Notes under the pieces: model-generated
Told to the model about the DNA's origin: nothing
Database searches by the model: none
The model's input: the letters and a program-made list of their open reading frames with translations, nothing else
From: a virus
Strand: one strand, 5' to 3'
Length of the DNA: 64,000 nt
IMG/VR virus record: IMGVR_UViG_3300035703_000055
Coordinates: 1 to 64,000 of that record
Shown: positions 1 to 64,000 of the stretch, in pieces
Layout: every line of letters begins with the position of its first letter
Position numbering within the stretch: the stretch's first letter is position 1
Program-made: the position numbers and the translations under genes

Positions 1-34
1 TGAACAGCGGTCACTGTCCCGATTACTGCCAACT

Positions 35-238
35 TCATTGTGGTGCTTTCTCAGCGGTCATTCGCTGCTTTAGTGCTTCCTGCATTCCCTGCAGGTCATA
101 GGGGTTGATGGATTCGAACTCTTTGGCTGCGCCCCAGGCGTAGGCCTTCCACCCAGGAGTCCTGGCCAGTTGAACCAGGTGCTCCAGGATGGCGTCTGCA
201 TGGCTCAGATTCTTTCCAGCCATGCTGTGCTTGCCCAC
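35..238 (-). CDS. hypothetical phage protein
   Basis: 67-aa ORF in the leftward gene run, overlapping the upstream ORF; no recognisable motif. Confidence 0.55.
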   Translation of the reverse strand: MGKHSMAGKNLSHADAILEHLVQLARTPGWKAYAWGAAKEFESINPYDLQGMQEALKQRMTAEKAPQ

Positions 239-513
239 TCGCGCTCCTGGCGGCCAGAGGCTGAGCTGACGTGCTTGCCCGTGGGCTTTGCGTGGCCGTC
301 ACGCTCGAGCTCTGGCAGGCGCCGGCACACAGCAACGCCGTCGATGCCGGTGTGCTTGGCGATGCCGTCCTTGCCGAGTGGGCCCACGGTGCTCAGGCAC
401 AGCAAGATCGCGTTTGCGTGGTGCTTGGCGAGCTCCTTGGCCGAGTCGGCGGCCATGAAGCTGGTGATGGGGTCCGATGCGCGGACGCGGGGATGATCGT
501 CGCGAAGGTGCAT
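205..513 (-). CDS. winged-HTH DNA-binding protein
   Basis: N-terminal R-x-SDP-x-TS-x-x-AA motif common in phage HTH proteins, then GPLGKDGIA..VAVCRRLPELERDG helix-turn-helix and wing. Confidence 0.65.
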   Translation of the reverse strand: MHLRDDHPRVRASDPITSFMAADSAKELAKHHANAILLCLSTVGPLGKDGIAKHTGIDGVAVCRRLPELERDGHAKPTGKHVSSASGRQEREWASTAWLERI

Positions 514-522
514 GATGATTCC

Positions 523-816
523 TTAAACGTACTGCTTTGCGATCCAGCCGATGGCAAGGCAAAGCCACGGTTGCAGAACCGCCATTGCGATTGACTTCCA
601 GCCCTTATCGTCTGGGCCTTTGCGGTGTCCGCGCATCGCCGACATGGTCACGGAGATACCGATGGCCGCGGCGATACCGATCGCCGGCAGGCCGAGCGGG
701 ACAATGAACCAACCCCACAGAACGCTGATCGCCCAGGCCTGCTGGATGACCAGCAAGCCAATAAGCGCAATAGCGAACGGGGTGGCGATGATGGTGGTGG
801 CGATTGAATTTTTCAT
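523..816 (-). CDS. small membrane protein
   Basis: three hydrophobic segments; ATGA overlap with the exonuclease stop. Confidence 0.65.
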   Translation of the reverse strand: MKNSIATTIIATPFAIALIGLLVIQQAWAISVLWGWFIVPLGLPAIGIAAAIGISVTMSAMRGHRKGPDDKGWKSIAMAVLQPWLCLAIGWIAKQYV

Positions 817-1457
817 GCTGCTTTTTGTGTTGCGAGTTGCTGAATTTCCTTGACGGTCACTGCGACCTCAGCCAGGAACTTGGACACGCCGGCGTCGAGC
901 TCGGCGATGATGCTGTCGTCCCAGTGGACGCGGGTAATGTGCGTTTGCAGGGATTCGGGCATGTCTTCGCAGTAGGAGACAAAGTCATTCCACTTGCGGT
1001 TGGCAATCCACATCTCGCCGTAGACCTGCCACTTGTACTCAGCCGGCGGCTTGCCATCGAGCTGCAGGTAGTCCCAGTGAATGGAAGGGATAGGGCACTT
1101 GAATTCGACCATCCCCTCGGTGCCGATCAGGCCGTCAGGCGACACGCCGCAGCTGAGGAAGTTGTGCTTGATGAAAGGCACTTCCTCGACGATGTGCCCA
1201 GTGATGGACTCGTAGGCCATGCGCGCAAACGGCTCGAGCTCTTTGCCGCGCTCGGTGTGCGCGTTGCCGCTGAACGTGCTCTTGGCCACCTTGCCGGTGA
1301 CGATCTCGAGCGCCAGGCGCATGCGGTAGTTGCGGCGGCCAGTTGCCTCTGCGCCGCCACGGCCGGCGGCCATGACCTCTGCGAAGTGACTGCCTGTGGC
1401 CAGGCCGCGGCGCAGCTCAAACCACTCTGCGCTTCCTTGTTCGATGATGTCGCTCAT
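813..1457 (-). CDS. YqaJ-like / lambda-Exo-type recombination exonuclease
   Basis: EQGSAEWFELRRG, RGKELEP.AR, SPDGL..EFKCP, Y.WQV motifs; ATG at 1457 overlaps the upstream TGA. Confidence 0.92.
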   Translation of the reverse strand: MSDIIEQGSAEWFELRRGLATGSHFAEVMAAGRGGAEATGRRNYRMRLALEIVTGKVAKSTFSGNAHTERGKELEPFARMAYESITGHIVEEVPFIKHNFLSCGVSPDGLIGTEGMVEFKCPIPSIHWDYLQLDGKPPAEYKWQVYGEMWIANRKWNDFVSYCEDMPESLQTHITRVHWDDSIIAELDAGVSKFLAEVAVTVKEIQQLATQKAA

Positions 1458-1744
1458 GCAGCCTCCAGCTGATTGTTGATAGCCTTGACTGGGCAGATTG
1501 TTTTTCCCGAAACGCCGCACTTGCGGTTTTCGGATGGCGCGATCAGGCCTGCAGCAATCAGTTCATTGATGCGCCCGCACACACTTGACAGGCGCATCTC
1601 AACAGCCTCTGCGAGCTCAAGCCGGCTGATGTCTTTTCCGGCCGGCATGCTTTGAATGAAATTCAGCAAAGCCTTCGCTTGCGTGCCGAGCTTCCCGCTG
1701 TCTCGGTGCTCTCGATAGTTTTGAATACTCGTGGTGGCAATCAT
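1454..1744 (-). CDS. winged-HTH protein
   Basis: ISRLELAEAVEMRLSSVCGRINEL helix-turn-helix; ATGA coupled at both ends. Confidence 0.7.
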   Translation of the reverse strand: MIATTSIQNYREHRDSGKLGTQAKALLNFIQSMPAGKDISRLELAEAVEMRLSSVCGRINELIAAGLIAPSENRKCGVSGKTICPVKAINNQLEAA

Positions 1745-2691
1745 GGTTGCGCCCCTTCTTTAACTTCTGCATCGGTTGCGTCAGCTTTACCCTCGAGCGT
1801 CGCCTTGCGTGCATTCACAACCTTCTTGAAGGCGTCGTAGCCATCGCGATCCTTGGCATCGCTCGCAGCCTTAGTTCCGGTGCGCCAGACGGTTGCGAGC
1901 TCATCGACGTTGGCTGCCTTGGTGACCTTCTCGATCCACGCGACGCGATCAAAGATTGGCTTCTCGGACACGATGGGCGCGGTTGTGGGTGCGTGCGCCA
2001 GGCCTTCCTCGCCATCGGTGTTGAGGTGGTGGATGGCCTCATCCAGGCGGTCGGTCTTTGGCCACAGCTTGTATGCGCGCTTAATCACGGTCTTCTTGGC
2101 CATTTCAGACCAGTCGGTGACCCAGGGGCATGAGCGCTTTTTGTCGACCCAGGCTCGCCATGCACTGGAGCGATCGCGAATGGCGTTGACCTCGTCGGCG
2201 CTCATAGCCTCGGTCAGGTAGTCGCCGTCAGCGGTCTTGACCACGACGTACACGCCGACGGCATCGCCCCGATCCTTGCTGAACGGGTCGTAGCGGTGTT
2301 CTGGCGGCTTATCAAAGCCGTTCAGGGCGAAGCTGTCATTGGCATGCACAGCAGCCGCCTTGGCCCATTTGATCGAGCCTGTGGCTGTTGCCAGATCCAG
2401 CAGGCCCATGTAGCTCAGGTCCAGGCAGATCTTGCCGTCGCGCGGCACCAGGTACGCCTGCTTCTTTGCCGGGTTCAGTGAGATGCCGATGGCCGCAATG
2501 TTGGTCACCGCGTTGATGACCGACTGTCGATTGCCCTGGGCGATCTTGATGGCGTAGTCGTTTTGTGACAGCACCTGAATGGCAAACTCGGCCTCGCGGT
2601 CAAAATTGATGTTGCGATCAGCCAGCACCGACTCGAATGCGTCGCGGCTGGCGTAGATGTCGCCAGTGATGAGTGCAAGTGCGTTGCTCAT
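1741..2691 (-). CDS. recT: RecT-family single-strand annealing recombinase
   Basis: GISLNPAKKQAYLVPR, SYMGLLDLA, PWVTDWSEMAKKTVIKRA motifs; close to the YqaJ exonuclease. Confidence 0.92.
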   Translation of the reverse strand: MSNALALITGDIYASRDAFESVLADRNINFDREAEFAIQVLSQNDYAIKIAQGNRQSVINAVTNIAAIGISLNPAKKQAYLVPRDGKICLDLSYMGLLDLATATGSIKWAKAAAVHANDSFALNGFDKPPEHRYDPFSKDRGDAVGVYVVVKTADGDYLTEAMSADEVNAIRDRSSAWRAWVDKKRSCPWVTDWSEMAKKTVIKRAYKLWPKTDRLDEAIHHLNTDGEEGLAHAPTTAPIVSEKPIFDRVAWIEKVTKAANVDELATVWRTGTKAASDAKDRDGYDAFKKVVNARKATLEGKADATDAEVKEGAQP

Positions 2692-2936
2692 AAAACTCTC
2701 CAGGATTTTTTTGCGTTCTTGGCGCGTTGGATTGATTCCGTGCGATCTGCGACCAGCCTTTTGAGCGCGGCCAAATCTGTGTGGCGGCTTCCGTCGTACT
2801 TGCTTTCCCTCCAGTAGCGCATGTCGTTTGTGTCGAGGTAAGTCCAGCCGGGTGCAAAAACGCTGAGCTTGCGCATGCCAAAGCGGCTATCTCCAAACTG
2901 GCAAAAGTGCGGCTTGAATGGGTTGTAGAGCTTCAT
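2688..2936 (-). CDS. hypothetical protein
   Basis: 82 aa, ATGA coupled on both sides. Confidence 0.65.
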   Translation of the reverse strand: MKLYNPFKPHFCQFGDSRFGMRKLSVFAPGWTYLDTNDMRYWRESKYDGSRHTDLAALKRLVADRTESIQRAKNAKKSWRVL

Positions 2937-4105
2937 GCGGCCACCTTTGCGCTCAGTGTTTCGGCGGCGCGCTGGATGTACTCCTCGGCCTCTTCGGGAT
3001 CGATCTCAAAGGCCTCGGCGACAACGGCAACGACGCGTGATGCGAATGCCAGGGCCTCGTCTTCACGGGCTGCGCGCTCGGCTTCCTGCTTGGCCAACTG
3101 AGCGGCGCGCTCTTCCTGGTCGCGCTTGGCTTTCTCTGCGGCCGCAGCTGCAGCTTGTTCGGCCTGGGCCTTGGCTACGGCTGCCAGCTCTTCGTCGAGC
3201 TTGCGGCGCTGGTCGTCGAGCAGAGCCTGTGCAGCTGCCTTCTCTTCTTCGAACGCGTCGCGCTGCTGGGCCATGAATGCCTCGCGCTCAGCGGCTTCCC
3301 GCTTGGACTTGGCGTTGGCTTCGTCGATGGCGCGCTGGGCTGCGGCGGCCACCTCAGCGGCAGCGCGGGCATTGGCTTCTTGCAGCTCGCGCACTTGGCG
3401 GGCCAGCTCTGCGGCCTGGGCAGCTTGCTCGGCGGCAACGCGCTCGAGCTCGGCGCGCTCAGCGGCCATGCGCGCAGCCTCAGCCTCAACGGCATCCGCG
3501 GCGGTGCGCAGCTCTGCCAGCTTGGCGAGCGAGTCAACCTTGGCCTGCTCGGCGTGGGGCGCAAACTCTTCGTACGAGCCGTCGATCTCCAGCAGGCGCA
3601 GGCTGTCAATTGCCTCTGTCAGCTGAGCGGATGTTGCGCGCAGCAAGTTGCCGGGAATGGCGCGAATGCTGTCAACGGCGGCGCGGATGTTGTTGACGCG
3701 ACGCTCTTCGGCCTCGGCCTTTTCTTTGCGGATGCGCTCTTGCTCGGCGTCCCATGCGTCACGCACGGCGAACAGGCGGGTCTCTTCTGCCTGCGTGATG
3801 GCGATCAAGCGCTTCTCTTCGGCGATCACGGCCTTTGAGAACTTGGTCGCGTCATCGCGTGCAGCCTTGGCTGTCTTCTCGATGGTTGTGCGGGCGCGCT
3901 GCAGCTCCATGGCGGCGTTGTGAGCCTGCTCTCGGCCGGCTTTGTCTTTGACCAGCGTGATGGTCTGGTGCTTTGTCGCGAGAGCCAGGAGGTGCTCTTC
4001 GGTCTTAGTGCTCGCAAGGGCGAGGGCGGCGCGTTGCTCGACTGGCACGAGTGCTGTCTGAACGTCGGAATCCGCAATGTCTGCGGGGGTGAGGTCTTCA
4101 ATCAC
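2933..4105 (-). CDS. long coiled-coil protein upstream of recT
   Basis: Ala/Glu/Arg-rich heptads; likely GTG start at 4105 behind an AGGAG RBS (the ORF-track start at 4288 runs through the promoter). Confidence 0.75.
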   Translation of the reverse strand: MIEDLTPADIADSDVQTALVPVEQRAALALASTKTEEHLLALATKHQTITLVKDKAGREQAHNAAMELQRARTTIEKTAKAARDDATKFSKAVIAEEKRLIAITQAEETRLFAVRDAWDAEQERIRKEKAEAEERRVNNIRAAVDSIRAIPGNLLRATSAQLTEAIDSLRLLEIDGSYEEFAPHAEQAKVDSLAKLAELRTAADAVEAEAARMAAERAELERVAAEQAAQAAELARQVRELQEANARAAAEVAAAAQRAIDEANAKSKREAAEREAFMAQQRDAFEEEKAAAQALLDDQRRKLDEELAAVAKAQAEQAAAAAAEKAKRDQEERAAQLAKQEAERAAREDEALAFASRVVAVVAEAFEIDPEEAEEYIQRAAETLSAKVAA

Positions 4106-4158
4106 GGGGGTAACTCCTGAAGTGCTTGGTTGTTGCGATGCGTCTAAACAGACACCCC

Positions 4159-4188
4159 GATTATGCCAACAAAAGGTTGGCGCGCAAA
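4159..4188 (-). promoter_or_regulatory. leftward promoter with CAAC-N5-GTTG operator in the spacer
   Basis: minus strand TTTGCG-17-CATAAT; palindrome GCCAAC-AAAAG-GTTGGC at 4165-4181; 24 bp identical to 7816-7839. Confidence 0.75.
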
Positions 4189-4208
4189 CAAAAAATAAAG
4201 CCCGACAA

Positions 4209-4403
4209 TTATTGAGGGTTATTTGGCACAAGCTGTGCGATGCGCGCGCGAAGGGCTTTGATTTCGGCGGCGGCCTCGTCGAGCACAAAGGCGGTTTGGT
4301 ACATCACCTCGCGCAGAGGTTGGTCGTAGCTCTGTGCGGCCACGGCCTTGATGGCCCTGGATCGCAGCCGCAAAACGGCGGCAAAGTCGCGCTCTTCGCT
4401 CAT
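4209..4403 (-). CDS. hypothetical protein
   Basis: ATG 4403 (MSEERDF) overlaps the upstream stop; GGGGAG RBS. Confidence 0.6.
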   Translation of the reverse strand: MSEERDFAAVLRLRSRAIKAVAAQSYDQPLREVMYQTAFVLDEAAAEIKALRARIAQLVPNNPQ

Positions 4404-4606
4404 GGGAATTGCTCCCCGCCTAGAGCGAAGTCGACGGCCCGAGCGACCTGGTGGAAGGCGATGACTTCCCTCGAAGCCTGCAGCCATGCTGGCTCGGTCA
4501 TATAGACATCGCATCCACCGGCGTCGGCCGCTACTCGCTTTTCAGCATCAATGCCGCGGATCTCGCACAGCTTGCGTGCTGCGGCTTCGAGTTGCTCGTC
4601 GGTCAT
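4400..4606 (-). CDS. hypothetical protein
   Basis: MTDEQLEAAARKLCEIRG, a common phage small-ORF start; ATGA coupled. Confidence 0.6.
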   Translation of the reverse strand: MTDEQLEAAARKLCEIRGIDAEKRVAADAGGCDVYMTEPAWLQASREVIAFHQVARAVDFALGGEQFP

Positions 4607-5094
4607 GCCTTTTCTCCCCACATCAGGACGCGCCACACGCGGTAGGCGGTGGTACTGCGCCACCAGATCATGGCCAGCGCGGGCAGGTTGAAGCGCTTGA
4701 CCACACCTTGCTGATCGATCGCCACCAAGGTTTGAGCCTCCCAGCCCTGTCCGTTGCGGATCTCAAACCGGAACGCGGGCGAGGATGTGCCGATTCCAAG
4801 ACAGCCTGCCGAGTTCAGAAACATGGTGTCCGGCCCACGGCCAAACGCAGTGTCCAAACTATTGAGGCGGGCGGCGCACAACTCAGCCCACTCTCTGGTG
4901 GTGAACCAATACGGCTCAGACTGGCCAATACTCAGCGCGCCATCGGCACCCAGGCGCATCACTTCGTTGGTTTGGTAGCAAACGGCCCAGCGGTCGCCTC
5001 GCTGCTCCGCGGCCCAGCCTGATTGATAACTGTTTATTGACCAGACGATCGGCGCGTCTTGGTTGTTTTCAGGGTCGTACCACAAGTGGTTCAT
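4603..5094 (-). CDS. hypothetical protein with tail-fibre-like beta repeats
   Basis: NEVMRLGADGALSIG and MFLNSAGCLGIGTSSP resemble repeats in the tail fibre at 38610-40904. Confidence 0.6.
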   Translation of the reverse strand: MNHLWYDPENNQDAPIVWSINSYQSGWAAEQRGDRWAVCYQTNEVMRLGADGALSIGQSEPYWFTTREWAELCAARLNSLDTAFGRGPDTMFLNSAGCLGIGTSSPAFRFEIRNGQGWEAQTLVAIDQQGVVKRFNLPALAMIWWRSTTAYRVWRVLMWGEKA

Positions 5095-5225
5095 TTCAAT
5101 TCCTTAACGCAGGTGCATGTGTATCCCGACGCGTCGTAGCTCGTGCCTCGGCAGTGCTTGCAGTCGGGGTCAACGGTTCGTTTTGGCGGCGCGATGTGGC
5201 GCAGCAGGGTGGTGAGCCATCTCAT
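5091..5225 (-). CDS. 44-aa Cys-rich micro-protein (CxxC..CxC)
   Basis: hand translation MRWLTTLLRHIAPPKRTVDPDCKHCRGTSYDASGYTCTCVKELK; ATGA coupled at both ends. Confidence 0.55.
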   Translation of the reverse strand: MRWLTTLLRHIAPPKRTVDPDCKHCRGTSYDASGYTCTCVKELK

Positions 5226-5650
5226 GCCTGGCCTCTTGCTCGGATCATTGTTGCCAAGCGCTTGGGCCATTGGCTCTGGCTTTCCTTATCGACCTCATCG
5301 CACGCCTTCGCGCATGCCTCACGCTCGGCTGCAACCTCACGCTGCATGTGCGCCATCGTCACCGTGCCAAACTGCGATGGCTGGTTCTCTGGGTCTGTGA
5401 TGGCTTGCATGATTGCTGCAATCTCGCGTCGTGACTCAGACAGCGCATCGCTCAGGATTTCCACCTGCCGGTTGGTGGCTTCGAGCTCTTCGTACAGACT
5501 GCGAAGGCAGTCCGCGGCCTTGCCGTGCAGAGGCCACTGCATTGTTTGCTCCAAGTGTTCGGCAAGGCGCAAAGGCTCCGGCAGTTTGCTTTGACGCAGC
5601 AGCTTCTCTGTTGCGTCTTCGCTTGCGTAAGCGTCAGGTTTCTCGCTCAT
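5222..5650 (-). CDS. hypothetical protein
   Basis: MSEKPDAY start after an AGGAG RBS; C-terminal AEREACAKAC..IRARG motif typical of betaproteobacterial phage accessory genes. Confidence 0.65.
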   Translation of the reverse strand: MSEKPDAYASEDATEKLLRQSKLPEPLRLAEHLEQTMQWPLHGKAADCLRSLYEELEATNRQVEILSDALSESRREIAAIMQAITDPENQPSQFGTVTMAHMQREVAAEREACAKACDEVDKESQSQWPKRLATMIRARGQA

Positions 5651-6339
5651 TGGTTTTTCTCCTTGCACTTGCTCTCGACCATCAAGATGGCCCACTCATT
5701 CACGCCAGCGTTCCAAAGTTCTTTTTTGTCCTTCGCCGTCAGCTCGACCCACTGCCGCTGTGCTGCAGGAGCGGCGTCGTGCGCCGTCTGATCCATCATC
5801 ACAGTGCGGGCAAGTGCCTCGCAGGTTGGGCATGGCTGTGCTGAGGGCGGGGTGGCAAACGCAGGGTGCGGCGTCATTACAAGCGGCGCGCAGGCGTCCC
5901 ATACAGGCCTCTGCACAGGTGCTGCGGGTCGGTTTAGCTCATTGGTGCTGTCAATAGTCATTCGATCAATAAATTGCACAGACGCTGGCTGTGCGGGTGG
6001 CAGGCTGTGATGCTCATGCGGTCCCGGCCCCCAATCCTCTCGCACAGGTGCTGGCTGTGCTGCGGGTGGGGTGGTGAACATGGCTTCGACCTTTGCCTTC
6101 TGGTCGCGCTCACAGTAGATTGACACCGTGTGGTCCTTGTCGATGGCGAGATCGGCCACAACCATCTCGTGACCCCACGCAGTTTTGACGGGGGCTTGAT
6201 GCCACCTCCACACCACAGGCTCCTGCACAGGCGCCGCAAGGGCTTCGCGCTCCAGGCGCTCGTTGCGTGCTCGCAGAAGGCGGTTCTCCTGCTCCAGTTC
6301 CGCGACCAGGAGGTCGAGTTCGCGTTCTTGCTCGTTCAT
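5647..6339 (-). CDS. mosaic hypothetical protein
   Basis: 230 aa with repeated APVQEPV/AQPAPV linkers; RBS present; coupled to neighbours. Confidence 0.65.
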   Translation of the reverse strand: MNEQERELDLLVAELEQENRLLRARNERLEREALAAPVQEPVVWRWHQAPVKTAWGHEMVVADLAIDKDHTVSIYCERDQKAKVEAMFTTPPAAQPAPVREDWGPGPHEHHSLPPAQPASVQFIDRMTIDSTNELNRPAAPVQRPVWDACAPLVMTPHPAFATPPSAQPCPTCEALARTVMMDQTAHDAAPAAQRQWVELTAKDKKELWNAGVNEWAILMVESKCKEKNQ

Positions 6340-6806
6340 GCAGCCTCCTTAACGGCCATTGCCTTTTTCTTCGTTGTAACTACCAGGAGAATGGCGCGCT
6401 CCATCTCCTGGACTGTGCATTCCTCGAGCTGTTGGGTGTGGACCTCCATGCCTTGCTTGACGGCTTGCATCTCCAGGCCAGTAAACAGGAAGCGGCCCGT
6501 GCGTTCGCCGCGGTCGTGCATGGCGTAGGCAGCATCCTTGGCGGCCTCTAATTCAGGCAGCCAGTCGGCGCCCAGCTTTGGATTGATTTTTGGCAGGCAC
6601 ACAGCCATTTCAAACGCCTCACGCATGGTGTGCGAGTAATCGCCGGTGCCGTCGCCCTTGATGATCGCGTCCATTGCTGCCATGTTGGCGAGCTTCAGGC
6701 CAACGCCAGCCTTGGGCACGCTGCCGACTGGCTTGAAGCCAGCCTTGATCCAGCTCATGTTGTCCAGGCGAACGCCCTTGGGTTTGTAGTTCGATTTTTT
6801 TCTCAC
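6336..6806 (-). CDS. hypothetical protein
   Basis: GTG start at 6806 (VRKKSNYKPK) overlapping the GNAT stop. Confidence 0.65.
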   Translation of the reverse strand: MRKKSNYKPKGVRLDNMSWIKAGFKPVGSVPKAGVGLKLANMAAMDAIIKGDGTGDYSHTMREAFEMAVCLPKINPKLGADWLPELEAAKDAAYAMHDRGERTGRFLFTGLEMQAVKQGMEVHTQQLEECTVQEMERAILLVVTTKKKAMAVKEAA

Positions 6807-7231
6807 AGTTTTTTTCTCCAGTAGAGCGAGGTTTTGAGTCCGTATGGCTCGCGCGGCTCGTACATCTTGAAGCCGCACGAGATGAGTGAGTTGGAGGACT
6901 CGGGGTTTTCGGATGTGTCGGACAGCAACCAGAGCCATCCGATTTCTTTGGCCTTGCGTGCGCGCACTCGGATGAGTCGCTTCTGCAGGCCGCGGCCGCG
7001 GTGATGCAGCAGGACGCCGGAGCGAGATAGGTAGCCTGTCTCAGCCCAGCGCATGCTGGCCTTCATGGATGCAAAGGCGGCAGGCTCGCCGGTCTCCGAG
7101 TACGCGATCCACCAGTAGCCGGTGTGTGGCGGCAGCGGTGTGTCACCAGGAAGGCACTCGCGCTGCATTCGGATCAGCAGCGCAGAGACTTCGGGGTCCC
7201 GGGTGTTGACCTGGCGGATTGCGTATCTCAC
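6803..7231 (-). CDS. GNAT-family N-acetyltransferase
   Basis: acetyl-CoA motif A SGVLLHHRGRGLQKRLI and N..S.NSL..CGF motif B. Confidence 0.85.
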   Translation of the reverse strand: MRYAIRQVNTRDPEVSALLIRMQRECLPGDTPLPPHTGYWWIAYSETGEPAAFASMKASMRWAETGYLSRSGVLLHHRGRGLQKRLIRVRARKAKEIGWLWLLSDTSENPESSNSLISCGFKMYEPREPYGLKTSLYWRKKL

Positions 7232-7614
7232 AGCAACCCCGCCCATGGACTTGCAGCAGGCGCCTTGTGCTGGTCACGGCGCTTCGGCAGCCCGGCCTTC
7301 TTGGCCACGTAGCAGATCGAGCCGACCGTGAGGTCAAACTTGTTGCCAATGTCCTTGAAGGCGTAGCCCGCCTTGATCATGGCGACGATGTCGCCATCGC
7401 GTCGCCTCAGGGCATGCTTCTTGTCGAGGGCCTTTGCGCGATCGCCCAGGGCCCATTTCTTTACGGTGCCCCAGATGCCGCCGTCAATCTCGTAGGTGGC
7501 GAATGACTCACCGCAGTGACCGCATCCGCGGCGGCGACGAACAACGGTGCCGCGCATCAGGTTGCGCGTCTCGAGCACATCTGTGTCGAGGTGGCCGCAA
7601 TGCTGGCACCTCAA
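7228..7614 (-). CDS. NrdR-type Zn-ribbon + HTH protein
   Basis: MRCQHCGHLDTDVLETR..RRRRGCGHCGESFATYE matches the NrdR N-terminal zinc ribbon; ATP-cone absent and replaced by an HTH-like tail. Confidence 0.75.
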   Translation of the reverse strand: MRCQHCGHLDTDVLETRNLMRGTVVRRRRGCGHCGESFATYEIDGGIWGTVKKWALGDRAKALDKKHALRRRDGDIVAMIKAGYAFKDIGNKFDLTVGSICYVAKKAGLPKRRDQHKAPAASPWAGLL

Positions 7615-7790
7615 CGCGCATCGGCCTGCTTCGAGCAGACAGCCTCGTGTTGGCAGACGCAGCCAGGTTGGCCGTCAATCAGATCTTCAATTTCATCCTG
7701 GCTGCGGGCGGCAACCGCAAGCGCGCAGATGACAAGGCCCGCGGAAGCGGACAAGAGAATTGCGGGCAAAAGCCATAACCAGTGGATCAC
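7611..7790 (-). CDS. 59-aa membrane micro-protein
   Basis: hand translation VIHWLWLLPAILLSASAGLVICALAVAARSQ..; AGGAGG RBS; first gene after the promoter. Confidence 0.5.
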   Translation of the reverse strand: MIHWLWLLPAILLSASAGLVICALAVAARSQDEIEDLIDGQPGCVCQHEAVCSKQADAR

Positions 7791-7815
7791 GAATCACCTC
7801 CTAAAGTGTTGAGGT

Positions 7816-7845
7816 GATTATGCCAACAAAAGGTTGGCGGCACAA
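7816..7845 (-). promoter_or_regulatory. leftward promoter with CAAC-N5-GTTG operator in the spacer
   Basis: minus strand TTGTGC-17-CATAAT; same 24-bp block as 4159-4182. Confidence 0.75.
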
Positions 7846-7877
7846 CACAAGGTTTGAAAAAAACTTTGTGAGCGCGC

Positions 7878-7902
7878 AAAAGAAAACCCGCCGGAGCGGG
7901 TT
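7878..7902 (-). terminator. intrinsic terminator
   Basis: AACCCGC-TCCG-GCGGGTT hairpin followed by TTCTTTT on the minus strand. Confidence 0.75.
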
Positions 7903-7904
7903 CT

Positions 7905-8535
7905 CAGTCGGCCGACGGTGGGTGACGACCTCGGGTGCTATGCACGGGTTGATGCTGGCTGCCGTCGTCTCACTCTAGGGGGTGTGGCCACTGAAGATCG
8001 TGTCCTCATGCCGGGGGCGAACTGCGCAACCACCATCACGGCTGCGGGCTGCAAGACCAGAATACTCGGCAAACATCCCTCTGGCGAGGTGTGCAAATGA
8101 GCGCCACCAGGGATGGCGCAGCTGCCTTATTTCCAGCCCGCATGCGTGATAGTTGATGGTAAGGGCTTGGGGCGTGCCCCCTGGTTCCCCAGTTATTCCC
8201 CGGCAGTGGGAACTCCGCGCGACCTTCCGGTTTCGGATGCGTTACATCCTCATCAGGCGCCATAAGTGCCGGGACAGATGTTGGCTGCACAGGGGCACAT
8301 TGCCAACCCACGCCCCAAGACCTCACCATCACTTTGCCCGCCCGGCCACTCCGGGACTTCGCGCTGCGGGCAATGAACCCCGGGCAAAGTGATAGTGCTA
8401 GGGATTCCACCCAGCCCCACTTCTCTTTTTCGCCCGCGTGTCCAGGGCTATCTGCTTCGGTAGATTAAGAGCTGCAGCATGCTCCAGGAGTTGTCCGCCG
8501 AAGCGGCCCACATCTACCAGGTGGGTATGTTTCGG
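7905..8535 (-). ncRNA. candidate large structured non-coding RNA / tandem stem-loop units
   Basis: long stems 8035-8051/8134-8150, 8155-8176/8309-8330, 8328-8340/8381-8393; bounded by a promoter at ~8541-8568 and a terminator at 7878-7902; no credible CDS. Confidence 0.55.
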
Positions 8536-8540
8536 CGGAC

Positions 8541-8568
8541 AGTTTATCACAGAATGTTGGCCCTACAA
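8541..8568 (-). promoter_or_regulatory. leftward promoter with degenerate operator
   Basis: minus strand TTGTAG-16-TAAACT with TGn extension; TCAC-AGAAT-GTTG at 8547-8559. Confidence 0.55.
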
Positions 8569-8811
8569 CAATTTCTGCGCCAAGCGGAAAGTTGCACCAA
8601 GCCCGAGGGCCGGGTTATTCACCAGCGTTCCTGCTCCTGCATAACCAAACTCACTGCTGCCGTAGTGAGTTGCAATGACGAGCCCGACGATGAGGCCTTT
8701 CTCGGCGTCCTCGAGCGAGCTCCTTAAGCTCTCAACGATGTTCTGATCAGGCCGCCTTTTTGCGAGGTCGACCACGTTGCTCAGATTTGGGTGAGTGTTG
8801 TACGACAGCAT
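8563..8811 (-). CDS. hypothetical protein downstream of the repressor
   Basis: MLSYNTHPNLSNVVDL.., overlapping the repressor 3' end; the start codon is uncertain. Confidence 0.55.
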   Translation of the reverse strand: MLSYNTHPNLSNVVDLAKRRPDQNIVESLRSSLEDAEKGLIVGLVIATHYGSSEFGYAGAGTLVNNPALGLGATFRLAQKLL

Positions 8812-9220
8812 TTGATGCTCGTTCTTTCCGGCTGAAGGCCTGTTTGGGTAGCTCTGGTTGGGTTGAGATAAACGGCTTCCTCCCTCCAACGATCGCGTCA
8901 AGCTGCGCCTGGGCCAGCCCCGTCAACAGCGCCTTGTAGGGCGCCGGTAGCCTACACAGAAGAAGCAGGAGGTCGATGTCCCCTTGCTCAATCAGTGAGG
9001 CCATCTGCGGTTGTGCCGCAGTGGCCTTGCGGCCCTCCGTCCAGTCGAGCGTGAAGCTAAGTGCTGCCTCGACTGAGGGGGCTTTTGATTTTCCTGGGAA
9101 GCTGCGACCACTCTCCCAGTGACGAATTGCCTGCCCTGACACGCCAACCCTCTTTGCCAACTCCTGGACACTGATTCCAAGCTGCTCGCGGCGAGCTCGG
9201 ATTTGGTCCTTGATCTGCAT
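8747..9220 (-). CDS. XRE-family (CI-like) repressor
   Basis: IRARREQLGISVQELAKRVGVSGQAIRHWESG is an HTH_3 signature; GGGAG RBS; divergent from the replication genes; no S24 peptidase domain visible. Confidence 0.85.
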   Translation of the reverse strand: MQIKDQIRARREQLGISVQELAKRVGVSGQAIRHWESGRSFPGKSKAPSVEAALSFTLDWTEGRKATAAQPQMASLIEQGDIDLLLLLCRLPAPYKALLTGLAQAQLDAIVGGRKPFISTQPELPKQAFSRKERASNAVVQHSPKSEQRGRPRKKAA

Positions 9221-9434
9221 GTTCACTCCCGTGTGTTTGTTGTGCAGGAATTGCAAACATACAACATCAAGTTTTCGTTGGCAAGCGAAAGTTTTATCAG
9301 CGATCCGGCAACGCCAGTATGGGCGTGTACGAAGTTCCCGTACCGCCTACGGCGGGCGGAAAGCGCCCGCTATTGGCGCGTTTTCATGAAAGCCCCCATT
9401 GACGGCTGGCGCGGAGTGTGTCTCCGGCGGGACT

Positions 9435-9472
9435 CAACGGGGTGTTGTGGCGCAAACAGAATGTTGTAGAAT
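9435..9472 (+). promoter_or_regulatory. rightward promoter with tandem operators
   Basis: TTGTGG-16-TAGAAT (9467-9472); CAAC-GGGGT-GTTG at 9435-9447 and AAAC-AGAAT-GTTG at 9454-9466. Confidence 0.7.
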
Positions 9473-9484
9473 CTGCTCGTCCCC

Positions 9485-9591
9485 TTGGCGGGGGAGAAAA
9501 ACGAGTAAGCCCAAGCCGGAATCCTGCAGGTTACTCACCTGTCCGCCAACGCCAGTCCCCCACTGGTGAGGATTCCGACTTGGGCTTTTTT
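9485..9591 (+). ncRNA. C4/CI-like antisense RNA with upstream target boxes
   Basis: long stem 9507-9525/9569-9587 enclosing TTACTC and CCGCCAA, which are complementary to upstream GAGTAA (9503-9508) and TTGGCGG (9485-9491); followed by a U-run. Confidence 0.6.
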
Positions 9592-9621
9592 ACTTCCGGA
9601 CACCGGAAGGGAAAGCATTGA

Positions 9622-9825
9622 ATGAAGTTGCCTCAAGTTCACGAGACCGAGATCTATGTGAACGCAAACGGTCATCTGGTGATCAAGCAGGACCAGTACC
9701 CGGAAGAGCCTGTGCATGTGATTCTGCCAAAGACGTATGCCAAGGTCTTGGTCGACCAGATCCAGCTGATGCTCAGCAAGGATGAGCTCGCCGATTTTGT
9801 CTCCAGCGAAGAAGGGGGCGAGTGA
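9622..9825 (+). CDS. hypothetical protein
   Basis: 67 aa, first ORF of the rightward operon, overlapping the initiator start. Confidence 0.65.
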   Translation: MKLPQVHETEIYVNANGHLVIKQDQYPEEPVHVILPKTYAKVLVDQIQLMLSKDELADFVSSEEGGE

Positions 9826-10556
9826 TGGCACGCATTCGCTCAGTTAAGCCGGAGTTCTGGACCGACGAGAAAGTCGTTGAGTTATCGCCATTCGCCAGGC
9901 TGCTTTTCATCGGTCTATGGAACTTTGCCGACGACGACGGCCGGATGGTCTACAGCCCCAAGCGCATCAAGATGCAGGTACTTCCCGCGGATGACGTCGA
10001 TTGCTCGGGGTTGCTCGAGGAAATTCGGCGGGCCTCGTTGGTGAACATCTACGCCGTTGATGGCGTTGAGTATTTGCAGATCGGCGGCTTCTCAAAGCAC
10101 CAGAAAATCGACAAGCGATCGGCGTCGCGCCTGCCACCCCCGCCAAATTCCCCCGAATCCCCCCGAATCCCAACTACGGATCAAGGAAGGGATCAAGGAA
10201 GGGATCAAGGAGGGGAAAGGAAAGACACTCCCGTGTCCCCATCGACTCCCGTCGATGACCTGTTCGACAGTTTCTGGGCCGAGTACCCGAAGAAGGTTGG
10301 CAAGGACGACGCTCGCAAGGCCTGGAAGAAGCGCAAGGTTGGCAAGGACCTGGCCGAACAGATGATCGCCGCGGTCAAGGTGCAGCGCGCCAGCCAGCAA
10401 TGGGCCAAGGACGGCGGGCAGTACATCCCGAACCCTGCGACCTGGATCAACCAGGGCCGCTGGCAAGACGAGGTCTCTGCGGCGAAGGCGGCCGTGAGCA
10501 CCTTCGCGACCAAGAACTACAGCGAGGGCATCAACGATGACGGCACCTTCGACTGA
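9825..10556 (+). CDS. phage replication initiator (O-like)
   Basis: MARIRSVKPEFWTDEK N-domain; FDSFWAEYPKKVGK..YIPNPATWINQGRWQDE C-domain; internal iterons. Confidence 0.88.
   Translation: MARIRSVKPEFWTDEKVVELSPFARLLFIGLWNFADDDGRMVYSPKRIKMQVLPADDVDCSGLLEEIRRASLVNIYAVDGVEYLQIGGFSKHQKIDKRSASRLPPPPNSPESPRIPTTDQGRDQGRDQGGERKDTPVSPSTPVDDLFDSFWAEYPKKVGKDDARKAWKKRKVGKDLAEQMIAAVKVQRASQQWAKDGGQYIPNPATWINQGRWQDEVSAAKAAVSTFATKNYSEGINDDGTFD
10151..10211. repeat. iteron-like repeats, probable replication origin
   Basis: CCCCGAATCC x2 then GGATCAAGGA(AG) x3 with 12-bp period, in the linker of the initiator gene. Confidence 0.7.
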
Positions 10557-11385
10557 CTCGATGCAGAGCATTGGTGCGCTGATGGGGGCAAACCCTCCGA
10601 CCACGGCGCTGGGTTCTGCCGACAAGAACTGCGAGACCCACGGCGCCTATGTGTCGACGGGATACCGCCTGAATCTGACAAAGCCCGCCCGCGAGGTCTG
10701 GTCTGTCTGCCCGGGCTGCAAGGCCGAGTCCGATCGGGCGGCCAGCGAGAAGGCTGATGCCGATCGCCAGGCTGCGCTGAAGGCTCAGATCGAGGGCATG
10801 CTGGAGCAGACGGCCATTCCGCCGCGGTTCATTGGCAAGACCTTTGACAACTACCGTGCCGACAGTGAGGGCCAGGAGCGTGCGCTGCGCGTGTGCCGCG
10901 AGTACGCCGGCAACTTTGGCCGTCATCTGCGCACCGGTGGATCGCTGATCCTGTCTGGCCAACCCGGCACCGGCAAGAGCCACCTGGCTGGCGCTGTGCT
11001 CCAGGCCATCCTGCCCCAGCATGTTGGCGCCTACGTGACCCTGATGGACCTGATCCGCGCGTTGCGCGACACATGGCGCCGGGACAGTGCGATGACCGAG
11101 AGCCAGCTCTTGGCCAAGCTCGAGGCGATCCCGCTGCTGGTCATCGACGAGGTCGGCGTGCAGTACGGCACCGACGGCGAGCGCTCGATCATGTTCGACG
11201 TGCTGGACCGCCGTTACCGAAACATGCGGCCGTCGATCCTGATGACCAACCTGAGCAAAGACGAGTTCCGTGTGGCCATTGGCGACCGGGTGTTTGACCG
11301 CCTGACCGAGGTCGCTCGCTGGGTTCCCTTTGAGTGGGCCAGCTACCGGACTCAGGCCCGCAAGGAGATGCGTGATGCTGCGTGA
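10537..11385 (+). CDS. DnaC/IstB-like AAA+ helicase loader
   Basis: Zn-type C..H..CxxC motif, IPPRF..TFDNY, Walker A GQPGTGKS, Walker B LLVIDEVG, RVFDRL. Confidence 0.92.
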   Translation: MTAPSTDSMQSIGALMGANPPTTALGSADKNCETHGAYVSTGYRLNLTKPAREVWSVCPGCKAESDRAASEKADADRQAALKAQIEGMLEQTAIPPRFIGKTFDNYRADSEGQERALRVCREYAGNFGRHLRTGGSLILSGQPGTGKSHLAGAVLQAILPQHVGAYVTLMDLIRALRDTWRRDSAMTESQLLAKLEAIPLLVIDEVGVQYGTDGERSIMFDVLDRRYRNMRPSILMTNLSKDEFRVAIGDRVFDRLTEVARWVPFEWASYRTQARKEMRDAA

Positions 11386-11524
11386 CCACTGCAACGAAGA
11401 GGAGCTCGAGGCTCATCGCATTCTGGACCTGGTAAAGGCCGGATTTTATGTGCCTCAGTACCAGATTAAGCGAGCGCTGTTCGTCCTGGGCGACGGCGTT
11501 GGAATTGTTTCAAAGAAAGACTGA
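11375..11524 (+). CDS. small hypothetical protein
   Basis: 49 aa MLRDHCNEEE..; AAGGAG RBS. Confidence 0.5.
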   Translation: MLRDHCNEEELEAHRILDLVKAGFYVPQYQIKRALFVLGDGVGIVSKKD

Positions 11525-11525
11525 A

Positions 11526-11732
11526 ATGCAAGCTCATCAACTGCGAGTTGTTCAGGAGAAGACTGAACTCGACACAAAAATTCAGAGCCTCTCGAGCTTC
11601 ACCAAGCTCGACCTGTTCAAGACCGGCGTGGCTGAGGATGAAAAGCTACGCATGCTGCGTCAGCTGGCGATCATGCAGGCCTACAGCCAGATCTTGGGCG
11701 AGCGCATCGCTGCGTTTGGGGGTGCGGCATGA
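11526..11732 (+). CDS. conserved small coiled-coil phage protein (crAss001_48-like)
   Basis: HQLRVVQEKTELDTKI..QLAIMQAYSQILGERI pattern. Confidence 0.7.
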   Translation: MQAHQLRVVQEKTELDTKIQSLSSFTKLDLFKTGVAEDEKLRMLRQLAIMQAYSQILGERIAAFGGAA

Positions 11733-11911
11733 GCGGCGTAACTGTGGATGGCGTCAACTGGCTGCCCTTCCTTGTTGAGTTTGAGACACAAGAGGGAATC
11801 TTTCAGTTTGAGATCTTTGCCTTGGATTGGGCGCATGCCATGGACCGCCTGGAGGAGCTGAAAGCAACAGCAAGGGTGATTGGCGAAAAGAGCGGGAGGC
11901 TTCCAGCATGA
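11729..11911 (+). CDS. hypothetical protein
   Basis: 60 aa, ATGA coupled. Confidence 0.6.
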   Translation: MSGVTVDGVNWLPFLVEFETQEGIFQFEIFALDWAHAMDRLEELKATARVIGEKSGRLPA

Positions 11912-12267
11912 GCGCCGACCGAGAGCTACTGGAGCTGGCTGCGAAAGCAGCGGGTCTTGATGGGGAAACCCTATTCACCGAGCCAAGTGGATTCCCATAC
12001 ATTGCAACCGCTTCAGGTGTTTGGAGCCCCCTAAACAACGATGGCGATGCGCTTCGGCTAGCGGTGAAGCTGGGCATCAGCATCACGCCATACCCGATCT
12101 ACAACAGTGAAGAGCGGCACTCTGTCATTGCCAAGCAGCGCCGCCGGTCCGACACGCTGCGCGAGGCAAACCCCACCGAGGTACTCGAGCTGTACGGCGA
12201 TGATCCTGCTGCCGCATGGCGCCGGGCGATCGTGCGTTGCGCGGCCGAGATCGGAAGGGCGATGTAA
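11908..12267 (+). CDS. conserved phage protein
   Basis: DRELLELAAKAAG..WSPLNNDGDALRLAVKL..RRAIVRCAAEIG, a widespread phage family. Confidence 0.75.
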   Translation: MSADRELLELAAKAAGLDGETLFTEPSGFPYIATASGVWSPLNNDGDALRLAVKLGISITPYPIYNSEERHSVIAKQRRRSDTLREANPTEVLELYGDDPAAAWRRAIVRCAAEIGRAM

Positions 12268-12740
12268 TGGCTGAGCTGATCATGATTCGCCAGCCTGGCG
12301 GCGGCCTAATCCCGGCCACAGACGAAGACGCCGAATCGCTGCGCAAGATCAAGGCTGGCGCCGCGGTGCGCGTCGAGGTCAAGCAGATTCGGAATTACAA
12401 GTTCCTGCAGAAGTTCTTCTGCCTAGCCAAGTACGCGTTCGACATCTGGTCCGAGACCATTCCTCCGATGGAATACAAGGGCCAGCCAGTCAAGCCCGAC
12501 TTTGACCGGTTCCGGCGCGACCTGATCATCCTGACCGGCCGGTTCGACGCCACGTACAACGCCCGCGGCGAGGTGCGCCTTGAGGCGAAGTCGATCAGCT
12601 TTGCCAGCATGAGCGAAGACGACTTTGAAAAGCTGTACAGCGAGACCATCAACGTCATCCTGGCCAAGATCCTGGGCGGCACCCGCATGACCGAGGACCA
12701 GCTTCGCAATCATGTGGACAACGTGCTGGCCTACACGTAA
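12267..12740 (+). CDS. DUF1367-family protein
   Basis: RNYKFLQKFF..FDRFRRDLIIL.G..AKSISFASMSEDDFEKLY. Confidence 0.8.
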   Translation: MAELIMIRQPGGGLIPATDEDAESLRKIKAGAAVRVEVKQIRNYKFLQKFFCLAKYAFDIWSETIPPMEYKGQPVKPDFDRFRRDLIILTGRFDATYNARGEVRLEAKSISFASMSEDDFEKLYSETINVILAKILGGTRMTEDQLRNHVDNVLAYT

Positions 12741-12752
12741 TTTTTCGGGGTG

Positions 12753-12781
12753 CAACATTTTGTTGGCGGTTATGTTATAAA
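12753..12781 (+). promoter_or_regulatory. CAAC-N5-GTTG box plus extended -10
   Basis: CAAC-ATTTT-GTTG at 12753-12765, 10 nt upstream of TATAAA (TGn extended); intergenic. Confidence 0.6.
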
Positions 12782-12812
12782 CGCGCCGTCTGAAACAACC
12801 TGTTGCACCAAG

Positions 12813-13094
12813 ATGCTGAAAAATGAATTGATCAAGCGTGTGGCCTACGTGAGCGGCCGACCACAGGACGTGGTTCGAGGCGTGCTTGATGCCACCACGG
12901 CCGTCGTCCGCCGCGCCGTGTCCAAGGGCGAGAACGTCATGCTGTTCGGCCTGGGCGTCATCAAAATCGTCGAGCGCGGCGAGAAGCGCGCCCGCAATAT
13001 CCACACCGGCGAGACCGTGATCGTGCCTCCGCGCAAGGTCGTTGTGCTCAAGCCGAGCGATCCGCTGAACGAGGCCGCAAACGGGGGGAATTGA
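12813..13094 (+). CDS. HU/IHF-family DNA-binding protein
   Basis: KNELIKRVA..GENVMLFGLG..RARNIHTGETVIVPPRKVVVLKPS. Confidence 0.88.
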   Translation: MLKNELIKRVAYVSGRPQDVVRGVLDATTAVVRRAVSKGENVMLFGLGVIKIVERGEKRARNIHTGETVIVPPRKVVVLKPSDPLNEAANGGN

Positions 13095-13489
13095 TGTCCC
13101 CGGTTCCATCCGCCCGTCGCGTGCGGTCCAAGTACGGCGCGGTGAAGACGCAAATCAGCGGCATCACCTTCGACTCCAAGGCTGAGGCCCGCAGGTTCCT
13201 CGAGCTCAAGGCTCTTGAGGCCGCGGGTCAGATTGGCTGCCTGGAGCTGCAAAAGAAGTTCTTGCTTCTGCCATCAAAGCGCAACGCCGACGGCTACCTC
13301 GAGCGCGAGACAGCCTATGTGGCGGACTTTGTCTACATCGACAGCACCGGCGACACGGTTGTGGAAGACAGCAAGTCGTCCGCCACCATCACCCCCGAGT
13401 ACGTCATCAAGCGAAAGCTAATGCTGCACATCCACGGCGTGACCATCCGTGAGATCGGCGTCAAGCGAAAGAAGGGGGCCACCAAATGA
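13094..13489 (+). CDS. DUF1064-family endonuclease
   Basis: SKYGAVKT..GITFDSKAEARR..YVADFVY..VVEDSK..YVIKRKLM. Confidence 0.85.
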   Translation: MSPVPSARRVRSKYGAVKTQISGITFDSKAEARRFLELKALEAAGQIGCLELQKKFLLLPSKRNADGYLERETAYVADFVYIDSTGDTVVEDSKSSATITPEYVIKRKLMLHIHGVTIREIGVKRKKGATK

Positions 13490-13995
13490 GCGACCGTCCG
13501 TCAGTTCTCGAGCGCCTCGGCGTCGCCTACGGGTCCAGCGACCTGTCGTTTGACCCAAACCATCGCAATGACCTGGACTTCATCACGGCCGCTGGCATTG
13601 CCGCGTCACGTCACGGCAAGGTTGCCTCGCCGGTAATGCGCGTGCATTACGCCAACTCGCCGGCGGATCTGAACTCGGCCTTCCGGGCTGTCATCTCCCT
13701 GGTCCGCCGCTTCAATGCAAAGCGCAATTGGCGCCTCAATGGCAAGTCGATGCAGGTGGTGGCGCTGCACGCGCTGTCGCATCACATTGACCCTGTTTGC
13801 CCGCACTGCCACGGCAGAAAGTTTGAGCTGCTGGAGGGCACGCCCGCACTGTCGACAAAGGCTTGCCGCCATTGCCAAGGCACCGGTCGCCGGCAGATCC
13901 AGAAGAAACATCGCGAGCAGATCAGCCACGTCATCGCGGCCCTCGAGTCGATCGACGAAGTGACCGAGCGCGCTGTGGCGCGTCTCGTGCGGTAA
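13486..13995 (+). CDS. Q-like antiterminator / Zn-finger regulator
   Basis: paired CPHCHG and CRHCQGTG motifs; position at the end of the replication/nin block. Confidence 0.6.
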   Translation: MSDRPSVLERLGVAYGSSDLSFDPNHRNDLDFITAAGIAASRHGKVASPVMRVHYANSPADLNSAFRAVISLVRRFNAKRNWRLNGKSMQVVALHALSHHIDPVCPHCHGRKFELLEGTPALSTKACRHCQGTGRRQIQKKHREQISHVIAALESIDEVTERAVARLVR

Positions 13996-14003
13996 GGGGT
14001 TGC

Positions 14004-14459
14004 ATGACAACAGTGGCGTACAGCAGGAAGTTCGGCGTAATGGCCGCAGACAAGATGGTCCGCGAGGGCGGTCTTAAGACGGGAGTCACAACAAAGATCT
14101 TCAAGCGAAAGGGGCACCTGATCGGCTTTTCGGGTCGCCAGGATGTGGCAATGCTCGTGCTGAAGTGGTTTGAGGATGGCGCCAAGGAAGAAGATTGGCC
14201 GAATCCATTTGATGACGATGAAATCGATACCTCGATCCTCGTTGTCACCCCGAAAGGCGACGTGCTCTGCTATGAGCGCTACCCGTACCCCATTGTCATG
14301 GAGAACGAGTTTCATGCCATCGGGTCGGGTCGAGACTTCGCGATCGCGGCAATGCACCTTGGTTTCACGCCAGAGCGCGCAGTTGAGATCGCCTCTGAGC
14401 TCGATGCCTCCACCGGTAGTGGGATTGACGTCTTATGCTTGGACGAAAAAGCGAACTGA
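14004..14459 (+). CDS. HslV/proteasome-beta-like Ntn hydrolase
   Basis: N-terminal MTTVA, AAD, KIF, AIGSGRDFAIAAM, AVEIA..D..TG motifs. Confidence 0.75.
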   Translation: MTTVAYSRKFGVMAADKMVREGGLKTGVTTKIFKRKGHLIGFSGRQDVAMLVLKWFEDGAKEEDWPNPFDDDEIDTSILVVTPKGDVLCYERYPYPIVMENEFHAIGSGRDFAIAAMHLGFTPERAVEIASELDASTGSGIDVLCLDEKAN

Positions 14460-14941
14460 AGCGATCAGGCTTCAAGCGCCAGACCATCGAGCGCAAGCCG
14501 ATCGTCTATGCGCCCATCCCTGAGCACTTGCGCAAGCGTGTGAGCACCGGGCCGGCTGAGCTCAAAGCCTTGCCCAAGACCGAGCGCGAAGAGAATGCGC
14601 ACTACCGGGCCATGGCGCGCGACAAGGACTGTCAGCTACTCATCCCAGGGGTGTGCAATTTCGATCGCTCCACGGTCGTCCTGGCGCACAGCAACTGGCA
14701 CGACAAGGGTGCCGGCCGGAAGGCGTCGGATTTCTGGGGGGTCTGGGGTTGTTACAGCTGCCACGCCTGGCTGGACCAGGGCGGCGCGCCAGGCTCCGTG
14801 AAGCAGGTGCATTTTGCGTTTGGCCTGAAGCGCATGAAGGGCGAGCTGCAAAAGATTGTCGACGATCCAGCCCAGAAGCAGCGCGACCGTGAAGCCGCGC
14901 AGTGGGCGCTAGACAGACTTGGGGTTGTAGCCGGCCAGTAG
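14435..14941 (+). CDS. YbcO/DUF1364-like putative nuclease
   Basis: ARDKDCQLLIPGVCN..TVVLAHSN..KASD..GCYSCHAWLD. Confidence 0.8.
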   Translation: MLGRKSELKRSGFKRQTIERKPIVYAPIPEHLRKRVSTGPAELKALPKTEREENAHYRAMARDKDCQLLIPGVCNFDRSTVVLAHSNWHDKGAGRKASDFWGVWGCYSCHAWLDQGGAPGSVKQVHFAFGLKRMKGELQKIVDDPAQKQRDREAAQWALDRLGVVAGQ

Positions 14942-15175
14942 CTTGTAGACCAGCTGGCTCGGGTGGATGCTTTCGTGCAGGTACACATATGCATCTGAGC
15001 CAACCTGCCGCAGCAAGTAGTGGTGATTCTTGCATTCAAGTGTGGTCGGAACTTCGTCCCACGGATTGAGCTCGGGCAGTCTTGGCATTTCTCGAATTAT
15101 GCGAACAGGGTCAAGCTGCATGAATGCCTCACGTCGTCCGTCAGCCGGCCCGCCGACAAATAGGGCTGACATCAT
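14909..15175 (-). CDS. hypothetical protein
   Basis: LFVGGPADG motif; last gene of the leftward cluster. Confidence 0.65.
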   Translation of the reverse strand: MMSALFVGGPADGRREAFMQLDPVRIIREMPRLPELNPWDEVPTTLECKNHHYLLRQVGSDAYVYLHESIHPSQLVYKLLAGYNPKSV

Positions 15176-15372
15176 GGCTTGTCCTTAAAAGTTGGCAGAG
15201 GCGCCCAGTGCGTCCACCCCTGGCCTTTGACAAAGTTTCCGTACACGGCAACTCCCATGCGCTCATTGATGAGTTGCAGCTTGCCGCTGGGTGGCGCTAT
15301 TTCTGTGACGGCAATCCAGTGGTAGCCGGTGTCGACCACGGCGGCGCCGTCAGATGTTTTCTTGATGCTCAT
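15172..15372 (-). CDS. DUF551-like small protein
   Basis: WI.V.E..P..THWAPLP motif. Confidence 0.65.
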   Translation of the reverse strand: MSIKKTSDGAAVVDTGYHWIAVTEIAPPSGKLQLINERMGVAVYGNFVKGQGWTHWAPLPTFKDKP

Positions 15373-15568
15373 TTTTTACTCGGTCCTTGTACTTGTTGAA
15401 GCGCCATGAGGTGGCATCGGTTTCGATGCGCAACCACACGGCCTCTTTCTCTTCTGATGTCATCTCTGTCCAGCGGGCCACCTCAAGGTAGTGGCGGCCG
15501 CAGCCGGAGCAGATGTCTTTGTAGAGCACATCGCAAACTGCGATGCATGGGCTGTCCGGTCGGGTCAT
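15350..15568 (-). CDS. DUF1289-family Cys-rich protein
   Basis: SPCIAVC..ICSGCGR..EVARW..M...EK..VW. Confidence 0.8.
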   Translation of the reverse strand: MTRPDSPCIAVCDVLYKDICSGCGRHYLEVARWTEMTSEEKEAVWLRIETDATSWRFNKYKDRVKNEHQENI

Positions 15569-15798
15569 TTTCTTGCCTTTTCTTTTGCGGCCTCGTACTT
15601 CTTCAGCCACTTATCGAACTCTGGCCACACGGGGTCGTTCTCGTCGGCCGGGTCGTACGGCAAATTGCCGGCAGAGTCGTACGAGAACGATGGCCCGCAG
15701 TAGGTGTGATAGTCGACCCACACGTAGCGATTGCCGACGTGCAGGCGACCCCATGGGTTGGTGCAGATGATGCCGCCGGGGATGCGTGTGCAGGTCAT
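15565..15798 (-). CDS. hypothetical protein
   Basis: MTCTRIPGGIIC..YHTYCGP; coupled to neighbours. Confidence 0.6.
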   Translation of the reverse strand: MTCTRIPGGIICTNPWGRLHVGNRYVWVDYHTYCGPSFSYDSAGNLPYDPADENDPVWPEFDKWLKKYEAAKEKARK

Positions 15799-16007
15799 GA
15801 AACCGCCCTGACGGCTTCGTGCCACATTGAGCCAATGAAGATGGCCAGCAGGATTGCCGCGCCCAGTGCCAGCCTGCCGATGAGCAGAAACGGGATGCTG
15901 GGCTGGTCTTGGTCGAGCCTCTCCTTAGCGCAGCGGATTCGCTCAATGCGAACAGGGCAGTCTCTGCCTTGCCGGCAGTTGCCGTAGTCATCGCAGCAAT
16001 TGCTCAT
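15795..16007 (-). CDS. small Cys-rich membrane-anchored protein
   Basis: CCDDYGNCRQGRDCPVR motif plus a C-terminal TM segment. Confidence 0.6.
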   Translation of the reverse strand: MSNCCDDYGNCRQGRDCPVRIERIRCAKERLDQDQPSIPFLLIGRLALGAAILLAIFIGSMWHEAVRAVS

Positions 16008-16396
16008 GGCAGGCTCCTGCTCATGGCGCCCTTGACCCCGCCGAGTTCCTTGCGCGCAGCCTTGCGGCGCTGAATCAGCAGGTGAACCTCGTAGCAATGG
16101 CAGCACTCTGCGCCGTGCTCATCGTTGGTGATCGCCTCCCAGACGGCATCGCCGTCTTCGCAGATCTCCGGCTGATACCAGCGCCAGATGTGCATCCGCT
16201 TGTCGCGGTTCTTCGTGTCAAAGTGATCCGGGTGGTCTTCACGCTGGAGGCCAAACGGGGTCTGCTTCAAAGCACGCGAACCGTTAATCCCTTGGCAGAG
16301 CTCAAGCCGTTCGCCAATACGGTGCGTGTAGTCCTTGAGGTCGCGGTTCAGGCGCGCATAGCGCTGCACCAGCTCGAGGGCTTTGTCTGGCGTCAT
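16004..16396 (-). CDS. hypothetical protein
   Basis: MTPDKALELV start, GGAGG RBS, coupled to neighbours. Confidence 0.6.
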   Translation of the reverse strand: MTPDKALELVQRYARLNRDLKDYTHRIGERLELCQGINGSRALKQTPFGLQREDHPDHFDTKNRDKRMHIWRWYQPEICEDGDAVWEAITNDEHGAECCHCYEVHLLIQRRKAARKELGGVKGAMSRSLP

Positions 16397-16569
16397 GCAG
16401 CCTCCAGGCGTTCCTTGGCCTTGACGACGCACTCATTGCAGATGTGCTTGTCGATGCCGTTGCTTATCATGTGCCGGACCTGGCTCTCGGCCTTGCCGCA
16501 GAACGAGCACTTGGTCTCCTGCTTTGGCTTCTCGGGTGGCGCGTCGAATGGGATGATGTTGTCGGTCAT
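16393..16569 (-). CDS. stand-alone ClpX C4-type zinc-finger protein (58 aa)
   Basis: hand translation MTDNIIPFDAPPEKPKQETKCSFCGKAESQVRHMISNGIDKHICNECVVKAKERLEAA; ATGA coupled at both ends; below the ORF-track cutoff. Confidence 0.8.
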   Translation of the reverse strand: MTDNIIPFDAPPEKPKQETKCSFCGKAESQVRHMISNGIDKHICNECVVKAKERLEAA

Positions 16570-16943
16570 GCGGCCTCTTTTTCGGTGATGAATGACAGAT
16601 CAAACCCGCGTGCAAAGAAGCCGTACTTCTTCTCAATCGCCGCCTCAATCTCTTTCTTGATGGTGCTGGCGCGCTTGGTCTTCTCGGTGTAGAGCGAGTA
16701 CGTGACGCGAGTTCCCCAAACGGTTTCGTTGGCATGCAGGCTGATGCTTGGCTTGTCCAGGCATGTGTCCCAGTCGCACTTCTCCTTGCGGATCGAGGTG
16801 AAGCGGTAGTCGTTGATGGCGATGTACTTGTCGTTCTCGCCGATGACGTCGAATGCCGTGACCTCAAACTTCTTGTCTCGCCCGATGATCCCGGGGTTTG
16901 CTGGGTCAGTGACTTCGACGCGGTAGTGGTTGATCTTCTTCAT
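16566..16943 (-). CDS. hypothetical protein
   Basis: MKKINHYRV start; GAGGAG RBS. Confidence 0.65.
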   Translation of the reverse strand: MKKINHYRVEVTDPANPGIIGRDKKFEVTAFDVIGENDKYIAINDYRFTSIRKEKCDWDTCLDKPSISLHANETVWGTRVTYSLYTEKTKRASTIKKEIEAAIEKKYGFFARGFDLSFITEKEAA

Positions 16944-17179
16944 GGCTTGGGCTCCTCGGCCAGGCCTTGCCACATCTTGGTTTGGACGGCGAACTCGAAC
17001 TCGGGGTTGGCGGCGGCCTCATCCACAGTGCGGTGAGTGCAACCCCAGATGCGATCGGTCGCATCAAAGTAGCTGCAACCAAACGGGCCAAGGTTGCCGT
17101 CCTCATCAATCTGCTGGGTCGCGTAAACGCCCGAGCGCACCGGGAGAATGCTTGCTGGAAATACGGGTGTGAGTTTCAT
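16940..17179 (-). CDS. hypothetical protein
   Basis: F....PVRSGVY..W.GL motif; coupled to neighbours. Confidence 0.65.
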   Translation of the reverse strand: MKLTPVFPASILPVRSGVYATQQIDEDGNLGPFGCSYFDATDRIWGCTHRTVDEAAANPEFEFAVQTKMWQGLAEEPKP

Positions 17180-17367
17180 TTGCGTGCCTTCTTTCTGTAG
17201 GCGGTTTCGATGGTGTCGCGCAGCCAGACGGAGATGCCGCAGTTGGCGGCCAGCTCATCCAGCATCTGCTTGTGCAGTGGCGTGACGACGGCGTTGATGC
17301 GCTCGGTACAGCCGGCCGCGCCATCAAGTGCGGGGCGGCCTGGCGATCGCTTCTTTTCTGTCTTCAT
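17176..17367 (-). CDS. small DNA-binding protein (AT-hook-like + RHH-like)
   Basis: KRSPGRPA..ISVWLRDTIE. Confidence 0.55.
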   Translation of the reverse strand: MKTEKKRSPGRPALDGAAGCTERINAVVTPLHKQMLDELAANCGISVWLRDTIETAYRKKARK

Positions 17368-17603
17368 GCGGTCTCGCTTTCTTTGAGTTCGTGCTGGCCT
17401 CGGTAGACATCGTTGGCAATGCGAAGCTCGCACTGCATGTCGTAGTTGCCCATGGCCAGCGGTTGATTTGGAACGGTGTTGATGGTCAAGACAAAGCCGT
17501 ATTCGAAAGCCAGGTCGGTGAGTGCTTGTGCTCGCTGCTTCAGGCCTTTTATGGCTTGCTCGAGCTCCTCTTGCGAGTGGATCTGGTTGGGCATCGGTGT
17601 CAT
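17364..17603 (-). CDS. hypothetical protein
   Basis: VLTI...P..PLAMGNY motif; coupled to neighbours. Confidence 0.6.
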   Translation of the reverse strand: MTPMPNQIHSQEELEQAIKGLKQRAQALTDLAFEYGFVLTINTVPNQPLAMGNYDMQCELRIANDVYRGQHELKESETA

Positions 17604-17983
17604 GCGGCCTCCTGCAGCAGTTCGTAGAAGGCGGGGCGCTTGAAGTACTCGATCTTGAAACCGCCCCAGCGATCAGCCTCAGGGCCAACCAGACGGCCTT
17701 CGCCATCGCTGAACAGCACGGCAACGCAGTCTTGGTTGAAGTCGCGCGCAATCTGATTCAGGGCGTTGAGGACGATGTTTTTCTGAGCGTTGAACTCAAA
17801 GGTGATGACGGCCGTGTGCTCGGTGGCCTGGCCGTCCGGGCCTTCGTATGAGGCCTCGCGAACTTCGCCGATGGCGCGCGTGAAGAACTTGCGGACGCTG
17901 GCGATGACGACGTTGTAGCGTGCGCCCAGTTCGGCATCGGCGACGCTCTTGCTGTCCAGTTCGACGTTGATGATGGCTTGCAT
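17600..17983 (-). CDS. hypothetical protein
   Basis: QDCVAV..G.LVGP.A..WG.F..EYF conserved phage pattern; AGGAG RBS. Confidence 0.65.
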   Translation of the reverse strand: MQAIINVELDSKSVADAELGARYNVVIASVRKFFTRAIGEVREASYEGPDGQATEHTAVITFEFNAQKNIVLNALNQIARDFNQDCVAVLFSDGEGRLVGPEADRWGGFKIEYFKRPAFYELLQEAA

Positions 17984-18049
17984 GTGAAACTCCTGTTGCT
18001 TCAAAAACCGTTTGTTGCTGGCCGGGCCAAAAAAACCCGGCCATTCCGA

Positions 18050-18280
18050 TTAGGCGGTGACCTGCTCGGGGTTGTGCAGGGTGGTGCGATTGCCAGGGCC
18101 AGAGTTGGTCCAGGCGATGGCCGCGGCGTTGCGATCGGCTTCGGTGTCAAAGTCGGCCCAGCTGTGGAAGTTCAGGCCGCTGTACTTGGCCAGGCCGAAC
18201 TTGCCGGCGTCGCGGGTTTTGATGGAGTGCTCTTCGACTGCTTTGGCGTTGAGCCTGGTGATTACGTTCAGGTCTTGCAT
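18050..18280 (-). CDS. hypothetical protein
   Basis: MQDLNVITRLN start; AAGGA RBS; directly after a promoter. Confidence 0.65.
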   Translation of the reverse strand: MQDLNVITRLNAKAVEEHSIKTRDAGKFGLAKYSGLNFHSWADFDTEADRNAAAIAWTNSGPGNRTTLHNPEQVTA

Positions 18281-18312
18281 GGTGTTTCCTTGATGCTGTT
18301 TGGCTGCGTCTC

Positions 18313-18366
18313 CAACGAAATGTTGTCGACGGAATGAATTGTTGCACAAAAACAAGATGTTGCAAA
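18313..18366 (-). promoter_or_regulatory. leftward promoter with operators
   Basis: minus strand TTGCAA-16-AACAAT; CAAC-GAAAT-GTTG at 18313-18325 and AAAC-AAGAT-GTTG at 18350-18362. Confidence 0.6.
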
Positions 18367-18402
18367 TGTTGCGCAACAATAACCTTCAATTATGGTGGGG
18401 TA

Positions 18403-18888
18403 TTACCGGATGAGTGAGGCGAATGGGTTCAGGTGCTTGCGCGTCTTGTGAAGGCGCACGCGACTGACCAGGGCTCCGCTCACGCCGTGGCGCCTTGCTG
18501 CGTCGGCGACCGACTCGCTGGACGCCCGGATGTCGATGACCTGCCAGTCCTCAAGCTTCTTCAGGGGGTGGCCCATGACCTGGATCTTGACCAGGCGCGT
18601 TGGGTGCGAGCCGCCGATCTTTCCGAGGATCTGCATGTGCTTCGACTTTGTCATCGACGCCGCATGCTCTGGGTTGACGCACAGGGGGTTGCCGCACTTC
18701 GCCGGGTTGACGTGGCCATCACGCCAGATGCCCTTGGCCCTGGCCATGAGCGTGCGAACAGCGACGCGCTTGTGGTCGATGGTCAGGTATGGGCGGCCGC
18801 CTTGCACGGTCCCGCCTGTCCACAGCCAGCACTCGCCCTCCTCGACGTAGCGGCCCTCAATGCGGGCGATGATTTCTTCCAGCGTCAT
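18403..18888 (-). CDS. HNH-like endonuclease with C-terminal HTH
   Basis: CWLWTG..KCGNPLCVNPEH plus C-terminal IRAS..AARRHGVS..VSRV; catalytic His region appears degenerate. Confidence 0.7.
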   Translation of the reverse strand: MTLEEIIARIEGRYVEEGECWLWTGGTVQGGRPYLTIDHKRVAVRTLMARAKGIWRDGHVNPAKCGNPLCVNPEHAASMTKSKHMQILGKIGGSHPTRLVKIQVMGHPLKKLEDWQVIDIRASSESVADAARRHGVSGALVSRVRLHKTRKHLNPFASLIR

Positions 18889-19052
18889 TACTTGATGTCC
18901 TTGTAATACTTCTTTGCTTGCTCTGCCGCCTCGATCTGCGCGCCCGATCGCTTGGGCTCATCTGGTCGCCAGATGTACATGTCGCTGTACAAGGCCCAGG
19001 CCATGAAGACCCAAAGGCCGGCGTAGAAAGCGGTCAAAATTTTCTTGGTCAT
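18888..19052 (-). CDS. 54-aa membrane micro-protein
   Basis: hand translation MTKKILTAFYAGLWVFMAWALYSDMYIWRP..; coupled to neighbours. Confidence 0.5.
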   Translation of the reverse strand: MTKKILTAFYAGLWVFMAWALYSDMYIWRPDEPKRSGAQIEAAEQAKKYYKDIK

Positions 19053-19234
19053 TTCTGTTCCTCAGTTGGGATGCGGGTGCAGTCTTTGTCGGCGCTGTTT
19101 TCGCGGCCGCTCATGATTCCTGTGCGCGGCCCCCATGTCTGGCCTGGCAGGTCAACCCAGCGCAGGCACTTCTGGCAGTTGCTGTCGGGCGCTTCGGGCT
19201 CGCAGCGGTGGTAGTCGTAGGGTAGGGTTCTCAT
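19049..19234 (-). CDS. Cys-rich small protein
   Basis: LPYDYHRC..C.KCLR. Confidence 0.6.
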   Translation of the reverse strand: MRTLPYDYHRCEPEAPDSNCQKCLRWVDLPGQTWGPRTGIMSGRENSADKDCTRIPTEEQK

Positions 19235-19244
19235 GCCGGGTCCC

Positions 19245-19700
19245 TTACTTCAATGCGCTGGAGATCTTGTCGAGCTTCCCGCTCTTCTCCAGCTCCGCAA
19301 GGGTCGACATGGCCGTGGCAGCTCGCTCGAGCAGCAATACGTAGCGCTCCAGGTTCGCGAAGTTCGCCGTCTTCTCAACCTTCATCAAGCCGGAAGCAAG
19401 GTCGTCCGCAGCTTTGCGCACGTTGCCCGACACCTTCTTGATGTTGGCCTGCAGCTCATCAGATGTGGCCATCAATTTGCTTGCGTTGCGCTTGAACATC
19501 TTCTCGGCCGTCTCTGCGATCTCTGATGCCTTTTCGTAGTCTGTCGTTACCATTTTTGCTTTCCTTGTTGCGTAAGTTCCGTTTTCGTTCAGTAGTTCGT
19601 CTGCAATTGCTTTGGTGATCTTCTCGACAGACCATCCAGGCCCGTGCCTGTCTATGACGTCTGGCTTCAAGCCATCAATCGATGCGCCAACGTTTCTCAT
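19245..19700 (-). CDS. coiled-coil hypothetical protein
   Basis: MRNVGASIDG start overlapping the upstream stop. Confidence 0.6.
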   Translation of the reverse strand: MRNVGASIDGLKPDVIDRHGPGWSVEKITKAIADELLNENGTYATRKAKMVTTDYEKASEIAETAEKMFKRNASKLMATSDELQANIKKVSGNVRKAADDLASGLMKVEKTANFANLERYVLLLERAATAMSTLAELEKSGKLDKISSALK

Positions 19701-20203
19701 GCTGTTACCTCTGTGTTCTTGATGTGTTTCTGTGCCCACTCGCGCATGTGCTTCCAGCGGCGCTCGGCTGCGTTTGTGATGCTGGCGCGGACCGTCTTTT
19801 TGTGCTGGCCGTAGTCCGGGTAGTAAGGGCGCATTGGCCCGCAGATCTCGACCTGGACCCAGTCCCAATCCGAAAAGCACTCGTCGTTCTCGTAGACGAT
19901 CTCGCGCACCATGGCTTCGGACAGACCAAAGGCCTTGGCCACCTGTGTCCAGTCCTCAGGGTCAAGGGCCGTGAGCTCGACGCCTCGGGCATCGCCAACG
20001 ACGCCCAGGGTGCAGAACTCGCCATCGGCACTCACCAGGGACTCCGAGGCCAGGCGCTTCTCTGGCATGGCGTCAAGCGCCGCCACCAGCTCGCGCAGGA
20101 AGGCCTGGCCACGGCTGCCGCGCAGGGCGCTTGCAACAGCGCCGCGCCATCGGATCAAGCCCCAGTTGTCATCGCAATCGTCGTTGTATCCGCTGCGGCT
20201 CAT
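19697..20203 (-). CDS. conserved phage protein
   Basis: MSRSGY.DD..RWRGAVASA.RG.RGQAFLREL..ALDAMPEKRL family. Confidence 0.75.
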   Translation of the reverse strand: MSRSGYNDDCDDNWGLIRWRGAVASALRGSRGQAFLRELVAALDAMPEKRLASESLVSADGEFCTLGVVGDARGVELTALDPEDWTQVAKAFGLSEAMVREIVYENDECFSDWDWVQVEICGPMRPYYPDYGQHKKTVRASITNAAERRWKHMREWAQKHIKNTEVTA

Positions 20204-20496
20204 GCTGTCACCTCAAGCTCTTTCTCTGTGTTGATCTTGGTGCTGGGTGCTGGCGGCCGAATGGGCTTGAGCACCTCGTCGGGGACTGGGCCTTCCATGA
20301 GGTGGCACACCTGGCCCAGGATGTTGCGGTAGGTGATCAGCCCCTTTGCGCGGCAGATCCAGACCTGGCCGCCATGCATCAGGGTGACGCCGGTCTTGCC
20401 GTGGTCGTCGGCCTCAAGCACGTCGACAAAAAGGCCGATGTTCTCGGGGATGTCGCTGGCGATGATCACAGCCAGGTCGCCGGGTTTGCAGTTCAT
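20200..20496 (-). CDS. conserved small phage protein
   Basis: MNCKPGDLA..D..LKPIRP family. Confidence 0.7.
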   Translation of the reverse strand: MNCKPGDLAVIIASDIPENIGLFVDVLEADDHGKTGVTLMHGGQVWICRAKGLITYRNILGQVCHLMEGPVPDEVLKPIRPPAPSTKINTEKELEVTA

Positions 20497-21161
20497 GCGG
20501 CCTCCTTTTGTTTTCCGGTGGCCAGCTCTGTCAGCTTTGCTCGGAAAAACTCAAATTCGCGGTCATCAAAGCGCCGCGGCATCAAGATCGACAGCAGCTC
20601 TGGGTGTGCTGTGTGCTGAACCACTACGGCTGCATCGGGCTTCTCTTGCCAAAAAATGATGCTGTTTTGGTCTGAGACGGACGTGTTGAGGCGCAGGTAG
20701 TCGGACAGGTAATTAGTCGACAATGACGCGGCGCATCCTGGCTTTAGGCTCTCCCAGCAGGGGAGCACCCGTCGCCAGTCGGGGTAGTTGCCGATGATCC
20801 AAGGGTCACCTGGCATCACGTAGCTCTCGAGGCCGTTGTGCTCCTGGTCAAAATCAACGCCAACCGATACTCGCTTGCCTTGCGCGATCACCTTGAGTGC
20901 CGCGCTTGACCGAGCCTTGCAGGCGGAGATGAACTGGCTGTCAGCGCGCACGATCAGGCCGCGGCCCTCGTCTCCCTCAATTAAGCCGTGCTTGTCGTAG
21001 GCGACCGTGAGGCGATGGCCATCGCAGCCGATGATGTAGACGCCGGGCCGATCGCCTGCCGCTTCGACGCGGATGCCGTTCAGGTAGTAGCGGATGTCAC
21101 GCTTGCCTGCGAATGGGGCAACAAGCGGGATGAATTTTCGGTCGAACTGAAGGCGGATCAC
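20493..21161 (-). CDS. DNA polymerase III beta-clamp-like protein (partial fold)
   Basis: FAGKRDIRYYLNGIRVE, GCDGHRL, GNYPDWRRVLP, ILMPRR match the clamp middle and C-terminal domains; no N-terminal domain. Confidence 0.75.
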   Translation of the reverse strand: MIRLQFDRKFIPLVAPFAGKRDIRYYLNGIRVEAAGDRPGVYIIGCDGHRLTVAYDKHGLIEGDEGRGLIVRADSQFISACKARSSAALKVIAQGKRVSVGVDFDQEHNGLESYVMPGDPWIIGNYPDWRRVLPCWESLKPGCAASLSTNYLSDYLRLNTSVSDQNSIIFWQEKPDAAVVVQHTAHPELLSILMPRRFDDREFEFFRAKLTELATGKQKEAA

Positions 21162-21376
21162 AGCAGGCCCCCTTCCGAGTCGTCAGAGGGGAGGTGCTGC
21201 ACCGTGATCTCCTCCATCCATGCGGTGTCATCCTCGTTCTGATTCAGTGGATTGCCGGAGTGTGTGCAGGAGGGGCAGGGTGGGCTGATGTGGCAGCTGC
21301 AGTTGCCATCGCTGCCGTACCGCCCTTCGAAATCCTCGCGCTCAGCTTGCGCCTCAGGTGTCAGCACTTTGCTCAT
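21158..21376 (-). CDS. small Cys-rich protein
   Basis: CSCHISPPCPSC motif; AGGAGG RBS. Confidence 0.6.
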   Translation of the reverse strand: MSKVLTPEAQAEREDFEGRYGSDGNCSCHISPPCPSCTHSGNPLNQNEDDTAWMEEITVQHLPSDDSEGGLL

Positions 21377-21636
21377 AAAGCCTCCTGTGCGATGTTGCGG
21401 ATTTCCCAGAGCGTGTCGGGCACAGCCGGGCCGGTGGACTTGTCGTGCGCCAGGTCGGCGATGTGGGACAAAGCGAGCGACTGGTCGACGGAGGTCTGGA
21501 CGACCTCCTCCCAGCCGATGGCCTTGAGCACCTCGGCCTCGATGGCCTCGTGATAGTGGTGAAGCCAGATGGCCCCGTACTTTTCGCACGTCTTGGCGCG
21601 GATCTCGCCGGCGCGCTCGGGTGTGATGATGGGCAT
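21373..21636 (-). CDS. hypothetical protein
   Basis: 87 aa, AGGAG RBS. Confidence 0.6.
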   Translation of the reverse strand: MPIITPERAGEIRAKTCEKYGAIWLHHYHEAIEAEVLKAIGWEEVVQTSVDQSLALSHIADLAHDKSTGPAVPDTLWEIRNIAQEAL

Positions 21637-21665
21637 GTAAAACTCCTAAGGTTGGTGGTGAAAAA

Positions 21666-21935
21666 TCAGATGCCGTCGGTGATGACGGAGGCAGGGTCGT
21701 CGTCAATCCAGACGTCAACCCTGATGCCCAGGTCGGCGAGGTAGTCGCGCTTGGCCTGGCCGGCTGTGCAGTGGACCTCGAGGTCATCCGGCAAGATGAC
21801 GGGGGCGAAGGCTCGACCGGTGCAGATCAGCACGCGGTGGCCAGCCAGGCGAGCGGCCGCAATGAACTGACCCCACAAGGCTGGCGCTGCGGCGTAGGTG
21901 CCGTCATAGTCGATGGCGAATGTTTGCTGTGTCAC
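21666..21935 (-). CDS. minimal HAD-superfamily hydrolase
   Basis: FAIDYDGT (motif I), CTGR (II), K (III), WIDD.P (IV); GTG start after AGGAG. Confidence 0.8.
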   Translation of the reverse strand: MTQQTFAIDYDGTYAAAPALWGQFIAAARLAGHRVLICTGRAFAPVILPDDLEVHCTAGQAKRDYLADLGIRVDVWIDDDPASVITDGI

Positions 21936-21966
21936 TGATAGCTCCTGAATGTTGCTGTGTGAAGAG

Positions 21967-21996
21967 ATTGTTACGCAACAAACAAAAAGTTGCAAA
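21967..21996 (-). promoter_or_regulatory. leftward promoter
   Basis: minus strand TTGCAA-17-AACAAT; AAAC-AAAAA-GTTG at 21980-21992. Confidence 0.6.
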
Positions 21997-22013
21997 CACA
22001 GCAAAAAAAGACC

Positions 22014-22217
22014 CTACGAATTTGTCGGGCTTTGCTCCAGCAAGTGGGCCATGCGCATGTCGATGAGCTGCATCGCTGCGTGGTAGTCGGCCAGGGCAGC
22101 GCGCAGCACCGGGTCTCTGTTGAAGATGTTGGGGTAGTACTCCCTGGCGGCCGTCTCGTAGCCCTTGTCGTCGCGCCAGTACTCCCACATGTGCAGCTCG
22201 CAGTCTTTGTTGCTCAT
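22014..22217 (-). CDS. hypothetical protein
   Basis: MSNKDCEL start; GAGGA RBS. Confidence 0.55.
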   Translation of the reverse strand: MSNKDCELHMWEYWRDDKGYETAAREYYPNIFNRDPVLRAALADYHAAMQLIDMRMAHLLEQSPTNS

Positions 22218-22493
22218 AGCGGTGCGTCCTCTGTTTCGCTGATGCGCTTGAGTCGGTAGGCGCGCTCCTGGGCCGGCGTCCATGGCACAGGGCCAGATGG
22301 GGGAGGGAAGGGCCAGGTGTTCATGCTGTTTCTTTCTGGCCAATGGCGGCCTGCCATGCGCGCCATGCGACGCGGGTTGTTTCACTGATGTAGCCCTTGC
22401 CCGTGCGAACCAGGCAGGCAGAGGTGTGCGAGGCTGAGTACCAGGCCTCAAAGGCGATGCGCTCATCGCTGACGGGTTGCTTGCTGATGCTCA

Positions 22494-22823
22494 TCACGCC
22501 TCCGCCTTGGCAATCACGGCATGGATGCGGTCAACAATGCCCAGGGGCACGTCGTACTCGCTCCAATAGCTGGCGGACTCCTGCAGCTCCTTGAGCACGG
22601 CCAGCAGCTCGTTGCGCTCGGCCTTGATGGCGTTGAAGTGCTCGACGCAGTCCAGGTTGGCCTTTCGCAGCCTGAACTCCTCTTCGTCGCGTTCCCGGCT
22701 GATGCACACCGGGCACCCGTAATAGTCGGTGCCCTCGTGTGTGCCGTCTTTCGAGATGGAGACCTCCCCAGTGCCGCCGCACAGGGGGCATTCGTCGTTG
22801 TGGTTTTCGGCTTGCGCGTTCAT
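22494..22823 (-). CDS. Zn-finger hypothetical protein
   Basis: CPLCGGTG..CPVC; C-terminal ELLAVL..AVIAKAE. Confidence 0.65.
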   Translation of the reverse strand: MNAQAENHNDECPLCGGTGEVSISKDGTHEGTDYYGCPVCISRERDEEEFRLRKANLDCVEHFNAIKAERNELLAVLKELQESASYWSEYDVPLGIVDRIHAVIAKAEA

Positions 22824-23164
22824 GCTGCACGACCTTTCTTGCTCGGAGGGGCGCTGTGATGCGCGATGAACTCCATGGGTGTCGCGAAGATCGCTTCTCG
22901 GTCGGCAGGCAGGCGATGTTCTTCAGGCTGCCACTTCGCCACGTTGCGGCGGTAAATTGCCAAGCCGGCGCAGCGGCTTCCAGCGTGTACGTGACACTCC
23001 ACCACCTCATCGGAGTGGCACAGGCCTGCGTATTGTTCTGGTGTGGCACCGCCCAGCCAGCCGTTAAGTGAATCGCGGCGCAGTGGGCAGTCGCTACAGG
23101 CTTTTGTTAGCTGCCTGGATGCTGGCGCGGCCTCACCGCGTGAAATCAGTTTCTTCATGTTCAT
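22820..23164 (-). CDS. Cys/His-rich protein (DUF6283-like)
   Basis: CSDCPLRRD..GWLG..CH..CAG motif. Confidence 0.6.
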   Translation of the reverse strand: MNMKKLISRGEAAPASRQLTKACSDCPLRRDSLNGWLGGATPEQYAGLCHSDEVVECHVHAGSRCAGLAIYRRNVAKWQPEEHRLPADREAIFATPMEFIAHHSAPPSKKGRAA

Positions 23165-23388
23165 GCTCCAATGGTGTCGATGTAGTCATCCAGGACTGAT
23201 GCCCGGGTGAAGTTGGCGCTGTCGCGCTTGAGTTTGGTGGCCTCTCCGTCCTGAACAAAAAAGCTCAGGCCAGAAACAACTTCGCGAACGGTGTAGGCGG
23301 TGCCATGGCCGAACTCAACAACGTCGTATCGCTCGCAGCAGGGGAAGAGGGCGGTGACTTGAAACATCATGTGCCCCTTGTGCCCCAC
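23161..23388 (-). CDS. hypothetical protein
   Basis: ORF in the leftward run; the start is uncertain. Confidence 0.5.
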   Translation of the reverse strand: MGHKGHMMFQVTALFPCCERYDVVEFGHGTAYTVREVVSGLSFFVQDGEATKLKRDSANFTRASVLDDYIDTIGA

Positions 23389-23570
23389 TCGGGCATTTCA
23401 AATTTCGGGTCAACGAAGTCGTCTGGGATGGCTTCGGCCTTGTCGCGCCGTTGCCTGGCCTGGTCTGCCCAATACTTGCTCGATTCGCCGGTTGTGACGC
23501 TGGCGTAGTAGTCGAGCTGTTTGGCACTCGAGATCAGGCCCTTGTAGGTCAGTGTGTCTTGCTTGGCCAT
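23367..23570 (-). CDS. hypothetical protein
   Basis: MAKQDTLTY start; GGAGG RBS. Confidence 0.55.
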   Translation of the reverse strand: MAKQDTLTYKGLISSAKQLDYYASVTTGESSKYWADQARQRRDKAEAIPDDFVDPKFEMPEWGTRGT

Positions 23571-23571
23571 G

Positions 23572-23802
23572 TCATGCCTCCGTGTGACGTTCAACCAGGG
23601 CTTCGGCGTCCTCAAAGTCTGCCGGGTTGCCCGTGAGCCGGAAGTCAGACAGCAGAGCGTCAACAGCTCGCGCCTTGGGGTGGTCCCGGTTCTCAATGAG
23701 CCAGGCGTGGATGATTTGAGTGCGCAGGTTGTCATGCAGACGGCACAGGTGGGCGTGCGCAACCCGCGCTGCAGACAGTCGGAAGTCGGCTGAGGTGATC
23801 AT
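23572..23802 (-). CDS. hypothetical protein
   Basis: 76 aa, coupled to the upstream gene. Confidence 0.55.
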   Translation of the reverse strand: MITSADFRLSAARVAHAHLCRLHDNLRTQIIHAWLIENRDHPKARAVDALLSDFRLTGNPADFEDAEALVERHTEA

Positions 23803-24044
23803 GCTGCGTACTCGATCAGTTCTTTGGCGTTGGCCAGGACCTTGCCGGCTTTGGCGCGGCGGCCGCCGGCGAGTAGGTGTCCAGCGTGAATGACGCCACC
23901 GACGGCCGCGGCCCAGTACTCGTCGCGCTTACCGAGCGGCACAGCCAAAAGCTTGGCTTGGGCGGCCTCGATCTTCTTGGCCAGGCCGCCGCCATCGGTG
24001 CGCTGGGAGATGGCGAAGCCGCCGTGTTGTTGGGTGGTTTGCAT
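23799..24044 (-). CDS. hypothetical protein
   Basis: MQTTQQHGG start; GAGGAG RBS. Confidence 0.6.
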   Translation of the reverse strand: MQTTQQHGGFAISQRTDGGGLAKKIEAAQAKLLAVPLGKRDEYWAAAVGGVIHAGHLLAGGRRAKAGKVLANAKELIEYAA

Positions 24045-24054
24045 GGTTTTCTCC

Positions 24055-24225
24055 TCAGCGGTGAGTGCAAACGCCGGCGTCAATCAGCGACACAGCCAAG
24101 CGGCCGTATGCGCCCTGGAGCTTCCAGACCCAGCCCTTGTCGATGCCGTCCTGGATGAACTCGATGATCTGGTCATCGTCGAGGTCGCCGTTTTCAAAGG
24201 CGATGAGCTGGTCAATGTTGGGCAT
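24055..24225 (-). CDS. 56-aa conserved phage micro-protein
   Basis: hand translation MPNIDQLIAFENGDLDDDQIIEFIQDGIDKGWVWKLQGAYGRLAVSLIDAGVC..; W.LQG.YGR motif; AAGGAG RBS. Confidence 0.65.
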   Translation of the reverse strand: MPNIDQLIAFENGDLDDDQIIEFIQDGIDKGWVWKLQGAYGRLAVSLIDAGVCTHR

Positions 24226-24234
24226 GTTGGCTCC

Positions 24235-24438
24235 TTAAGCGACCACGGGGGCCTGGGTGTTGATGTCGTAGACAGTGTGACCGTCGACCTTGCGGCCGGC
24301 GTCGATGAAGGCCTTGGCTGTGTCCAGCGTCAGGAAGGGCACGAACTGGGTGTAGGGCGTGACGTCGCCCAGGGGCACGTCAAAAACGCCGCTGCGGTGG
24401 CGGATGCCGATGTCTTTGTGATTTGAGTAGCCGACCAT
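24235..24438 (-). CDS. hypothetical protein
   Basis: MVGYSNHK start; AGGAG RBS; first gene after the promoter. Confidence 0.6.
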   Translation of the reverse strand: MVGYSNHKDIGIRHRSGVFDVPLGDVTPYTQFVPFLTLDTAKAFIDAGRKVDGHTVYDINTQAPVVA

Positions 24439-24473
24439 GTGAACTCCTGTAAGTGATTGATTGCGATGAAGTA

Positions 24474-24502
24474 ATTGTTGCACAACAAAGAAAAAGTTGC
24501 AA
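24474..24502 (-). promoter_or_regulatory. leftward promoter
   Basis: minus strand TTGCAA-17-AACAAT, same architecture as the promoters at ~18340 and ~21970. Confidence 0.6.
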
Positions 24503-24606
24503 CGCATACCCACACAGAAACGTCGGGTATTTGTTGAGCAGTCAATGAAATCGCGAAGAAGTCGCTCGAGGTTTCCAACGTAAATGCCTGTCACGTAACA
24601 AAAATG

Positions 24607-24635
24607 TTGTTACATGGCAAACATTTTGTTATACT
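24607..24635 (+). promoter_or_regulatory. rightward sigma70 promoter for the tRNA/late operon
   Basis: TTGTTA-17-TATACT with TGn extension; overlapped by degenerate boxes. Confidence 0.7.
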
Positions 24636-24725
24636 CGCCCACATTGCGCAGACCCTCGAGTCTTCGCTCATAAGAACAACATGCCAGTGGCTTCCCCCTT
24701 TGAGGGCGAAGCCTTGCCAAATTTC

Positions 24726-24800
24726 AGCGGGTTAGCTCAGTAGCAGAGCAGCAGGTTCATACCCTGAAGTGCGGAGGTGCGAGTCCTTCACCCGCAACCA
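24726..24800 (+). tRNA. tRNA with CAT anticodon (Met, initiator-like)
   Basis: cloverleaf: GCGGGT/ACCCGC acceptor, GCTC/GAGC D-stem, CAGG-TTCATAC-CCTG anticodon arm, GGAGG/CCTTC T-stem, encoded CCA. Confidence 0.9.
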
Positions 24801-24813
24801 GCACCACTCGACC

Positions 24814-25590
24814 ATGATCAAACGATTCGGAATCAACAGGTCCGGTCGCGATTTCGTGGTCGGAGACATACACGGCCACTTCAGTCTGCTAACAAAAGCA
24901 TTAGCTGAGATCGGTTTTGACGAGAAGGTGGACCGGCTTTTCAGCGTCGGCGACCTGGTCGACCGCGGCCCCGAGTCGGAAGACGTCACAGAGTGGCTCG
25001 CTCGCCCCTGGTTCCACGCAGTGCGCGGCAACCACGAGCAGATGGCCATTGACGCCCGTGTGGGCTACTTCAACGCCAGGGACTACCTCATGAACGGTGG
25101 AGCCTGGTTCATGTCCCTGCCAAGGGAGTACCAGCGCTTCTACACGGACGCCTTCGAGGCGATGCCGATCCTGATCGAAATTGAGGTGCAGCACCCAACC
25201 TGGCCGGATTCGCAGCTCGTTGGCCTGGTTCACGCCGGATGCCCAATGGACAGTTGGACCGAGCTCAAGGAAGAGCTAGTCAAGCAAAGCCAGATCACTG
25301 GCAGCCTGGGCAACTACGTTGAGAGCAACTGCCTCTGGTCTCGCACCCGCGTCATGGCGGGCGACCCAAAGGCTGTGGCTGGAATTCACAAGGTGATTTC
25401 TGGGCACACCCCAACCAAACAACCGATCGAGCTGGGCAACAGCTTGTTCATCGACACCGCCGGCTGGATTCCCAATGCGGAGACAGCGGCATTCACCTTC
25501 GTGGAGTTGCCTTCATGGCTTATCCACTCCGTTTCAACAAGTGCAGGGCGGCAGCCCGCAGGAAGTAACGAGCATGCCGCCACCAGATAG
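24814..25590 (+). CDS. NinI/PphA-like Ser/Thr protein phosphatase
   Basis: GDIHG, GDLVDRG, RGNHE, HAG, GHTP, IDT motifs. Confidence 0.92.
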   Translation: MIKRFGINRSGRDFVVGDIHGHFSLLTKALAEIGFDEKVDRLFSVGDLVDRGPESEDVTEWLARPWFHAVRGNHEQMAIDARVGYFNARDYLMNGGAWFMSLPREYQRFYTDAFEAMPILIEIEVQHPTWPDSQLVGLVHAGCPMDSWTELKEELVKQSQITGSLGNYVESNCLWSRTRVMAGDPKAVAGIHKVISGHTPTKQPIELGNSLFIDTAGWIPNAETAAFTFVELPSWLIHSVSTSAGRQPAGSNEHAATR

Positions 25591-25942
25591 CGCAGACATC
25601 GCTGTAGCGATTGCAAAAATGGAAGCCATCTCTGGCGACTTGGCTGAGGTGAAAGCCACCATGCGAGAGCTCGCCAATGCCGTGTCAAGGTTGGCCGTGA
25701 TTGAAGAGCGCCAGAACGGGACCAATGAGTCCCTGGGTCGCGCCTTCGCAGAGATCACCAGGCTGACTGGCCGCGTCGTCTCCCTCGAGCAGTCGCAACC
25801 AATCCAGAAGCAGTCCAGCGACCTTGTCCAGGCTGCCGTCAAATACATCGTGGCCGCCGTACTGGGCGCAATCCTCGCAGGCTTCCTGCGCGTGCCCCCA
25901 GCAATGCCAACCGGAACACCGCCAGCTTTGACTGGCAAGTAA
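25574..25942 (+). CDS. coiled-coil protein with C-terminal TM segment
   Basis: heptads LAVIEERQ followed by a single hydrophobic segment. Confidence 0.65.
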   Translation: MPPPDSADIAVAIAKMEAISGDLAEVKATMRELANAVSRLAVIEERQNGTNESLGRAFAEITRLTGRVVSLEQSQPIQKQSSDLVQAAVKYIVAAVLGAILAGFLRVPPAMPTGTPPALTGK

Positions 25943-25945
25943 GAC

Positions 25946-26068
25946 ATGAACGATCAGAACAACCAAACCCAGGAACCGCAAGGTCTCGACCTCGAGTCGG
26001 ACGCGCCACTGGGTCAACCCGCTTGCCCGCTGAACCCCGAAGACGGGGAGTGCGAAGCCTGCCAGTGA
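25946..26068 (+). CDS. 40-aa peptide ending ACPLNPEDGECEACQ
   Basis: hand translation; fills the gap between two genes. Confidence 0.55.
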   Translation: MNDQNNQTQEPQGLDLESDAPLGQPACPLNPEDGECEACQ

Positions 26069-26076
26069 GGTAGGCC

Positions 26077-26577
26077 ATGACCGAGGCAGGGAAGAAACAC
26101 GTTGACTGGGAGCTGGTAGAGAAAGACTTCCGCGCCGGCATCAAGACCGTGCGCCAGATCGCAGAAGAGCGTGGGGTTTCCCACACAGCGATCCTGAAGC
26201 GCGCAAGGCGTGACGGTTGGGAGCGAACAAAGCGAGCTGTGCCAGCTACTGAAGACAGGTCTGTTGCGGTTTCCGAGGTCGGTCCAAACATCAACTACGG
26301 CAATGTGCCCGGCTTCGTGTATGTGATCTTCGTGTACACCGGCTCGGAGTTCTTTTACAAGATCGGCCAGGCCAGCAACGTCGACGCGAGACTGAAGAGT
26401 CACCAGACCTCCAGCCCGTTCGAAGTCCGCATCGCTCTCGCATACTTCGTTGACAACATGCGCAGGGAGGAATCAACCCTCCACGCAATGTTCGCCGACA
26501 AGCGCATCCGTGGCGAGTGGTTTCAATTGGAGCGCGAAGACCTCGAGCTCATTGCCAAGAGGAGTCTGTTGGCATGA
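26077..26577 (+). CDS. TerS-like HTH fused to GIY-YIG (T5orf172/MUG113-type) nuclease
   Basis: GFVYVI..YKIG.A..VDARL..HQTSSP..E..LH..F..KRIRGEWF; N-terminus paralogous to the next gene. Confidence 0.85.
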   Translation: MTEAGKKHVDWELVEKDFRAGIKTVRQIAEERGVSHTAILKRARRDGWERTKRAVPATEDRSVAVSEVGPNINYGNVPGFVYVIFVYTGSEFFYKIGQASNVDARLKSHQTSSPFEVRIALAYFVDNMRREESTLHAMFADKRIRGEWFQLEREDLELIAKRSLLA

Positions 26578-27206
26578 GTGAAGAAAAGATTGTCGACTGG
26601 GTCGCTGTAGAGAAGCACTACAGAGCCGGCCTGAAGTCCCTGCGTACCATCGCAGAGGACAGCGGTATCACCGAAGGTGCCATCCGCAAGCGCGCAAAGC
26701 GTGACGGCTGGACGCGGAATCTTGAAGAAAAGATTCAGCAGAAAGCAAAAGAAAAGGTACGCAACGCAGCGGTACGCAACGACAGTACGCAGCTGACACC
26801 GAAGTCAGAGCGTGAGACTGTTGATAAGTATTCCGACATCGTCGCGCATGTGGATGAGATCCAGCGCGAAGACGTCAAGCTGGCCGTAGATGTCAGCCGC
26901 AGCCAGCTCAAAGAGCTCGCCGCCCTGGGTGATCCCAAGTTCCACGAAGTGCTCGAGGCAATCGCTGAGGCATTCGACGAGTCAGGTCCAACCGCAAACG
27001 GTGGCTGGAAGACTGACAAGGTCAACGAGCTGTACCGCTACATCATTTCCCTGGCTGGCCGGGTAAAGATGTCCAAAGAGATCGCGGGCAGCCACGGTGT
27101 TTACATCCCGCTGCAGCGCAAGATCTTCGGCCTTGACCAGGAGAAGCAGTCGACCAGCGAGATCGACATGCTGCTCAAGCGCATCAATGAGGCTGGCGAG
27201 CTGTGA
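26574..27206 (+). CDS. terS: terminase small subunit
   Basis: DW.AVE..YRAG..SLR.IA...GITEGAIRKRAKRDGW HTH; immediately upstream of TerL. Confidence 0.8.
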   Translation: MSEEKIVDWVAVEKHYRAGLKSLRTIAEDSGITEGAIRKRAKRDGWTRNLEEKIQQKAKEKVRNAAVRNDSTQLTPKSERETVDKYSDIVAHVDEIQREDVKLAVDVSRSQLKELAALGDPKFHEVLEAIAEAFDESGPTANGGWKTDKVNELYRYIISLAGRVKMSKEIAGSHGVYIPLQRKIFGLDQEKQSTSEIDMLLKRINEAGEL

Positions 27207-28738
27207 GCGCGCTGTCCGAACAAGAGCGCGAGCAGGCGATCCGCCTGGTCCGCAACAACCTGCTGGTCCATGCTGCGCACTGCGCAAAGATCAAGGACAA
27301 GCAAGGCAAGGTCACGCCGTTCATCTTGAACCGTGCCCAGCGCTATGTGCATGAGCGCCTTGAAGAGCAAAAGCGCGAGACTGGAATGGTCCGGGCTCTG
27401 GTGCTCAAAGGGCGCCAACAGGGCATCTCGACCTACATCGGCGAGCGCTACTACCACCAGGTCTCGACGCAAGGCAAGAGCGCCTTCATCGTGGCCCACG
27501 AAGACAAGGCCACCTCGAACCTGTTCGAGATGGTCAAGCGCTACCAGGACCACAACCCGCTGGCACCAAGCACCAAGGCTTCGAACGCCAAGGAGCTGCT
27601 GTTCGGCGCGATTGATGCGGGCTACAAGCTTGCAACCGCAGGCACTGACGACGTCGGCCGCGGTAACACTGGCCAGCTGATCCACGGCTCTGAGTTCGCC
27701 TTCTGGCGCAATCCTCAGATGCACTTGGCCGGCTTGGGTAACACAGTGGCCGACATGCCTGGCTCTGAGATCATTCTCGAGTCCACCGGCAACGGCCAGG
27801 GCAATGCCTTCCACTTGATGTGGCAAGAGGCAGAGGCCGGCAACAACGGCTTCATCGCCATCTTTGTGCCGTGGTTCTGGCAAGAGGAATACCGGCTTCC
27901 GGTGCGTGACAAGTTTGAGCTGTCACCGGACGACGAAAAATACATGCGGGCTTACGAGCTCGACATGGAGCAGATGCAGTGGCGGGCGAACAAAATCGCT
28001 CAATACGGCAAGGGCTTTGAGTGGCTGTTTGACCAGGAATACCCGGCAACCGCCAGCTTGGCCTTCCAGAGCTCGACACTGAACCCGCTGATCAGCCCAT
28101 CCGATGTGATGGCCGCTGTGAACAGCAAGTACTTTGACCAGGTGGGTCCGCTGATCATCGGCGTCGACCCTGCTGGTGATGGTGCCAACGACCCTGACCG
28201 CACGGCCTTTGTGTTCCGACGTGGTCGCGTGATCCCTAGAGTCGAGTATCACAAGAGCAAGACCACGATGCAGATCGTCGGCATGCTCGTTGAGATCTGG
28301 AACACCGAGCGGCCTGACGCGATCATCATCGACAAGGGCGGCCTGGGAGCTGGTGTTGTTGACCGCCTGCAGGAGATGAATGTCCCTGTCATCGGCATCA
28401 ACAGCGCCGAGCGTGACATGGACTCCGACACCTACGAAAACATCCGCGCCGGCATGTGGTGGCGGATGAAAGAGTGGTTCGAGAACAGCCCCGTGCGCAT
28501 GCCCAACGATGCCGCTCTGATCAGCGACATCACAGCGCCACAGCCAGACGAGCACTCGACGGGCCGAAAGCTTCTCGAGTCAAAGAAAAAGATGGCCAAG
28601 CGCGGCATTCGATCGCCTGACGGTGGTGATGCGCTGGCTCTGACCTTCTCTGTGCCTGTTGCCAAGCGCGCGGATGCCATTGGTGGCTTCCAGATGATGG
28701 GCACACAAGGCAACGCGCCAACAAGCGCCGGATATTGA
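27203..28738 (+). CDS. terL: terminase large subunit
   Basis: LKGRQQGIST Walker A, HGSEFAFW, ESTGNG coupling motif, nuclease GVDPA..D, SPD.GDAL. Confidence 0.95.
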   Translation: MSALSEQEREQAIRLVRNNLLVHAAHCAKIKDKQGKVTPFILNRAQRYVHERLEEQKRETGMVRALVLKGRQQGISTYIGERYYHQVSTQGKSAFIVAHEDKATSNLFEMVKRYQDHNPLAPSTKASNAKELLFGAIDAGYKLATAGTDDVGRGNTGQLIHGSEFAFWRNPQMHLAGLGNTVADMPGSEIILESTGNGQGNAFHLMWQEAEAGNNGFIAIFVPWFWQEEYRLPVRDKFELSPDDEKYMRAYELDMEQMQWRANKIAQYGKGFEWLFDQEYPATASLAFQSSTLNPLISPSDVMAAVNSKYFDQVGPLIIGVDPAGDGANDPDRTAFVFRRGRVIPRVEYHKSKTTMQIVGMLVEIWNTERPDAIIIDKGGLGAGVVDRLQEMNVPVIGINSAERDMDSDTYENIRAGMWWRMKEWFENSPVRMPNDAALISDITAPQPDEHSTGRKLLESKKKMAKRGIRSPDGGDALALTFSVPVAKRADAIGGFQMMGTQGNAPTSAGY

Positions 28739-28754
28739 CGAGGGAAGCAAAGAA

Positions 28755-29129
28755 ATGAGCAAGAGCACCAAGCCAGTCTGGGACAAAGCCCGACCCAAAG
28801 ATCTGGGTGACTCCAAGCCATTGACGCCCGCACAGAAGTCCAGCGCGAAGGAGTCCGCCGCAAAGGCTGGTCGACCTTATCCCAATCTGATTGACAACAT
28901 GAAGGCCGCACGCCGCGGAAGCCAAATGAACGACACCGAATACGAAGACGCCTGGAAAGAGGGCGAAGAGGGCGGCAAAGAAGCCGCTCCAGCCACTGAG
29001 GCTGTCAAGGCCGCCAAAAAGGCCGCTGACGAGTCCGAGCAGGGCGAGTTCATCAAGGCCTACGCCGAGATCGAAGACGCCGAGAAGAAGGACGAAAAGA
29101 AGCCCGGCGACAAGGATGAGTCCAAATGA
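28755..29129 (+). CDS. hypothetical protein (basic N-half, acidic C-half)
   Basis: AGRPYPNLIDNM motif; internal Met at 28926 could be a second start. Confidence 0.65.
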   Translation: MSKSTKPVWDKARPKDLGDSKPLTPAQKSSAKESAAKAGRPYPNLIDNMKAARRGSQMNDTEYEDAWKEGEEGGKEAAPATEAVKAAKKAADESEQGEFIKAYAEIEDAEKKDEKKPGDKDESK

Positions 29130-29491
29130 AGAACGCCGGCGAATTCGTTCTGACCTTGCTCAACGCCCGCACAGCTGCGCACATCGCGCACCTGAGCGTG
29201 TCCGGTGTTGGCAGTGATGCTGCGCACCGCGCCCTGGCCGCCTTCTACGACGGCATCCCTGACCTGGCCGACCGCTTTGCCGAGTCCTACATGGGCTGCT
29301 ATGGCGAGCTGATCAAGTTCACCGGCTCCAGCTTCAAGCTGGAAAAAGACCCGATCAAGATGCTTGAGAGCCTGAAGTCCGTCATCGAGACCGCTCGCAG
29401 CGAGTGCGACAAGCCCTACCTGCAGCAGATCATCGACGACATGCTCGAGCTGGTCTCCAGCACGAACTACAAGTTGAAATTCCTGAAATGA
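29126..29491 (+). CDS. ferritin/Dps-like four-helix protein (DUF5856-like)
   Basis: AHIAHL..AAHRAL..FYD..DLADRFAESYMG..IID..L..STNYKLKFL. Confidence 0.75.
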   Translation: MKNAGEFVLTLLNARTAAHIAHLSVSGVGSDAAHRALAAFYDGIPDLADRFAESYMGCYGELIKFTGSSFKLEKDPIKMLESLKSVIETARSECDKPYLQQIIDDMLELVSSTNYKLKFLK

Positions 29492-31770
29492 ACCAAGACA
29501 ACCTCGAGTACGAGTTGGCCGCTGCTGAGCAGTTGGCTCAGCCAGACAGCCACGCTCCGTCTCAGGTTGATGCCCTTGGTGCGACCTTGCTGGCCGAGTT
29601 CGCACAGGCCGAGCTGGATCGCCGCCAGACCGAAGAGCGCTGGCTCAAGGACCTGCGCCAGTACAAGGGCCAGTATGACCCTGAAGTCCTGGCCAAGATC
29701 GGCCCCAACCGCTCCAAAGCATTCGTGCGCAAGACCCGGGTCAAGATCAAGACGATCGACTCGCGTGTGGCCGATCTGCTTTTCCCTGCCGGCTCAGAGA
29801 AAAACTGGGAGATCGACAGCACTCCCAAGCCTTCCATCTCGCCTGAGCAAAAGCAGCTGATCACCAAGCAGATCCTGCAGAGTGTCGCCGCCCAGGCTCA
29901 GCAAGCAGGCCAGCCAGCACCCACACGAGTGCCTGACGAGGTCGTCGAGCAAGCCGTCATCAAAGTGGCCAAAGAGTCCGCCAAGCGGATGTCCAAGGTC
30001 ATTGAAGACCAGCTGGTCGAGGCTCGCTACAAGCAGGTCGCACTGCAAGCCATTCACTCTGGCCACCTGTACGGCACCGGCGTGATGAAGGGCCCGCTCG
30101 TTGAGCGCAAGGTCCGCACACGCTTTGTGCAAGAGGGCAACAACTGGGTAGCCAAGAGCGAGACCTACGTGGTCCCGTTCGTGGACTTCGTGCCTCTGTG
30201 GCGCTTCTACCCCGACATGTCGGCCAGCGAGCTCGATCAGTGCCGCTACGCCTACGAGCGCCACCAGATGACCAAGGCTGACCTGGTCGACCTGAGCCAG
30301 CGCAAGAGCTTCAACAAGACCCGCATCGTCGCTTACATCAAGGCCAACCCGGCCGGTGAAGTGAAGCTGCGCTACTTCGACAACGAACTGCGAGTCATTG
30401 GTGAGCGCAACGCCACCCAGGGCAACAAAGCCGGCACTTACGAGGTGCTCGAGCGTTGGGGCTGGCTGGATGGCGCTCAGCTCAAAGAGGCTGGCGTCGC
30501 CATCTCTGAAGACCGCATCCACGAGACTTTCTTCTCGAACGTCTGGCTGTTGCCAAACGGCGAGATCATCAAGGCCGTGCTGCAGCCAATCAATGGCGTG
30601 ACCTGGCCGTACCACCTGTACCACTTCGACAAGGACGAGACATCGATCTTTGCCGAGGGCATCGCCTCGATCATGCGCGATGACCAGACCATGATCAATG
30701 CGTCGACCCGCATGATGCTGGACAACGCTGGCATCACCGCTGGCCCTCAGCTCGAGGTCAACCCCTCGCTGCTGGCCAGTCTGGACAAGGTCGAAGAGCA
30801 CTTCCCCTGGAAGATCTGGCTGCGCAACAACTCCAATCCAGGCGCTGCAGCCGTTCGCGTGCTCGAGATGCCCAATGGCTTGGCCACACTGTCCAGCATG
30901 GCCGATCGCTTCGAGAACAACGCTGACGAGACCACGGCCATTCCCCGCTACATGACGGGCGAAAACGTGGGCTCAGGCGCTGCCGGCACCGCTTCTGGCA
31001 TGTCCATGCTGATGGGCGCGGCCAACATCGTGATCAAGGACCTGATCACCAACTACGACGAGGGCGTCACACGTCCCTTCTTGCAGGCCCTGTACCGCTG
31101 GAACATGCAGTTCCACAAGGAATCCGCCATCAAGGGTGACTTCGACGTCAAGGCCCGCGGCGCTGCCAGCCTGGTGCAAAAGGAAGTCCGAGCCGCTCAG
31201 CTCAACGAGTTTGCGGCCATGACATCCAACCCAATGGACGCCCCATACATCAAGCGCGACGCATTGCTGCGCCAGCGTGCCGAGGCTCACGAGCTGTCCG
31301 ACGTCGTCAAGACCGAGGAAGAGGTGATGGCCGAGCAAAACAACGAGATGGCGATGATGCAGCAGAAGGCCGCGATGGCTCAGCAACAGCTGATCATGGC
31401 CGAGCTCGAGAAGAAAGTCGCATTGCTGTCTGCCCAGGCCGCCAAGGCCATGGCCGAGGTCGAGCTGATCGCCGCCAAAGCTGTCAGCACCAAGGTCGAG
31501 GCTGTCTACGCCGCCCTGCAAGCCGGCGGCACCGCCACATCGACGCCGCTCATCGCGCCAGCTGGTGACGAGATCTTGCGCTCGAGTGGATGGCAAGACG
31601 CCACGCCTGATCCGACGATTGCCCAGCTGGGTGGACCACCCGTTCAGCCCGATGGCCAGATGGTTCAGCCGCCCATGGCACCAGCTCAGCCTGATGTGCC
31701 CAACGTCGAGGCACCGACCGGCATGCAAGGTCGCCGCGAAGGCATCGAGACGCCGGCGATTGACGCATGA
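29488..31770 (+). CDS. portal protein
   Basis: 760 aa after the terminase; LYGTGVMKGP, FYPD, GTASGMSMLM motifs; coiled-coil and Pro/Gln-rich barrel tail. Confidence 0.88.
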   Translation: MNQDNLEYELAAAEQLAQPDSHAPSQVDALGATLLAEFAQAELDRRQTEERWLKDLRQYKGQYDPEVLAKIGPNRSKAFVRKTRVKIKTIDSRVADLLFPAGSEKNWEIDSTPKPSISPEQKQLITKQILQSVAAQAQQAGQPAPTRVPDEVVEQAVIKVAKESAKRMSKVIEDQLVEARYKQVALQAIHSGHLYGTGVMKGPLVERKVRTRFVQEGNNWVAKSETYVVPFVDFVPLWRFYPDMSASELDQCRYAYERHQMTKADLVDLSQRKSFNKTRIVAYIKANPAGEVKLRYFDNELRVIGERNATQGNKAGTYEVLERWGWLDGAQLKEAGVAISEDRIHETFFSNVWLLPNGEIIKAVLQPINGVTWPYHLYHFDKDETSIFAEGIASIMRDDQTMINASTRMMLDNAGITAGPQLEVNPSLLASLDKVEEHFPWKIWLRNNSNPGAAAVRVLEMPNGLATLSSMADRFENNADETTAIPRYMTGENVGSGAAGTASGMSMLMGAANIVIKDLITNYDEGVTRPFLQALYRWNMQFHKESAIKGDFDVKARGAASLVQKEVRAAQLNEFAAMTSNPMDAPYIKRDALLRQRAEAHELSDVVKTEEEVMAEQNNEMAMMQQKAAMAQQQLIMAELEKKVALLSAQAAKAMAEVELIAAKAVSTKVEAVYAALQAGGTATSTPLIAPAGDEILRSSGWQDATPDPTIAQLGGPPVQPDGQMVQPPMAPAQPDVPNVEAPTGMQGRREGIETPAIDA

Positions 31771-32006
31771 GCGATTCGATGACCCAGATGCGGGCCTTGG
31801 CCGACACCTCGGTCATCGTCCAGGAATACGCCGGATCTGACGCCATCAGGCATGTGGAGAACATGCTCGAGGCGCTCGAAGAGGTCTACAAGGCCGAGCT
31901 CGCAGAAGTGACCGCAGAACAGCTGGTCGCCCTGCAAAGCAAGCTCAAGCAGACCGCACTGATCCGCAAGGTACTGCGCAAGGAAGCGCAGCTGCCGAAA
32001 CTTTGA
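31767..32006 (+). CDS. small protein downstream of the portal
   Basis: 79-aa helical protein, ATGA coupled. Confidence 0.7.
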   Translation: MSDSMTQMRALADTSVIVQEYAGSDAIRHVENMLEALEEVYKAELAEVTAEQLVALQSKLKQTALIRKVLRKEAQLPKL

Positions 32007-32084
32007 ATCTTCAGCCCCTGCGCAAGCAGGACAGTATGAAGCCGGGCGACCGGCTTTTTTGGAAGCCGATCGAAAGGAAACTCA

Positions 32085-33170
32085 ATGGCAACCACGACAG
32101 AACAGTTGAAAGACGACGAAGCAGCATTTGCTTCCGCCTTCAACGAAGACCAAGCCCCAGCCGCTCAGATGTCGGAAGACGAAGAGTTTGGCCTGGCTGA
32201 ACCTGCAGCAGAAGAGCCTGCCGCCGAAGCCAAAGACGGCGCCCCTGAGATGGAGTCCGAAGACGCTGGCAACGCCAACGACGGCGAGGCTCCTGCTGTT
32301 GCGATCGTGATTGACGGCGGTGAGCTCGAAGAGGCCGCCGACCAAGCCAATGCCAAAGACAGCGCCGAAGCCGCTGCTGATGCTGGCCAGATGGGCGACA
32401 CTGTTGCCATGGCAGAAGAGGGCGCAGAAGACACCGCCGCCATGGCCAAAGAGATCCAGCGCTTGAAGTCCTGGGAGGGCCGCCTGAAGGCTATGGAAGC
32501 CAAGCTCAAAGCCGCTGGCGCCGACACCGAGGAAGAGCAGACAGAAGCCGTGGCCGAGGCCATCGAGAAGTCTGCAGACGCCACAGACACCCCGGCCGAC
32601 GAAGAGAAGGTCGAGCAGATCGCTGAGCAGGTCGAAGACGGCCAGATCAGCGTGACCCAGGCCATGAAGCAGCTGGCCGACGACTTCGGTGACGAGTTCG
32701 TCAAGATGATCGAAGCCATCGCCACAGCCAAGGCCCGCGAAGCCGGCAGCCAGGTCGTAGGCGAGCTCAAGGGCACCGTCGACGAGATCATCGGCGACAT
32801 CGTGGACACCAAGGCCAAGGCTCACTTCGAGAAGATTGCCGACGCTCACCCCGACTTCAACGAGATCGGCGAGAGCGAAGAGTTCAAGGCCTTCATCGAC
32901 GCCATGCCTGAAGAAGGCAAAGGCGCAGCACTGGACACGATCGCCAACGGCTCTGCCAAGTCGATCATCAAGCTGCTGAACGATTTCAAGGCAGTCAACA
33001 AGTCCGGCGGCGACGCAGCTCCCGAGCTGACCGAAGCCAAGGAATCGATCCTGGACGAGGTCTCCGAAGACCAGATGGACGCCGCAGAAGGCGTGCGCTC
33101 CAGCGGCATGAAGCTGCCTGAGCAACCCGCCAAGTCGGACGACTACGAGTCGGCCTGGTCGGAGTTCTGA
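32085..33170 (+). CDS. capsid scaffolding protein
   Basis: highly acidic; HPDF.EI..S.EF motif; lies between portal and capsid. Confidence 0.75.
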   Translation: MATTTEQLKDDEAAFASAFNEDQAPAAQMSEDEEFGLAEPAAEEPAAEAKDGAPEMESEDAGNANDGEAPAVAIVIDGGELEEAADQANAKDSAEAAADAGQMGDTVAMAEEGAEDTAAMAKEIQRLKSWEGRLKAMEAKLKAAGADTEEEQTEAVAEAIEKSADATDTPADEEKVEQIAEQVEDGQISVTQAMKQLADDFGDEFVKMIEAIATAKAREAGSQVVGELKGTVDEIIGDIVDTKAKAHFEKIADAHPDFNEIGESEEFKAFIDAMPEEGKGAALDTIANGSAKSIIKLLNDFKAVNKSGGDAAPELTEAKESILDEVSEDQMDAAEGVRSSGMKLPEQPAKSDDYESAWSEF

Positions 33171-33562
33171 TGGCTCAGTACGGAGGCCGTGAGATCGGTC
33201 TGAAGCCGAGCGACGCAATCGCCGCCGAAGCCCGCAAGGGTCTCGAGTGGCGCAGCGAGTTCGGCCGCGGAGGCACTGAGGTCGGCATCGCCCGGGCTCG
33301 AGACCTCAGCAACCGCAAGGAGCTGTCGCCCGACACCGTTCGGCGCATGCACAGCTTCTTCTCGCGTCACGAGGTCGACAAGAAAGGCGAGGGCTTTTCT
33401 CCTGGCGAGAAGGGTTACCCGTCCAACGGCCGCATCGCATGGGCCCTTTGGGGTGGCGATGCAGGCGCATCCTGGGCTCGCGCCAAGGCGGCAACCCTGG
33501 ACCGAATCGACGAATCAGGCAAAGACGGCGACGACTACGCCAAGGCCTGGAACGAAAAGTAA
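33170..33562 (+). CDS. conserved head-associated protein
   Basis: GGTEVGIARARDL..RM.SFFSRH..IAWALWGGDAG..WA domain common in phage head regions. Confidence 0.7.
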   Translation: MAQYGGREIGLKPSDAIAAEARKGLEWRSEFGRGGTEVGIARARDLSNRKELSPDTVRRMHSFFSRHEVDKKGEGFSPGEKGYPSNGRIAWALWGGDAGASWARAKAATLDRIDESGKDGDDYAKAWNEK

Positions 33563-33564
33563 AG

Positions 33565-33945
33565 CGTCCCCGCTCTGCGAAAGCATCGGGCTTGAAGCCT
33601 CATCGGAGGCCGCTGCGACCCAGGTAGCGTTACGACACTGGGACCCATTCAGCTGATCCGCCATGCGCGGAAACAGTATCGAGGCCGCTGGCATTGCCGG
33701 CGACCTCAGCCAGTTTGTGGAAGTAGCCACTCCGTGCTGCCTCACAGCCGGTGTAGCAGGATGCACCGGTAACCAAACATCCTGCACCTTGGAGCACGAC
33801 AACCAGTCGCGCATGAGACAAAGAATTCGGGACACGCCTCGGCGCCCCACATGAGTTCAGCGGATCTGCACACGGCAAACGGGAAATCCATCGCTCCTTT
33901 CAAGATGGCTGTTACCAACAGCAAAAGACTCTTTTAGCCATTAAC
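33565..33945 (+). ncRNA. candidate structured RNA / capsid leader with pseudoknot
   Basis: nested stems 33655-61/33860-66, 33662-69/33808-15, 33733-38/33793-98 and an H-type pseudoknot at 33748-33785. Confidence 0.5.
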
Positions 33946-33958
33946 AAAGGAAATCACC

Positions 33959-34942
33959 ATGGCATCTACCTCTTACGGCGACATCTCGCCCCGTACCGCA
34001 GCCTACGCAGAAAAAGAACTGCTCAAGCGCGGCCTCCCCTACCTCGTCTTGGAAAAGTTCGGTCAAGCGAAAGCTCTGCCCGCCAACTCCACCAAAGTGA
34101 TGAAGTTCCGTCGCTACACAGCGCTGAGCAACACACCCGTGGCCTTGACCGAAGGCGTGACCCCATCCAGCCAGCAGCTGTCCGTCACTGACGTGACCGC
34201 TACCCTGAGCCAGTACGGCGGTCTGACCACGATCTCTGACGTGATCTTGGACACCCACGAAGACCAGACCTTGAACGAGGCCGTGGCTCTGTTGGGCGAA
34301 CAAGCCGCCCAGATGATCGAGAAGATGCGCTTCGGCGTGCTGAAAGCTGGCACGAACGTGCTGTACGCCAACGGCTCCGCTCGTACCGACGTGAACACCG
34401 AGATCTCGATCGACGTGCAGCGCCGTGCCGTGCGTGCTCTGAAGCGTCAAAACGCTCGCTTCATCACCACCATCATCCGCTCGACTCCTTCGTTCGGTAC
34501 AGAGAACGTGGCCCCTGGCTTCGTGGCTCTGATCCACCCCGACGTGGAAGCTTCCGTGCGTTCCCTGACTGGCTTCGTTCCTGCTGAAAAGTACGGCACG
34601 ATGACTCCATGGGAAGGCGAGCTGGGCAAGGTTGAGGACGTGCGCTACGTGTCGTCCACCATCTTCAGCCCATTCGCTGACGCTGGCGGCGCCAAGGGCA
34701 GCATGCTGTCCACCACTGGCACTTCTGCCGACGTGTACCCGATCCTGTTCTTGGGTCGTGACGCTTACGGCATCGTGGCCTTGAAGGGCGCCTTCGCTCT
34801 GACCCCCATGGTCGTGAACCCCAAGCCTTCGGATTCCGATCCTTTGGCCCAGCGTGGTCACGTCAGCTGGAAGGGCATGCAGACCGCCGTGATCTTGAAC
34901 GACGCGTTCATGATCAGGGTCGAGGTAGCCGCTCGCGCCTGA
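33959..34942 (+). CDS. major capsid protein (N4-gp56 type)
   Basis: LTEGVTP, QYG..ISD, GELGKVE.VR, DPLAQRG.VSWK motifs; AAGGA RBS; strongly biased codons. Confidence 0.93.
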   Translation: MASTSYGDISPRTAAYAEKELLKRGLPYLVLEKFGQAKALPANSTKVMKFRRYTALSNTPVALTEGVTPSSQQLSVTDVTATLSQYGGLTTISDVILDTHEDQTLNEAVALLGEQAAQMIEKMRFGVLKAGTNVLYANGSARTDVNTEISIDVQRRAVRALKRQNARFITTIIRSTPSFGTENVAPGFVALIHPDVEASVRSLTGFVPAEKYGTMTPWEGELGKVEDVRYVSSTIFSPFADAGGAKGSMLSTTGTSADVYPILFLGRDAYGIVALKGAFALTPMVVNPKPSDSDPLAQRGHVSWKGMQTAVILNDAFMIRVEVAARA

Positions 34943-34962
34943 TAAGGCCTGAGCGCTGAAAC

Positions 34963-34986
34963 AAGGGCTCCTTCGGGGGCCCTTTT
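34963..34986 (+). terminator. intrinsic terminator
   Basis: AAGGGCTCC-TTCG-GGGGCCCTT hairpin with a short T-run after the capsid gene. Confidence 0.8.
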
Positions 34987-35069
34987 CCATTGGTGCGTCG
35001 GATAAATAACGACGACCAACCCGATGCCGGGGCGGGCAATCCCCGGCAATTTTTCTGTGAGGTATTCCA

Positions 35070-35423
35070 ATGTCCGATTCCAAAGTCACCACCCTTGACG
35101 ACGCGGCCGCTCTGGCTGACGCAACCGTCGCCGCCAAAGCCAAGACATCCGTCACCAAGGCCAAAGGCGCAAACCACGACTCAGCTCTGTCTGGCGACAA
35201 ACAGATCCTGACCATTCACCAAACCAACGACGACGGCGGCAGCGAAGACGTCTTCATCGGCATCAACGGTTACGGCTACCAAATCAAGCGTGGCGAGCCC
35301 GTTGAAGTGCCCAAAGAAGTTGTGCAAGTGATCGCCAACGCCAAGCAAGAACTGATGACGTTCGGCAAAGACGGCAACGTGATCTCGCGCACCACTCCAC
35401 GCTTCCCCTACTCCGTTCAGTAA
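35070..35423 (+). CDS. conserved post-capsid protein
   Basis: VFIGING..YQIKRG.PVEVP..V..RFPYSV. Confidence 0.75.
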   Translation: MSDSKVTTLDDAAALADATVAAKAKTSVTKAKGANHDSALSGDKQILTIHQTNDDGGSEDVFIGINGYGYQIKRGEPVEVPKEVVQVIANAKQELMTFGKDGNVISRTTPRFPYSVQ

Positions 35424-35433
35424 GGCCTGACCC

Positions 35434-36216
35434 ATGTCCAACACCCTTGTCAAAGACGTCCTGTACCGCGTGTCGGTCCAGTTGCACGACATTAGCCCGC
35501 AGTTCACCCGCTGGACTCAGCGCGAGCTCGTGTCTGCTCTGAACGACGGCCAAAAGGCCATCGCCAAGTACATGCCGTCCTCCTGCTCAAGGGTGGATGC
35601 AGTCAAGCTCAAGCCCGGCACCAAGCAATCGATCGACACCATCCTGGCCACTGACATCAAGCCAGGCGACGGGTCTACCGCTACCAAGGTGCTGGGCAAC
35701 TACTTGCAGGGCGTGATCCGCAACATGGGCTCTGATGGCCTGACGCCCGGCACCGCGGTTCGGATTGCCGACCGTGAGGTGCTGGATGTCAACACGCCCA
35801 ACTGGCACACCGTGACCGGCACACCAGTGTCGATCTACACGTTTGATCCGCGCCAGCCCAAGATTTTCTATGTGTCGCCAGGCGTTCCGTCGACCGGCAC
35901 AGCATGGCTCGAGGTCTCGTACCTGGCTGACCCCGTTGAGGTTTCTCTGGTTGGCGACTACGCCATGGACGGCACGGACGACACCGTGATCAGCATTGAC
36001 GACAAGTTCGTCGATGACCTCGTCAACTACATCCTGGCCCGCGCCTACATGAAGGACGCCGAGTTCGCCGGCAACGGCGGCCAGGCTGCCATCCACGTCA
36101 ACCTGTTCACCGCGTCCATCAACGCCCAGGTGGTCGCGCTCACAGGCGTGAACCCAAATCTGCGCGCGTTGCCCATGAACCCCAACGTGCCGGCTCCGTC
36201 GGCTCCAACGGCGTAA
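35434..36216 (+). CDS. head-tail adaptor (DUF6682-like)
   Basis: RW...EL...LNDGQ..LVNYILARAY.KDAE. Confidence 0.75.
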   Translation: MSNTLVKDVLYRVSVQLHDISPQFTRWTQRELVSALNDGQKAIAKYMPSSCSRVDAVKLKPGTKQSIDTILATDIKPGDGSTATKVLGNYLQGVIRNMGSDGLTPGTAVRIADREVLDVNTPNWHTVTGTPVSIYTFDPRQPKIFYVSPGVPSTGTAWLEVSYLADPVEVSLVGDYAMDGTDDTVISIDDKFVDDLVNYILARAYMKDAEFAGNGGQAAIHVNLFTASINAQVVALTGVNPNLRALPMNPNVPAPSAPTA

Positions 36217-36219
36217 CCC

Positions 36220-36858
36220 ATGAAGCTCGACGACTTTCTCCCACACCTGCTGCCTGAGTTGCCAGGCTGCCCGGACATGATCATCAAGCAGCAGCTGCTG
36301 TTTGGCGTCATCGAGTTCTGCCAAGAGACACACGCCTGGAACGAGATCCAGGACCCGATCCAAGTGCTCGAGAAGCAGTACGAGATCGACGTCGAGACGC
36401 CTCGCGACACCCGAGTCGTTGCGGTCAAGGACGTCTGGGCATCCAGCCGCAAGTTGCGCCCGGTCACCATGCCGCAGCTGTTTGAGCTGATGCCGAACTG
36501 GCAGACAGCAGAAGGCTCGGAGCCCACCTACTACAACGCAAGCATCGACTACCGCACGATCCGGATTTTCCCGATCCCGTTTGGCACGAATCGCCAGACG
36601 CTGACGATGCGCGTCGCCTACGCGCCAGAGATGACCGCTACGACGATTCCGGACGAGCTGGCCATCAAGTACTGGGACGCCCTGATCGGAGGCGCCAAGG
36701 CCCGTCTGATGACGATGCCGGGCAAATCCTGGAGCAATCCAGCGCTCTCGCTCTACAACCGCCGCCTGTTCGACGACGGGATTCTCAAGGCGAAGATCAG
36801 CGCACTGCACGACCGGGTCGAGGGCAGTCTTTCAGTTCGACCCCATCCATTCGCCTGA
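36220..36858 (+). CDS. second head-tail adaptor / tail tubular A-like protein
   Basis: P.LPGCP..IEFC..T.AW..GAKARL..MPGK.WSNP. Confidence 0.7.
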   Translation: MKLDDFLPHLLPELPGCPDMIIKQQLLFGVIEFCQETHAWNEIQDPIQVLEKQYEIDVETPRDTRVVAVKDVWASSRKLRPVTMPQLFELMPNWQTAEGSEPTYYNASIDYRTIRIFPIPFGTNRQTLTMRVAYAPEMTATTIPDELAIKYWDALIGGAKARLMTMPGKSWSNPALSLYNRRLFDDGILKAKISALHDRVEGSLSVRPHPFA

Positions 36859-36870
36859 CCGAGGTTCGCC

Positions 36871-37197
36871 ATGGCAGAAAAAATCAAACTCGTTCGAGGC
36901 GACACCCGCCCTCAGCTGCAACTAACGCTCACCAACGAGCTCGACGATCTGAATGTCGACCTGACGGATGCCACGCTTGTCATGCGCTTTCGCCAGGCCG
37001 GCTCCGATCAGGTGCTGGACACGCTCAACGGCATCGTGACTGACGGCGTCGGCGGCAAGGTCGTGTTCCTGTGGAACCTGAACACGCTCAACGTCGAGCC
37101 AGGAGACTACGAGGGCGAGATCGAGATCACGTTCCCATCGCTTGAAGTCCAAACCGTCTACGAGCTGCTCAAGTTCCGAGTTCGTCAGGACTTCTGA
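36871..37197 (+). CDS. BppU-N-like virion structural protein
   Basis: RGDTRP.L..G.Y.GEIEITF..QT. Confidence 0.65.
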   Translation: MAEKIKLVRGDTRPQLQLTLTNELDDLNVDLTDATLVMRFRQAGSDQVLDTLNGIVTDGVGGKVVFLWNLNTLNVEPGDYEGEIEITFPSLEVQTVYELLKFRVRQDF

Positions 37198-38063
37198 TGG
37201 TCAAGATTGGCATCTTCATTGAGGCGATTCAGGTTGCAGTCGCCCAGGGTGCAATCACCGCACAAGTTGGCGCAGAAGCCATCAAGTACTACGCCGAAGT
37301 CGGCGAATTCTTCCTGCGCCGCAACGCTTTTGACGCCACGCAGACGACCGATGAAACGCTGCTGGAGATCACCAAGCGCCTCCAGGATGCGATGGTCGCG
37401 ATCGATGTCGCCACCAAATCTCTGGGCCGCGGCATCAACGACGCGATCGCCGCCTCAGAGGTGGTGTCAAAGGGCCTCGGAAGGTCGGTCTCTGATAGCT
37501 CGGTTGCGTCCGACACAAGCGTGCGTGCTTTTGGCAAGGCAGTGACAGAACTGATTGCCTCTTCCGAGTCGCTGCAGCGCATGGTGGGCAAAACGCTCGC
37601 CGATACGGCAGCATCCGCCGACGTCGCCACCAAGGGCTTCAGCAAAACTGCCAGCGATGCCGCGGCCATAAGCGACGTCACATCCAAGGGTTTCGCCAAG
37701 ACCGCCGCAGAGGCACTTGTCGCGTCGGACTCAGTCCTGGTTGCGTCAGTCAAAGATCTGGCCGACGCCGTCAGCGTCACAGACGACATCAACGGCAGCG
37801 CCGTCGCAGACGACGACCAGACCATACAGTTTGTCAAGTCATTGACAGACCCCATCACCGCGGCCGATTTGCTTCAGCGAATTGCAAGCTACAGCCGCGC
37901 GTTCACAGAGTCCCTGTCTGCTGCCGACGTGGCCAGCAAACATACCTCAAAGGCCGCGACTGACTCAGCCGCAACCTCCGAGCAAGGCCAGATCTTTCTG
38001 CAGAGCTACGCCGATGGGACGTACTTCGCAGAGGACTACGTCGGCACCACAACCACCTTTTGA
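37197..38063 (+). CDS. repetitive Ala/Ser/Thr-rich tail protein
   Basis: ~19-aa repeats (D...ASD..SKG..K). Confidence 0.7.
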   Translation: MVKIGIFIEAIQVAVAQGAITAQVGAEAIKYYAEVGEFFLRRNAFDATQTTDETLLEITKRLQDAMVAIDVATKSLGRGINDAIAASEVVSKGLGRSVSDSSVASDTSVRAFGKAVTELIASSESLQRMVGKTLADTAASADVATKGFSKTASDAAAISDVTSKGFAKTAAEALVASDSVLVASVKDLADAVSVTDDINGSAVADDDQTIQFVKSLTDPITAADLLQRIASYSRAFTESLSAADVASKHTSKAATDSAATSEQGQIFLQSYADGTYFAEDYVGTTTTF

Positions 38064-38075
38064 AAGGCAATACCC

Positions 38076-38519
38076 ATGAACACTCAAGAATTTCTCAAAG
38101 TCGTCGGCAACGTCGATGTTGTACTGACCGGCGCTGACGGCCAGATCAAAGACCAGCGCGAGATCAAAAACCTGGTCGTTACCAGCGGCCTGGCCTTCAT
38201 CGCCAGCCGCATGCGCGACGCCTCCGCCTCTGTCATGTCTCACATGGCCGTCGGCGCCGGCACCACTGCTGCCGCCCTGGGCAACACCGGCCTGGTCTCC
38301 GAGCTCGGTCGCGTGGCTTTGACCTCGACCACCGTGAACTCCAACCAGATCGTGTTCACCGCCACATTCCCTGCGGGCACTGGCACTGGCGCTGTGACTG
38401 AGGCCGGCATCCTGAACGCTGGCGCTGCCGGCACCATGCTTTGCCGCACCGTGTTCAGCGTCGTGAACAAGGACGCAGGCGACACTTTGTCGATCACCTG
38501 GTCTGTGACCATCTCTTGA
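38076..38519 (+). CDS. tail fibre-associated structural protein
   Basis: NLVVTSG..MAVG.G..EAGI.N..NK...DTL.ITW family. Confidence 0.75.
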   Translation: MNTQEFLKVVGNVDVVLTGADGQIKDQREIKNLVVTSGLAFIASRMRDASASVMSHMAVGAGTTAAALGNTGLVSELGRVALTSTTVNSNQIVFTATFPAGTGTGAVTEAGILNAGAAGTMLCRTVFSVVNKDAGDTLSITWSVTIS

Positions 38520-38609
38520 TCCACTGAGCTGCTCTGGGGCTCGCGCAATGCGGGCCCGCGCGCTTCCCCTGCGCCATCACTGTAAAAAACCCAGGCACAA
38601 GGCAACTCA

Positions 38610-40904
38610 ATGGCTTCTCTCACTCTACGTCTCATCAAAGGCGAGCCGCTCACAAACGCTGAGTTGGACGCAAACTTTTCCAACTTGGACGCCGATGTGG
38701 CGTCGCGCCTGCTTGCGTCCAGCAATTTGTCGGACTTGGCCAGTGCCGCCACAGCTCGCACAAACCTTGGCCTGGGCAACGTCGAGAACAAGTCATCGGC
38801 CACGATCCGCTCGGAGCTGACCAGCCTGAACGTCACAACGGCACTGGGTTTCACGCCTTACGACGCATCCAACCCGACCGGGTACATCACCAGCGCCGCG
38901 CTGTCTCCGTACCTCACGAGCGCATCGGCCGCATCGACCTACCTGGCATTGGCTGGCGGCACGATGGCCGGCAGCCTCACGCTGAACGCCGGCACAGCCA
39001 ACGGCCTGGCCTACCTCAACGGCTCCAAAGTACTGACCACTGGGTCTGCACTGACGTTTGATGGAGCACTCCTTGGTGTCCCATCCATCGGCCAGTCTGG
39101 CTCTGGCATTTACGGGTTCTTCAACAGTACCGGCGCTGGTAATGCTTGGGCGAGCTACCGATATAACGGCTCGGAGATTGGCGAAATTGGGCAAGGCAGC
39201 GGAATCATTTCTGGCGGCTCAAATACGGATTTCGGAATCCGTGCAACCAACAATTTGGTCTTTGGCATTTCGTTTAACGAACAAATGCGCCTGACCAGCA
39301 CAGGTCTGGGTATTGGGACGAGTTCGCCACAGACAAAACTTCAAGCTGATGGAACTTCGGCTGGGGCTTTGCTGAACGTCTTGACCCTGCGGAACGGTTC
39401 GGCTGTTGCCAACTCGGAAGTTGGCATCTTCTTTGCGCCTACTGACCAAACTACCAATATTCGCGGCGCTCAGATTTCAGCAATCAATGACGGCGGCAAC
39501 AATGTTGGATTGAAGTTCTACACAGGCGCTGGTGCCTCTATCACTAGCAAAATGTTGCTCGACTCCTCCGGCAACCTCGGCTTGGGGGTTACTCCGAGTG
39601 CTTGGCAGGCTGCACTTGGGAAAGTTATTCAGCTTGGTACTGGCGGCGCAATTGTGGGCGACAGCGGGGCCGGTCGTCTTCGTTCTATCGCAAACGCTTA
39701 TTTTGATGGTTCAAACTGGAGGTATATCGTTAACGGGTATGCCACCTATATGTACCAAGACGGATTCACTGGAGCCACGTCTTGGCAACAAGCCCCCTCC
39801 GGCACAGCAGGCAACGCTATCAGCTTTACTCAGGCGATGACGCTGGATGCGAGTGGACGACTGTTGGTTGGCAGCACCTCTGCCACAAGTGGCCTGGCAT
39901 CCGGAGCACTGCAGGTCGGTTCTGGGCTTTCTGGCCTTACCAACACCGGCTCCCTTGTTGCCCCGACCATTGTTACTTCCGGCTCCCTTGAGTTCAATTT
40001 TGATGGGGTGTCAGGAGCTCAACGTCACGGCCGCATCACGGGTAACGGCACTACCAACGGCGGCCCATACGCAGGCGGCTTGGATTTTGAGTACTACGCT
40101 TATGACGGAAGCAGCGCGTACCGGTGGTACACGGGTGCGCGTATCACCTCCGGCGGCACGCTTTGCATCAACACGACATCAACTACAAATTCCGCAAAGC
40201 AGGTTGTCGCGGCCGCATATCAGGGTGTTGGTGTGTTTTCTTGGGCGTCACGGTTTGGCGCTGACAGTTACACCGGCGATGGCGGTGACTATGCGGTAAT
40301 CGGTTTTGGCGTTGAGACCAGCTCATTCTCTAAAGGCGCATTTGGCTGGAAACGCACCGGGTCGTATGACCGTGGCGCTTTTGTCTGGGCCATCAACAAT
40401 GAACTCAACGGCAACAGCGCTGTAGCCACCGATATAAAAATGATGTTGTCTCCTGCTGGGGGGCTGTCCCTTGGAACCACGGTAGACCCTGGCGCAGGTG
40501 CCATCTACGCCACTGGCAACATCACGGCCTACTACTCCTCGGACGCCAAGTTCAAGGAAAACGTCACCGAAATCCCGAGCGCCGCAGCCACCGTCCTCGC
40601 CATCGGCGGCAAGCTCTTCGACTGGACCGACGAATACATCGCATCGCACGGAGGCGAGGATGGCTACTTTGTTCAAAAGCAGGACTTCGGTGTCATCGCT
40701 CAGGACGTGTTGCGCGTCTTCCCTCGCGCTGTGCGTAAGCGTGCAGATGGCTCACTGGCAGTGGACTACGAAAAGCTCTCAGCGCTGGCCTTTGCGGCTA
40801 TCGCAGAGCAAGAGGCTCGCATCAATGAACAGCAGGCTCGCATCGATGAGCAAGAAGTTCGCATCGCTCGCCTTGAGCGGCTCATCGAGGCGCGTCTGCA
40901 ATGA
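38610..40904 (+). CDS. tail fibre with C-terminal intramolecular chaperone (peptidase S74)
   Basis: GLGIGTSSP repeats; SSDAKFKENV..FDW..GVIAQDV..P.AV..VDYEKL plus coiled coil. Confidence 0.88.
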   Translation: MASLTLRLIKGEPLTNAELDANFSNLDADVASRLLASSNLSDLASAATARTNLGLGNVENKSSATIRSELTSLNVTTALGFTPYDASNPTGYITSAALSPYLTSASAASTYLALAGGTMAGSLTLNAGTANGLAYLNGSKVLTTGSALTFDGALLGVPSIGQSGSGIYGFFNSTGAGNAWASYRYNGSEIGEIGQGSGIISGGSNTDFGIRATNNLVFGISFNEQMRLTSTGLGIGTSSPQTKLQADGTSAGALLNVLTLRNGSAVANSEVGIFFAPTDQTTNIRGAQISAINDGGNNVGLKFYTGAGASITSKMLLDSSGNLGLGVTPSAWQAALGKVIQLGTGGAIVGDSGAGRLRSIANAYFDGSNWRYIVNGYATYMYQDGFTGATSWQQAPSGTAGNAISFTQAMTLDASGRLLVGSTSATSGLASGALQVGSGLSGLTNTGSLVAPTIVTSGSLEFNFDGVSGAQRHGRITGNGTTNGGPYAGGLDFEYYAYDGSSAYRWYTGARITSGGTLCINTTSTTNSAKQVVAAAYQGVGVFSWASRFGADSYTGDGGDYAVIGFGVETSSFSKGAFGWKRTGSYDRGAFVWAINNELNGNSAVATDIKMMLSPAGGLSLGTTVDPGAGAIYATGNITAYYSSDAKFKENVTEIPSAAATVLAIGGKLFDWTDEYIASHGGEDGYFVQKQDFGVIAQDVLRVFPRAVRKRADGSLAVDYEKLSALAFAAIAEQEARINEQQARIDEQEVRIARLERLIEARLQ

Positions 40905-41449
40905 CATTACCTGCATCAGGATCAATCAGCTTAGGGCAGGTGAATACCGAGCTGTCGCGGTCTGCAACGGCCGCAATCAGCTTGAATGAAACTGCAGTGC
41001 GCACCCTATTTGGCAAGGCAAGCGGTGCGATCTCAATGGCGGACGGGCGAGGCAAAGCGAACGCCTTCACGACCACGCCAACAGGCAGCGCGTACAGAGG
41101 CACCGGCAGCTCGGCGGGTTACGTCAACGGCTACATCAGATCTGACCTTGGGGGTGTGTACTCGGCGCTCGGCTCGATCTCTGTCGGTACGTACAAGGGC
41201 TTCACCATCCAGGCGCTTTACTCGCGAATCTACAGCGACGGCTATGACCAAAGCTATGGCCTGATCTTGGTCGGCAACTCAACGTCTGCCATCCCAAGCG
41301 TGACCTATGTGACGCCGTCCGACTGGGGCACGATCACCGGCGTCTTTGATGGCACGTACACGCGCTACACCTACACCGTAGGCCTTGGCGATGGACCGGC
41401 CTACACGGACGGCATCAGCGGCCTTGCCATTCAGATACTGCCGGCGTAA
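40901..41449 (+). CDS. tail-fibre tip / adhesin-like protein
   Basis: MTLPASGSISL.QVNTEL..SGAISM N-terminal module typical of fibre-tip proteins. Confidence 0.7.
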   Translation: MTLPASGSISLGQVNTELSRSATAAISLNETAVRTLFGKASGAISMADGRGKANAFTTTPTGSAYRGTGSSAGYVNGYIRSDLGGVYSALGSISVGTYKGFTIQALYSRIYSDGYDQSYGLILVGNSTSAIPSVTYVTPSDWGTITGVFDGTYTRYTYTVGLGDGPAYTDGISGLAIQILPA

Positions 41450-41460
41450 GGCTTGACATC

Positions 41461-41691
41461 ATGACACTGCCTCAACTCCCCCAAGACAAAGCCAGCCACG
41501 TCCTGTACGGGCTGCTGGCGTTCTGCGTGTTCGGTCTCATCAGCCCCGTCTTGGGCTTTCTTGCTGCCGTCTTCATTGGCGCCGCAAAAGAGGCTTGGGA
41601 TCGCTGGACAGGCAAAGGCCATGTCGAGTGGGCTGACTTCATCGCCACTACCGCCGGTGGCGGCGCTGGCCTTTTCTGCACTTTTCTCTAA
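41461..41691 (+). CDS. small membrane protein (VanZ-like)
   Basis: DKASH..AKEAWD..DFIAT..GG. Confidence 0.65.
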   Translation: MTLPQLPQDKASHVLYGLLAFCVFGLISPVLGFLAAVFIGAAKEAWDRWTGKGHVEWADFIATTAGGGAGLFCTFL

Positions 41692-41700
41692 GGACTCACC

Positions 41701-42024
41701 ATGACCACTTTCAAAATCGCCAACCTTGACCGCCACACTGCTGACGGCTTTGTCACTGTCGCGCACTGGACTGCATCGCAGACCGACGGCGAGTTCACCG
41801 CTTCGACCTACGGCACCGTGGGCTTCGTCAAAGAGGACGGCGTCAACCTGATCCCCTACGAAGACCTGACCGAAGAGCAGGTGATCGGCTGGGTGAAGGG
41901 CGCCCTGGGCGAAGAGCAGCTGGCCGCCATCGACGCGTCCCTGGCCGCGAACATTACCGAGCAGAAAGCACCCAAGGTTGCCAGTGGCACGCCTTGGTCC
42001 GATTTTAAAAAATCTGCAAATTGA
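41701..42024 (+). CDS. conserved fibre-associated protein
   Basis: IPYEDLTEEQVIGWV..G.PW family. Confidence 0.75.
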   Translation: MTTFKIANLDRHTADGFVTVAHWTASQTDGEFTASTYGTVGFVKEDGVNLIPYEDLTEEQVIGWVKGALGEEQLAAIDASLAANITEQKAPKVASGTPWSDFKKSAN

Positions 42025-42060
42025 CAAAACCGTCAAAGGCTCAAAAGCCGAGAATGCAGC

Positions 42061-42098
42061 CAACAAAAAGTTGCCTGGACAACAAAGATGGATATAAT
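42061..42098 (+). promoter_or_regulatory. promoter upstream of the lysis cassette, with box
   Basis: CAAC-AAAAA-GTTG at 42061-42073 overlapping TTGCCT-16-TATAAT. Confidence 0.65.
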
Positions 42099-42145
42099 TC
42101 GCGCGCCAATTTTGGTACGCGTTCCATTTCTGTGAGGTAACCCCT

Positions 42146-42331
42146 ATGTCCATTCAACTGAATGTTGAAATCCAAGAAACCCAGGTCATTCTGGCCGCCC
42201 TGGCGAAGCAACCCTTCGAGCAGGTCGCCGATCTGTGGTTCAAGCTGAAGAACCAGGCCGAGCAGCAGCTGCAGGCCAAGCCCGCCGCCGAGCCTGGCCC
42301 CGCGCCAGACGAAGCCAACACAGAGGCCTAA
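42146..42331 (+). CDS. small hypothetical protein
   Basis: IL.AL...PF.QVA.L..KL..QA family; GAGG RBS. Confidence 0.7.
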   Translation: MSIQLNVEIQETQVILAALAKQPFEQVADLWFKLKNQAEQQLQAKPAAEPGPAPDEANTEA

Positions 42332-42343
42332 GCCTCACCCCTC

Positions 42344-42374
42344 AAAGCCCGCCAAGTGCGGGCTTTGTTCTTTT
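42344..42374 (+). terminator. intrinsic terminator before the holin
   Basis: AAAGCCCGC-CAAGT-GCGGGCTTT followed by GTTCTTTT. Confidence 0.7.
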
Positions 42375-42387
42375 GGAGCCCCTCGCA

Positions 42388-42591
42388 ATGAAACTCATCG
42401 ACGACTGGAAGCACATTCTGCGCAAGGCCTGGTCCGTGCGCCTGATGATCCTGGCGGCGCTGCTGTCTGGCATTGAGGTGGCTCTGCCGTTCTTCGCCTC
42501 GGAGATCCCGCTGGGCACATTCGCGATCGCGTCTGCTGTCGTGACGGCCGCAGCTCTGATTGCCCGCGTCGTGGCGCAAAAGGAGGCCTGA
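42388..42591 (+). CDS. holin
   Basis: MKLIDDWK..AWSVRL, two TM segments, ARVVAQ; precedes the lysozyme. Confidence 0.75.
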   Translation: MKLIDDWKHILRKAWSVRLMILAALLSGIEVALPFFASEIPLGTFAIASAVVTAAALIARVVAQKEA

Positions 42592-43064
42592 TGGCACTGC
42601 AGCGAAAACACATTGCAGCCCTGGCTCTGAGCGCGAGCGCGTTTGTCGGCCTGGCTGTGCATGAGGGCTACAGCGATCGCGCCTACACACCGGTTCCTGG
42701 CGACGTGCCGACGATCGGCTTTGGCACCACAGGGGGCGTCAAGATGGGCGACACCATTACTGCGCCTCAAGCGCTAATGAGAGCCCTGCAGGACGTCCAG
42801 AAGTTCGAGGGCGCGCTCAAGAAGTGCGTCAAGGTGCCGCTGCACCAGTATGAATACGACGCGTACACCAGCCTGACCTACAACATCGGCGAGAACGCGT
42901 TCTGCGGCTCGACCCTGGTGCGCAAGCTCAACGCGCAGCAGTACGCCGAGGCTTGCGAGGAAATCAAGCGCTGGGACAAGTTCAAAGGCCAGCCCCTGCG
43001 CGGCCTGACCATCCGTCGCAACAAGGAGTACCAGCAATGTATTGGCGCATCACAGCAGCACTGA
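42591..43064 (+). CDS. endolysin, GH24 lysozyme (SAR-like)
   Basis: hydrophobic N-terminus, HEG..AY....DVPTIGFG catalytic E-D-T triad, YNIG, GL..RR..E. Confidence 0.92.
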   Translation: MALQRKHIAALALSASAFVGLAVHEGYSDRAYTPVPGDVPTIGFGTTGGVKMGDTITAPQALMRALQDVQKFEGALKKCVKVPLHQYEYDAYTSLTYNIGENAFCGSTLVRKLNAQQYAEACEEIKRWDKFKGQPLRGLTIRRNKEYQQCIGASQQH

Positions 43065-43531
43065 TCGTCGCCGCCTTGCTGGCGGGCACGCACTGGAAGG
43101 CCTACGTCACCGGCAAGCAAGCCGTGCGGGCTGAGTGGAACCTGGACATCCAGAAACGCACCGAGCAGGCCTTGGCGGCCGAGCAGGCAGCACGCGACCA
43201 GGAGCAGCAGCTCGTGGCCGCAAAACACAAAGCAGAGGAAGCCTATGTCAACGAAAAACGCAAAGCAGCTCGCGCTGCAGCTGGCGCTAAGTCTGAGCTT
43301 GATCGGTTGCGCGACGCCATCGCCGAGCGTGGTGCAGGTGAGACCTGTGCTGATCCCAGCCCCCAGCCCCGAGCTGATGCAGGAGCCCGACTTGAGCAAG
43401 AGCTACTCGGACATTGTGCGGGAGCTCTTACGGAGCTGGCAGCAGAAGCTGACCGACTGGAAGCGCTCGTCGTAGGCCTTCAGGGTTACATCAAGGGCAC
43501 CTTGCTCAAGCAATCCTCGCCACAGCCTTAA
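43037..43531 (+). CDS. inner-membrane spanin (Rz-like)
   Basis: N-terminal TM segment plus coiled coil, directly after the endolysin. Confidence 0.75.
   Translation: MYWRITAALIVAALLAGTHWKAYVTGKQAVRAEWNLDIQKRTEQALAAEQAARDQEQQLVAAKHKAEEAYVNEKRKAARAAAGAKSELDRLRDAIAERGAGETCADPSPQPRADAGARLEQELLGHCAGALTELAAEADRLEALVVGLQGYIKGTLLKQSSPQP
43245..43475 (+). CDS. outer-membrane spanin (Rz1-like), nested in the +1 frame
   Basis: signal peptide with lipobox LIGC, Pro-rich mature part, GAGGA RBS. Confidence 0.75.
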   Translation: MSTKNAKQLALQLALSLSLIGCATPSPSVVQVRPVLIPAPSPELMQEPDLSKSYSDIVRELLRSWQQKLTDWKRSS

Positions 43532-43592
43532 TCTGTGCGCACCACACCTCACCAAGTCGGGCTGGACGCCCGGCGCACAGAAAGCAGTACCA

Positions 43593-44783
43593 ATGGTCAT
43601 TGATGAAAACCTGAAGCAGTTCGCCACCGCGCGGCAGGTCGAGTACATCGACGCACTCAAAGCGCACGGCGGATGGCGAGCAGCCGCCCGACACCTCGGC
43701 ATCAGCCACAAGAACATCTTCAAGGCGATCAAGTCCTTGGAGAAAAAGGCCGCCATGCGCGGCTACGCACCAGGGCACGACTTCACCCGCCCAGTGCCCG
43801 ACATGTTCGTGGCCAAGGGCGTCTCCACCTACTACAACAAGGACGGCAAGCCGACCGGGCAGTGGGTCAAGGCAAGCTTGGATGACCAAAAGCGCATGCA
43901 GGCCATGCAGGATGCGATTGCAGCCCTGTGTGACGACGTGCCGCGGGTCAAGTCCACGCCAGCACCCGGCATTTCCAGCGAGTCCCTGGCCACCGTCTAC
44001 ACGCTGACCGACTCGCACGTCGGCATGCTGTCCTGGCACCGCGAGACTGGCGAGGACTGGGACCTGGAGATCGCCGAGCGCGTGCTGACTGGTTGCTTCC
44101 AGGCCATGGTCGACGCATCGCCCGCCGCCGGCGTCGGCATCGTCAACCAGCTGGGCGACTTCCTGCACAGCGACGGCTTGTCACCCGTGACGCCAACCTC
44201 TGGCCACATCCTCGACCAGGACGGCCGCTTCAGCAAGGTCGTCGAGGTCGCCGTGCGCGTGCTGCGCTCGGTTGTCTCCATGGCTCTGGCCAAGCACCCC
44301 AAAGTCATCGTGCTCATGGCCGAGGGCAACCACGACATGGCCTCGAGCGTGTGGCTTCGCGTGCTGTTCAAGACCCTGTTCGAAAACGAGCCCCGCGTCG
44401 AGGTCATCGACTCGCCCCTGCCGTACTACTGCATTCAGCACGGCAAGACCATGCTGGCCTTCCACCACGGTCACTTGAAGAAGAACGACCAGCTGCCGAT
44501 CCTGTTTGCCTCGCAGTTCCCGCAGATCTGGGGTGGCACGACAAAGCGCTACGCCCACACCGGCCATCGCCATCACATCGAAGAAAAAGAGCACTCCGGC
44601 ATCACCGTGATTCAGCACCCAACGCTGGCAGCGCGCGACGCCTACGCAGCCCGCGGCGGCTGGGTTGCCGAGCGCCAGGTCACCAGCATCACTTATCACT
44701 CTGAGTTTGGCCAAGTGGCTCGCCACACCGTCACCCCCGAAATGATCGAGCCGACAGCAACAAAAAGTTGCATCAGCGGCTAA
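43593..44783 (+). CDS. HTH + calcineurin-like metallophosphoesterase
   Basis: DSHVG, GDFLH, GNHD, HHGH, GHRHH motifs; N-terminal AAARHLGIS HTH. Confidence 0.85.
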   Translation: MVIDENLKQFATARQVEYIDALKAHGGWRAAARHLGISHKNIFKAIKSLEKKAAMRGYAPGHDFTRPVPDMFVAKGVSTYYNKDGKPTGQWVKASLDDQKRMQAMQDAIAALCDDVPRVKSTPAPGISSESLATVYTLTDSHVGMLSWHRETGEDWDLEIAERVLTGCFQAMVDASPAAGVGIVNQLGDFLHSDGLSPVTPTSGHILDQDGRFSKVVEVAVRVLRSVVSMALAKHPKVIVLMAEGNHDMASSVWLRVLFKTLFENEPRVEVIDSPLPYYCIQHGKTMLAFHHGHLKKNDQLPILFASQFPQIWGGTTKRYAHTGHRHHIEEKEHSGITVIQHPTLAARDAYAARGGWVAERQVTSITYHSEFGQVARHTVTPEMIEPTATKSCISG

Positions 44784-44786
44784 AAT
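44758..44786 (+). promoter_or_regulatory. CAAC-N5-GTTG box plus -10
   Basis: GCAAC-AAAAA-GTTGC, 10 nt upstream of TAAAAT. Confidence 0.55.
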
Positions 44787-44796
44787 CGGAGCCAAC

Positions 44797-46422
44797 ATGG
44801 CAGCAATCTTGATCAAGGCTTTTGATGGCCTAAAACCTTACCTCGATCCACTCTTGCTGGGTGCATCTGACGCAAGCGCAGCGCGCAACGTCGTGCTGTC
44901 CAGCGGAAGCATTGAGCCGCTCAAGGGCTTCACCACGCTTGCCGGCCTGACGAAGTCGCTGCCAAAGACCCTGTTTCGCTACGGCAATTCAAGCAACGAA
45001 AACGAGTACTGGCTTGAGTTCACCGAGGAGACAGACGTGATCCGCTCTGTCGCCGTCGAGGACCCCTATGGCCGGATTTACTGGACCGACGGCAACACGC
45101 CCAAGTACGCCCCATCCAGCCTGATCCTGAGTGGCTCGAGCTACCCTGGCGGCTCTTACACGCTTGGCATTCCTGCGCCAGCCTCAGCTCCGAGCGTTTC
45201 GGGTAGCGCGCCATCTGTGTCCGCCCTGGGCGAGACTCGGACCTACGTCGTGACGTACGTCAGTGCGTACGGCGAAGAGGGCCCGCCATCCGCTGCGTCA
45301 GTCCTGGCGACCGTTGATCCGGAGCAGCCCGTCTTTCTGACCAGCCTGCCAGTTGCCCCAGGTGGCAGCTACAACATCACCCTCAAGCGCATCTACCGCT
45401 CCTCGACCGTTGGCTCGTCAGCACAGTTTCAGTACGTGACCGAGCTGCCAATTGGTCAGACCACATTCACCGATGAAGTGGCTCAGTCCGACCTGGGTGA
45501 AGTGCTGCTGACCGAGACATGGGTGGCTCCGCCTGCAACTTTGCAGGGCCTGAAGATGCTGCCCAGCGGCGTCGCCGTCGGATTCTCGGGCAACACGGTG
45601 TACGCATCCGAGCCCAATCTGCCGTACGCCTGGCCGCACAAGTTCCCGCTTGACTCCAAAATTGTCGGCGTTGGCGTGTTCCGTCAGAACGTGGTTGCAC
45701 TCACCAACGACTACCCATTCCTGCTGACCATGACCGACCCGGCCGCCGTGTCGCCGGAGCGGCTCGAGTTGCCCCAGGCGTGCGTATCAAAGGCCTCCAT
45801 CGTCGACACCGGCGATGGCGTGATCTACGCCTCCCCTGATGGTCTTGTGACGATCAGCAACAGCGGCGTGTCTGTCCTGACGCTCAAGCACATCACGCCA
45901 GAGCAGTGGGCCGCCTACAACCCGTCCTCAATCAAGGCCGTCTGGCACGAAAACCGATACCACGCCACATTCACGCGAGCCGATGGCACGCGCGGCATGA
46001 TGATCTGGGACTTCTCGGGCACCGGCGCCATCTTCCGGGAGAGCGATCTTGGCTCGGAGGGGCCCATCACCGCCATGTACAGCGACGCGCGCACAGACAC
46101 ACTGTACTGCGCATACGAAGGCAACATCGTTCGCTTCAACCGCGGCTCGAACCTGACCTCGCTCTGGGGAAGCAAGACCTTCCGCCTGGCATACCCGGCC
46201 AACTTTGCGGTAGCCGCGGTCGACGCCAACGCATTCCCATTGACGATGCGCATTTACGCCGACGGCGCCCTATGGCACACGCGCACAGTGACCAGCCGAG
46301 AGCCGTTCCGACTGCCGGATGGCCCGCGATCGCTGGACTGGCGCATCGAGGTCGAAACAGTCCACGAGGTCACTCGCATTCGCATGGCCTCAAACACCGA
46401 TGACCTGAAGGCGGCTGTCTGA
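44797..46422 (+). CDS. tail nozzle / tubular protein B-like protein
   Basis: beta-rich; YV.T.VS..GEEGPPS, SEP..P.AWP, YASPDGLV motifs. Confidence 0.75.
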   Translation: MAAILIKAFDGLKPYLDPLLLGASDASAARNVVLSSGSIEPLKGFTTLAGLTKSLPKTLFRYGNSSNENEYWLEFTEETDVIRSVAVEDPYGRIYWTDGNTPKYAPSSLILSGSSYPGGSYTLGIPAPASAPSVSGSAPSVSALGETRTYVVTYVSAYGEEGPPSAASVLATVDPEQPVFLTSLPVAPGGSYNITLKRIYRSSTVGSSAQFQYVTELPIGQTTFTDEVAQSDLGEVLLTETWVAPPATLQGLKMLPSGVAVGFSGNTVYASEPNLPYAWPHKFPLDSKIVGVGVFRQNVVALTNDYPFLLTMTDPAAVSPERLELPQACVSKASIVDTGDGVIYASPDGLVTISNSGVSVLTLKHITPEQWAAYNPSSIKAVWHENRYHATFTRADGTRGMMIWDFSGTGAIFRESDLGSEGPITAMYSDARTDTLYCAYEGNIVRFNRGSNLTSLWGSKTFRLAYPANFAVAAVDANAFPLTMRIYADGALWHTRTVTSREPFRLPDGPRSLDWRIEVETVHEVTRIRMASNTDDLKAAV

Positions 46423-48401
46423 TGATTGGCGTCGCCTCACTCATTGCGCCGGCTATTGGCCAGATGCTCGGACCAGAAACCAAGGTCCCCGCAATCCCAG
46501 CCGTCACTGAAGGCAACGTCGCGCAGACGCTGCGCCATGTCAAGCACCTATTGGATGTGCGCGAGGGTCGTCTCGGCGACCTGATGGATGCCAACGTCAC
46601 TTTCCGTGACCTGGTCAACACAGGCCTGGCCGTCAAGCCAAACTGGTCATCGCCAACATACCCGGTTGCGCCTCCCAACATCTACTCGGACGGCTACAAC
46701 CCAGCAACCGACTACACCCCGCCCGCGGCACCAGGAAACGTCACGGCAACCGCCGGCATTGGAACCGTCATCCTGCAGTGGGACACACCCGCATACCGCA
46801 ACCACTCGTACGCCGAGGTGTGGCGCGCAGAGACCAACTCACTGGGAAACGCCGTACTGCTAGGCACCAGTGACACGCGCTTCTACGCCGACTCGATTGG
46901 CGCCAACGTCACTCGCTATTACTGGGTGCGCTTCGTCTCTGTTGCAAACATCACAGGGCCATACCAGGGCATCAGTGGTGTCGTAGGCCAGACGGGGCAA
47001 GATCCAGAATACCTGCTGCAGCTGCTGCAAGGACAGCTCTCAACGTCGCAGCTCAACACCGCACTGAACAACCGCATCAACCTGATCGACGCATCGTCTT
47101 CTGTCGTCGGCTCTGTGGCCCACCAGGTCAACCAGGAAGCTCAGGCGAGGGCGACCGCGATCCTGGCTGAGGCATCTGCTCGGGCAACCGAAGATAGCGT
47201 CCTGCAGACTCAGATCAACACGCTGTCTGCAGCCTCGTCAGGAGACTTCCAGGAGCTGATTGCAGCACTTCAGGAAGAGCAAACCGCGCGGATCGCTGGA
47301 GACACGGCAGAGGCAACGTCGCGTGAAACGCTGGCCACGCAGATGCGCGGCACGTACACCGGCACCGACATCACCCAGATCACCTCGGGTTTGATGTTTT
47401 CGGAGCGTCAGGCGCGATCCAGCGCAGACAGCGCTCTTAGCACCAGTATCACTGGTCTCAGTTCCACCGTCACGAACAACTACAACACGCTCAACGCAGC
47501 CCTGCAGACTGAGTCGACGACACGCGCGTCCGCCGTGAACTCACTGTCGACGCAAATCACGACGCTGCAGTCAACCGTCACCAACAACAACTCCACGCTG
47601 ACCGCGGCGATCCAGTCCGAGGCGACCACGCGCGCAAGTGTCGACGGTGGCTTGCTGGCGCAGTACACCATCAAGGCCGACGTCAACGGCTACGTGTCCG
47701 GCTTCGGCCTGGCCAGCACCTCGAACAACGCCGCGCCGACGTCCGAGTTCCAGGTTCGCGCCGACGTATTCAAGATCGCCTCACCAAGCGGTCCCGGCAT
47801 CGTGCCCGCAAGTCCGTTTCTTGTGCGCACAACGCCCACGACCATCGGCGGCGTATCCGTCCCGGTGGGCGTCTACATCCAGGATGCGTTCATCGCAAAC
47901 GGCACGATCTCGAATGCCAAGATCGCCAACGCAGCCATCGACAACGCCAAAATCGCCAACCTGGATGCGGCCAAAATCACCACCGGTCTGATCAGCGCCG
48001 ACCGCCTTGATGCGGGCGTTATTACCGCCAAGGTGCTGACGGTAGATTCGGCCAAGGTGACCGGCCAACTGACAGCCAACCAGATCAACGGCGCCGGCCT
48101 GACGATCACCGGCGGGCAGTTCACCGGTTATGCATGGCCGTCGTCCGGCCGTGGCTTTTACCTGGGTCCATCAGGCTTTCTTCTCGGCAACGCCAACAAC
48201 GGCACGTTCTTCCAGTACGACCAGGCCGGCGGAAACATCTATACCAACGGCCTGTCAATCGTGAACGGCAACGCCACATTCAGCGGCAACCTAAATGTCG
48301 TGAGTCCCACCGGCACCGCCCGCATGGAGATGACCAACACCGTGATCCGCGTGTTTGACGCCAATAACGTCGTCCGGGTCCGCATCGGGTACTTGCTGTA
48401 A
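46422..48401 (+). CDS. tail-tip / host-specificity protein (J-like C-terminal domain)
   Basis: Fn3-like N-region, coiled coil, AQYTIK.D.NG.VSGFGL, ADVF.I, NAKI repeats. Confidence 0.8.
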   Translation: MIGVASLIAPAIGQMLGPETKVPAIPAVTEGNVAQTLRHVKHLLDVREGRLGDLMDANVTFRDLVNTGLAVKPNWSSPTYPVAPPNIYSDGYNPATDYTPPAAPGNVTATAGIGTVILQWDTPAYRNHSYAEVWRAETNSLGNAVLLGTSDTRFYADSIGANVTRYYWVRFVSVANITGPYQGISGVVGQTGQDPEYLLQLLQGQLSTSQLNTALNNRINLIDASSSVVGSVAHQVNQEAQARATAILAEASARATEDSVLQTQINTLSAASSGDFQELIAALQEEQTARIAGDTAEATSRETLATQMRGTYTGTDITQITSGLMFSERQARSSADSALSTSITGLSSTVTNNYNTLNAALQTESTTRASAVNSLSTQITTLQSTVTNNNSTLTAAIQSEATTRASVDGGLLAQYTIKADVNGYVSGFGLASTSNNAAPTSEFQVRADVFKIASPSGPGIVPASPFLVRTTPTTIGGVSVPVGVYIQDAFIANGTISNAKIANAAIDNAKIANLDAAKITTGLISADRLDAGVITAKVLTVDSAKVTGQLTANQINGAGLTITGGQFTGYAWPSSGRGFYLGPSGFLLGNANNGTFFQYDQAGGNIYTNGLSIVNGNATFSGNLNVVSPTGTARMEMTNTVIRVFDANNVVRVRIGYLL

Positions 48402-48685
48402 TGAGCACGGGCATTGAGCTTTTTAACGAGTCGGGGGTCAAGTACTTCTCGACCGCCTCGCAGACTTGGAGCTACATCGGATCACTCATCGCTCCAGCAG
48501 GGTCCTCGGCGACGGCAACATTTGCCTCCATTGCGCTGATGAGCGAGGTCATTTTCCAGCGCTCCCTTGTCGACGACGTGCCCGGCAACCAGGAGGCAAT
48601 CGTCCACACCGCCTATTTGAGTGGGAACACAGTGGTCGCCCAAGGCGGCTCTGTGCGAAGCCTCATCATTGTTTTGGGGCGATAA
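48401..48685 (+). CDS. small tail-tip protein
   Basis: G.ELFN..G motif; coupled to the J-like gene. Confidence 0.65.
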   Translation: MSTGIELFNESGVKYFSTASQTWSYIGSLIAPAGSSATATFASIALMSEVIFQRSLVDDVPGNQEAIVHTAYLSGNTVVAQGGSVRSLIIVLGR

Positions 48686-49639
48686 ATGTACGGGGCGCTT
48701 GTCAGAAACGATGGCGGCCAGGTGCTCATCTCGAGCGAGGTTGAGGCGCTGCACTACGGCGGCCCGGCCTCATACCAATCGACCCTGCTATCAGGCCTCA
48801 CGGACTTTCCGACCTACGACAACGACAACGGAACCAGCACCCTGTCTGGCCGGCACATTCACCGCTACATCTTTACGGCAAACAGTGCGCCACTGTTCTT
48901 CATCAAGCCCGCGGTCGTTGGCTATTTTCATGGAATCCTGCAGCAGTTCAACATCGGCAGCACATGGTATGTCGATGTGATTCAGGGAGGCCCGGTATGG
49001 TCACCACCAGCTGTCTACGCCTTCGTCACCGCTTCAAACCTGCCAGCCAGCAGTCAGACGCATGGCATGGCGACATACCTGGCGAACGGCACCATGGCAT
49101 TTGATAGTCGACTCAAGCCACTGGCGATCTACAACGCGACGCAAGTCATTCCACCCACCATCCCTTGCGATGGCGGAAAACCGACAGAGTCGGGTCAGTA
49201 TGACTACCCCTGGAACGACGCCAACCTCGATCACGACTTTCGCTGCGACACCACATACAACAGCTACAGCTTGCCAACGACAGATCCGCTGTCGAGCCTG
49301 ATGTTCTCCGCGCCCTCGATTGCACAGGCCGTCTACTCGCGAATCAAGCGCGGATTCAAGCGCTCAAGCGGGACGTATAGCAGCCAGGACCACTGGTCAA
49401 CGGCTCTTTGGTGGGCGATGTACCACTCCGCCTATCGACTGCAGTACGGAGCGATTCATGCCGGATGGGCCGTGTACGCAGCTGACTTTGCCTTCTCTTC
49501 AACGTGGGAGAGCAGCAGCTGGTACGAGTTCAGCGGTGGCGGCGGCTCTGTGCAAACAGGAAACAGGCCGTTCAACGACAAAACCATCAACCTGACGCCA
49601 AACGTCATCATTGTTGCAAATGCCAGTTATTACACCTGA
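48686..49639 (+). CDS. tail-tip / receptor-binding accessory protein
   Basis: YG....N..G and G...Y..NG...FDS motifs; aromatic-rich. Confidence 0.65.
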
Positions 49640-50843
49640 TCAGCTCAAGAACGCGTTTGAGATCGTCTACATCAATGGTGGTGAGATCTACAAGGCGCCA
49701 AGCGACAAAGAAGCCTTCTTGCAGTACAGCGCCGACGATGATGCCGACCCTGTGTTTCCATTTCGAAAGTTCGACGGCAAGCGCTACTTTGTGGCGCAGG
49801 AGTTCAAGGATTTCTTTGGCAACATCGGGCCGTCGGGAATTAGCATGGAGCGCCACAATGCCTGCCCGTACGTGAAGCTTTGGTGCGGACTTGGCGCCAA
49901 GTCCTCAGAGGACACCCAGGACTGCGACATCTTCTTTTCCGTCGACTCCACCACTCAGTTGCGGCAGATCGCTCAGCACTACGGCCTGCCATACCCAATT
50001 GACGACGCGATCGGGCGGATCATTGACACCGCACCAGACACAATCAACTGGAAGAACGCAGGAGGCAAACCGATCGTTTTAGGGGCAGTCAAGATTGTCG
50101 CCGGCAAGCCGAGCCTGCTGAAGCTGTACACCTACCCAAAGCCCTTTGGCACCTGGGATGTCTGGATGTATGGCGCCTCCTACCTCGATGGCGGCAAGTG
50201 CTGGGAGAAGGGTGCCGTCTACGTGAAAGAGACTGGCGGCATCGATTTGCCTGGTGCCCAGATGCGCGGCGAAAAGAGCTTCAAGAAGGCCGAGGTGATC
50301 TACACCGAACGCGCCGACGGCGTTCGCACCAGCTACGCCTACACCCGCGGCCAGGACTTGTTTATGTTTTGGCAGGGCAATGAGATCCGCGCAGATGGCA
50401 GCATTGAGCGCGTCAAGCGCTACGAATCAAGCCAAATGGTTCGCAGGATGATTGGCCGCGTGAAGAAGGGTCCTGATTTTGCCGAGTTCGACTTGTGCCC
50501 GGACGTGCCGTTTTGGCTTGGCCGCAGCTGGTACGACGACAAGGACGAGCAGGAGCTCCTGTTTGCGATTGCCGATGGCAGTGGCACCCTGGAGGCTGTG
50601 TCTGCGCACTACGGCCTGCCGCTGCCGTACAACGACAGCCAGAAACAGATTCTCGACACCCGCCCGGAGCTCTACCGAGCCCGTCACTATGACCTGCTGG
50701 GGTTGGGTGAGGGCAGCTATGTGCCGGTGGTCGTGGGCAGCGTGACATTTATCAGCGGCAAGCCATCGCGGCTGTTGCTGTACACATTCATGCGCCCCTG
50801 GGACTTCGACGAAAAGATTCAGCTCCCAGACTTCCCGTCGTAA
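49620..50843 (+). CDS. unknown protein with internal two-fold duplication
   Basis: [36 protein letters not shown]. Confidence 0.7.
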
Positions 50844-50897
50844 TTTGTTGTCTGCTCAAGCAAAACATGCAATGACGAGCGCATGTGCTTACCACGC

Positions 50898-50939
50898 CAA
50901 CAAAAAGTAGTCAACAAATTGTTGGTATTGCGGTAAAAT
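50898..50939 (+). promoter_or_regulatory. tandem boxes plus -10
   Basis: CAAC-AAAAA-GTAG at 50898-50910, CAAC-AAATT-GTTG at 50912-50924, TAAAAT at 50934-50939. Confidence 0.6.
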
Positions 50940-50948
50940 CGGGCGGCC

Positions 50949-51572
50949 ATGCCTACACTCGCCGCCATCGATCAAGCCAAGCCCTTCGCCACGAAGGCTT
51001 CGTTTGCTGGCGCCTCCGAGATCCTCATTGCCGACGGATTCCTTGTGAATCCCGACGCCGTGCGTGAGGATGCCCTGGCGGCAGACTTTATCGACTGGCA
51101 GGGTCACGATGGCCAGGTCTACAAGCGAGTCTGCCTAAAACCTGTCCCAGGCCTGCAAGAGGCCATCGAGCGCGTGTACGGCCCCGTCGAGATGTTTGGC
51201 CAGGGATACCGGCTCAACTTCGCGGGCGAGATGCCAAACCAGTCGATCCACTCGGATCTGGGGTGGGGCTCACATGCCGCGGTGATCTATCTCTGCGACG
51301 GCCCAGGCGGCACCGCATTCTGGCGACACATGAACACCGGAGCGACCCGCATTGAGGTTGGCGACCACGAGCTGTTCGACGCAATCGGTGGCGACTGGGA
51401 GCTCGAGCAATCCTGGGAAATGGTTGGCCTGGCCGAGCTGGCCTACAACCGAGCAGTCCTGTACGACAACGCGCTGTTCCACAGCCGCTATCCGTTCGAG
51501 GCCTTCGGCACCGACAAGCATGACGGCCGCCTGATCGCGGTCGCTTTCTTTACGCCGGAGACGCTCAAATGA
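50949..51572 (+). CDS. 2OG-Fe(II) oxygenase (DUF6445-like)
   Basis: HSD..IYL..GGTAFW..YNRAVLY..FHS..R facial triad pattern. Confidence 0.82.
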   Translation: MPTLAAIDQAKPFATKASFAGASEILIADGFLVNPDAVREDALAADFIDWQGHDGQVYKRVCLKPVPGLQEAIERVYGPVEMFGQGYRLNFAGEMPNQSIHSDLGWGSHAAVIYLCDGPGGTAFWRHMNTGATRIEVGDHELFDAIGGDWELEQSWEMVGLAELAYNRAVLYDNALFHSRYPFEAFGTDKHDGRLIAVAFFTPETLK

Positions 51573-52018
51573 TCCGGCGCGCTACCCAGGCAGACATGGA
51601 ATCCGTGCTGCGCATGGGTGAGCGCTTCTATCGCTCATCGCACTACAGCGGCTGGGCCGACTTCTGTCGCGAATCCTCGCGCAAGCTGGTGCAGATGGTC
51701 ATCGACACGGGCGTGCTGATGATCGCTGATCAGGACGGGCAAGACGTTGGGATGGTCGGACTTGTGGTGGCTCCGTTCATGTTCAACAACGACAAGCTCG
51801 GCGCCTACGAAGTGTTCTGGTGGGTCGAGCCCGAGGCTCGCGGCGGCATGACTGCCTGGCGCTTACTGAAGTCCATCGAAGAGGTTTGCGCCGAAATGGG
51901 TGTGGCTTCGATTCAGATGGTAGTTCTGTCCGACTCTCCGGAGCAGGCAGCAAAGATGTACGAGCGCGCTGGCTATGTTCACAGCGAGACGTCGTTTACA
52001 AAGATTTTGAGGAACTGA
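51569..52018 (+). CDS. GNAT acetyltransferase (internal-virion-protein-A-like position)
   Basis: MIRRAT..D, WWVEPEARG, YERAGY. Confidence 0.85.
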   Translation: MIRRATQADMESVLRMGERFYRSSHYSGWADFCRESSRKLVQMVIDTGVLMIADQDGQDVGMVGLVVAPFMFNNDKLGAYEVFWWVEPEARGGMTAWRLLKSIEEVCAEMGVASIQMVVLSDSPEQAAKMYERAGYVHSETSFTKILRN

Positions 52019-52019
52019 T

Positions 52020-52976
52020 ATGGCAGCAATTACTTCAGCTGTAGTTGGCGCGGTAGGGGTGGCAAGCTCCATCTCTTCGTCGCGAAAGGCAGGCAAGGCG
52101 CAAGACCGCGCAATCGCGGCATCAGAGAGCGCCGCAGCAGAGCAGAACGCGCTGAGTCGCGATCAATTTGACTGGAACAAGGAAATCTACGAGCGCGACA
52201 CTGCACCCATGCAGCGCCGGCAGATGGAGATGCAGACCAAAATCTCCGAGGACGCACTCGCTCGAGCTGCCAAGCAAGACAAGCTGGCCGACGAGCAGAA
52301 GGCCTACTACGACGAGACGTTCAAGCCCATCGAGAAGAAGGTTGCCTCTGAGGCAATGGAGTACGACTCCGACGCCAACGTCAATAGGCGCTCGGGCATA
52401 GCTGCGGCCAACGTCAACCAGCAGTTCAGCAATGCACGCGGGCAAAGCGCTCGCTTGGCCGGCCGATATGGCCTTGGCTCCACGGCATTCTCCGGCCCCG
52501 CCGGTGCTGCTGAGCGAGCACAGGCTCTGGGTGCTGCTGGCGCATCCACAGGCGCTGCATTCGACACCATGGATAAAGGCATTCAGCTTCGCGCTGGTGC
52601 AGCAAACTTCGGCCGCAACATGCCGAACACCGCACTGACTGCCATGAACGGCGCGAACAGCTCGAGCGGCGTTGCAGGCGGCGCGGCCAACTCCGCGCTC
52701 AATGGAACTATTTCTGCAACCGCCGGCATGAACAACGCCTACGGCTCACGCATAAACACAATCGGCTCGTCGACGGGCATTCTCACATCGGCACTGAACA
52801 ACAGTGCGCGGTTTGCCAGCGCGGATGCGGCAGGTTGGGGTGGCTTTGCCGGCGGGATGCTTCAGCGCGGCCTGAGCGGCATTGAAAAGCAAGGCGGCTT
52901 TGGCGGCATGTTTGGCGGGTCGACCTTTCAGGCTGACCCTGGCGCGTACGCGTTTGGCTCACAGAGTTGGGAATAA
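52020..52976 (+). CDS. internal virion / ejection protein
   Basis: Ala/Gly-rich hydrophobic ends with a central coiled coil; follows the GNAT gene. Confidence 0.7.
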   Translation: MAAITSAVVGAVGVASSISSSRKAGKAQDRAIAASESAAAEQNALSRDQFDWNKEIYERDTAPMQRRQMEMQTKISEDALARAAKQDKLADEQKAYYDETFKPIEKKVASEAMEYDSDANVNRRSGIAAANVNQQFSNARGQSARLAGRYGLGSTAFSGPAGAAERAQALGAAGASTGAAFDTMDKGIQLRAGAANFGRNMPNTALTAMNGANSSSGVAGGAANSALNGTISATAGMNNAYGSRINTIGSSTGILTSALNNSARFASADAAGWGGFAGGMLQRGLSGIEKQGGFGGMFGGSTFQADPGAYAFGSQSWE

Positions 52977-52979
52977 ATC

Positions 52980-54755
52980 ATGGCACTTGAATTTGGTGGA
53001 TTGGGATCGGCGCTTTTCGCCGGCATGCGCGAGTTTGAGCGATCAGAAGACCGCGAGATTGCTCAGAAGGACCGAGAGGCCGCACGCAAAGAGCGCGAGG
53101 AAGATCGCGCTTACCAGCGCCAGCAGCGCGAGTACCAGGCCAGTCAGCAAAAGCGCACGCTCGCCGACCAGACTCGCGAAGATCAATTCCGAGATGGGTT
53201 GGCCGGCGTGCGAACCATGGATCAGGTCAGCGAACCCGCGGTTGGGACAATCAACGGTAACGATGCTTTCGCCTTGCGCGATGACGAAGGCAATCTGATG
53301 CCCGGCGCCGTCGAGACAAAGCCTGCGCAGACCGTTACGCGTCAGCGCAACCGGGATGACATCATGGCCGACTACGCCGAGATCGCTCGCAAGTCCGGCA
53401 AGATGGACCAGGCGCTCAAGTTCGATGAGCTGGCAGCCGCTGAGTCCATGAAGCGTGGCAAGGCCCTGTTTGCCCAGTGGAGCGCCGCAACCCCTGATAG
53501 CGGCAACCTCGAAGAGGCAATCAAACAGGCCACCCAGATCTACAACGGCGACCGCCTGCCGGGCCAAGTCCAGGGCTACAAGATGAACCCCGACGGCAGT
53601 GCCGTGGTCAACATCAAAAACACCGCCACCGGCCAGGCTGTGCCGGTGACGTTCAAGAACGTCGCCGAGCTCAAGCAAGGCCTCGAGGGCTATTACAGCC
53701 CTGAGACTTTGGATGCATACCGCAAGTCTTTGCGAGAGGCTGCGCTGAAGGCAAACGAACCCAAGGTCGTCAATCCTGGCGGCGCACTCGTTTCCGGCGG
53801 CAAAGAGGTCTACAAGAACACCACCGACCGCGTGCAGATCGGCGAAGACGCCGACGGTAACCCGATCTACGGCAAGCCAGCCACATCTGGCCGCGGCGCA
53901 GGCACTGGCTCCGGCAAGGCTCCCAAGGAGTCGATCGACGCTGCCACCGACTTGCTCAAGGACTTCATGGGCAAGGCCGACGGCTCGCCAGAGGGCGCCC
54001 AGCGCCAGGCTCGCGCTGTGAGCCTGCTGGATGGCATCTACTCCGGCAACCCTGGCGTCTCGCCTCGCACGGCCGCTGCAATCGCTGCAGACGCCTCTGC
54101 TGACCCGACTCGCGTCTCGCTGCAGATTGACAACCGCACCGGCCTGATTGGCAAGGTCTACAGCAACCCCGACCTGGACGGCGGCCGCCAGTACAACCTG
54201 GCCCCGAACGGCGCTCAGGTTGCCGAGATGGAGAAGGCTGTTGGCAAGCAGGGCATGGTGCAGGCTGTCAACGGCATGATCGAGTCGATCGCTGCTGGCG
54301 CGCCCGAAGAAAATCGCGCTGCCGTTCGCGACCAGCTCATCGCCGTGGCTTCGAACCCAACTGCTCGTGCCGAATTCTTGGCTGCCGCAAAAGAAGCCGG
54401 CCGCGACACGCAAGCTCTGAACCGCCAGCTGGATCTGGTGAAGTCCTACGTGCCCGCGCCCAAGGTAAACACCAAGGCGTCAGCCGTACCGCAGCCAGGC
54501 GGCCTGCGCCAGCAAGCCGCTGACCCCACTTCGCCAGCTGGTCGCGCACAGGCACGTCAGGCTGAGTTGCGTGCAGAAGCCTCACGCAAGGAGCAGGAGC
54601 GGATGGCTGCACAGCAAGCCCTGTCCAAGCAGTTCCAGGCGGACAAGGCGACGCTTGACCCACTTGCACTCGCTCAGAAGTACGACCCATTGCGAGGTCG
54701 GCTGCCGATGGCTGATGCGGCTGAGCTGCAGCGCATCGAACGAAACATTCGCTGA
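52980..54755 (+). CDS. internal virion / ejection protein
   Basis: 591 aa, N-terminal FGGLG motif and coiled coil; position in the gene order. Confidence 0.7.
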   Translation: MALEFGGLGSALFAGMREFERSEDREIAQKDREAARKEREEDRAYQRQQREYQASQQKRTLADQTREDQFRDGLAGVRTMDQVSEPAVGTINGNDAFALRDDEGNLMPGAVETKPAQTVTRQRNRDDIMADYAEIARKSGKMDQALKFDELAAAESMKRGKALFAQWSAATPDSGNLEEAIKQATQIYNGDRLPGQVQGYKMNPDGSAVVNIKNTATGQAVPVTFKNVAELKQGLEGYYSPETLDAYRKSLREAALKANEPKVVNPGGALVSGGKEVYKNTTDRVQIGEDADGNPIYGKPATSGRGAGTGSGKAPKESIDAATDLLKDFMGKADGSPEGAQRQARAVSLLDGIYSGNPGVSPRTAAAIAADASADPTRVSLQIDNRTGLIGKVYSNPDLDGGRQYNLAPNGAQVAEMEKAVGKQGMVQAVNGMIESIAAGAPEENRAAVRDQLIAVASNPTARAEFLAAAKEAGRDTQALNRQLDLVKSYVPAPKVNTKASAVPQPGGLRQQAADPTSPAGRAQARQAELRAEASRKEQERMAAQQALSKQFQADKATLDPLALAQKYDPLRGRLPMADAAELQRIERNIR

Positions 54756-54793
54756 GCTAAAGACGGCGCACACGAACCAAAGAAATTCGACAC

Positions 54794-57700
54794 ATGGCAC
54801 AACAAGACTTCTCTCTTCTCCTGAGCGCCCTGCCGGGCTCCGAGTCACCCGCTCCCGCTGCAAGCCAAGCGCCTGCGCGCAGTGGCGACAACGTCTCGAA
54901 TTTCGTGGGCACCTACCTGCCCCTTGCTCAGCGAGTCTCAGAGAAGACAGGCGTCGCGCCTGAAGCCTTGCTTGGCCAGTGGGGCTTGGAGACCGGCTGG
55001 GGCAAGAGCGTCATCCCGGGCACCAACAACCTGGGCAACATCAAAGACTTTTCCGGCAAGGGCCCGAAAGCCGTCGACAACATGACCAAGTCGACTGACG
55101 CCTACCGCGCCTACGAAACGGTCGACGATTTTGGTGACGACTTCGCTGGCCTGCTGTCGCGCCGCTACCGCACCGCACTGAACGCCGGCGGCGACACCCA
55201 GAAGTATTTCAACGAGCTCAAGCGCCTAGGCTACGCCGAAGACCCGAACTACGTGGCTTCTGGCGTCAAGGCCGCCAAGATGGTTTCCAATGTGCTGGGC
55301 ACCAGTGCAGGCCAGGCTCCTTCATTCAGCAATGCGCGCCCACTGACGACCGACCGCAGCATGGGCGAGGCCCTGGCCGACAACCTGTTGGGCGCAGCAT
55401 CTGGCGTGGTCACCGGCGCAAAGCTGCTGACCGACACTTTTGGTGCAGACAACCGCGTGTCGCAAGCCCTGGGCGACACCACCAAGGCGCTGACCGACAG
55501 CCAGTCCCAATACCGCAAGGATCAACGCCAAGAGCGCGCCTTCGAAATCAAGAATGCCGAGGCGTCCGGCAGCACCTGGAACGAGATCGTTGCCAACATC
55601 GGCGGCTTCCTCGAGGCGCCTGTTGAGACCACGCTGAATGCCTTGGGCACCAGCGCCCCGACACTGCTGATGGCAGTCATCCCAGGCCTTGGACAAGCTC
55701 AGGCCGCCCGGTTCATTCTGCAGGGCGCGGCCGGTGCTGCGCAGGGCGTGGGCGCCGCCAAGAGTGGCATCTACGACGCGGTGCGCAACGAGCTCGAGGC
55801 TACAGGCAAGTACACCGCCGATGAGGCCGCCAAGATCGCCGCCGGCGCGCAGGCGTACGACAGCGAGAACGCTGGCAACATCGCCATCAACGGCTTGCTT
55901 GGCCTGGTGGCTGGCACCTCCGGTATTGAATCGGTGGCGGGCCGCCTGGCTGGCCGCAAGGTTGGCCAAGAGACAGCTCGTGGCATTGCTGGCCGTGCCG
56001 GCATGGGTGTGGCCAAAGAATCGCCCGTCGAGGGCGCGCAAGGCGGCTTTGAGCGCTACACATCCAACGTCGCGCTGCAGAACGAAGGCTTCGATGTTGA
56101 CCCCATGCAGGGCGTCGCTGGCCAGGCTGCCGGCGAAGCGATTGCATCCGCTCCTGGTGGTGCCGCATTCGGCGCACTGGATCGCGGCGTCACACCTCCT
56201 CCCGCTCCCAACCCCCTGCAGTCCGTTGTTGACCAGGCGCAGAAGCCCGGCAGCGTGCTCTCGCGCGCCGTGGTGTCCACCGGCGTCACTGATCAGCCAG
56301 TCGTTCCCGTTGAGAACACGATCGTTCCCGGCCAGGAAACAGTCGCCGGCGCACAAACCCAAATCGGGGTTGATCAAACCCAAATCGGGAACACTTCCAA
56401 TCCAACTGGCCCTGGCCCTTCCGCCGATCCGTTTGCCCGCAAGGCAGCCGAGCTCGAGCAAGTCATCCGCAGCCAGGACCTGATTCGCTCCATCCGCACC
56501 GATGGCGCAGGCCTCAACGGCGTGATGTTCGACCTGCGCACCTTGCGCGACCCGAGCGCTCGCGAAGACATCAAGCAGGCCGCACAGCAGCGCATCGAAG
56601 AAGAAATCACCTGGGCCCAGACCAACTACAGGCCCAAGCCTGAGATGGACACGGTGCAGGGCACGCCAGGCTTTGAGCCCATCGACCCAGCTCGCCAGCC
56701 CGAGCCTCGTGGCCAAGACGTCATGGGCCTGGACATCGTCCGCGCCACACTGCGTGACCCGCAAATCGGACCCAAGGTCAGCGACACCGATCGCCAGGAA
56801 ATCCTGCGCTTCTCGGCTGACGCCCAGAACCCAGGCCTCCCGCTCCAGACACGCCAGCAAGCAGCTCAGCAAGCCATTGAGCTCGTCGGCCGCTATCGCG
56901 CTGCCATGGAGCCCCAGGTTCAGCCCGCAGCGGATTCCGCTTCGCCTGAAGAGCAACAAACTGTTGTCGATCAAACAGCGCCCGTTGCCGATGAAACAAC
57001 AGCCCGCACACCCGCCGGCGCTGGCCCAGCCTTGTTCCGCCGCCGCGCCGAGACCATTGGCCAGCTCGTGGCCAACGGCTTTGAGACCGTGCAGCGCCGC
57101 CCAGACGGCTTCTTCCTGACCAACACCAAGACCGGTCAGGAATTCAAGCTGGACAGCATGGCCGACGCGCAGATCGCTCGCAATCAGATCCAGAAGGCTG
57201 TTGACGCCAAAGCCAACACCGCTGCCGCCAGCCCACTGAATGACCTGGCCGAGCCCACGCAAGCTCAGATCGAAGCCGGCAACTACAAGAAGTCGGACGT
57301 CATCGACCTGAACGGCATGAAGATCAAGATCGAGAACCCCAAGGGCTCGGTCCGTCGCGGCACGTCTCCTGACGGCGTCATGTGGGAGACCAAGATGGCT
57401 CACCACTATGGCGAGTTCCAGGGAACCGTCGGTGCTGATGGCGACAAGCTCGATGTGTTTGTGGGTCCACGCCCAGACGGCGACAAGGTCTACGTCATCG
57501 ACCAGGTCAACGAGGACGGCTCCTTCGACGAGCACAAAGTCATGATGGGCTTCACCTCGGAAGAGGCTGCCCGCGCCGGCTACCTGGCCAACTACGAAAA
57601 AGGCTGGACCGGTCTGGGTGCCATCACCGAGATGCCGGTTGCCGACTTCAAAACCTGGGCCAAGTCACGCCAGGCCAAGAAGCCTGCAGCGAGCATGGCC

Positions 57701-60700
57701 AAGCCCGCCGCCGCTGCGCCTGTCGCCGAGACTGCGGCCGCGCCTGCAGCCACTCCTGCCGCCCCAAGCACTCAGGGCCAGTTCGCCACCGCGGACGAGG
57801 CCAAGGCCTACATCTCCCAACAGCGCCGCACAAACGGCAACGTCTCTGGCCTGCCGCTACAGATGGCTGACGGCACCTTTGGCATCGCCATCAAGGGCAC
57901 GCCTCAGTACGCCGAGGCCGAGCGTCAACGTGACGAACGCGATGCCCAGGCAGCCAAGTCTCAGGGCGAGTTCTTCACCGTGCCCGATGGCGGCAAGCAG
58001 AAGAAGCTCAAGCGCGTCAAGAAGTCGGCCATGCCCAAGAAGGCCAGCCCGCGCCGCATGGGCGAGCCTCGCGCACTGACGCAAGACGAAGCCTCCATGA
58101 TCGAGCAGGTCGCCGCAGTGCTGGGCAAGAACGTCGTGTTCTTCGAAGCCCAAGGCGATCGCATCGGCGACGGCTTCATCCTGCCGAATGACCCAAGCAC
58201 GCTGTACGTGGCGACCGAGACCACAGTGAATCCTCTGGCCGTGTTTGGCCACGAGTTCTTCCACGGCCTGCGCGAGACCAACCCCGAGGCCTGGAACGCG
58301 ATTGCAGCCGTTGTGCGCACCCGTGTGGCCGATCCCAAGGGCTTCCGCGAGGACTACTACCGCGGCGGCGACGACAGCCAGCTCAGCGAAGAGAAGGGTG
58401 GCGAGCTCGAGGAGCTGGTCTCCGATCTGGGCGGCAACCTGATGATGGACCCGACTTTCTGGCGCGACGTGTTCGCCAAGATCGGCGAGGACCACGGCAA
58501 AGACGCCAAGGGCATCATCGCCCGCCTGGCCGCCGCCATCGAAAGCCTGATTGCTCGCGTGATGAAGGCCATGGCCCAGCCTGGCTTCCGCGCCAACGAT
58601 TTTGTCAGCGACATCGAGTCCATCCGCAACGCCTACAAAGACGGCCTGGCCGACTTCATCAAGGCCGCCGGCGTCAACAAGGCCTCAATGGGTGCCGAGG
58701 TCGCCAAGGCCAAGCAGGGCCTGCTGAAGACGCCCGATCGCGCCGCACAGCCTGGCTCACTGACCGTTGAGGGCTACCACTTCAGCCAGCAGCCTCGCGC
58801 CGTGTTGACGACCGGCCTGTTTGGCACTGGCCTGAATGGCAGCGCTCGCGACGAAATCATGAACGCCGATGACCAGCGCCTGCGCCAGCGTCTGTCGTTC
58901 TACGTCAACAAAGGCACCGGCATCAACCCCGAGGCTGGTGTTGGCGCCTACGCCCACAAGGCAACGCTCACCAACATCTACGACAGCGACGCCGATCCAC
59001 TGCGCCTGCGCACCGGTGATGCCCGCGCATTCGAGTCCAAGGTGCTCGACGCTGGCTTCAGCGGCTACCTGGCCCGAATGGACGGCACACAGTCCGGCAA
59101 CGTAGTGCTGCTGGGCAACCAGACCGTCAAGCCCGAGTTGCTGGGCACCGGGCCCGTCAAGGGCGCCAAGGTTGTGCCAGCCCCGCAGCAGCGAGACCAG
59201 GACACTGCCGATCGCCTGATGGCCAGCAAGGATCTGCCGGCCGGCATGCTGAGCCCTCAGCGCTGGTCTGAAGTGCTCATAGCGCAAGACCCTGAGCTCG
59301 CCGCCCAGCTGCTGGACATCGGCGCATTCGAGGGCTCCAAGGGCATGTACAAGGACGAGCTCGCCGCCAAGGTGCGCTCGCTCGGCGGCCAGATCCGCAA
59401 GTCGGCCGACCGCGCCAAGAGCGAATACGACGCCGTCGTCGCTCAGTACAAAGGCACCGATGCCTGGATGAAGGCGCCCAACGGCGAAGCCACCAAGCTG
59501 TCCGAGCGTCAGTGGGTGCAGGTCCGCACGCCAAGCTTCAAGAAGTGGTTTGGCGACTGGGAAGCCGCACTCGCCAAAGGTGGCGTCTGGGCTGTCGAGG
59601 ATGTGTCCAAGGCTGTTGGCGAGAACGGCGAACCCCTGGTCGTCTACCACGGCTCCGACAAGGGCGGCTTCACTGAGTTTGAGGCACCTGGCGGCAGCGG
59701 CCGAGGCGACCTCGGCATCTGGACCACGCCGGACTACGGCATGGCCAAGAGCTATGTGCGAAAGGGTCGCGCTCGCGACGTCGACCTCTCGACGCCCAGC
59801 CAATCAGAGCTCGAGGATGCGGGCTACGAGTTTTTCGGCCTAACCGATGACGACACCGAGTCCCCTGGTCAGTACTACGACGAGCCAAATGGCGACAGAA
59901 ACGGGCCATTTGAGACGGAGCAGGAGGCTGTCGCAGATGCGGCCACCTCGTTTGAGGGCGAGGCCGGCGTTCAGCCTGGCATCTATGCCCTGTTCATCAA
60001 CATCCGCAACCCCAATGAGTCCAACTTTGAGGGCGCGATGTGGAACGGCGAGCGCATCGACCAGTTCCAGGTCCGCGACGAGAACGATGAGCCCGTCTAT
60101 GACAAGGATGGCCGCGGGTACTTTGACCGCGACACCGCAGAAGCTCTCGTTGAAGCCAACCCTGGCGCAGAAATGCAGCCGGCTGATCCGAACTTCGAGA
60201 CCACAGACGACGTGGTTCGCGAAGCCCTTCGCAACGACAACGACGGCGCCATCATCCGCGAGGTGATCGACGACGGCGGTGGCCCAGGTTACTTCCTTGA
60301 CCCGCAGGACATCTTTGTCGCCTTTGATCCCTCGCAGGTCAAGTCCGCCGACTACAACAACGGCGAGTTCAGCGACAGCACCGGCGATCTGCGCAAGTCG
60401 GCTGATCGCAAGTCACTCAAGCGCGAAGACCCGTTCGAGATGTCGACCCGAATCCCGACAGCCAAGGGTAAGGCTGTCGAGGATCACATGGGCGATTTGT
60501 TGATCTCCGACTTTGGGTCCGGCAAGAGCCAGGAGAGGTGGATCAACACCGTCTCGGGCATCGTCACGCAGTACCCAAACTACCGCGAAGCCGACAGCGC
60601 GAAGACGCCAGAGAAGAAGCTTGAGCGCCTGATCCGCCAGATGACAGACAACCTGGTGTGGCTGCACAACCAGGTTCCGGCAAGCACACGCAAGCGCAGC

Positions 60701-63112
60701 AAGCTCTGGTACGACGGCGCCAACGCCATTGCCGAACGCATGGCCAAGCGCTACGGCATCACCGAGCCTCAGGCTGCCGGCATTCTTGCCGTTCTGAGTC
60801 CGCAGAAAGACTGGTTCATGAACGTGAGCCTGGCCGACCGCGTGGCCTCGATCATGGCTGAGCGCCAGAAATTTGCCTGGTCTCCACAGATGGAAGCCAC
60901 GTCCAAGCGAATCTACGGCGGCGCGCAGTACCAAGTGGCCCTGGATCAGGTTCGCGGCAAAACGCTGGGTGGCCTTGATGACGACTACCTCGCCTCAATC
61001 TGGCTGCGTGTTTACGACCAAACCTACAACAGCCGCTCGTTTGACATTGTTTCGCCCGAAGGCGACATGCTTGCCCGCGCTCAGACCAAAAAGGGCGTCG
61101 ACGCCAACGTGGCATGGGGAGGCAACAGCACCATCGCCAAAGCGATCGCAGTCTTCCGTGATGGCGGTGTGGGGCGCATTAGCTCGGAGCTTGGCACCAA
61201 GCACAAGGTTCGCAACTTCTACAACAACATCCTGGTTCCAAACAGCCGCAATGGCCACGTCACGATTGACACGCATGCTGTGGCTGCAGCACTGCTGCGT
61301 CCGCTGTCGGGCAATTCACTCGAGGTCAAGCACAACTTTGGCGGCGCCAGCAACGCAATCTCCGGTCTGCAGGGCACATACGCCCTGTACGAAGAGGCTT
61401 ATCGTCGCGCAGCCAAGGAGCTCGGGCTCTTGCCTCGAGAGCTTCAATCGATCACCTGGGAAGCTATTCGCGGGATGTATGTCCCAGGATTCAAATCGCA
61501 GCAGAAAAATGTTGACGGTATTGATAAAATCTGGACTCAATTCAAGAAAGGACGTCTGAGCTATGACGGAGCAAGAGAACTCGCAATCGAAACTGCTGGA
61601 GGCATTGAAGCCCCTAGCTGGCTCGGACGCAACCCTGGCGTTTATGTTGAAGAACAGCTTGCCGCTGAATCTGACGACGTATCTGGAGATGGAGTATCCG
61701 GAGGGAGCTCCGAAGACATTGTCATCCGAGCAGTTGGCGATGATTCCGGAGCCCCTGAGGCAGGCATCCGCCGCTCAGGAGATCGAGACGGAGCAGGACT
61801 CGATTCGAGCGGAAGCCGTTCGCAGGGAGAAGGTGCGCAAGATGGCGCAGGACGCCTCGCGCCGCTTCCCGGCTACGCCCACGGCAACATCCAAGGGGCG
61901 GCAGGGCCGGACCCGCGGATAGTCGAAGTCGCCGAGAAGTACGCGCGCGACAACGGGATCACGCTTGTCCGTCAGGCCGAGTATGTCGAGGTTGATCCCG
62001 AGCGAGCCGCGCGCATTGCGGATGCCTACCAGGCAATGCCGCATGCGCCTCAAGACCCACGCGTCAAAGAGGCGTTCCGGAACCTGATCAGCCAGACCCG
62101 CGCTCAGTACGACGCGCTCATCGAAGCTGGCTACGAGTTCACGTTCTTCGACTCCAACAGCGACCCATACCAGGGCAACCCCTGGAGTGCCATGCGGGAC
62201 TTGCGCGCCAACAAGCGCATGGCCGTGTACGGCACCTATGACGGCTACGGCACCGAGGGCATCACCGCCAAAGCGGCCGATGACAACCCAATGCTGGGTG
62301 ACACCGGTTTGCAGTGGAAAGACCAGGGCGGCCAACTGCGCCCAGTGGCGGCCAACGACCTGTTCCGCGCTGTGCATGACGCTTTTGGCCACGGCCTCGA
62401 GGGCGCAGGCTTCCGGGCCCAGGGCGAAGAAAACGCATGGCAGGCCCATGTGCGCCTCTTCACTGGCTCGGCCGTCGGCGCCATCACGAGCGAGACCCGC
62501 GGCCAAAACAGCTGGCTGAACTACGGCCCGTACGGCGAAACAAACCGCACGGCAAAGCTTGAAGGCACCGTTTTCGCCGAGCAGAAAACCGGTCTCATGC
62601 CAGAGTGGACATGGAGTGAGGGTGTGGCCGCAGATGCCGGCGACATCCGAAAGAGTCCTGCGCGCCGCAATGACCTTATGGCCGCAAAGCTGTCCCGCGT
62701 CGGCATCAAAAGCGCCGACGACTTTTGGAGGACCTGGCGCAATCTGATGGTTGGCACCGCCGGCCCAGATCCACGCCTGTCGGCGATCGGCTCGACTGAT
62801 TCACAGGTCCAGAGGGTTGAGGGCCTTGTGCGGGCGCACAGGATTGACGCTGACGACTCCGGCATTCTGAGCGTACTCAAGGGGTACGACACCAAGCCCG
62901 AAGGCGCCAAGACCGGCGGCAACGAGGATGGCGTCGTCACCTCTGCAATCGCAAAGCGAATCTTGGAGAGCGCGGGCGTAAAGCCAACCGTTGAAAACGC
63001 GGTTGCGGCATACGAATCGCTGCCAGGCAGCGCTCAACAAAATGTTGTTGATGCAACATACAATCAACGCATCGCCGCCCTCAAAGATCTCATCTCCTGC
63101 CTGAAGAAATAA
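54794..63112 (+). CDS. giant polyvalent ejection protein (glucosaminidase, InPase-like, HExxH peptidase, ART-like, HhH-glycosylase-like domains)
   Basis: LETGWG..NNLGNIK..GYAEDPNY (GH73); AGNYKK..IENPKGS.R..DGD.LDVF..FDEHKV; HEFFH; PLVVYHG; KVRNFY..VTIDTHA; AVHDAFGH..GEENAW. Confidence 0.88.
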   Translation: MAQQDFSLLLSALPGSESPAPAASQAPARSGDNVSNFVGTYLPLAQRVSEKTGVAPEALLGQWGLETGWGKSVIPGTNNLGNIKDFSGKGPKAVDNMTKSTDAYRAYETVDDFGDDFAGLLSRRYRTALNAGGDTQKYFNELKRLGYAEDPNYVASGVKAAKMVSNVLGTSAGQAPSFSNARPLTTDRSMGEALADNLLGAASGVVTGAKLLTDTFGADNRVSQALGDTTKALTDSQSQYRKDQRQERAFEIKNAEASGSTWNEIVANIGGFLEAPVETTLNALGTSAPTLLMAVIPGLGQAQAARFILQGAAGAAQGVGAAKSGIYDAVRNELEATGKYTADEAAKIAAGAQAYDSENAGNIAINGLLGLVAGTSGIESVAGRLAGRKVGQETARGIAGRAGMGVAKESPVEGAQGGFERYTSNVALQNEGFDVDPMQGVAGQAAGEAIASAPGGAAFGALDRGVTPPPAPNPLQSVVDQAQKPGSVLSRAVVSTGVTDQPVVPVENTIVPGQETVAGAQTQIGVDQTQIGNTSNPTGPGPSADPFARKAAELEQVIRSQDLIRSIRTDGAGLNGVMFDLRTLRDPSAREDIKQAAQQRIEEEITWAQTNYRPKPEMDTVQGTPGFEPIDPARQPEPRGQDVMGLDIVRATLRDPQIGPKVSDTDRQEILRFSADAQNPGLPLQTRQQAAQQAIELVGRYRAAMEPQVQPAADSASPEEQQTVVDQTAPVADETTARTPAGAGPALFRRRAETIGQLVANGFETVQRRPDGFFLTNTKTGQEFKLDSMADAQIARNQIQKAVDAKANTAAASPLNDLAEPTQAQIEAGNYKKSDVIDLNGMKIKIENPKGSVRRGTSPDGVMWETKMAHHYGEFQGTVGADGDKLDVFVGPRPDGDKVYVIDQVNEDGSFDEHKVMMGFTSEEAARAGYLANYEKGWTGLGAITEMPVADFKTWAKSRQAKKPAASMAKPAAAAPVAETAAAPAATPAAPSTQGQFATADEAKAYISQQRRTNGNVSGLPLQMADGTFGIAIKGTPQYAEAERQRDERDAQAAKSQGEFFTVPDGGKQKKLKRVKKSAMPKKASPRRMGEPRALTQDEASMIEQVAAVLGKNVVFFEAQGDRIGDGFILPNDPSTLYVATETTVNPLAVFGHEFFHGLRETNPEAWNAIAAVVRTRVADPKGFREDYYRGGDDSQLSEEKGGELEELVSDLGGNLMMDPTFWRDVFAKIGEDHGKDAKGIIARLAAAIESLIARVMKAMAQPGFRANDFVSDIESIRNAYKDGLADFIKAAGVNKASMGAEVAKAKQGLLKTPDRAAQPGSLTVEGYHFSQQPRAVLTTGLFGTGLNGSARDEIMNADDQRLRQRLSFYVNKGTGINPEAGVGAYAHKATLTNIYDSDADPLRLRTGDARAFESKVLDAGFSGYLARMDGTQSGNVVLLGNQTVKPELLGTGPVKGAKVVPAPQQRDQDTADRLMASKDLPAGMLSPQRWSEVLIAQDPELAAQLLDIGAFEGSKGMYKDELAAKVRSLGGQIRKSADRAKSEYDAVVAQYKGTDAWMKAPNGEATKLSERQWVQVRTPSFKKWFGDWEAALAKGGVWAVEDVSKAVGENGEPLVVYHGSDKGGFTEFEAPGGSGRGDLGIWTTPDYGMAKSYVRKGRARDVDLSTPSQSELEDAGYEFFGLTDDDTESPGQYYDEPNGDRNGPFETEQEAVADAATSFEGEAGVQPGIYALFINIRNPNESNFEGAMWNGERIDQFQVRDENDEPVYDKDGRGYFDRDTAEALVEANPGAEMQPADPNFETTDDVVREALRNDNDGAIIREVIDDGGGPGYFLDPQDIFVAFDPSQVKSADYNNGEFSDSTGDLRKSADRKSLKREDPFEMSTRIPTAKGKAVEDHMGDLLISDFGSGKSQERWINTVSGIVTQYPNYREADSAKTPEKKLERLIRQMTDNLVWLHNQVPASTRKRSKLWYDGANAIAERMAKRYGITEPQAAGILAVLSPQKDWFMNVSLADRVASIMAERQKFAWSPQMEATSKRIYGGAQYQVALDQVRGKTLGGLDDDYLASIWLRVYDQTYNSRSFDIVSPEGDMLARAQTKKGVDANVAWGGNSTIAKAIAVFRDGGVGRISSELGTKHKVRNFYNNILVPNSRNGHVTIDTHAVAAALLRPLSGNSLEVKHNFGGASNAISGLQGTYALYEEAYRRAAKELGLLPRELQSITWEAIRGMYVPGFKSQQKNVDGIDKIWTQFKKGRLSYDGARELAIETAGGIEAPSWLGRNPGVYVEEQLAAESDDVSGDGVSGGSSEDIVIRAVGDDSGAPEAGIRRSGDRDGAGLDSSGSRSQGEGAQDGAGRLAPLPGYAHGNIQGAAGPDPRIVEVAEKYARDNGITLVRQAEYVEVDPERAARIADAYQAMPHAPQDPRVKEAFRNLISQTRAQYDALIEAGYEFTFFDSNSDPYQGNPWSAMRDLRANKRMAVYGTYDGYGTEGITAKAADDNPMLGDTGLQWKDQGGQLRPVAANDLFRAVHDAFGHGLEGAGFRAQGEENAWQAHVRLFTGSAVGAITSETRGQNSWLNYGPYGETNRTAKLEGTVFAEQKTGLMPEWTWSEGVAADAGDIRKSPARRNDLMAAKLSRVGIKSADDFWRTWRNLMVGTAGPDPRLSAIGSTDSQVQRVEGLVRAHRIDADDSGILSVLKGYDTKPEGAKTGGNEDGVVTSAIAKRILESAGVKPTVENAVAAYESLPGSAQQNVVDATYNQRIAALKDLISCLKK
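61502..61552 (+). promoter_or_regulatory. internal promoter and RBS for the nested gene
   Basis: CAGA-AAAAT-GTTG at 61502-61514, TG-A-TAAAAT at 61522-61530, AAAGGA at 61547-61552. Confidence 0.55.
61563..61922 (+). CDS. nested +1-frame gene inside the polyvalent protein gene (candidate immunity/inhibitor)
   Basis: own ATG, RBS and extended -10; protein-like composition, unlike other shadow ORFs. Confidence 0.6.
   Translation: MTEQENSQSKLLEALKPLAGSDATLAFMLKNSLPLNLTTYLEMEYPEGAPKTLSSEQLAMIPEPLRQASAAQEIETEQDSIRAEAVRREKVRKMAQDASRRFPATPTATSKGRQGRTRG
63035..63064 (+). promoter_or_regulatory. CAAC-N5-GTTG box plus -10 upstream of the next gene
   Basis: CAAC-AAAAT-GTTG at 63035-63047, TACAAT at 63059-63064. 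Confidence 0.5.
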
Positions 63113-63118
63113 AGCACC

Positions 63119-64000
63119 ATGGCCACATTTACCAACTGCCTGCAAATCGTCAACGCAATGCCTGAGCAGGACCAGGACGCACTCCTGACCCGGCTCGATG
63201 AGCTCCAGGCTCAGGGCATGAGCCCAAAAGAGGCGCAGCTGCAGGCGGCCATTGACGTGCTGACGCAGATTGAGCAGGCGGCCGATCCCGATTCGGGACT
63301 GGATAGCGTCGACATCCGCTGGAGCCCCCGACGCGAGCCGGCGCCGGAGAAGACCGTCAAGGCATACAAGCTGTTCCGTGTTGACGCCCGGCAGCCTGGG
63401 AAGCTATTCCCGCTCTTCGTGAATGCCAACGAGCCGATCGACATGGGCGCCTGGCTCGATGCCGATGAGGGGCCAATGCAGGGCGGCAAGGTCAAAAGCA
63501 AGCTCGGCCCGCTCGCTTACCGTCCGGGCTGGCATGCGGGCGATCTGCCAATCGCAACGCACATTGGCGGCAAATCAAACGCAGCGCTTAAGAAGCCTGA
63601 CTTGCGCCCGGACAACCAGGTCTGGGCCGAGATTGAGATGGCCGCGGATGTTGACTGGCAAGCCGAGGCCACTAAGCGCGGCACCAACGCCGACGGCAAG
63701 CTGGTTGCCGTGCGCGCTCACATCACCGACCAGATCCCGGTGAACGGCTTCTACCGCTACAAGACCAACCCCAACATGACGGGAAACTGGCTGATTGGCG
63801 GCTCAATGAAAGTCAATCGCATCCTGTCCGACGCGGAAGTCGAGCGCATCAATGCCGCCGCCGGCGTAGCGGACCTCCAAAGGGAAGAGCCATTTGACGC
63901 CAAGAAGTACGGCTTCAAGATGCGCAAGTCTGTCGACCGCCCTCAGTTCTACAGCCAGCTGCAGCGCGCCATTGAAGGCGTGCCTGATCGCCTGAGCAAC
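63119..64000 (+). CDS. second large polyvalent protein (truncated by the window end)
   Basis: open from ATG 63119 to the window end (hand translation); KTVKAYKLF..LAYRPGWH domain, then MRKSVDR linker and FYSQL domain start. Confidence 0.85.
   Translation, partial: MATFTNCLQIVNAMPEQDQDALLTRLDELQAQGMSPKEAQLQAAIDVLTQIEQAADPDSGLDSVDIRWSPRREPAPEKTVKAYKLFRVDARQPGKLFPLFVNANEPIDMGAWLDADEGPMQGGKVKSKLGPLAYRPGWHAGDLPIATHIGGKSNAALKKPDLRPDNQVWAEIEMAADVDWQAEATKRGTNADGKLVAVRAHITDQIPVNGFYRYKTNPNMTGNWLIGGSMKVNRILSDAEVERINAAAGVADLQREEPFDAKKYGFKMRKSVDRPQFYSQLQRAIEGVPDRLSN

What the first reader, a model, noticed from the sequence alone, without database searches (positions are those of the whole stretch)
58721..63940. 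Recurring (I/L/M)-R-(K)-S-x-x-R junction motif separates the domains of both polyvalent proteins
Seen: LLKTPDR (58721), IRKSADR (59393), LRKSADR (60389), IRRSGDR (61766), IRKSPAR (62645), and in the next gene IRWSPRR (63314) and MRKSVDR (63920). Each falls at an apparent domain boundary, and all lie downstream of an HExxH motif (HEFFH, 58250-58264). Inference: either a cleavage signal by which the in-cis zincin releases separate effectors after injection, or a micro-homology for domain-cassette swapping. The DNA has diverged more than the peptide, which favours protein-level selection.
Basis: partly seen in the sequence, partly recalled or inferred. Interest (0 to 1): 0.7.

Follow-up and report, generated by a model that had tools for sequence, protein, structure and literature searches.

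The report
Junction peptide in phage polyvalent proteins
Two giant virion proteins of an uncultured temperate phage are strings of enzyme modules joined by flexible linkers that each carry the same 7-residue tag (I/L-R-K-S-x-x-R); the tag goes with one family of built-in zinc peptidase, so it is a concrete but unproven candidate for the long-predicted cutting sites of such proteins.

Summary
All seven peptides sit at the stated coordinates and in frame, in a 2772-aa polyvalent protein (54794-63112) and in the next one (63119-68821, which runs past the window).

- **Not chance:** the strict pattern occurs 4 times against 0.03 expected. In real ORFs of the whole 79-kb genome it occurs only in these two genes.
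- **In linkers:** all five sites of the first protein fall in AlphaFold low-confidence stretches between confident domains.
- **At homology breaks:** in about 120 homologues, BLAST homology breaks mostly at the last Arg. At least 18 unrelated upstream and 19 downstream segment families flank the tag.
- **Only where a module follows:** terminal modules and free-standing homologues lack the tag.
- **Peptide-level selection:** Ser uses both codon families.

New here: the tag tracks the zincin family. 66 of 67 proteins with the HEFFH-type zincin carry it. 40 proteins with an MPTase-PolyVal-like zincin instead carry V-[L/F]-[N/E]-Q. ART modules changed background at least 6 times, and the junction switched every time (p=0.03).

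Best reading (about 0.5): a processing signal for the resident zincin. Cleavage is not shown. The scan reported the same tag on another phage genome (e1-6095586).

The parts
54794..63112 (+). Polyvalent protein 1 (P0001, 2772 aa). Glucosaminidase aa43-156; unassigned A/G/Q-rich stretch aa170-820; InPase aa823-957; zincin module about aa1040-1316; then five tag-delimited modules.
   Evidence: ORF list, translation and Pfam.
57911..58741 (+). Type-A zincin module (aa1040-1316). HEFFH is at nt 58250-58264. D1126, H1153, E1154, H1157, E1207 and D1211 are invariant in 26-51 homologues.
   Evidence: Alignments A1 and A2. 582 representative proteins at E<=1e-3, almost all giant proteins. No Pfam, PDB-sequence or cultured-phage match.
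58721..58741 (+). Junction tag 0, degenerate (LLKTPDR). It marks the end of the zincin module; the 'YHFS' module starts 11 residues later.
   Evidence: Orthologous junctions carry I[KR]KSxxR. pLDDT<50 at aa1312-1318. HSP starts peak at aa1317.
58742..59392 (+). Module 2 (aa1317-1533), the 'LTVEGYHFS' domain. Weak structural likeness to RES-type NAD+ toxins NatT/MbcT.
59393..59413 (+). Junction tag 1 (IRKSADR, aa1534-1540).
   Evidence: pLDDT<50 at aa1534-1537, between blocks of 87 and 75.
59414..60388 (+). Module 3 (aa1541-1865): ADP-ribosyltransferase (ART-PolyVal, PF18760, aa1610-1859) with the FKKWFGDW lead-in.
   Evidence: Pfam E=2.3e-16.
60389..60409 (+). Junction tag 2 (LRKSADR, aa1866-1872), 7 residues after the end of the Pfam ART model.
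   Evidence: Lies in the pLDDT<50 stretch aa1802-1873. HSP ends peak at aa1874.
60410..61765 (+). Module 4 (aa1873-2324): DUF7178 domain plus a G/S/D-rich linker.
   Evidence: Pfam E=3.1e-29. AF2 pLDDT 80-95 for aa1874-2286.
61766..61786 (+). Junction tag 3 (IRRSGDR, aa2325-2331), an island in an 83-residue low-complexity linker.
   Evidence: pLDDT 22-29 over aa2287-2369. The tag is invariant while the flanks vary among orthologues (clusters U2-U4).
61787..62644 (+). Module 5 (aa2332-2617): unnamed '...HDAFGHGLEGAGFR...PEWTW' domain, shared with many other phage polyvalent proteins.
   Evidence: tblastn hits H4, H6-H12. 61% identity to MW202722. AF2 pLDDT 75-96.
62645..62665 (+). Junction tag 4 (IRKSPAR, aa2618-2624).
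   Evidence: pLDDT<50 at aa2617-2625. Homologues in which this domain is terminal lack the tag.
62666..63112 (+). Module 6 (aa2625-2772): C-terminal piece ending in the conserved tail YNQRIAALKDLISCLKK.
63119..64000 (+). 5' part of polyvalent protein 2 (P0122, 1900 aa, runs to genome nt 68821). It has no HExxH of its own. ART at aa849-982; PLxRFG/'tail-700' domain at aa1230-1887.
63314..63334 (+). Junction tag 5 (IRWSPRR, aa66-72 of P0122). It closes a 65-residue leader. The next module begins where a free-standing phage homologue begins.
   Evidence: Met1 of CR8 gp252 (110 aa) aligns to aa76.
63920..63940 (+). Junction tag 6 (MRKSVDR, aa268-274 of P0122), before the 'PQFYSQLQRAIE' module.
   Evidence: The same downstream module follows DIRFSPPR, VRRSAAR and similar in homologues.

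Best explanation
The 7-residue peptide (hydrophobic)-R/T-x-S-x-x-R is a short linear motif placed in the flexible linker after every non-terminal module of these two virion-carried polyvalent proteins. It most likely serves as the recognition and processing signal for the gluzincin-like peptidase built into the first protein (HEFFH 1153, E1207). That peptidase would act in cis on its own chain and in trans on the second, peptidase-less protein.

Cutting would turn the two chains into a large N-terminal chassis (muramidase, InPase, zincin; aa1-1316), a C-terminal PLxRFG chassis, and about eight free effector modules (RES-like domain, two ARTs, DUF7178, and others).

Shown: the motif, its linker position, its link to module junctions and its link to the zincin family. 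Inferred: that it is cut at all, by this enzyme, at which bond, and whether inside the capsid or after ejection.
For: 1. Recurrence far above chance, and confined to these two genes within the genome.
2. All five sites of P0001 lie in the lowest-pLDDT stretches between confident domains.
3. In all-against-all BLASTP of 121 proteins, HSP ends spike at the last Arg: 954 at +6 and 322 at +7, against 20-60 elsewhere. Most of this comes from ART junctions. The +6 peak persists, though weaker, without them.
4. The tag follows at least 18 and precedes at least 19 unrelated segment families.
5. The tag is junction-specific, not domain-intrinsic. The PEWTW domain has no tag when it is terminal (17 type-A proteins with 27-36 residues left), and a tag or close variant in nearly all of the 13 cases where 165 or more residues follow. 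Free-standing DUF7178 proteins lack it. A free-standing homologue of the module after IRWSPRR starts 4 residues after the tag.
6. Peptide-level selection: both Ser codon families are used.
7. Co-variation with the peptidase. 66 of 67 type-A zincin proteins have the tag (162 copies). 40 type-B (STFLHExGHFFL) proteins have 5 copies, near chance, and instead carry [VIL][LFY][NEK]Q (103 against 26 expected; not enriched in type A, 29 against 31). Across ART-tail junctions there are 0 cross-type cases.
8. On a tree of ART cores with the tail excluded, the zincin background changes at least 6 times on supported branches. The junction type switches with it in 6 of 6 independent pairs (sign test p=0.031).
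9. The catalytic residues of the zincin are invariant.
10. No prohead protease was found in the head module or elsewhere.
11. Iyer et al. 2017 (PMC5512222) predicted MPTase processing of polyvalent proteins but named no site.
Against: - No cleavage has been observed for this or any related protein.
- No cultured phage carries this zincin, so no proteomic data exist.
- Zincin family is confounded with phage lineage, so another lineage-specific reader would give the same co-variation.
- Only two motif/zincin classes were compared here.
- The phylogenetically independent sample is small (6 pairs), and many branches of the ART tree are weak.
- Some polyvalent proteins with zincins are known to stay uncut (N4 vRNAP, ArdC, TraC1, per PMC5512222).
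- The zincin has no match in Pfam or PDB, so its peptidase activity is inferred from HExxH plus E alone.
- A few proteins with other or no HExxH also carry I-R-[YF]-S tags (P0079, P0085, P0116).
Confidence: 0.5

Rival explanations
1. Non-proteolytic linker motif. The tag is bound by some other lineage-specific partner, and the chains stay intact. Candidate partners are packaged DNA, the capsid or portal interior, a chaperone, or the ejection channel during unfolded transit. Alternatively the tag simply insulates neighbouring modules.
For: The tag is basic, sits in disordered linkers and is conserved as a short linear motif. Several zincin-bearing polyvalent proteins are transferred uncut (PMC5512222). 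The co-variation with zincin type cannot be separated from co-variation with phage lineage.
Against: A generic spacer or DNA-binding patch would not need an invariant Ser and Arg at fixed spacing, nor a completely different uncharged motif (V-L-N-Q) in the sister lineage. No candidate reader is known. Absence after terminal modules fits separation better than docking.
Confidence: 0.22
2. The tag is a real cleavage site, but it is read by a different protease: a host protease with basic-residue specificity, or an unrecognised phage protease. The zincin would have another job, for example attacking host proteins.
For: Homology ends exactly after an Arg, as for trypsin-like or dibasic-specific enzymes. 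Zincins usually select the residue after the cut. Iyer et al. also allow an effector role for the MPTase.
Against: No other protease was found in the phage. A host enzyme would not explain why modules moving between phage lineages change their junction peptide each time.
Confidence: 0.12
3. The tag exists for DNA micro-homology, which lets cassettes recombine in register. The peptide itself has no function.
For: Cassette exchange breakpoints lie at the tag. Some copies share 16-18 of 21 nucleotides.
Against: Ser is encoded by both TCN and AGY codons, and Arg by CGC and CGA. Identical residues often use different codons, and the longest shared runs are about 9 nt. The tag is missing exactly where no module follows, which points to peptide-level function. 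Micro-homology is more likely a by-product.
Confidence: 0.06
4. The tag is a post-translational modification site: phosphorylation of the invariant Ser in a basic context, or ADP-ribosylation of Arg or Ser by the resident ARTs. Modification would regulate the modules.
For: Invariant Ser and Arg. ART domains are present in nearly all these proteins. The phage has a NinI-like Ser/Thr phosphatase.
Against: Type-B proteins carry the same ART families but have a Ser- and Arg-free junction motif. No kinase was found. This reading does not explain junction-only placement.
Confidence: 0.05

Closest known systems
Polyvalent proteins of phages and conjugative elements with zincin-like MPTase domains (Iyer, Burroughs, Anand, de Souza, Aravind 2017, PMC5512222)
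   Same: A giant multi-effector polypeptide in a phage virion-gene block. It contains ART-PolyVal, InPase, a muramidase, unknown domains and a zincin. That paper already predicted processing by the zincin.
   Different: The paper names no site or junction motif. The zincin here is not matched by any Pfam model, PF18818 included, and aligns with the MPTase-PolyVal-like zincin only over the HExxH core (hhalign probability 3%). The junction tag, its absence from terminal modules and its coupling to the zincin family are additions.
MARTX toxins of Vibrio (own knowledge: an in-cis cysteine protease domain cuts after Leu in inter-effector linkers once inside the target cell)
   Same: One delivered polypeptide carrying several effector modules, a built-in protease, and short recurring sites in flexible linkers between modules. 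Effector repertoires are shuffled at those junctions.
   Different: The MARTX protease is a cysteine protease activated by inositol hexakisphosphate, the toxin is bacterial, and cleavage is experimentally proven. Here the protease is a zincin, the carrier is a phage capsid, the site is 7 residues long, and nothing has been shown.
Viral polyproteins cut by a resident protease (picornavirus 3C, coronavirus Mpro; own knowledge)
   Same: A recurring short site at every module boundary that co-evolves with the protease. The sister-lineage motif V-L-N-Q followed by S or G even looks like a 3C-type site.
   Different: Those are RNA viruses of eukaryotes with cysteine or serine proteases, and their products are replication proteins. 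Here the virus is a DNA phage, the protease a metallopeptidase, and the modules anti-host effectors packed in the virion.
Processing of phage-packaged proteins: P1 DdrB (cited in PMC5512222); T4 internal proteins cut by gp21 and phiKZ inner-body proteins cut by gp175 (own knowledge)
   Same: Capsid-carried, injected proteins trimmed at short consensus sites.
   Different: In T4 and phiKZ the enzyme is the prohead protease, acting on many head proteins. No prohead protease was found here, and the tag is confined to the two polyvalent genes.
Pseudomonas phage F116 gp59/gp60 (Hollowayvirus)
   Same: The closest cultured relative of the second protein (45% identity over aa826-1897). It has the same two-giant-gene layout followed by lysis genes and an integrase.
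   Different: F116 has other HExxH motifs and no copy of the tag.

Membership tests
Polyvalent proteins (Iyer et al. 2017) | Several unrelated effector or enzymatic domains in one polypeptide of a phage or conjugative element | tested here: met
   Glucosaminidase, InPase, ART-PolyVal and DUF7178 in P0001; ART-PolyVal and PLxRFG in P0122. The genome has terminase, portal, capsid and integrase genes.
Polyvalent proteins (Iyer et al. 2017) | Delivered with the DNA (packaged in the virion) | not testable with these tools
   Inferred only, from the position among virion genes (internal virion protein, tail fibres), the N-terminal muramidase, and the PLxRFG/'tail-700' domain.
MPTase-PolyVal zincin (Pfam PF18818) | Match to the family model | tested here: not met
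   No Pfam hit on aa1001-1309 even at E<=1. hhalign against the STFLHExGHFFL-type zincin of relatives gives probability 3%, over the HExxH core only. It is a separate zincin family.
Zincin / gluzincin metallopeptidase | HExxH plus a downstream third ligand, conserved across the family | tested here: met
   H1153, E1154, H1157, E1207 and D1211 are invariant in 26-51 homologues.
Zincin / gluzincin metallopeptidase | Zincin fold | tested here: inconclusive
   Foldseek and VIA-align on the 560-residue multi-domain model gave only weak rows (collagenase, PprI; E>0.1). The domain was not folded alone.
Self-processing polyprotein (MARTX / viral polyprotein type) | Resident protease plus a recurring short site in the linkers at module boundaries | tested here: met
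Self-processing polyprotein (MARTX / viral polyprotein type) | Site co-evolves with the protease | tested here: met
   Type-A zincin goes with I-[RT]-x-S-x-x-R, and type-B zincin with V-[LF]-[NE]-Q. There are 0 cross-type junctions, and 6 of 6 independent switches agree. Lineage confounding is not excluded.
Self-processing polyprotein (MARTX / viral polyprotein type) | Demonstrated cleavage at the sites | not testable with these tools
   No proteomic data. No cultured phage has this zincin.
Short linear motif (SLiM) | A conserved island of 3-10 residues inside a fast-evolving disordered region | tested here: met
   pLDDT<50 at all sites. Flanking positions reach at most about 30% for any residue, while the tag is kept across orthologous linkers (clusters U2-U4).

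The most novel reading that the evidence does not exclude
Phage polyvalent proteins are true self-processing polyproteins with a 'junction code'. Each zincin family reads its own short linker peptide: I-R-K-S-x-x-R for the HEFFH-type, V-L-N-Q for the MPTase-PolyVal type, and other peptides in other lineages according to earlier notes of this scan. Any effector cassette that moves into a new phage must acquire the local code to be released. This would be a DNA-phage counterpart of RNA-virus polyprotein processing and of MARTX toxins.
Probability: 0.4. Interest if true: 0.8.

Novelty: new variant of a known kind. Interest (0 to 1): 0.66.

Why it matters
Since 2017, polyvalent proteins have been assumed to be cut into separate effectors by their built-in metallopeptidases. 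No site has been named, so the idea has stayed untested.

A defined 7-residue tag gives exact residues to mutate, predicted fragment sizes, and peptide substrates for an in-vitro assay. A second, different tag in a sister lineage serves as a natural specificity control.

If the tag is cut, it also delimits functional modules in thousands of unannotated giant phage proteins. That would improve domain discovery for anti-defence effectors. It would also offer a portable protease/site pair.

If the tag is not cut, it is still an unexplained, strongly selected linker motif coupled to phage lineage.

Tried and rejected
- **Zincin by sequence:** Pfam and NCBIfam do not recognise the zincin module. 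phmmer against PDB sequences found nothing relevant.
- **Fold searches:** Foldseek (pdb) and VIA-align (wide) on the two multi-domain AF2 models gave no clear fold for the zincin, DUF7178 or the PEWTW domain. The models are too long, and single domains should be folded alone. The ART module itself was poorly modelled.
- **Search for a tractable carrier:** tblastn of the zincin against 50,697 phage records found no match. The search for related loci in GTDB genome contigs found no confirmed relative.
- **F116:** it was examined as a possible model system but lacks the tag.
- **MW202722 and MW202675:** the strict pattern found nothing in either phage. MW202722 turned out to be type B, with MLNQ|PARGGFDP.
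- **Rejected readings:** chance or compositional artefact; the tag as part of the ART fold or of any one domain; a prohead-protease site (no such protease found); 2A-like ribosome skipping or Ser-nucleophile self-cleavage (no structured context; own reasoning only).
- **Literature:** searches found no prior description of the tag.
Full report
**Context.** The window is the first 64 kb of a 79,093-bp phage contig.
- It has terminase subunits, a portal, a likely scaffold and a major capsid gene, with no recognisable prohead protease.
- It has tail fibres and an internal virion protein.
- Two giant genes follow: P0001 (54794-63112, 2772 aa) and P0122 (63119-68821, 1900 aa, running past the window).
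- After them come an integrase, RtcB and an RNA ligase.
- The layout and the C-terminal PLxRFG/'tail-700' domain of P0122 resemble Pseudomonas phage F116 gp59/gp60.
- P0001 carries Glucosaminidase (aa43-156), InPase (aa823-957), ART-PolyVal (aa1610-1859) and DUF7178 (from aa1941). It is therefore a polyvalent protein in the sense of Iyer et al. 2017 (PMC5512222).

**The observation.**
- The strict pattern [ILVM]R[KRFYWQLM]S..R occurs 4 times in P0001 against 0.031 expected, and twice in P0122 against 0.02. The pattern was derived from the sites, so I looked for independent support.
- In a six-frame scan of all 79 kb, the six in-frame hits in these two genes are the only ones in long frames that are likely genes. 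One more lies in a 488-aa minus-strand frame whose coding status I did not check.
- P0122 has a further copy outside the window, DIRKAADR, at the end of its ART, and a weak one, PLFSRDR, before it.
- LLKTPDR is a degenerate copy of a tag that orthologues keep at the same junction (IKKSEDR, IRKSTRR, ITKSADR and others).

**Position.** Two AlphaFold2 models with shallow alignments cover aa1001-2640.
- The stretches with pLDDT below 50 include aa1312-1318, 1534-1537, 1802-1873, 2287-2369 and 2617-2625. These are exactly the five tag sites.
- The 'YHFS' domain, DUF7178 and the 'PEWTW' domain around them score 75-96.
- The tags are therefore linker motifs.

**Relatives.** A word-indexed search returned 120 related giant proteins with shuffled architectures.
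- They hold 148 strict tags against 5.5 in shuffles.
- In an all-against-all BLASTP, HSP ends spike on the last Arg of the tag: 954 at +6 and 322 at +7, against 20-60 elsewhere.
- ART junctions dominate that peak. Without them the +6 peak remains but is weaker, and further peaks appear 6-11 residues upstream.
- The tag follows at least 18 and precedes at least 19 segment families that are unrelated at BLAST level.
- Around it, only small and polar residues are favoured.
- A wider HMM search with the zincin module found 582 representative proteins. Their ART tails end D-I-[RT]-x-S-x-x-R, so the general form is hydrophobic-[RT]-x-S-x-x-R.

**The tag belongs to the junction, not to a domain.**
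- In 17 type-A proteins the PEWTW domain is followed only by the short C-terminal tail, and these have no tag. In nearly all of the 13 proteins where 165 or more residues follow, a tag or a close variant is present.
- About 100 free-standing DUF7178 proteins of roughly 660 aa lack the tag.
- The module after IRWSPRR in P0122 is homologous to a free-standing 110-aa protein of Cronobacter phage CR8. Its Met1 aligns 4 residues after the tag.

**Selection is on the peptide, not the DNA.** The invariant Ser is encoded by TCG, TCG, TCA, AGT, AGC and TCT, and Arg by CGC or CGA. Shared nucleotide runs reach about 9. Pure micro-homology is therefore unlikely as the reason the tag exists, although it may help exchange.

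**Coupling to the peptidase.** The zincin of P0001 has invariant D1126, H1153, E1154, H1157, E1207 and D1211.
- Among the collected proteins, 67 carry this 'type A' zincin (xVFGHExxHxL[RK]), and 66 of them have the tag (162 copies).
- Forty carry a 'type B' zincin (STFLHExGHFFL, MPTase-PolyVal-like) and have 5 copies in all.
- Type-B proteins have their own junction motif, [VIL][LFY][NEK]Q: 103 copies against 26 expected. It is not enriched in type A (29 against 31).
- That motif sits before the same modules: VFNQ|SLSTRVP (DUF7178), VLEQ..TEAFKRW (ART) and ILKQ|GPRGTF (zincin).
- MW202722, a podovirus with a type-B zincin, has MLNQ|PARGGFDP.
- The two zincins align only over the HExxH core.
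- At ART tails there are no cross-type cases: A/A 123, B/B 13.
- On an IQ-TREE tree of 112 ART cores with the tail excluded, the zincin background changes at least 6 times on well-supported branches (14 on the best tree). In all 6 independent pairs the junction type changes with it (sign test p=0.031).
- Modules that move between backgrounds therefore take on the local junction peptide.

**Interpretation.** The most economical reading is that the tag is the processing signal of the resident zincin.
- It would act in cis on P0001 and in trans on P0122, which has no HExxH.
- The products would be an N-terminal chassis (aa1-1316), about eight free modules and the PLxRFG chassis.
- This makes the 2017 prediction of MPTase processing concrete. 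That paper gives no site, and no other paper found here describes one.

I put this reading at about 0.5, for four reasons:
- No cleavage is shown anywhere.
- Zincin type is confounded with phage lineage.
- Only two classes were compared.
- Some zincin-bearing polyvalent proteins are known to remain intact.

The rivals are a non-proteolytic linker motif (0.22), cleavage by another protease (0.12), DNA micro-homology only (0.06) and a modification site (0.05).

**Earlier notes of this scan.** A follow-up on another phage genome (e1-6095586) reports the same D-I-R-K-S-x-D-R tag travelling with one zincin family. Several others report different junction peptides in other polyvalent-protein lineages. 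I used these only as leads. The tests above were run independently on this genome.

**Limits.**
- The fold of the zincin could not be assigned.
- No cultured carrier was found.
- F116 lacks the tag.
- The AF2 models rest on 26-28 sequences.

Noticed in passing
window 63052-63109 (aa2753-2772 of P0001): The protein ends ...YNQRIAALKDLISCLKK. Many related and unrelated polyvalent proteins end with a Cys 2-5 residues from the C-terminus (..CLKK..KCMG..KCLG..NCPL..GCP). This is a conserved C-terminal Cys box of unknown role.
   Followed up: no
[not shown]
   Followed up: partly
relatives P0032-P0120 (type-B zincin); L001:1249-10878: A sister lineage with an MPTase-PolyVal-like zincin uses a different junction peptide, V/I-L/F-N/E-Q followed by S or G. 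It resembles 3C-type protease sites.
   Followed up: partly
L004:119-334 (P0122 aa1-72): The second polyvalent protein starts with a 65-residue leader closed by a tag (IRWSPRR). P0001 ends with a 148-residue tag-delimited piece. The two could be docking partners or packaging signals.
   Followed up: no
window 55301-57259 (aa170-822 of P0001): A stretch of 650 residues rich in A, G and Q lies between the muramidase and InPase. It has no family match and no junction tag. The whole N-terminal 1316 residues would stay as one piece.
   Followed up: no
window 51569-52018 and 43593-44783: An acetyltransferase (phrog_1249) and a 'DNA repair exonuclease' (phrog_704) sit inside the virion-gene block, next to the internal virion protein.
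   Followed up: no
L004:6299-7534, 13574-14776(-), 14935-15894(-): An integrase lies directly after the polyvalent genes, so the phage is temperate, as in F116. RtcB plus an Rnl-type RNA ligase lie further on.
   Followed up: no
window 24769-25590: A NinI-like Ser/Thr phosphatase (phrog_246) lies upstream of the terminase genes.
   Followed up: no

What the first reader, a model, noticed from the sequence alone, without database searches (positions are those of the whole stretch)
61502..61922. Overprinted gene with its own promoter hidden inside the giant ejection-protein gene, directly behind a DNA-glycosylase-like domain: candidate nested effector-immunity system
Seen: a 119-aa ORF in the +1 frame starts at 61563, about 90 nt after the C-terminal motif (ELQSITWEAIRG) of an HhH-glycosylase-like domain at ~60440-61560. 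It has an AAAGGA RBS 10 nt upstream and an extended -10 (TG-A-TAAAAT). A degenerate copy of the phage's CAAC-N5-GTTG box sits 10 nt before that -10, the same geometry as four other sites in this window. Over this stretch the main frame turns into a low-complexity Gly/Asp/Glu/Ser linker with codons atypical for the gene (GGA, GAA, GAT). The nested frame reads like a folded helical protein (DATLAFMLKNSLPLNLTTYLEMEYPEGAPKTLSSEQLAMIPEPLR), unlike the Arg/Pro/Ser/Thr-rich shadow ORFs elsewhere. Inference: a small cognate inhibitor is encoded inside the polyprotein gene, so that a toxic DNA-acting domain and its antidote move as one cassette without breaking the long reading frame.
Basis: partly seen in the sequence, partly recalled or inferred. 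Interest (0 to 1): 0.9.

Follow-up and report, generated by a model that had tools for sequence, protein, structure and literature searches.

The report
Partner gene nested in giant phage gene
A real small gene sits one base out of frame inside an 8.3-kb phage virion-protein gene; its acidic 66-residue core is predicted to clamp onto the DNA-glycosylase-like domain encoded just upstream, a pairing kept in well over a hundred related phage contigs and missing from the family libraries searched.

Summary
The +1-frame ORF at 61563-61922 lies inside the 2772-codon polyvalent gene (54794-63112) and is a genuine gene. Its conserved core is residues 1-66 (61563-60).

- All five close relatives keep the same start codon, ribosome-binding site and open frame.
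- In 43 more distant relatives the codon-position diversity flips to the +1 frame over the overlap.
- The small protein also occurs as a free-standing gene. A profile finds 1306 protein clusters.
- No Pfam, PHROG, NCBIfam or PADLOC family matches it.
- It sits at the 3' end of the DUF7178 domain in three layouts: separate, overlapping the gene's tail, or deeply nested as here.

DUF7178 models as a helix-hairpin-helix glycosylase-like fold. The best 24 structural matches are all from that superfamily.

A controlled co-fold supports binding (score 0.81, best control 0.02). It places the acidic partner over invariant Lys and Asp residues of the domain. Toxicity, inhibition and expression are untested, and an obligate subunit is a live rival.

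The "own promoter" is only partly supported. A rare promoter-like element is present here and in the nearest relative, but not in the other four close relatives.

The scan had already noted this layout on at least four other genomes.

The parts
54794..63112 (+). Host gene: 2772-aa polyvalent virion protein. Domains: glucosaminidase 43-156, InPase 823-957, HExxH peptidase motif, ART-PolyVal 1610-1859, DUF7178 from 1941, C-terminal HD..GH domain.
60581..61642 (+). DUF7178 domain (main aa 1930-2283). Helical, HhH-GPD glycosylase-like fold.
   Evidence: Pfam PF23802. AF2 pLDDT 85. VIA-align top 24 hits are all HhH-GPD or QNG1 enzymes, best 3n0u, Z 9.0, rmsd 4.0, 186 aligned. Foldseek gives only weak hits to AGOG and OGG1.
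61205..61207 (+). Invariant Lys (K209 in alignment A2 numbering) in the LGxxHKVRNF motif. Putative HhH lysine.
   Evidence: Invariant column. In the predicted interface. The assignment to the HhH motif is inference from memory of the EndoIII motif.
61268..61270 (+). Invariant Asp (D230 in A2 numbering) in the IDTHAVAA motif. Putative catalytic Asp.
   Evidence: Invariant column. In the predicted interface. Likeness to the EndoIII VDTHIFRV motif is from memory and was not tested.
61511..61530 (+). Promoter-like element GTTG-N10-TAAAAT, including the TGATAAAAT extended -10 at 61522-61530.
   Evidence: 3 copies in the window against 0.02 expected; the other two precede gene starts. Conserved only in L002. 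Not found by the sigma-70 scan.
61547..61552 (+). Shine-Dalgarno AAAGGA, 10 nt before the nested ATG.
   Evidence: Identical in all six members of the close clade; it fixes the rare GGA codon of the main frame.
61563..61922 (+). Nested gene, +1 frame, 119 aa plus stop.
61563..61760 (+). Conserved core of the nested protein (aa 1-66). Acidic and helical, with motifs G-x-D, P-L-x-L-x-T-Y-L-x-M-x-Y-P-x-G-x-P and P-E-P-L-R.
   Evidence: Alignment A1. AF2 pLDDT 82-89 over the core. pI 4.5. GC3 0.75 in this frame.
61761..61919 (+). C-terminal read-on of the nested ORF (aa 67-119). Poorly conserved and absent from most family members.
61643..61921 (+). Main-frame low-complexity linker (passenger reading of the nested gene) between DUF7178 and the next domain.
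61766..61786 (+). Main-frame junction motif IRRSGDR, 6 nt after the nested core ends. Related motifs recur at other domain boundaries of the gene.
   Evidence: translation; lead from earlier notes

Best explanation
The ORF 61563-61922 is a genuine gene embedded one base out of frame in the polyvalent virion-protein gene.

Expression. It is translated from its own start (AAAGGA-N10-ATG) on the long late transcript. In this phage it may also be transcribed from an internal promoter-like element.

Product. It makes a small acidic helical protein whose 66-residue core is the dedicated partner of the DUF7178 (HhH-glycosylase-like) domain encoded immediately upstream.

Mechanism (inferred). The partner binds in the conserved cleft of that domain, over its invariant Lys and Asp. 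The most likely role is an active-site cap, a safety catch or immunity-like inhibitor. It would keep the injected enzyme silent in the cell that builds the virions.

Main frame. Across the nested gene the main frame is a passenger. Its translation is the floppy linker that joins DUF7178 to the next module.

Origin (inferred). The layout arose because the DUF7178 gene lost its stop codon, read through its small downstream neighbour, and then fused to further modules.

My odds: real gene 0.95; direct binding to DUF7178 0.7; inhibitor rather than subunit or chaperone about 0.4-0.45.
For: Shown:
1. In L002-L006 (61-74% identical main protein) the +1 frame is open from the same TGA-xxx-ATG, and the product is conserved.
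2. Main-frame third-position diversity falls from about 0.40 to 0.18-0.25 over 61598-61720.
3. In 43 distinct tail-overlap relatives the pattern flips from 0.1/0.02/0.5 in the domain to about 0.4/0.1/0.03 in the overlap. Selection there acts on the +1 frame.
4. In this window GC3 is 0.75 in the nested frame against 0.38 in the main frame.
5. Free-standing 60-62-aa homologues start at or near the DUF7178 stop in 14 loci.
6. The profile finds 1306 clusters at E<=1e-3, mostly 55-125 aa.
7. Linkage: 79 of 80 loci, 13-14 of 16 loci, and 55 of 55 in the reciprocal search.
8. One in-frame DUF7178-module fusion exists, P0116.
9. SD-like sequences sit at proper spacing in all three layouts.
10. DUF7178 has an HhH-GPD-like fold.
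11. The co-fold supports binding but does not show it: score 0.81 against a best control of 0.02. That mark was reached by 58 of 80 solved complexes and 2 of 110 mismatched pairs. My own alignments were used, so these counts hold only roughly. Runs agree in at least 91% of contacts and partner pLDDT is at least 85.
12. The interface includes invariant K209, D230-T231, W-G-G and S-P-Q-K residues.
13. The partner family is acidic: median pI 4.4, net charge -5.5.
Against: - No expression data. No RNA run holds the stretch, and translation is inferred.
- Pairwise pN/pS inside the close clade is noisy. For window against L003, L004 and L006 the nested frame does not look better constrained than the main frame.
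- Binding is a model's prediction only.
- The catalytic assignment of Lys/Asp rests on fold likeness at middling Z for a helical protein (notes) and on a remembered motif. No sequence-level link to glycosylases was found.
- An in-frame fusion (P0116) and contacts with nearly all invariant residues fit an obligate subunit as well as an inhibitor.
- Some DUF7178 genes lack a detectable module: Roseobacter phage CRP-738, L092 and L095.
Confidence: 0.45

Rival explanations
1. The nested gene is real and binds DUF7178, but as an obligate subunit, activator, folding chaperone or packaging adaptor rather than an inhibitor.
For: - Strict co-occurrence.
- An in-frame fusion, P0116.
- The predicted interface covers most invariant residues of the domain, as expected if they are kept for the partner.
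- Other family members carry extra domains or tandem modules: P0006, P0045, P0047.
Against: - A small, strongly acidic protein laid over the putative Lys/Asp site of a nucleic-acid-enzyme-like fold is the pattern of known glycosylase inhibitors (my own knowledge).
- Some DUF7178 genes seem to do without it.
Confidence: 0.3
2. The small module is joined to DUF7178 by programmed ribosomal frameshifting, giving a second, shorter product, rather than being started independently.
For: - The module is in the +1 frame of the domain in nearly all loci.
- One in-frame fusion exists.
Against: - A +1-frame stop lies directly before the ATG here and in the close clade.
- In the separate layout the ATG is the first codon after a stop.
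- An SD precedes the ATG in all layouts.
- L097 has it in the +2 frame, and in L093 it starts directly after the main stop.
- I saw no slippery site by eye in the few codons between the stop and the ATG; this was not formally scanned.
Confidence: 0.03
3. Shadow ORF: the +1 frame is open and looks conserved only because the GC-rich main frame is conserved.
For: - The gene is 63% GC and full of long alternative-frame ORFs.
- The first ~30 nested codons overlap a conserved main-frame stretch.
Against: - The diversity flip to the +1 frame.
- Free-standing homologues and 1306 clusters.
- GC3 inversion.
- Other +1 ORFs in the same gene are Arg/Pro/Ser-rich and carry stops in relatives.
Confidence: 0.02

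Closest known systems
Rz/Rz1 two-component spanin genes of phage lambda and relatives (Kongari et al. 2018, PMC6139136, found)
   Same: A small gene lies in the +1 frame of a larger gene whose product it binds. The same gene pair occurs in embedded, overlapped and separated layouts in different phages.
   Different: No sequence or functional relation: no lipoprotein, no membrane anchor, no role in lysis. The host gene is an 8.3-kb multi-enzyme virion gene. The host frame over the nested gene is a passenger linker, not a functional domain.
Polyvalent proteins of phages and conjugative elements (Iyer et al. 2017, PMC5512222)
   Same: A giant injected multi-domain protein with InPase, ART-PolyVal, a zincin-like peptidase and a cell-wall hydrolase. 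Processing at linkers is proposed in the paper.
   Different: A term search of that paper found 'glycosylase' 0 times and 'overlapping' 0 times. Nested partner genes and the DUF7178 domain are not part of its description as far as I could search.
HhH-GPD DNA glycosylases and the queuosine-salvage hydrolase QNG1/DUF2419 (3n0u, 7ugk, 1xqp, 1pu6, 2abk)
   Same: Fold-level match of the DUF7178 model: Z 9.0-5.1 for the first 20 rows, all from this superfamily. An invariant Lys lies about 21 residues before an invariant Asp in an xDTHxxxx motif (likeness to EndoIII from memory).
   Different: No sequence-profile link. The Z values are middling for a helical fold. Substrate and activity are unknown, and no GPD loop or Fe-S cluster was recognised.
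Small acidic protein inhibitors of DNA glycosylases (Ugi, p56, SAUGI against UDG) and toxin-immunity pairs of polymorphic toxins (my own knowledge)
   Same: A small acidic protein encoded next to, or aimed at, a nucleic-acid enzyme and predicted to occupy its substrate cleft.
   Different: No fold match for the small protein. Those inhibitors target a host enzyme of another fold, whereas here the target is the phage's own domain. Inhibition is untested.

Membership tests
Embedded (overprinted) protein-coding gene | Alternative frame kept open, with the same start, in related genomes | tested here: met
   All five close relatives and about 60 further loci
Embedded (overprinted) protein-coding gene | Purifying selection on the alternative frame, beyond what the main frame imposes | tested here: met
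   The codon-position diversity flip in 43 sequences. A weaker dip in the close clade. Pairwise pN/pS is noisy.
Embedded (overprinted) protein-coding gene | Own translation signals | tested here: met
   AAAGGA-N10-ATG is conserved in the clade. GAGGAGG or GGAGGA occurs in the other layouts.
Embedded (overprinted) protein-coding gene | The product is made (RNA, ribosome footprints or peptides) | not testable with these tools
   No RNA run holds the stretch
HhH-GPD glycosylase superfamily (for the DUF7178 domain) | Shared two-lobed helical fold | tested here: met
   The top 24 VIA-align rows are all from this superfamily, best Z 9.0, rmsd 4.0, 186 aligned. Foldseek prob 0.77 to AGOG. The Z values are middling for helical proteins.
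HhH-GPD glycosylase superfamily (for the DUF7178 domain) | Helix-hairpin-helix motif followed by a catalytic Asp | tested here: inconclusive
   Invariant K209 and D230 have fitting spacing. No residue-level structural alignment was available.
HhH-GPD glycosylase superfamily (for the DUF7178 domain) | Sequence-profile match to the family | tested here: not met
   Pfam gives only DUF7178. A profile search against PDB sequences finds no glycosylase.
Effector-immunity (enzyme plus cognate inhibitor) pair | Conserved adjacency of the two genes | tested here: met
   79 of 80, 13-14 of 16, and 55 of 55 loci
Effector-immunity (enzyme plus cognate inhibitor) pair | Direct binding of the small protein to the enzyme | tested here: inconclusive
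   The model supports binding but does not show it: score 0.81 against a best control of 0.02. The mark was reached by 58 of 80 solved complexes and 2 of 110 mismatched pairs; these counts are rough with my own alignments.
Effector-immunity (enzyme plus cognate inhibitor) pair | The enzyme is harmful, and the partner neutralises it | not testable with these tools
   Needs expression and assay
Polyvalent protein (Iyer et al. 2017) | Many unrelated effector domains in one polypeptide of a phage or conjugative element | tested here: met
   Glucosaminidase, InPase, ART-PolyVal and DUF7178 in 2772 aa; PHROG DarB-like
Programmed ribosomal frameshift product | Open alternative frame upstream of the shift site, and no independent start needed | tested here: not met
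   A stop lies directly before the conserved ATG, and an SD is present

The most novel reading that the evidence does not exclude
Giant injected phage proteins carry hidden, out-of-frame genes for the safety-catch inhibitors of their own enzyme modules. The disordered linkers of these proteins are the out-of-frame translation of such genes. Polyvalent proteins would then grow by reading through small partner genes without losing them, and enzyme and antidote would travel as one indivisible cassette. DUF7178 would be a new DNA- or nucleotide-targeting glycosylase-like effector with a new family of protein inhibitor.
Probability: 0.35. Interest if true: 0.85.

Novelty: new variant of a known kind. 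Interest (0 to 1): 0.75.

Why it matters
- Annotation. Standard gene callers forbid long same-strand overlaps. A conserved protein family (1306 clusters, no family in Pfam, PHROGs, NCBIfam or PADLOC) can therefore go uncalled where it is nested. In the one annotated phage record with a (weak) nested hit, no separate gene is listed over it.
- A functional handle. The pairing ties a specific partner to a widespread domain of unknown function (DUF7178) found in phage ejection and polyvalent proteins. If the partner is an inhibitor, it is a new glycosylase-like enzyme and inhibitor pair.
- Evolution of giant proteins. The three layouts document step by step how a stop-codon loss turns a neighbouring gene into a linker. 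This offers a concrete mechanism for how polyvalent proteins accrete modules.

Tried and rejected
Family and fold searches that found nothing:
- Pfam, PHROGs, NCBIfam and PADLOC gave no family for the small protein.
- Foldseek of the small-protein model gave nothing below E 3.8.
- The ESM Atlas gave only an unnamed viral cluster at 0.77.
- The DUF7178 profile against PDB sequences gave only chance hits.
- A search for longer proteins (210-2000 aa) carrying the module found none. By the tool's own note this is weak evidence.

Tools that could not help:
I could not check the context of the 1306 clusters, nor whether the P0116 fusion is genuine.
- No RNA holder was listed for the stretch.

Negative or weak results in the window:
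- The sigma-70 promoter scan of 60500-62500 found no site.
- I looked for further nested genes behind other modules, a lead from earlier notes. The +1 ORFs at 58245-58442, around 59250-59420 and at 56673-57119 are Arg/Pro/Ser-rich; the first two have stops in relatives, and the third could not be compared.
- Pairwise Nei-Gojobori pN/pS in the close clade was too noisy to be decisive.

Tree. The careful tree search did not finish, so only the quick tree was used, with a midpoint root. The ancestral layout is therefore not settled.

Cultured phages. Roseobacter phage CRP-738 has DUF7178 but no detectable module. Rhodobacteraceae phage LS06-2018-MD07 gives only a weak nested hit at E 0.002.


Full report
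WHAT IS THERE

The window is part of a 79-kb uncultured virus record. The only run holding all of the stretch's sampled words is a subsurface metagenome, which may be its own source.

The host gene. The ORF 54794-63112 encodes a 2772-aa polyvalent protein. Pfam finds these domains:
- a glucosaminidase (43-156);
- InPase (823-957);
- ART-PolyVal (1610-1859);
- DUF7178 (from 1941).
PHROGs adds DarB-like and internal-virion-protein likenesses.

It lies at 61563-61922, in the +1 frame, and encodes 119 aa.
- AAAGGA lies 10 nt before the ATG.
- A +1-frame TGA sits immediately before the ATG.
- Over this stretch the main frame reads as a Gly/Asp/Ser/Glu-rich linker and GC dips to 0.53.
- GC at codon positions 1/2/3 is 0.66/0.47/0.75 gene-wide. 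Over 61562-61759 it is 0.74/0.52/0.38 in the main frame and 0.52/0.38/0.75 in the nested frame.
- This is the strongest such inversion anywhere in the 8.3-kb gene.

IS IT A GENE?

Close relatives. A protein-guided scan of viral contigs returned 80 loci. Five of them (L002-L006, 61-74% identical) match the query through the linker and the next domain.
- In all five the +1 frame opens at the same TGA-xxx-ATG.
- It stays open for 91-105 codons and encodes a recognisably conserved protein.
- The six close-clade sequences also share the AAAGGA motif, which fixes a rare GGA codon in the main frame.
- Main-frame third-position diversity falls from about 0.40 to 0.18-0.25 across 61598-61720, while positions 1 and 2 rise.
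- Pairwise pN/pS is noisy in so short a stretch and is not decisive for the window's own copy.

Wider family. This gives the decisive evidence. An HMM of the six proteins finds a small ORF at the same place in 79 of the 80 loci. Shared motifs are G-x-D, P-[LIV]-T-R-E-N-Y-L-x-L-A-Y-P-E-G-x-P and L-P-x-E-[IL]-R.

Of the 74 loci where motif and start could be assigned, 73 fall into three layouts and one (L063) is intermediate:
- Separate: 60-62-aa genes overlapping the DUF7178 stop by 22-34 nt, or in one locus starting after it (14 loci, e.g. L076).
- Tail overlap: the small ORF lies wholly inside the last ~230 nt of a stand-alone 650-700-aa DUF7178 gene (50 loci, e.g. L030).
- Deeply nested, as here (9 loci).

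In 43 distinct tail-overlap sequences, the diversity at main-frame codon positions 1/2/3 changes sharply:
- about 0.1/0.02/0.5 inside the domain;
- about 0.4/0.1/0.03 over the overlap.
Main position 3 is nested position 2. Selection therefore acts on the +1 frame, and the main-frame tail is a passenger.

Further support:
- Each layout has an SD-like sequence at proper spacing.
- A profile search of 1.84 billion cluster representatives finds 1306 proteins at E<=1e-3 and 195 at E<=1e-10, mostly 55-125 aa. None of those looked up has a name.
- No Pfam, PHROG, NCBIfam or PADLOC family matches.
- Other +1 ORFs in the same giant gene are ordinary shadow ORFs.

LINKAGE TO DUF7178

- In prokaryote genome contigs, 13-14 of 16 DUF7178 loci carry the module at the domain's 3' end. 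One is a nested copy in Pseudofulvimonas gallinarii DSM 21944.
- In the reciprocal scan, all 55 viral loci found through the small protein's motif have DUF7178 ending where the module starts. Many of these contigs overlap the first set.
- One database protein (P0116, a fragment) has the module fused in frame to the DUF7178 C-terminus. Others have two tandem modules or extra C-terminal regions.
- A quick tree of the domain needs at least four, and more parsimoniously eight, changes of layout. The window sits in a clade of nine, all nested. L018 and L020 became nested within the tail-overlap clade. The root is not established.
- A few DUF7178 genes lack a detectable module.

WHAT THE TWO PROTEINS LOOK LIKE

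DUF7178.
- It models confidently (pLDDT 85, pTM 0.84).
- Foldseek gives only weak hits, led by archaeal AGOG and mouse OGG1.
- The Foldseek-independent search puts HhH-GPD enzymes in the first 24 rows: Tm1821 Ogg (Z 9.0, rmsd 4.0, 186 aligned), QNG1/DUF2419 (Z 8.0 and 7.6), AGOG (7.5), then MagIII, Mag1, EndoIII, MutY, OGG1, AlkA and MBD4. Unrelated folds follow at Z 3.8 or less.
- These Z values are middling for helical proteins, and there is no sequence-level link. I call it glycosylase-like, not a member.
- Invariant residues include K209 in L-G-x-x-H-K-V-R-N-F and D230 in I-D-T-H-A-V-A-A. From memory these resemble the HhH lysine and the V-D-T-H-I-F-R-V aspartate of endonuclease III. That is a lead, not a test.

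The small protein.
- It models as a short helical bundle (core pLDDT 82-89) with no fold match.
- It is acidic: window core pI 4.5, family median pI 4.4.

DO THEY BIND?

- The controlled co-fold of the DUF7178 alignment with residues 1-70 of the partner alignment supports binding. It does not show it.
- The score is 0.81 and the best of three controls is 0.02. That mark was reached by 58 of 80 solved complexes and 2 of 110 mismatched pairs. My own alignments were used, so these counts hold only roughly.
- The runs agree in at least 91% of contacts, and partner pLDDT is at least 85.
- The confident interface covers domain residues 74-75, 111-120, 134-143, 178-190, 202-209, 230-231 and 243-254. 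It therefore includes K209, D230 and most other invariant patches.
- On the partner side it covers residues 20-27, 42-47 (the Y-P-E motif) and 54-60.

MECHANISM

- Shown: a conserved, selected, separately started small gene that is tied to DUF7178.
- Inferred: its product binds the domain's conserved cleft.
- Further inferred, at about 0.4-0.45: it caps the active site. The enzyme, destined for the virion and the next host, would then stay silent in the producing cell.
- The main rival, at about 0.3, is an obligate subunit, chaperone or packaging adaptor. The in-frame fusion and the breadth of the interface fit it equally well.
- Frameshifting and a shadow ORF are very unlikely.

Junction motif. 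The main-frame motif IRRSGDR (61766-61786; lead from earlier notes) starts 6 nt after the nested core ends. The two frames therefore seem to divide the DNA between them. Nested residues 67-119 are an unconstrained read-on.

THE PROMOTER CLAIM

- The palindrome CAAC-N5-GTTG is real and enriched: 65 sites within one mismatch against 30 expected, with exact copies listed.
- The site before the nested gene keeps only the GTTG half.
- GTTG-N9/10-TAAAAT occurs three times in the window against 0.02 expected. Two copies lie just before genes 44797 and 50949. The third is at 61511-61530.
- It is shared with L002 but absent from L003-L006. A generic sigma-70 scan finds nothing.
- An internal promoter is therefore possible in this lineage. 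It is not a conserved feature of the nested gene.

COMPARISON AND NOVELTY

- The nearest analogue in gene architecture is Rz/Rz1, with its embedded, overlapped and separated forms (PMC6139136).
- The host protein is a polyvalent protein in the sense of Iyer et al. 2017. A term search of that paper found neither 'glycosylase' nor 'overlapping' (PMC5512222).
- No paper in the library mentions DUF7178.
- This scan had already reported the same layout, a partner gene nested behind the glycosylase-like domain of a polyvalent gene, on at least four other genomes. I read those notes after reaching my own conclusion, and they agree with it.
- I rate it a new variant of known kinds: an embedded gene pair, and an enzyme with a dedicated partner.

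Noticed in passing
window 4167, 7824, 9435, 11538, 12753, 18313, 42061, 42155, 44758, 50912, 56954, 63035: The exact palindrome CAAC-N5-GTTG, often with an A-rich spacer, recurs across the genome (65 sites within one mismatch against 30 expected). At 44758 and 50912 it is followed by N9-10, TAAAAT, and a gene start about 10 nt later. It is probably the phage's own promoter or operator signal. The -10-like box is unusually close to the ATG.
   Followed up: partly
window 61766-61786, also about 59393, 60389 and 62645: A main-frame junction motif, [IL]-R-[KR]-S-x-D/A-R, recurs at module boundaries of the polyvalent protein (a lead from earlier notes). The copy in this linker starts 6 nt after the nested core ends. 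It is a possible processing site for the HExxH peptidase module.
   Followed up: partly
L030:2248-4245 and 4242-7157; 50 similar loci: In about 33-kb phage contigs the stand-alone DUF7178 gene carries a low-complexity tail of roughly 75 aa. This tail is the out-of-frame reading of the small gene. In nearly all of the 50 loci it ends 38 nt after the small gene's stop; in L030 that stop overlaps (ATGA) the start of an internal-virion-protein gene.
   Followed up: yes
P0116, P0006, P0045, P0047, P0092 (database proteins): The ~45-aa module also occurs fused in frame to a DUF7178 C-terminus (P0116), as two tandem copies (P0006), and with unrelated N- or C-terminal extensions. Genomic contexts could not be fetched.
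   Followed up: partly
L154 (Rhodobacteraceae phage LS06-2018-MD07) 3450-3692; L153 (Roseobacter phage CRP-738) 1181-3688: Of the annotated phage records examined, LS06-2018-MD07 has a weak nested hit inside a ~9-kb CDS annotated 'methyltransferase', with no separate gene listed over it. The cultured phage CRP-738 gp40 has DUF7178, right after the portal gene, but no detectable module.
   Followed up: partly
window 61923-62640 (main aa 2377-2615): The module after the linker carries an H-D-x-F-G-H-G and E-E-N-A-W-Q-A-H motif and matches only PHROG 3170 (unknown function). Its DNA relatives in cyanophage and Roseobacter-group phage records are variously annotated RelA/SpoT, lysin or large polyvalent protein.
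   Followed up: no
L018, L020 against L009, L011: Within the tail-overlap clade, two loci have lost the DUF7178 stop and read on for about 100 more codons. These are recent examples of the stop-loss step that would turn a tail overlap into a deep nest.
   Followed up: partly
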